Below, one piece after another: positions 1-24,000 of a stretch of DNA of 24,000 nucleotides. The number at the start of each line of letters is the position of its first letter. Positions within the stretch are counted from its first letter, which is position 1. The translations under genes and the position numbers were made by a program. The notes under the pieces are model-generated. The model ran no database searches, was not told where the DNA came from, and was given only the letters and a program-made list of their open reading frames with translations. Origin of the DNA: an uncultured Desulfospira sp. (GTDB lineage: Bacteria; Desulfobacterota; Desulfobacteria; Desulfobacterales; Desulfobacteraceae); assembly GCA_963664655.2 (NCBI GenBank), contig OY761554.1, positions 157,901 through 181,900 on the forward strand. The letters are read 5' to 3'.

Positions 1-16108: not shown

Positions 16109-17086
16109 TCAGTCCATCAGATGCGCCGGGATATCAGCTCCTTTTTCCTGGAAATATTTAACGGCCCCCGGGTGAATGGGGGAGGTGGCGTACTTGAGGG
16201 TCATCTCTATGAAGTCGGCGCCGGCCACACTGCTCATGGCTGTACCCTGGACACTCTTGTCTTCGCAGATGGCTTTGACGATATTGTATGCGGTCTGGTC
16301 ATCCAGATTCAGGCCCGCACTGCAGGCAACGGCAAATCCCCAGGTGGTGTAGGCGCCGATCCCCGGCCCTGCACCGGCCGGTACGTCCACAATGGAGACC
16401 TCGGGAAGGTTTTTGCGGATGACATCGGACTGGTCACCGGTCAATGACAGAATGGAAATGGGGGTAAAGGTTGAGATATCCCGGGAGGAGGCATCCAGTT
16501 TCATCCCGGAGCCGGACTTCACATACCCTTTGATGTTGTTGTCTTTGACGGCGGTCACAATATCCGTGGTCGATCCCCGGACATAATCGGGCTGAATGTC
16601 CAGAACATTGAACACGGCTTCGCTGGTTTTTTCCGTTGCCGATCCTTTTAACCCCGGGTTGAACCGCTGCCCCTTGAGGCCGGCCAGGCTGGTGATGCCG
16701 GAATCTTTCCGGACAATGGCGTTCTGGGGGGCAATCACATAGACCCAGAGCAGTTTGGATTTGACCGGATTTTCCTTGAACTGCCCCTTGCCGGCATAGG
16801 CCTGGGACAATACATTGGTGGTGACCAGGCCGATATCGATCTGGTTTCTGGCAAACCTGCGCAAATTGTCAACCGTGGCCCCGGTCTCCACAACGGATGT
16901 AGACAGGTTCGGCACCATTGCATTGATTACCTGGGATACGGCCACAAAATACCCGTAATGGCTGGATGACGCAGACGTCGATCCGATGAGCAGTTTCTGG
17001 GAAGCCGCCAAAGATGCCCCCCCCTGAAACGCAAAAAACAACACACCCACAAAAACCCATCCCATCCGTTTAAATCTGAAGTTCAT
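16109..17086 (-). CDS. TAXI-family TRAP transporter solute-binding receptor
   Basis: The track ORF runs to 17155, but the ATG at 17086 is preceded by aaggaggg and begins a signal peptide, MNFRFKRMGWVFVGVLFFAFQGGASLAA. The body (LLIGSTSASSSHYGYFVAVSQVIN...VETGATVDNL) resembles TAXI/NMT1-like receptors. Confidence 0.85.
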   Translation of the reverse strand: MNFRFKRMGWVFVGVLFFAFQGGASLAASQKLLIGSTSASSSHYGYFVAVSQVINAMVPNLSTSVVETGATVDNLRRFARNQIDIGLVTTNVLSQAYAGKGQFKENPVKSKLLWVYVIAPQNAIVRKDSGITSLAGLKGQRFNPGLKGSATEKTSEAVFNVLDIQPDYVRGSTTDIVTAVKDNNIKGYVKSGSGMKLDASSRDISTFTPISILSLTGDQSDVIRKNLPEVSIVDVPAGAGPGIGAYTTWGFAVACSAGLNLDDQTAYNIVKAICEDKSVQGTAMSSVAGADFIEMTLKYATSPIHPGAVKYFQEKGADIPAHLMD

Positions 17087-17154
17087 GTCTTGCCCTCCTT
17101 TTTTAAAAAACGCTGTTGGTGTTATATGGGTGCCGCCAAGTTCCATCTCAAACA

Positions 17155-17928
17155 CTAATTAGGCTGATATCCCATCAGCCCTGAGATGGTTCGTGCCGCA
17201 TCCAGAATTTTTTCAGAGAACTCATTGAACGCTGACCGCTCGGGGCGCCGGGCGGTTGTCCAGGCCACGTTTACCGCCGCAAACGCTTCGCCTCTATGGT
17301 TGAATATGGGGGCGGCAACGGCCCGAAGGCCTTTTTCCAGCTCTTCATCGTTGATGGCGAACCCCCGGTTACGAATGGTTTCAAGTTCCTGCTTCAACAT
17401 CTTTTCCGATACAATGGTCTGGTCTGTTTTGGGGATAAAATCAATTTTCCTCAGAATCTCGTCCAGGCTCTCCGGCGGAAGAAATGCCAGAATGGCCTTG
17501 CCCATGCTCGCGCAGTACACGGGAAGCCGGTCCCCGACATTGACGTTGATGTTCACCAGGTAGTCGGACATGATCCGTTCCACATAAAGGATCTGAGTCC
17601 CGCTCAAAATGGTGAGGTTGATGGTTTCGCCGGTGTCTTTGCACAATTTTTTGAGGATGGGCAACGCCGCCTGGTGAAGGTTCATGTTTTTTAAAGCGGC
17701 AAGGCCCAGAGAAACCAGGCGGGAACCGAATTGATAGGTTTTCTTTCCCGGGGCGGTTTCGATCAGCCCGAGGTTGACCATGGTTTTCACCAGCCGGAAA
17801 CAGGTGGTTTTTTTAAACCCGGTCTGTTTGACGATTTCTTCAAGATTCATCTGGGTCTGGCTGCGGCTCAGGCAGTCGAGAACCAGAAAACATTTTTCAA
17901 TGGACTGAATGTGATCTTTGTCTGGCAT
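17155..17928 (-). CDS. IclR-family transcriptional regulator
   Basis: 257-aa ORF with an N-terminal wHTH (SIEKCFLVLDCLS...MNLEEIVKQTGFKKTTCFRLVKTMVNLGLI) and a C-terminal IclR effector domain (GFAINDEELEKGLRAVAAPIFNHRGEAFAAVNV). It is the first gene of the - strand operon. Confidence 0.9.
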   Translation of the reverse strand: MPDKDHIQSIEKCFLVLDCLSRSQTQMNLEEIVKQTGFKKTTCFRLVKTMVNLGLIETAPGKKTYQFGSRLVSLGLAALKNMNLHQAALPILKKLCKDTGETINLTILSGTQILYVERIMSDYLVNINVNVGDRLPVYCASMGKAILAFLPPESLDEILRKIDFIPKTDQTIVSEKMLKQELETIRNRGFAINDEELEKGLRAVAAPIFNHRGEAFAAVNVAWTTARRPERSAFNEFSEKILDAARTISGLMGYQPN

Positions 17929-17948
17929 AGGCGCTTCTTTGTAAATTT

Positions 17949-17965
17949 ATTCCGCTATGCGGAAT
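17949..17965. promoter_or_regulatory. Perfect palindrome ATTCCGC-TAT-GCGGAAT, a candidate IclR operator, with two further half-site-like copies at 17981-17987 and 17989-17995
   Basis: A 7+3+7 palindrome lies 21 nt upstream of the IclR start codon. GCCGAAT and GCGGAAC repeats follow. Assigning it to IclR is inference. Confidence 0.4.
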
Positions 17966-18035
17966 TATTTTTTTTAAAATGCCGAATTGCGGAACACGCT
18001 ATCCGGGGAATCCCGGGTTGTCAAGGAATTTTTTT

Positions 18036-18135
18036 GTGGACATGGGTGGACAGGGTGGACCAAGTGGACTTTGTGGACAGCTAAAGAGCTGTGCCGTACC
18101 GGGTCCACACGGTCCACCAGGTCCACTGTGTCCAC
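18036..18135. repeat. Array of five GTGGAC hexamers followed by four GTCCAC hexamers with 9-bp periodicity around a central acagct/agctgt dyad
   Basis: GTGGAC starts at 18036, 18046, 18055, 18064 and 18073. GTCCAC starts at 18103, 18112, 18121 and 18130. The central palindrome is at 18077-18092. Spacers are not complementary, so only the hexamers are conserved. Confidence 0.85.
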
Positions 18136-18258
18136 CATTCGATATGCAAATGGGCAAAGCTGACTAAAAACGCAATTTGCATAAAAATGAATTACATAGT
18201 ATGATCTAAACCGTCACCACAAGCCCAAGCAGAAAAGAACAAAGCAGGGGGGATACCC

Positions 18259-18651
18259 ATGACAACCAAACCCGTTTTTCTAGCGGCTGTCTGCCTGTGC
18301 TTAATATGGGCCGGGCAGGTGTCGGCCATGCAAAGCACCAACTATAAGATCACCGCTTCGGTCATGTCCTCAGGCGGGGGAACCATGACGTCGGCAAGCT
18401 TTGTTTCCAATGCGGTTCTCGGGCAGCCAAGCCCCATCGCGGATCAGGATGAAACCCCTGTGTCGGCCAGCTACGACCTGTATCCGGGATATTTGTACAC
18501 CCTGGTCTCAGGCTCTTTCTGTGGCTGGGATCTGAACCCATCTGACGGGGATGTGGACGGGCTGGATTTATATCTATTTATAGACGGCTTTGACGTAACC
18601 GAGTATATAGAAGATTTTTCAGGCGAGTTCGGCAGAACCGGCTGCCAGTAA
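18259..18651 (+). CDS. Small secreted protein with a C-terminal Cys-bracketed acidic (dockerin/EF-hand-like) module
   Basis: 130-aa ORF with RBS agggggg and signal peptide MTTKPVFLAAVCLCLIWAGQVSA. It carries STNYKI...GGG...SASF...GQP...SASYDL repeats. The C-terminus is CGWDLNPSDGDVDGLDLYLFIDGF...EFGRTGC. Confidence 0.7.
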   Translation: MTTKPVFLAAVCLCLIWAGQVSAMQSTNYKITASVMSSGGGTMTSASFVSNAVLGQPSPIADQDETPVSASYDLYPGYLYTLVSGSFCGWDLNPSDGDVDGLDLYLFIDGFDVTEYIEDFSGEFGRTGCQ

Positions 18652-18663
18652 ACCATAACATGG

Positions 18664-18817
18664 TGTACCTATTCAGCCAATGCTGAAAACTAAGCAAAAA
18701 TCAAGCTCCGTAACTGTTCATCAGTGCTTCATATTTGTTTAGTCAGGACTTCGTAGCATACTTTTGCTATGTGAGAAGGCCTGAATGAGCGAAGATGGGG
18801 CACTGCTGAACAGTTAC
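18664..18817 (-). repeat. MITE-like structured repeat, right copy (inverted relative to 888-1041)
   Basis: The reverse complement aligns with 888-1041. Its internal TIRs (gtaactgttcagcagtgc / gcactgatgaacagttac) and the ttcagc-N4-gctgaa hairpin are retained. Confidence 0.8.
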
Positions 18818-18824
18818 TAAATGG

Positions 18825-20216
18825 TCACAATACCAGTTCGGTAACAAAGTCTGCCAGGTGGTTCAAATTCATGCAGGTCCGGACCTCGTGGCAGTGCTGC
18901 TTATAGGTGTGGATTTCACTGTCCCCGGTGCCCCATAAATGGCCGGGTTCCGGGGTCAGCCAGATGATCCGGCGGCATTTTTCCCGGATCTTCTCCAGGA
19001 TATGGGCCTGGGGGTTATGCCAGTTGGACCGGCCGTCCCCCAATACAATCAGGGTGGTTTTCATGGTCAGTTCAGATCCGTAATCCCGGTAAAAATCGTG
19101 GAATACCGCCCCGTAATCGGTTCTTTCATTCAGGTTGATCCCCGGATTTTCAAACACCTGAGCCACGGCCCGGTCAATATCATTATCTTTAAACATCTCG
19201 GAAACCTCGGCAAGACCCGCCACAAACACAAAGCTTTTGATTTTGGAAAAACAGTCCTCTAAGGCGTAAAGCACCTGGAGCATAAACCTTGCCGTGGACC
19301 AGACCGATCCGGAGATATCGCACAGCGCGATGATCCGGGCCTTGGACGGGGGCCTTGTTTTATAACAAATCTCAAGGGGAACCCCCTGGAACCGGTTGGC
19401 CTTTCTGAGGGTCTTTTTGATATCAATGCCGCCCCGGTTCCGGTTTTTATACTTTAAGCCGGCCTTGTCCTTAAGCTTTCTGACCAGCCGGTCCATCAAT
19501 GCCCGGGCCTGGTCCAGCTCGGCCCCGCTCAGCCCGGAAAAGGGCGTGCCGCTGATACTGTTTACATCTGCCAAATCCCCTGAATCCTGCCTTAAGGCGA
19601 GATTCAAAGTGACAGGTTCCCGGGACAAGAGGCTTGAGGCCCGGTTGAGACGCCCCAGGGCCTGGGCCCTGGCATGGCGGATTACGGCCGCCTTGGCATC
19701 CGGCTCACCGGCTTGAAATTGAAGGACCCGTTTGCGAAAGCGGTTGATCATGAGCATGACCCCAAGCTTGGCCGAAAGCTGCCCTAAATTGGATTTAAAA
19801 TATCTGGCCTGTTTTTCCTCCCGGGTGTGAATGTCCTGAACCCTTGCCAGAAACGGTTGGGGGTCACCTTTTAAAAAATCCAGAAGATCCCGGGCCAGAC
19901 CTTCCTCTACGACCTGATCCGCCTCAGTTTCCAGTGCCCGGATCATTTGCCGGGCGGTCTGCCCTTCCAACCCCGGTCCATCGGGTTCTACCCCGCCGGC
20001 CTGGTCCTGGAAGAAAAAAATCCGGTAAACCGCCTCAAACCGGTCCCGGTGGCGGATGGTTTTTATAAAATGGGCCTGGACGACCCGCTTGAATTCGGCC
20101 TGGTCCCGGACCCGAAGACAGTCAAGGCTTTGGGCACAATCCAGGACCTCTCCCGGGGAGACCATCAGGCCGAATGAACGGCAGCAGGCGGCAAATTTGA
20201 CCAGACTGGTCAGCAC
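18825..20216 (-). CDS. VWA-domain protein (CoxE-like), partner of the MoxR ATPase
   Basis: 463-aa ORF. Its GTG start overlaps the upstream gene's stop (GTGCTGA). The MIDAS-like motif is ALCDISGSV. The overall layout resembles CoxE-type VWA proteins. Confidence 0.8.
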   Translation of the reverse strand: MLTSLVKFAACCRSFGLMVSPGEVLDCAQSLDCLRVRDQAEFKRVVQAHFIKTIRHRDRFEAVYRIFFFQDQAGGVEPDGPGLEGQTARQMIRALETEADQVVEEGLARDLLDFLKGDPQPFLARVQDIHTREEKQARYFKSNLGQLSAKLGVMLMINRFRKRVLQFQAGEPDAKAAVIRHARAQALGRLNRASSLLSREPVTLNLALRQDSGDLADVNSISGTPFSGLSGAELDQARALMDRLVRKLKDKAGLKYKNRNRGGIDIKKTLRKANRFQGVPLEICYKTRPPSKARIIALCDISGSVWSTARFMLQVLYALEDCFSKIKSFVFVAGLAEVSEMFKDNDIDRAVAQVFENPGINLNERTDYGAVFHDFYRDYGSELTMKTTLIVLGDGRSNWHNPQAHILEKIREKCRRIIWLTPEPGHLWGTGDSEIHTYKQHCHEVRTCMNLNHLADFVTELVL

Positions 20217-21142
20217 GGCTCCGGGTCCCGGCGGTCCTTTAAAAGCCGTTCCAGGTTCTGCCGGACCGCTGTTAAGTCGGACTGGTATTTTAAGACCAGG
20301 TTCAGGGTCTGCCCCGCGGTTTCGGCGGTCAGTTCGGTGATCTCCAACGCGGCCAGGGCCTGTGCCCAGTCAATGGTTTCAGAAATGCAGGGCTGTTTTT
20401 TAAGGTCCATCTCCCGGATCCGGTGCATGGTGTCCACCAGCTGGTCCAGAAGGCGCAAGTCAATGCCGGGCAGCCGGGTTTTAACGATCTGCTTTTCCCT
20501 TTGGGCCGGGGGATAATCAATGTAAAGGTGGATACACCGCCGTTTCAAGGCATCGCTCATGTCCCGGTAATTGTTGGAGGTTAAAAACACCAGGGGGACC
20601 GTCACCGGGCGGCGGGTTCCGATTTCAGGGATGGTCACGGTAAAATCGCTGAGCAGTTCCAGCAAAAAGGCCTCAAATTCCGGGTCTGACTTGTCCACTT
20701 CATCCACGAGCAGCACCACGGGATCAGGGGCCAGGATGGCCTTTAACAGGGGGCGTGGCTGAATAAACCGCTCTGAAAAAAACGCATCTTCCTGGGCCGC
20801 GATCCGCTCCACGGCGCCGGACAGGTCCGGGGCTCCCTCAATCACCGTGTTGATCCGCTCCTTGACCATCTGGGTATAGAGCAGCTGTTTGGCATATTCC
20901 CATTCATAAAGGGCTTTGGCCTCGTCCAGTCCCTCGTAGCACTGAAGCCTTACCAGCTGCCGGTCAAGGCACTGGGCCACGGCCTTGGCCAGCTGGGTTT
21001 TTCCCACCCCGGCAGGGCCTTCCACCAGCACGGGCTTCCGGGTGGCCAGGGCCAAAAACACCACGGTGGAAATTTCCCGGGACGGGATATACCGGGCCGC
21101 GGTCAGCTGCCTTTCAACATCTTCAACACTTTTAAATTCCAT
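20210..21142 (-). CDS. MoxR-family AAA+ ATPase (CoxD-like)
   Basis: Walker A is GPAGVGKT and Walker B is VLLVDEVDK. The track ORF extends to 21280, but the ATG at 21142 is preceded by agggagggg and gives MEFKSVEDVERQL, a typical MoxR N-terminus. Confidence 0.85.
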   Translation of the reverse strand: MEFKSVEDVERQLTAARYIPSREISTVVFLALATRKPVLVEGPAGVGKTQLAKAVAQCLDRQLVRLQCYEGLDEAKALYEWEYAKQLLYTQMVKERINTVIEGAPDLSGAVERIAAQEDAFFSERFIQPRPLLKAILAPDPVVLLVDEVDKSDPEFEAFLLELLSDFTVTIPEIGTRRPVTVPLVFLTSNNYRDMSDALKRRCIHLYIDYPPAQREKQIVKTRLPGIDLRLLDQLVDTMHRIREMDLKKQPCISETIDWAQALAALEITELTAETAGQTLNLVLKYQSDLTAVRQNLERLLKDRRDPEPC

Positions 21143-21301
21143 TTGCCCCTCCCTGGTGTCCGCCGTGATAACCATAACCCTTTTCCGGCTGAATTTAGGT
21201 ACCATGCCGCCGGGATTTTCACAATGTATAGACCTTAGATTTGAGACATTGGACTTTAGACCGAAGAACCCCACGGGCACCGCAAAGCTAACGTCTAAAG
21301 T

Positions 21302-22027
21302 CTAGTGTCTATTTTTTTGAAGGCCAGGCAGCATCCGCTGTTCAAGTTTTTGACGCTGGGCCTCGAAATCATGTTCCCCTTCCCGGCAAAGAGGGATGGG
21401 ATCTGAGAAATAAAGCCTGACTCTGGCAAAAGGTTTGGGCAGCATAAACCGGTCCCAGGAATTGAAAAACCAGGCCTTGTCCGCATCCGTAAAAAAAGGA
21501 ACCAGCACGGCATGGGTTTCCAGCCCCATTTTGATAATGCCGGGTTTGACTTTGCCCATGGGGCCGGTGGGGCCGTCCAGTATATGGGCACCGAACCGGT
21601 GGGTGATCAGGTGGTGGATCATTTCCCCCATGGCCTCTTTGCCGCCCCTTGAGGAAGATCCCCGCGGGGTATGCCATCCGGTCCGGTTGGCCACCCCGGC
21701 AATCAGATCCCCGTCCTGGCTCTTTGAAATCATCAGTCCCGGATTATACCGGGCATAGGTTTTAAAATGGCGGATGGCTGAAAAAAACTGCTGGTGCCAG
21801 GTCACCAGAATGACCACCCGGTTTTTATTAAACATGGCCTGCCAGGCCTTCTCATTTTCAACCGTCAGCCTGAAGGTCGCCGAATAAGTGCGGATCAGAT
21901 AATAGGCAAACAGAATAAAGGGCCGGGTATAGATAATAAACTTGAGTCGTTTGAATATTTTCAAGACAGGTTCCTTTGGTTGATAAAGTTGGGACTCTAT
22001 CAGACATATATTGATTATCCAACCCAT
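21302..22027 (-). CDS. DUF374-like protein (lysophospholipid acyltransferase-like superfamily)
   Basis: 241-aa ORF. VTWHQQFF...ISKSQDGDLIAGV...RGSSSRGGKEA matches my recollection of the DUF374 signature. No clear RBS precedes 22027, and a TTG start about 19 codons downstream (after aaaggaa) is possible. Confidence 0.65.
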   Translation of the reverse strand: MGWIINICLIESQLYQPKEPVLKIFKRLKFIIYTRPFILFAYYLIRTYSATFRLTVENEKAWQAMFNKNRVVILVTWHQQFFSAIRHFKTYARYNPGLMISKSQDGDLIAGVANRTGWHTPRGSSSRGGKEAMGEMIHHLITHRFGAHILDGPTGPMGKVKPGIIKMGLETHAVLVPFFTDADKAWFFNSWDRFMLPKPFARVRLYFSDPIPLCREGEHDFEAQRQKLEQRMLPGLQKNRH

Positions 22028-22084
22028 ATTTTAATATGATAAACCGTATTGATTACTTTCTAACCAAACAAATCGGGAGACAAC

Positions 22085-22393
22085 ATGGCACAGATTTTTT
22101 CAGAGCCGGGAAAAGGGCCGCACGAACTCATCAAAGAAAAAATAGAAGATTCTGAATTAACCTTCCAGCAGGCAAAGGATGCCGCCAAACAGATAGCCCT
22201 GACAACATGCAGCAACTGCATGATCCTTTCCTGGAAAAACGGCAAAACAGGGGAGTTCTATCCCAAACGCGAATGCGGCACCCAAGACAAGCCGGCCTGG
22301 ATTTATTATGCCGAAACCAGAGGGGCCAACCTGACCATTGATATCAATGACGGGGAGTATATTTTCATGATTTTGAAAATGGAAGATTTTTAA
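22085..22393 (+). CDS. Hypothetical small cytoplasmic protein
   Basis: 102-aa ORF with RBS gggag and no overlapping better ORF. No family recognised. Confidence 0.5.
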   Translation: MAQIFSEPGKGPHELIKEKIEDSELTFQQAKDAAKQIALTTCSNCMILSWKNGKTGEFYPKRECGTQDKPAWIYYAETRGANLTIDINDGEYIFMILKMEDF

Positions 22394-22626
22394 AAGGCCA
22401 TGACCATGCCCCGGGACCGGAAAATATTTCCCGGCAGCCATGGTAAAATTTGCTGTTTATGCTTAACCCTTGGCACGGATAGCATGGCATAACCCCCCTT
22501 AAAACATGGATATCCGTTAAATGGGGCAACGGGTACGAAACTTGCTGTGATCTGTTGGTGGACGATCAGTTGACCAAAGATCTATTTTAAGATCCGTTAT
22601 TAACCCCATAAAAGGATAAACAGATC

Positions 22627-23265
22627 ATGACATCCATCATCAGCTCCTATAACAGCCTTTACTCTTCAAGCTCATCAAATCTTTCAAGCCTGCTGTCAAG
22701 CGCTGCTGATTCCACCGGCGACGGCACGGCCACAACCACTACCGCGGCCACGGATACCGTAACCATATCAGCCGCCGCCTTAAGTGCCATTGACCGGGAC
22801 GCCCTTGGCCTGCCCGCGACCGGGGCACTGTCCCTGTCCGACTTTGAAACCGCCATTGCGGACCAGGAAGAAACCGTGAACACCCTTTTGGCGTCCACTA
22901 TGGAAGAACTCGGCATTGATACGGACCAGGAGGTCTCCCTGACCCTGGCCAGTGACGGCTCCATTGTCATTGAAAACAGCTTTGACGGAAGTGATGAACT
23001 CCAAGAGGCCTTAAACAGCAACAGTGATTTTACAGATGCCTTTACCGGATTGACGGCCAACAACGAAATCCTCAACTTCAAAGACTACCTTTTGAACAAG
23101 TCCACAAGCCTTGCCGATTACATGGACAATGACGAGGAAGTTGATCTGCTTTCCCTGGCTGCCAAAAGCGATTTGATCAAAGCGGCCGGCACCTCTCTGT
23201 CAGCTTTGTGGAGCATCAGCCGCTCAGAAACGGAATACACGTATACCTACGAGTACAGCGGTTGA
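22627..23265 (+). CDS. Hypothetical acidic Ser/Thr/Asp-rich protein
   Basis: 212-aa ORF with RBS aagga. It has a low-complexity N-terminus (SSYNSLYSSSSSNLSSLLSS, TATTTTAATDTVTISAAAL), no Lys/Arg-rich signal peptide, and ends TEYTYTYEYSG. Confidence 0.55.
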   Translation: MTSIISSYNSLYSSSSSNLSSLLSSAADSTGDGTATTTTAATDTVTISAAALSAIDRDALGLPATGALSLSDFETAIADQEETVNTLLASTMEELGIDTDQEVSLTLASDGSIVIENSFDGSDELQEALNSNSDFTDAFTGLTANNEILNFKDYLLNKSTSLADYMDNDEEVDLLSLAAKSDLIKAAGTSLSALWSISRSETEYTYTYEYSG

Positions 23266-23304
23266 TCCTTTATATAAATTTATTTTATCCATAAAGGTAC
23301 CACA

Positions 23305-24000
23305 ATGAGCCGAACAGTCTGTTTTTTAATGTTCTTGTCCTTCACGCTTATTTTAATGCCGCCGGAACTTAGCTTTTGTGACGATGAGAGCTTTTGTCCG
23401 GTTGATCTTCAAGGCGAAGACATGGATATTGACGGTGCGGATCTGGCAAGCTATTTGAATGATCCATCCCAGGCACTTTTGATGGATATGGCTTATAGTT
23501 TTGGATCAGATACATGCCGCCTGTCATCTGAAGTTTACAGAGGCGACTGCCGGATTGAAAATTCACAGGATTTGTCGGTAATAGCTGGTTATAAAGCCGT
23601 CAGCGGCAGCGTGACAATTTATTCCGCCGATGGCGTATCTGACTTTAAAGGTCTGGAAACAATCCAATTCATCGGGGGCAGCCTCAAGATTTCCAACGTT
23701 TCAGATCTATTGAATCTGAACGGACTGGACAACCTGGTTGGCATTGGCGGATGGCTTGAAATTATTTTTAATGAAAAGTTAACCCAGATTGATTCTCTTT
23801 CAAACCTGAAATTTATTCAGGGCGGGGTCCAGGTCTATGGGAACCAATCTTTAACTGATATTGCCGGCCTGAAAGGGTTGCAAAGCGTAGAAAAAGACTT
23901 CATTATTTTCTTTTGTCCTCTGATTGAGCATATTAACCCCATGGGAAATGTGTTCAGTGTCGGCGGCAAAGTGAGCATTTCAGGATGCAATCAGCTTCAA
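23305..24000 (+). CDS. Secreted protein (5' partial, runs off the window): signal peptide, Cys-bracketed acidic module, then 24-residue leucine-rich/receptor-L-domain-like repeats
   Basis: Not in the ORF track because it has no stop. Hand translation from the ATG at 23305 gives 232 codons without a stop: MSRTVCFLMFLSFTLILMPPELSFCDDESFCPVDLQGEDMDIDGADLASYL...FGSDTC. Repeats follow, such as FKGLETIQFIGGSLKISNVSDLLN / LNGLDNLVGIGGWLEIIFNEKLTQ / IDSLSNLKFIQGGVQVYGNQSLTD. Confidence 0.7.
   Translation, partial: MSRTVCFLMFLSFTLILMPPELSFCDDESFCPVDLQGEDMDIDGADLASYLNDPSQALLMDMAYSFGSDTCRLSSEVYRGDCRIENSQDLSVIAGYKAVSGSVTIYSADGVSDFKGLETIQFIGGSLKISNVSDLLNLNGLDNLVGIGGWLEIIFNEKLTQIDSLSNLKFIQGGVQVYGNQSLTDIAGLKGLQSVEKDFIIFFCPLIEHINPMGNVFSVGGKVSISGCNQLQ

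Follow-up and report, generated by a model that had tools for sequence, protein, structure and literature searches.

The array of phased GTGGAC and GTCCAC hexamers in a 24,000-nt stretch of the genome of an uncultured Desulfospira sp. (G000:C1:157901-181900; the whole stretch is referred to here as the window, and the source genome as G000) is not specific to its locus. It is a member of a dispersed repeat family, and this GTGGAC repeat is physically and phylogenetically coupled to a gene family, TIGR04258, which encodes small four-helix-bundle proteins. Since the repeat travels with this one conserved small gene across phyla, the encoded protein is the likely reader of the repeat. The window array would then represent a copy, without a gene of its own, of the repeat putatively recognised by the four-helix-bundle protein, comparable to the REP/RAYT systems, an interpretation for which we put the chances at about even. 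As one family we define here the GTGGAC-N3 arrays that are linked to TIGR04258 genes; the window array agrees with this definition in its word, in its layout and in the presence of such a gene in the same genome.

Reading of the sequence and a motif search agree that the window array consists of 5 + 4 hexamers around a 24-nt centre, with a phase of 9 bp and a first step of 10 bp (Table 1). The hexamer starts and the central dyad that an earlier note on this DNA had reported are thus borne out, and the strict 9-bp phasing claimed there applies to all steps other than the first interval. The window contains 23 GTGGAC/GTCCAC hexamers compared to 9.0 ± 3.1 in shuffled sequences, and 9 of these 23 fall inside 100 bp. 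When folded as single-stranded DNA, the element with its immediate flanks (18026..18145) gives a predicted -33.8 kcal/mol (z = -7.1 vs shuffles), the predicted structure being composed of 6-bp helices with internal loops between them. A 62-aa ORF (17979-18167) crosses the repeat. A coding role of this ORF was rejected, as it is merely the periodicity of the repeat read in frame, just as the earlier note had stated. A search of positions 17500-18700 against Rfam 15 returned only sub-threshold matches to microRNA hairpin models (23-31 bits vs gathering scores of 60-97) and no rRNA at the array locus. The possibility of a 23S rRNA intervening sequence was likewise dismissed, because the array sits between protein-coding genes, with no ORF inside it and no rRNA according to Rfam.

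Table 1. Positions of the array, of its neighbouring sequence elements and of the related gene in G000. Positions without a contig name refer to the window.
Feature	Position	Strand	Description
Left arm	18036..18078	+	5 GTGGAC units, starts 18036, 18046, 18055, 18064, 18073; unrelated 3-4 nt spacers
Centre	18079..18102	.	24 nt between the arms; holds most of the dyad ACAGCT-AAAG-AGCTGT (18077-18092), the tip of the predicted hairpin
Right arm	18103..18135	+	4 GTCCAC units, starts 18103, 18112, 18121, 18130; reverse complement of the left-arm word, 9-bp phase
Whole element with a few flanking bases	18026..18145	.	Predicted long interrupted hairpin
Junction GGAATTTTTTT	18025..18035	.	Separates the array from the IclR -35 hexamer; on the opposite strand an A7 run right after the terminal GTCCAC
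Inverted repeat TATGCAAAT/ATTTGCATA	18143-18151 and 18175-18183		
P0001 gene (single such gene of G000)	G000:C2:682976-683608		210 aa, pI 9.9; TIGR02436 core and TIGR04258 suffix
Gene-borne array (the twelfth)	C2:683379-683439		In the P0001 linker

The window array is one of 12 convergent arrays in G000, in which a GTGGAC arm is followed by a GTCCAC arm; divergent arrays number 0 in this genome. Eleven of the twelve are intergenic, and the twelfth lies inside a 210-aa four-helix-bundle gene on another contig. Genome-wide, the phased pattern of two units occurs 60 times compared to 9 times for the reversed control, and GTGGAC is by far the dominant hexamer at a 9-bp phase in G000. Apart from three copies that are part of a segmental repeat of ~390 bp, the spacers, centres and flanks are unrelated between the array loci, and because of these differences a single MITE that was copied around the genome was rejected as an explanation. 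Neither target-site duplications nor conserved termini were found at the G000 arrays. Three arrays are located between divergent genes, and 7 or 8 of the 11 solo arrays are placed 10-200 bp past a stop codon.

To the left of the window array, the minus strand carries an operon coding for an IclR regulator, a TAXI-type TRAP binding protein, a fused DctM permease and a family III CoA-transferase. The gene of a 130-aa protein with no Pfam match follows on the right, and then, on the minus strand, those of a VWA/CoxE-like protein and an AAA ATPase. The candidate promoter of the IclR gene, read by eye from the sequence, is TTGACA-17-TAGCGT, and the array starts 11 bp upstream of its conserved -35 hexamer; for the right-hand gene, the only promoter-like match (TTTGCA/TATGAT at 18176-18205) is found downstream of the array. 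The window array is hence situated just upstream of both divergent promoter candidates and, owing to this position, is probably contained in neither of the two divergent transcripts.

The IclR spacer was compared with its orthologues in the two relatives that retain the IclR operon, namely the sister species G001 (IclR 76% identical) and G005 (63%). Both spacers have kept two ATTCCG..GCGGAAT palindromes, which fit an IclR operator, together with the TTGACA hexamer (reverse strand of 18019-18024). The similarity stops just past this hexamer, and the GTGGAC array is absent from both orthologous spacers. As the right-hand gene is missing at the locus in G001 as well as in G005, the array lies at a break in synteny, and for the same reason this check of orthologous intergenic regions, which the earlier note had proposed, is incomplete. 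An exact look-up of the two flanking proteins, aimed at other strains, returned no identical record. A tblastn search of the array spacer region with the four-helix-bundle protein of G000 (P0001) matched the repeat-encoded part only, so that no remnant of a four-helix-bundle gene is present at this locus.

These data bear on the interpretation favoured in the earlier note, i.e. a cooperative multi-site operator for a local regulator of the two divergent genes, which might be IclR or a response regulator acting downstream of the neighbouring kinases. While the location between divergent genes and the resemblance of the phased hexamers to iteron-type operators would suit such a role, the genome search that the note had suggested brought up eleven further copies at unrelated loci, with no constant relation to promoters. 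Moreover, the spacers of G001 and G005 lack the array but retain the palindromes, and the single response regulator within the window, which accompanies the kinases farther left, possesses an HD output domain and not a DNA-binding domain. A dispersed repeat with no fixed relation to promoters is what the note itself had named as speaking against its interpretation, and largely this has been found. The local-operator reading is thus already largely refuted, and we attach next to no probability to it. In practice, IclR or kinase signalling at this locus should not be taken to involve the array.

Another possibility is that a transcribed array acts at the RNA level, as a stable interrupted stem-loop that protects 3' ends, offers a site to RNase III or forms a terminator-like barrier, similar to the stabilisation of upstream mRNA by REP sequences, in which case the four-helix-bundle protein would be optional. 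The strong predicted structure is in line with this idea, as are the solo arrays positioned shortly past stop codons and the gene-borne array, which is necessarily transcribed. However, the window copy is found upstream of both candidate promoters and probably in neither transcript, a purely structural role leaves a fixed hexamer with mismatched spacers unexplained, and Rfam gave 0 matches above threshold. In addition, the runs beside the arrays consist of T ahead of the hairpin or of A behind it, which is the opposite of an intrinsic terminator; the latter was rejected because the runs are on the wrong sides. We consider an RNA-level element to be quite unlikely. With respect to the target, the position of the window copy upstream of both promoters favours action at the DNA level, and the copies at 3' ends as well as the copy within the gene are compatible with RNA.

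To cover other phyla, one genome per prokaryotic species was scanned for three GTGGAC units and three GTCCAC units separated by 8-38 nt, in this order. This 3 + 3 convergent pattern is present at no fewer than 120 loci from more than a dozen phyla, compared to ~1e-5 matches expected by chance according to our own estimate. The matches listed include Hydrogenedentota, Acidobacteriota, Nitrospirota, Chlorobiota, Lentisphaerota, Planctomycetota, Chlamydiota, Chloroflexota, Verrucomicrobiota, Bacteroidota, Clostridia, Desulfobacterota and others, and among them are the cultured taxa Chlorobaculum (Chlorobiota) and Oligosphaera ethanolica (Lentisphaerota). Viral contigs yielded 0 matches to the array pattern. 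Across 90 arrays the layout is uniform, with a strict 9-bp phase, a centre of 8-44 nt that varies in sequence and length, and a mode of 4 units per arm. With its two opposed arms of 5 and 4 units and its 24-nt centre the window array fits this family layout of about 3-5 units in each arm.

The spacers provide information on what is conserved in these arrays. On the GTGGAC strand, C is scarce in all three spacer positions (6, 16 and 10% vs a background of 30%), in solo and gene-linked arrays alike. Opposed spacers in the 90 arrays show 34% Watson-Crick pairs compared to 28% in shuffles, and only 8% of the spacer pairs are fully complementary. The statement of the earlier note that the spacers of opposite arms are mostly non-complementary is thereby confirmed, and the spacer statistics likewise support its view of conservation at the level of the hexamer, with no continuous stem and a pattern pointing to the recognition of a word by a factor. 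Given that the hexamers are kept while the spacers are free and show no preference for a DnaA box, the conserved entity, as judged from the sequences, is the word and neither a stem nor a DnaA box, which would be the signature of recognition by a factor.

The resemblance to a DnaA box that had been noted before holds for the hexamer core, but not for the three positions which would complete the box and which are found at random expectation. The DnaA box (TTATCCACA or TTGTCCACA) has GTCCAC as its core, at positions 3-8 of the high-GC box, and the unit has the length of a box, so that the opposed sets of 9-mers might titrate or organise DnaA in the manner of datA, DARS or the oriC halves. It is general knowledge that in oriC, too, two sets are opposed. 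DnaA is near-universal in bacteria, and a universal protein would explain the occurrence of one word in many phyla. However, the AAT spacer, which completes the box on the GTGGAC strand, accounts for only 5 of 522 spacers, and a comparison of the flank positions of the G000 units with TTGTCCACA gives 4, 11, 35 and 29 units with 0, 1, 2 and 3 mismatches, respectively, as expected at random. The dnaA gene and a few canonical boxes beside it are located on another contig, the arrays have a patchy distribution and are lacking in all relatives devoid of the four-helix-bundle gene, and the word changes between the branches of these proteins (see below). A DnaA-box cluster was rejected on the grounds of flank statistics at chance, the lack of a dnaA context and the missing conservation in G001 and G005, and it appears highly improbable that the arrays bind DnaA.

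The genes accompanying the arrays were identified by clustering all ORFs in 80 fetched loci (of the at least 120) with no prior assumptions. The outcome was one family of ~190-230 aa with 60-74% identity between proteins from different phyla. At 17 of the 80 fetched loci the array lies inside an ORF of this family or at most 92 bp away from it, and the other 63 are gene-less. The family combines a TIGR02436 core with the four helix bundle suffix domain NCBIfam TIGR04258 (72.9 bits); for P0001, Pfam PF05635 (23S rRNA intervening sequence protein) stays below its gathering threshold (29.7 vs 33.8 bits). The confident AlphaFold model of P0001 (pLDDT 85.9) is helical throughout except for residues 133-151. 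This stretch is the repeat-encoded linker, in which translation of the GTGGAC arm yields Gly-x-x and that of the GTCCAC arm Ser-Thr-x; it is disordered and constitutes the sole low-confidence part of the model. A Foldseek search with the model returned a structure of the S23p family as best, though weak, match (E = 0.67), and the sequence of P0001 gives a similarly weak match to solved structures of that family (E = 0.56). The fold search provided no information on the mechanism. Within the four-helix-bundle family, neither a recognisable DNA-binding motif nor a recognisable catalytic domain was found. To our knowledge, sequence-specific nucleic-acid recognition is not known for the TIGR02436/TIGR04258 family, and our literature search retrieved no published description of the GTGGAC-N3 repeat or of the TIGR04258 family.

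Co-occurrence of gene and arrays was evaluated in three sets of genomes. Of 301 genomes sampled evenly across the phylum, 36 contain TIGR04258 and 6 contain convergent arrays, all 6 being among the 36; the exact GTGGAC pattern is lacking in 30 of these 36, and the reversed control of the convergent 2 + 2 pattern is found 0 times in all 301 genomes. Five of 40 relatives possess the gene, and 3 of these 5 also possess arrays, compared to 0 of the 35 relatives without the gene, the sister species G001 among them. In other phyla, the gene is present in 4 of 5 array-bearing genomes vs 0 of 14 control genomes, the exception being the array-bearing genome G042, which gave no TIGR04258 match. Since the listed arrays in the five other array genomes of the phylum sample are found within ~30 bp of a coding stretch for the suffix domain, the co-occurrence in this sample outside G000 is largely physical linkage and shows by itself no trans relationship. 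Many gene-less copies are present in G000 and in several multi-locus genomes of the cross-phylum scan.

More distant branches of the protein family go with different repeated words. Homologues that are at least 57% identical to P0001 are associated with GTCCAC or xTGGAC words, and those that are at most 45% identical with other 9- or 10-mers. A paralogue in G000 (42% identical to P0001), located between ORFs read by eye as HsdS-like and HsdR-like, shows no GTGGAC and has inverted arrays of another 9-mer on both sides. In the same genome, two plain TIGR02436 genes adjoin arrays of its dispersed 8-mer and 7-mer families. All four genes of the four-helix-bundle family in G000 are therefore each accompanied by a private short repeat, and three of these repeats are dispersed. 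The paralogue with its own 9-mer can be regarded as a specificity control that is built into this genome.

A different partner would be a Y1 (IS200-like) transposase fused to the C-terminal DNA-binding domain of DnaA, the arrays then being REP-like substrates of a RAYT-like enzyme. G000 indeed encodes several Y1_Tnp proteins (324-325 aa) with a C-terminal part that matches positions 337-437 of DnaA; a domain of the DnaA type could plausibly read the TCCAC core, and Y1 transposases are generally known to act on hairpins. Yet no such gene lies near any GTGGAC array in G000, and the family is absent from the outcome of the neighbour clustering over the 80 array loci. It is also present in 23 of the 40 relatives, nearly all of them array-free and G001 included, and thus does not discriminate. 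Because of the missing linkage and the poor specificity, the fusion was rejected as partner, and we assign only a very small probability to it. Membership of the arrays in the REP/REPIN-RAYT class itself was rejected as well, since the Y1_Tnp genes of G000 are not near an array and only a 6-nt word is conserved.

The arrays could, in principle, also be passive by-products, i.e. neutral or selfish hairpin minisatellites that originate from the array of the gene cassette by slippage or recombination, with no trans-acting reader and with shared ancestry as the cause of the link to the gene. Several features of G000 point in this direction. Some arrays contain runs of identical 9-mers (seven CCT-spaced units at C2:676289 and five AAC-spaced units at C1:4860631), as produced by local slippage, and copies decay at their edges, with a decayed right arm at C1:5064734. 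Furthermore, an A-run right after the terminal GTCCAC is shared by the gene-borne array and 4 of 9 independent solo arrays of G000, the window array included, and is seldom seen in other phyla (5 of 166 ends), a distribution hinting at a descent of the solo copies from the gene copy of G000 itself. The richness of this genome in other repeat families would fit as well. However, slippage duplicates whole 9-mers, yet most adjacent units have the hexamer and not the spacer in common. In addition, one hexamer is retained across phyla in arrays with unlike spacers, centres and flanks, the word changes between distant protein branches, and only the convergent order is seen, though the opposite order would pair equally well. 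Considering both sides, we regard a passive by-product as rather unlikely.

According to our preferred reading of the window array as a gene-less copy of a protein's own repeat, GTGGAC plus three free bases, with ~4 units facing ~4 inverted ones, would be the private repeat of a small, basic and horizontally travelling four-helix-bundle protein. A protein of the P0001 type would dock on the hexamers, probably in an oligomeric form in which each 9-nt unit is contacted by one subunit, and its target could be an extruded or single-stranded form of the DNA, or RNA. This interaction may maintain and perhaps spread the arrays, as RAYT does with REP/REPIN. The window array would then have been inserted as a passenger, 11 bp upstream of the -35 hexamer of IclR, and would influence the two divergent promoters, if at all, only secondarily, e.g. 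as a bound or cruciform-forming barrier between them. In a wider sense, the Avd/S23p four-helix-bundle superfamily may consist of sequence-specific readers of their own phased repeats, with one word per branch and the GTGGAC array as the putative ligand of the TIGR04258 branch; this would amount to an undescribed protein-repeat system that seeds gene-less arrays across phyla. We propose this tentatively, giving it slightly less than an even chance.

The comparison with REP/REPIN sequences and their RAYTs (REP-associated tyrosine transposases) is drawn from general knowledge. In both cases, the repeats are dispersed, intergenic, hairpin-forming and patchy between close relatives, and they go with one gene which carries the repeat or is flanked by it and whose lineages differ in the word. 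In contrast to RAYT, the partner here is a small all-helical four-helix-bundle protein and not a Y1 transposase. The repeat itself differs in being composed of a 6-nt word with free 3-nt spacers instead of an imperfect palindrome of 20-40 nt, and in the presence of about a dozen copies, not hundreds, with one word common to several phyla. With regard to recognition, TRAP (GAG/UAG triplets) and the ribbon-helix-helix proteins omega and ParG (7-8 bp heptad or tetramer-box arrays in either orientation) may serve as 'works like' analogies only. The combination of an invariant short word with free spacers, a strict period and few units corresponds to the way in which an oligomer binds one word per subunit; the protein folds of these systems are different, and the likeness is one of analogy, taken from general knowledge, and not of homology. 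Clusters of DnaA boxes (oriC half-sites, datA, DARS) resemble the arrays in having a 9-bp unit that contains TCCAC and two opposed sets, but the arrays show no flank preference and no gap between units, are not near dnaA, are unconserved in relatives and are tied to another gene.

A resemblance with respect to the protein is found in the 23S rRNA intervening sequences with an ORF (S23p/PF05635), such as that of Coxiella (PMC4990558). The superfamily TIGR02436/PF05635 is common to both, and a small four-helix-bundle gene is combined with stem-forming inverted repeats in a selfish-looking insert. In contrast to these, the window array is located outside rRNA genes and has no ORF, and the partner gene has the hairpin within its ORF and not around it. 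Published families of intergenic repeats with units of 6-9 nt comprise the TAACTGA repeats (PMC4679880) and the GGGNATC repeats (PMC4692102), for which no established mechanism is known. The two families and the cyanobacterial STRR heptamers share with the GTGGAC arrays the short-unit intergenic layout, a variable copy number and a patchy distribution across phyla that suggests horizontal spread, and GGGNATC repeats also show the preference for about four units. They differ in consisting of whole units in perfect tandem, for the most part in a single orientation, whereas here only 6 of 9 positions are fixed and two arms are always opposed; in addition, no partner gene was identified for them, compared to one here. 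A simple tandem repeat of the STRR type was rejected for the GTGGAC arrays, because 3 of 9 positions vary freely from unit to unit. A G-quadruplex was considered, as the number of four units per arm recalls PMC4692102; each unit has only a GG pair, the loops would comprise 7 nt, and the complementary arm folds with the first at a predicted -34 kcal/mol.

If the proposed link is true, reading of a private repeat would be the first testable function for a very large protein family of unknown role. Among its members are the ORFs of the rRNA intervening sequences, and the Avd accessory proteins of diversity-generating retroelements are relatives of this family. The link, if true, would likewise account for intergenic repeat arrays that are ignored by annotation and are easily mistaken for operators, origins or DnaA sinks. 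G000 represents a convenient test case, as it combines one gene copy, eleven solo arrays, a paralogue with another 9-mer and two more family members next to 8-mer and 7-mer repeats. As a side observation, other repeat families of this repeat-rich genome do fit the STRR type, being perfect tandem copies of the whole unit.

Two palindromes of the ATTCCG-N-GCGGAAT type lie immediately upstream of the IclR start, and both are retained in the orthologous IclR spacers of the sister species (G001) and of a further relative carrying the operon (G005). This conservation argues that they are probably IclR autoregulatory operators. The first of the two was also detected as a hairpin that resembles a terminator, with a T-run after it.

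The N-terminus of the 130-aa protein resembles a signal peptide. The protein is without a match in Pfam, and its homologues are nearly absent among 40 relatives, with two hits, both weak and partial. Upstream of its gene lies a perfect 9-nt inverted repeat (TATGCAAAT / ATTTGCATA). The gene has a single promoter-like match (18176-18205), and the -35 part of that match overlaps the second arm of the repeat. The repeat is a candidate operator for the 130-aa protein gene, and it is unrelated to the GTGGAC hexamer array.

Within the arrays themselves, the 3-nt spacers, read on the GTGGAC strand, show a strong depletion of C (6, 16 and 10% compared to a background of 30%; 80 loci, L036-L115), and this depletion is alike in gene-linked arrays and in solo arrays, i.e. 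copies without a four-helix-bundle gene.

The genome holding the window (G000) encodes a second four-helix-bundle plus suffix protein, 42% identical to P0001, the 210-aa protein whose gene contains an array. The paralogue gene is flanked by an HsdS-like and an HsdR-like ORF, one on each side, and is bracketed by a different 9-mer of the CTTAAGGTC type, with 13 units upstream and 3 inverted units downstream; solo copies of this 9-mer are almost lacking elsewhere in G000. Two plain TIGR02436 genes each adjoin one repeat family: one gene has a dispersed 8-bp family, GGGAAAGT / GGCAGGTG, on both sides (about 17 loci in G000), and the other borders on TCATCCT heptamers (at least 10 loci).

Coordinates of the features described
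Feature	Location	Strand
ATTCCG-N-GCGGAAT type palindromes	window 17949-17965, 17978-17994	
Inverted repeat arms	window 18143-18151, 18175-18183	
130-aa protein gene	window 18259-18651	
P0001 paralogue	C1:2609348-2609914	minus
TIGR02436 gene, 8-bp family	C1:2500502-2500807	
TIGR02436 gene, TCATCCT	C1:576111-576428	
Y1/DnaA fusions	C2:478978-479952, C1:1720459-1721433, C2:470996-471610	

In three genes of G000 a Y1 (IS200-like) transposase domain is fused to the C-terminal, DNA-binding domain of DnaA; this family is widespread (23 of 40 relatives). Additional heptamer hairpin families are abundant genome-wide (e.g. at C1:66682, C1:816287, C1:192754 and C1:1046632), namely GCTAAC[a/g], GGAGACC/CGGAAAC and the MITE-like GACTTGG/GGATATG family, whose approximately 50 loci in many cases share one loop core. 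An element of about 95 bp is present at more than 120 copies.
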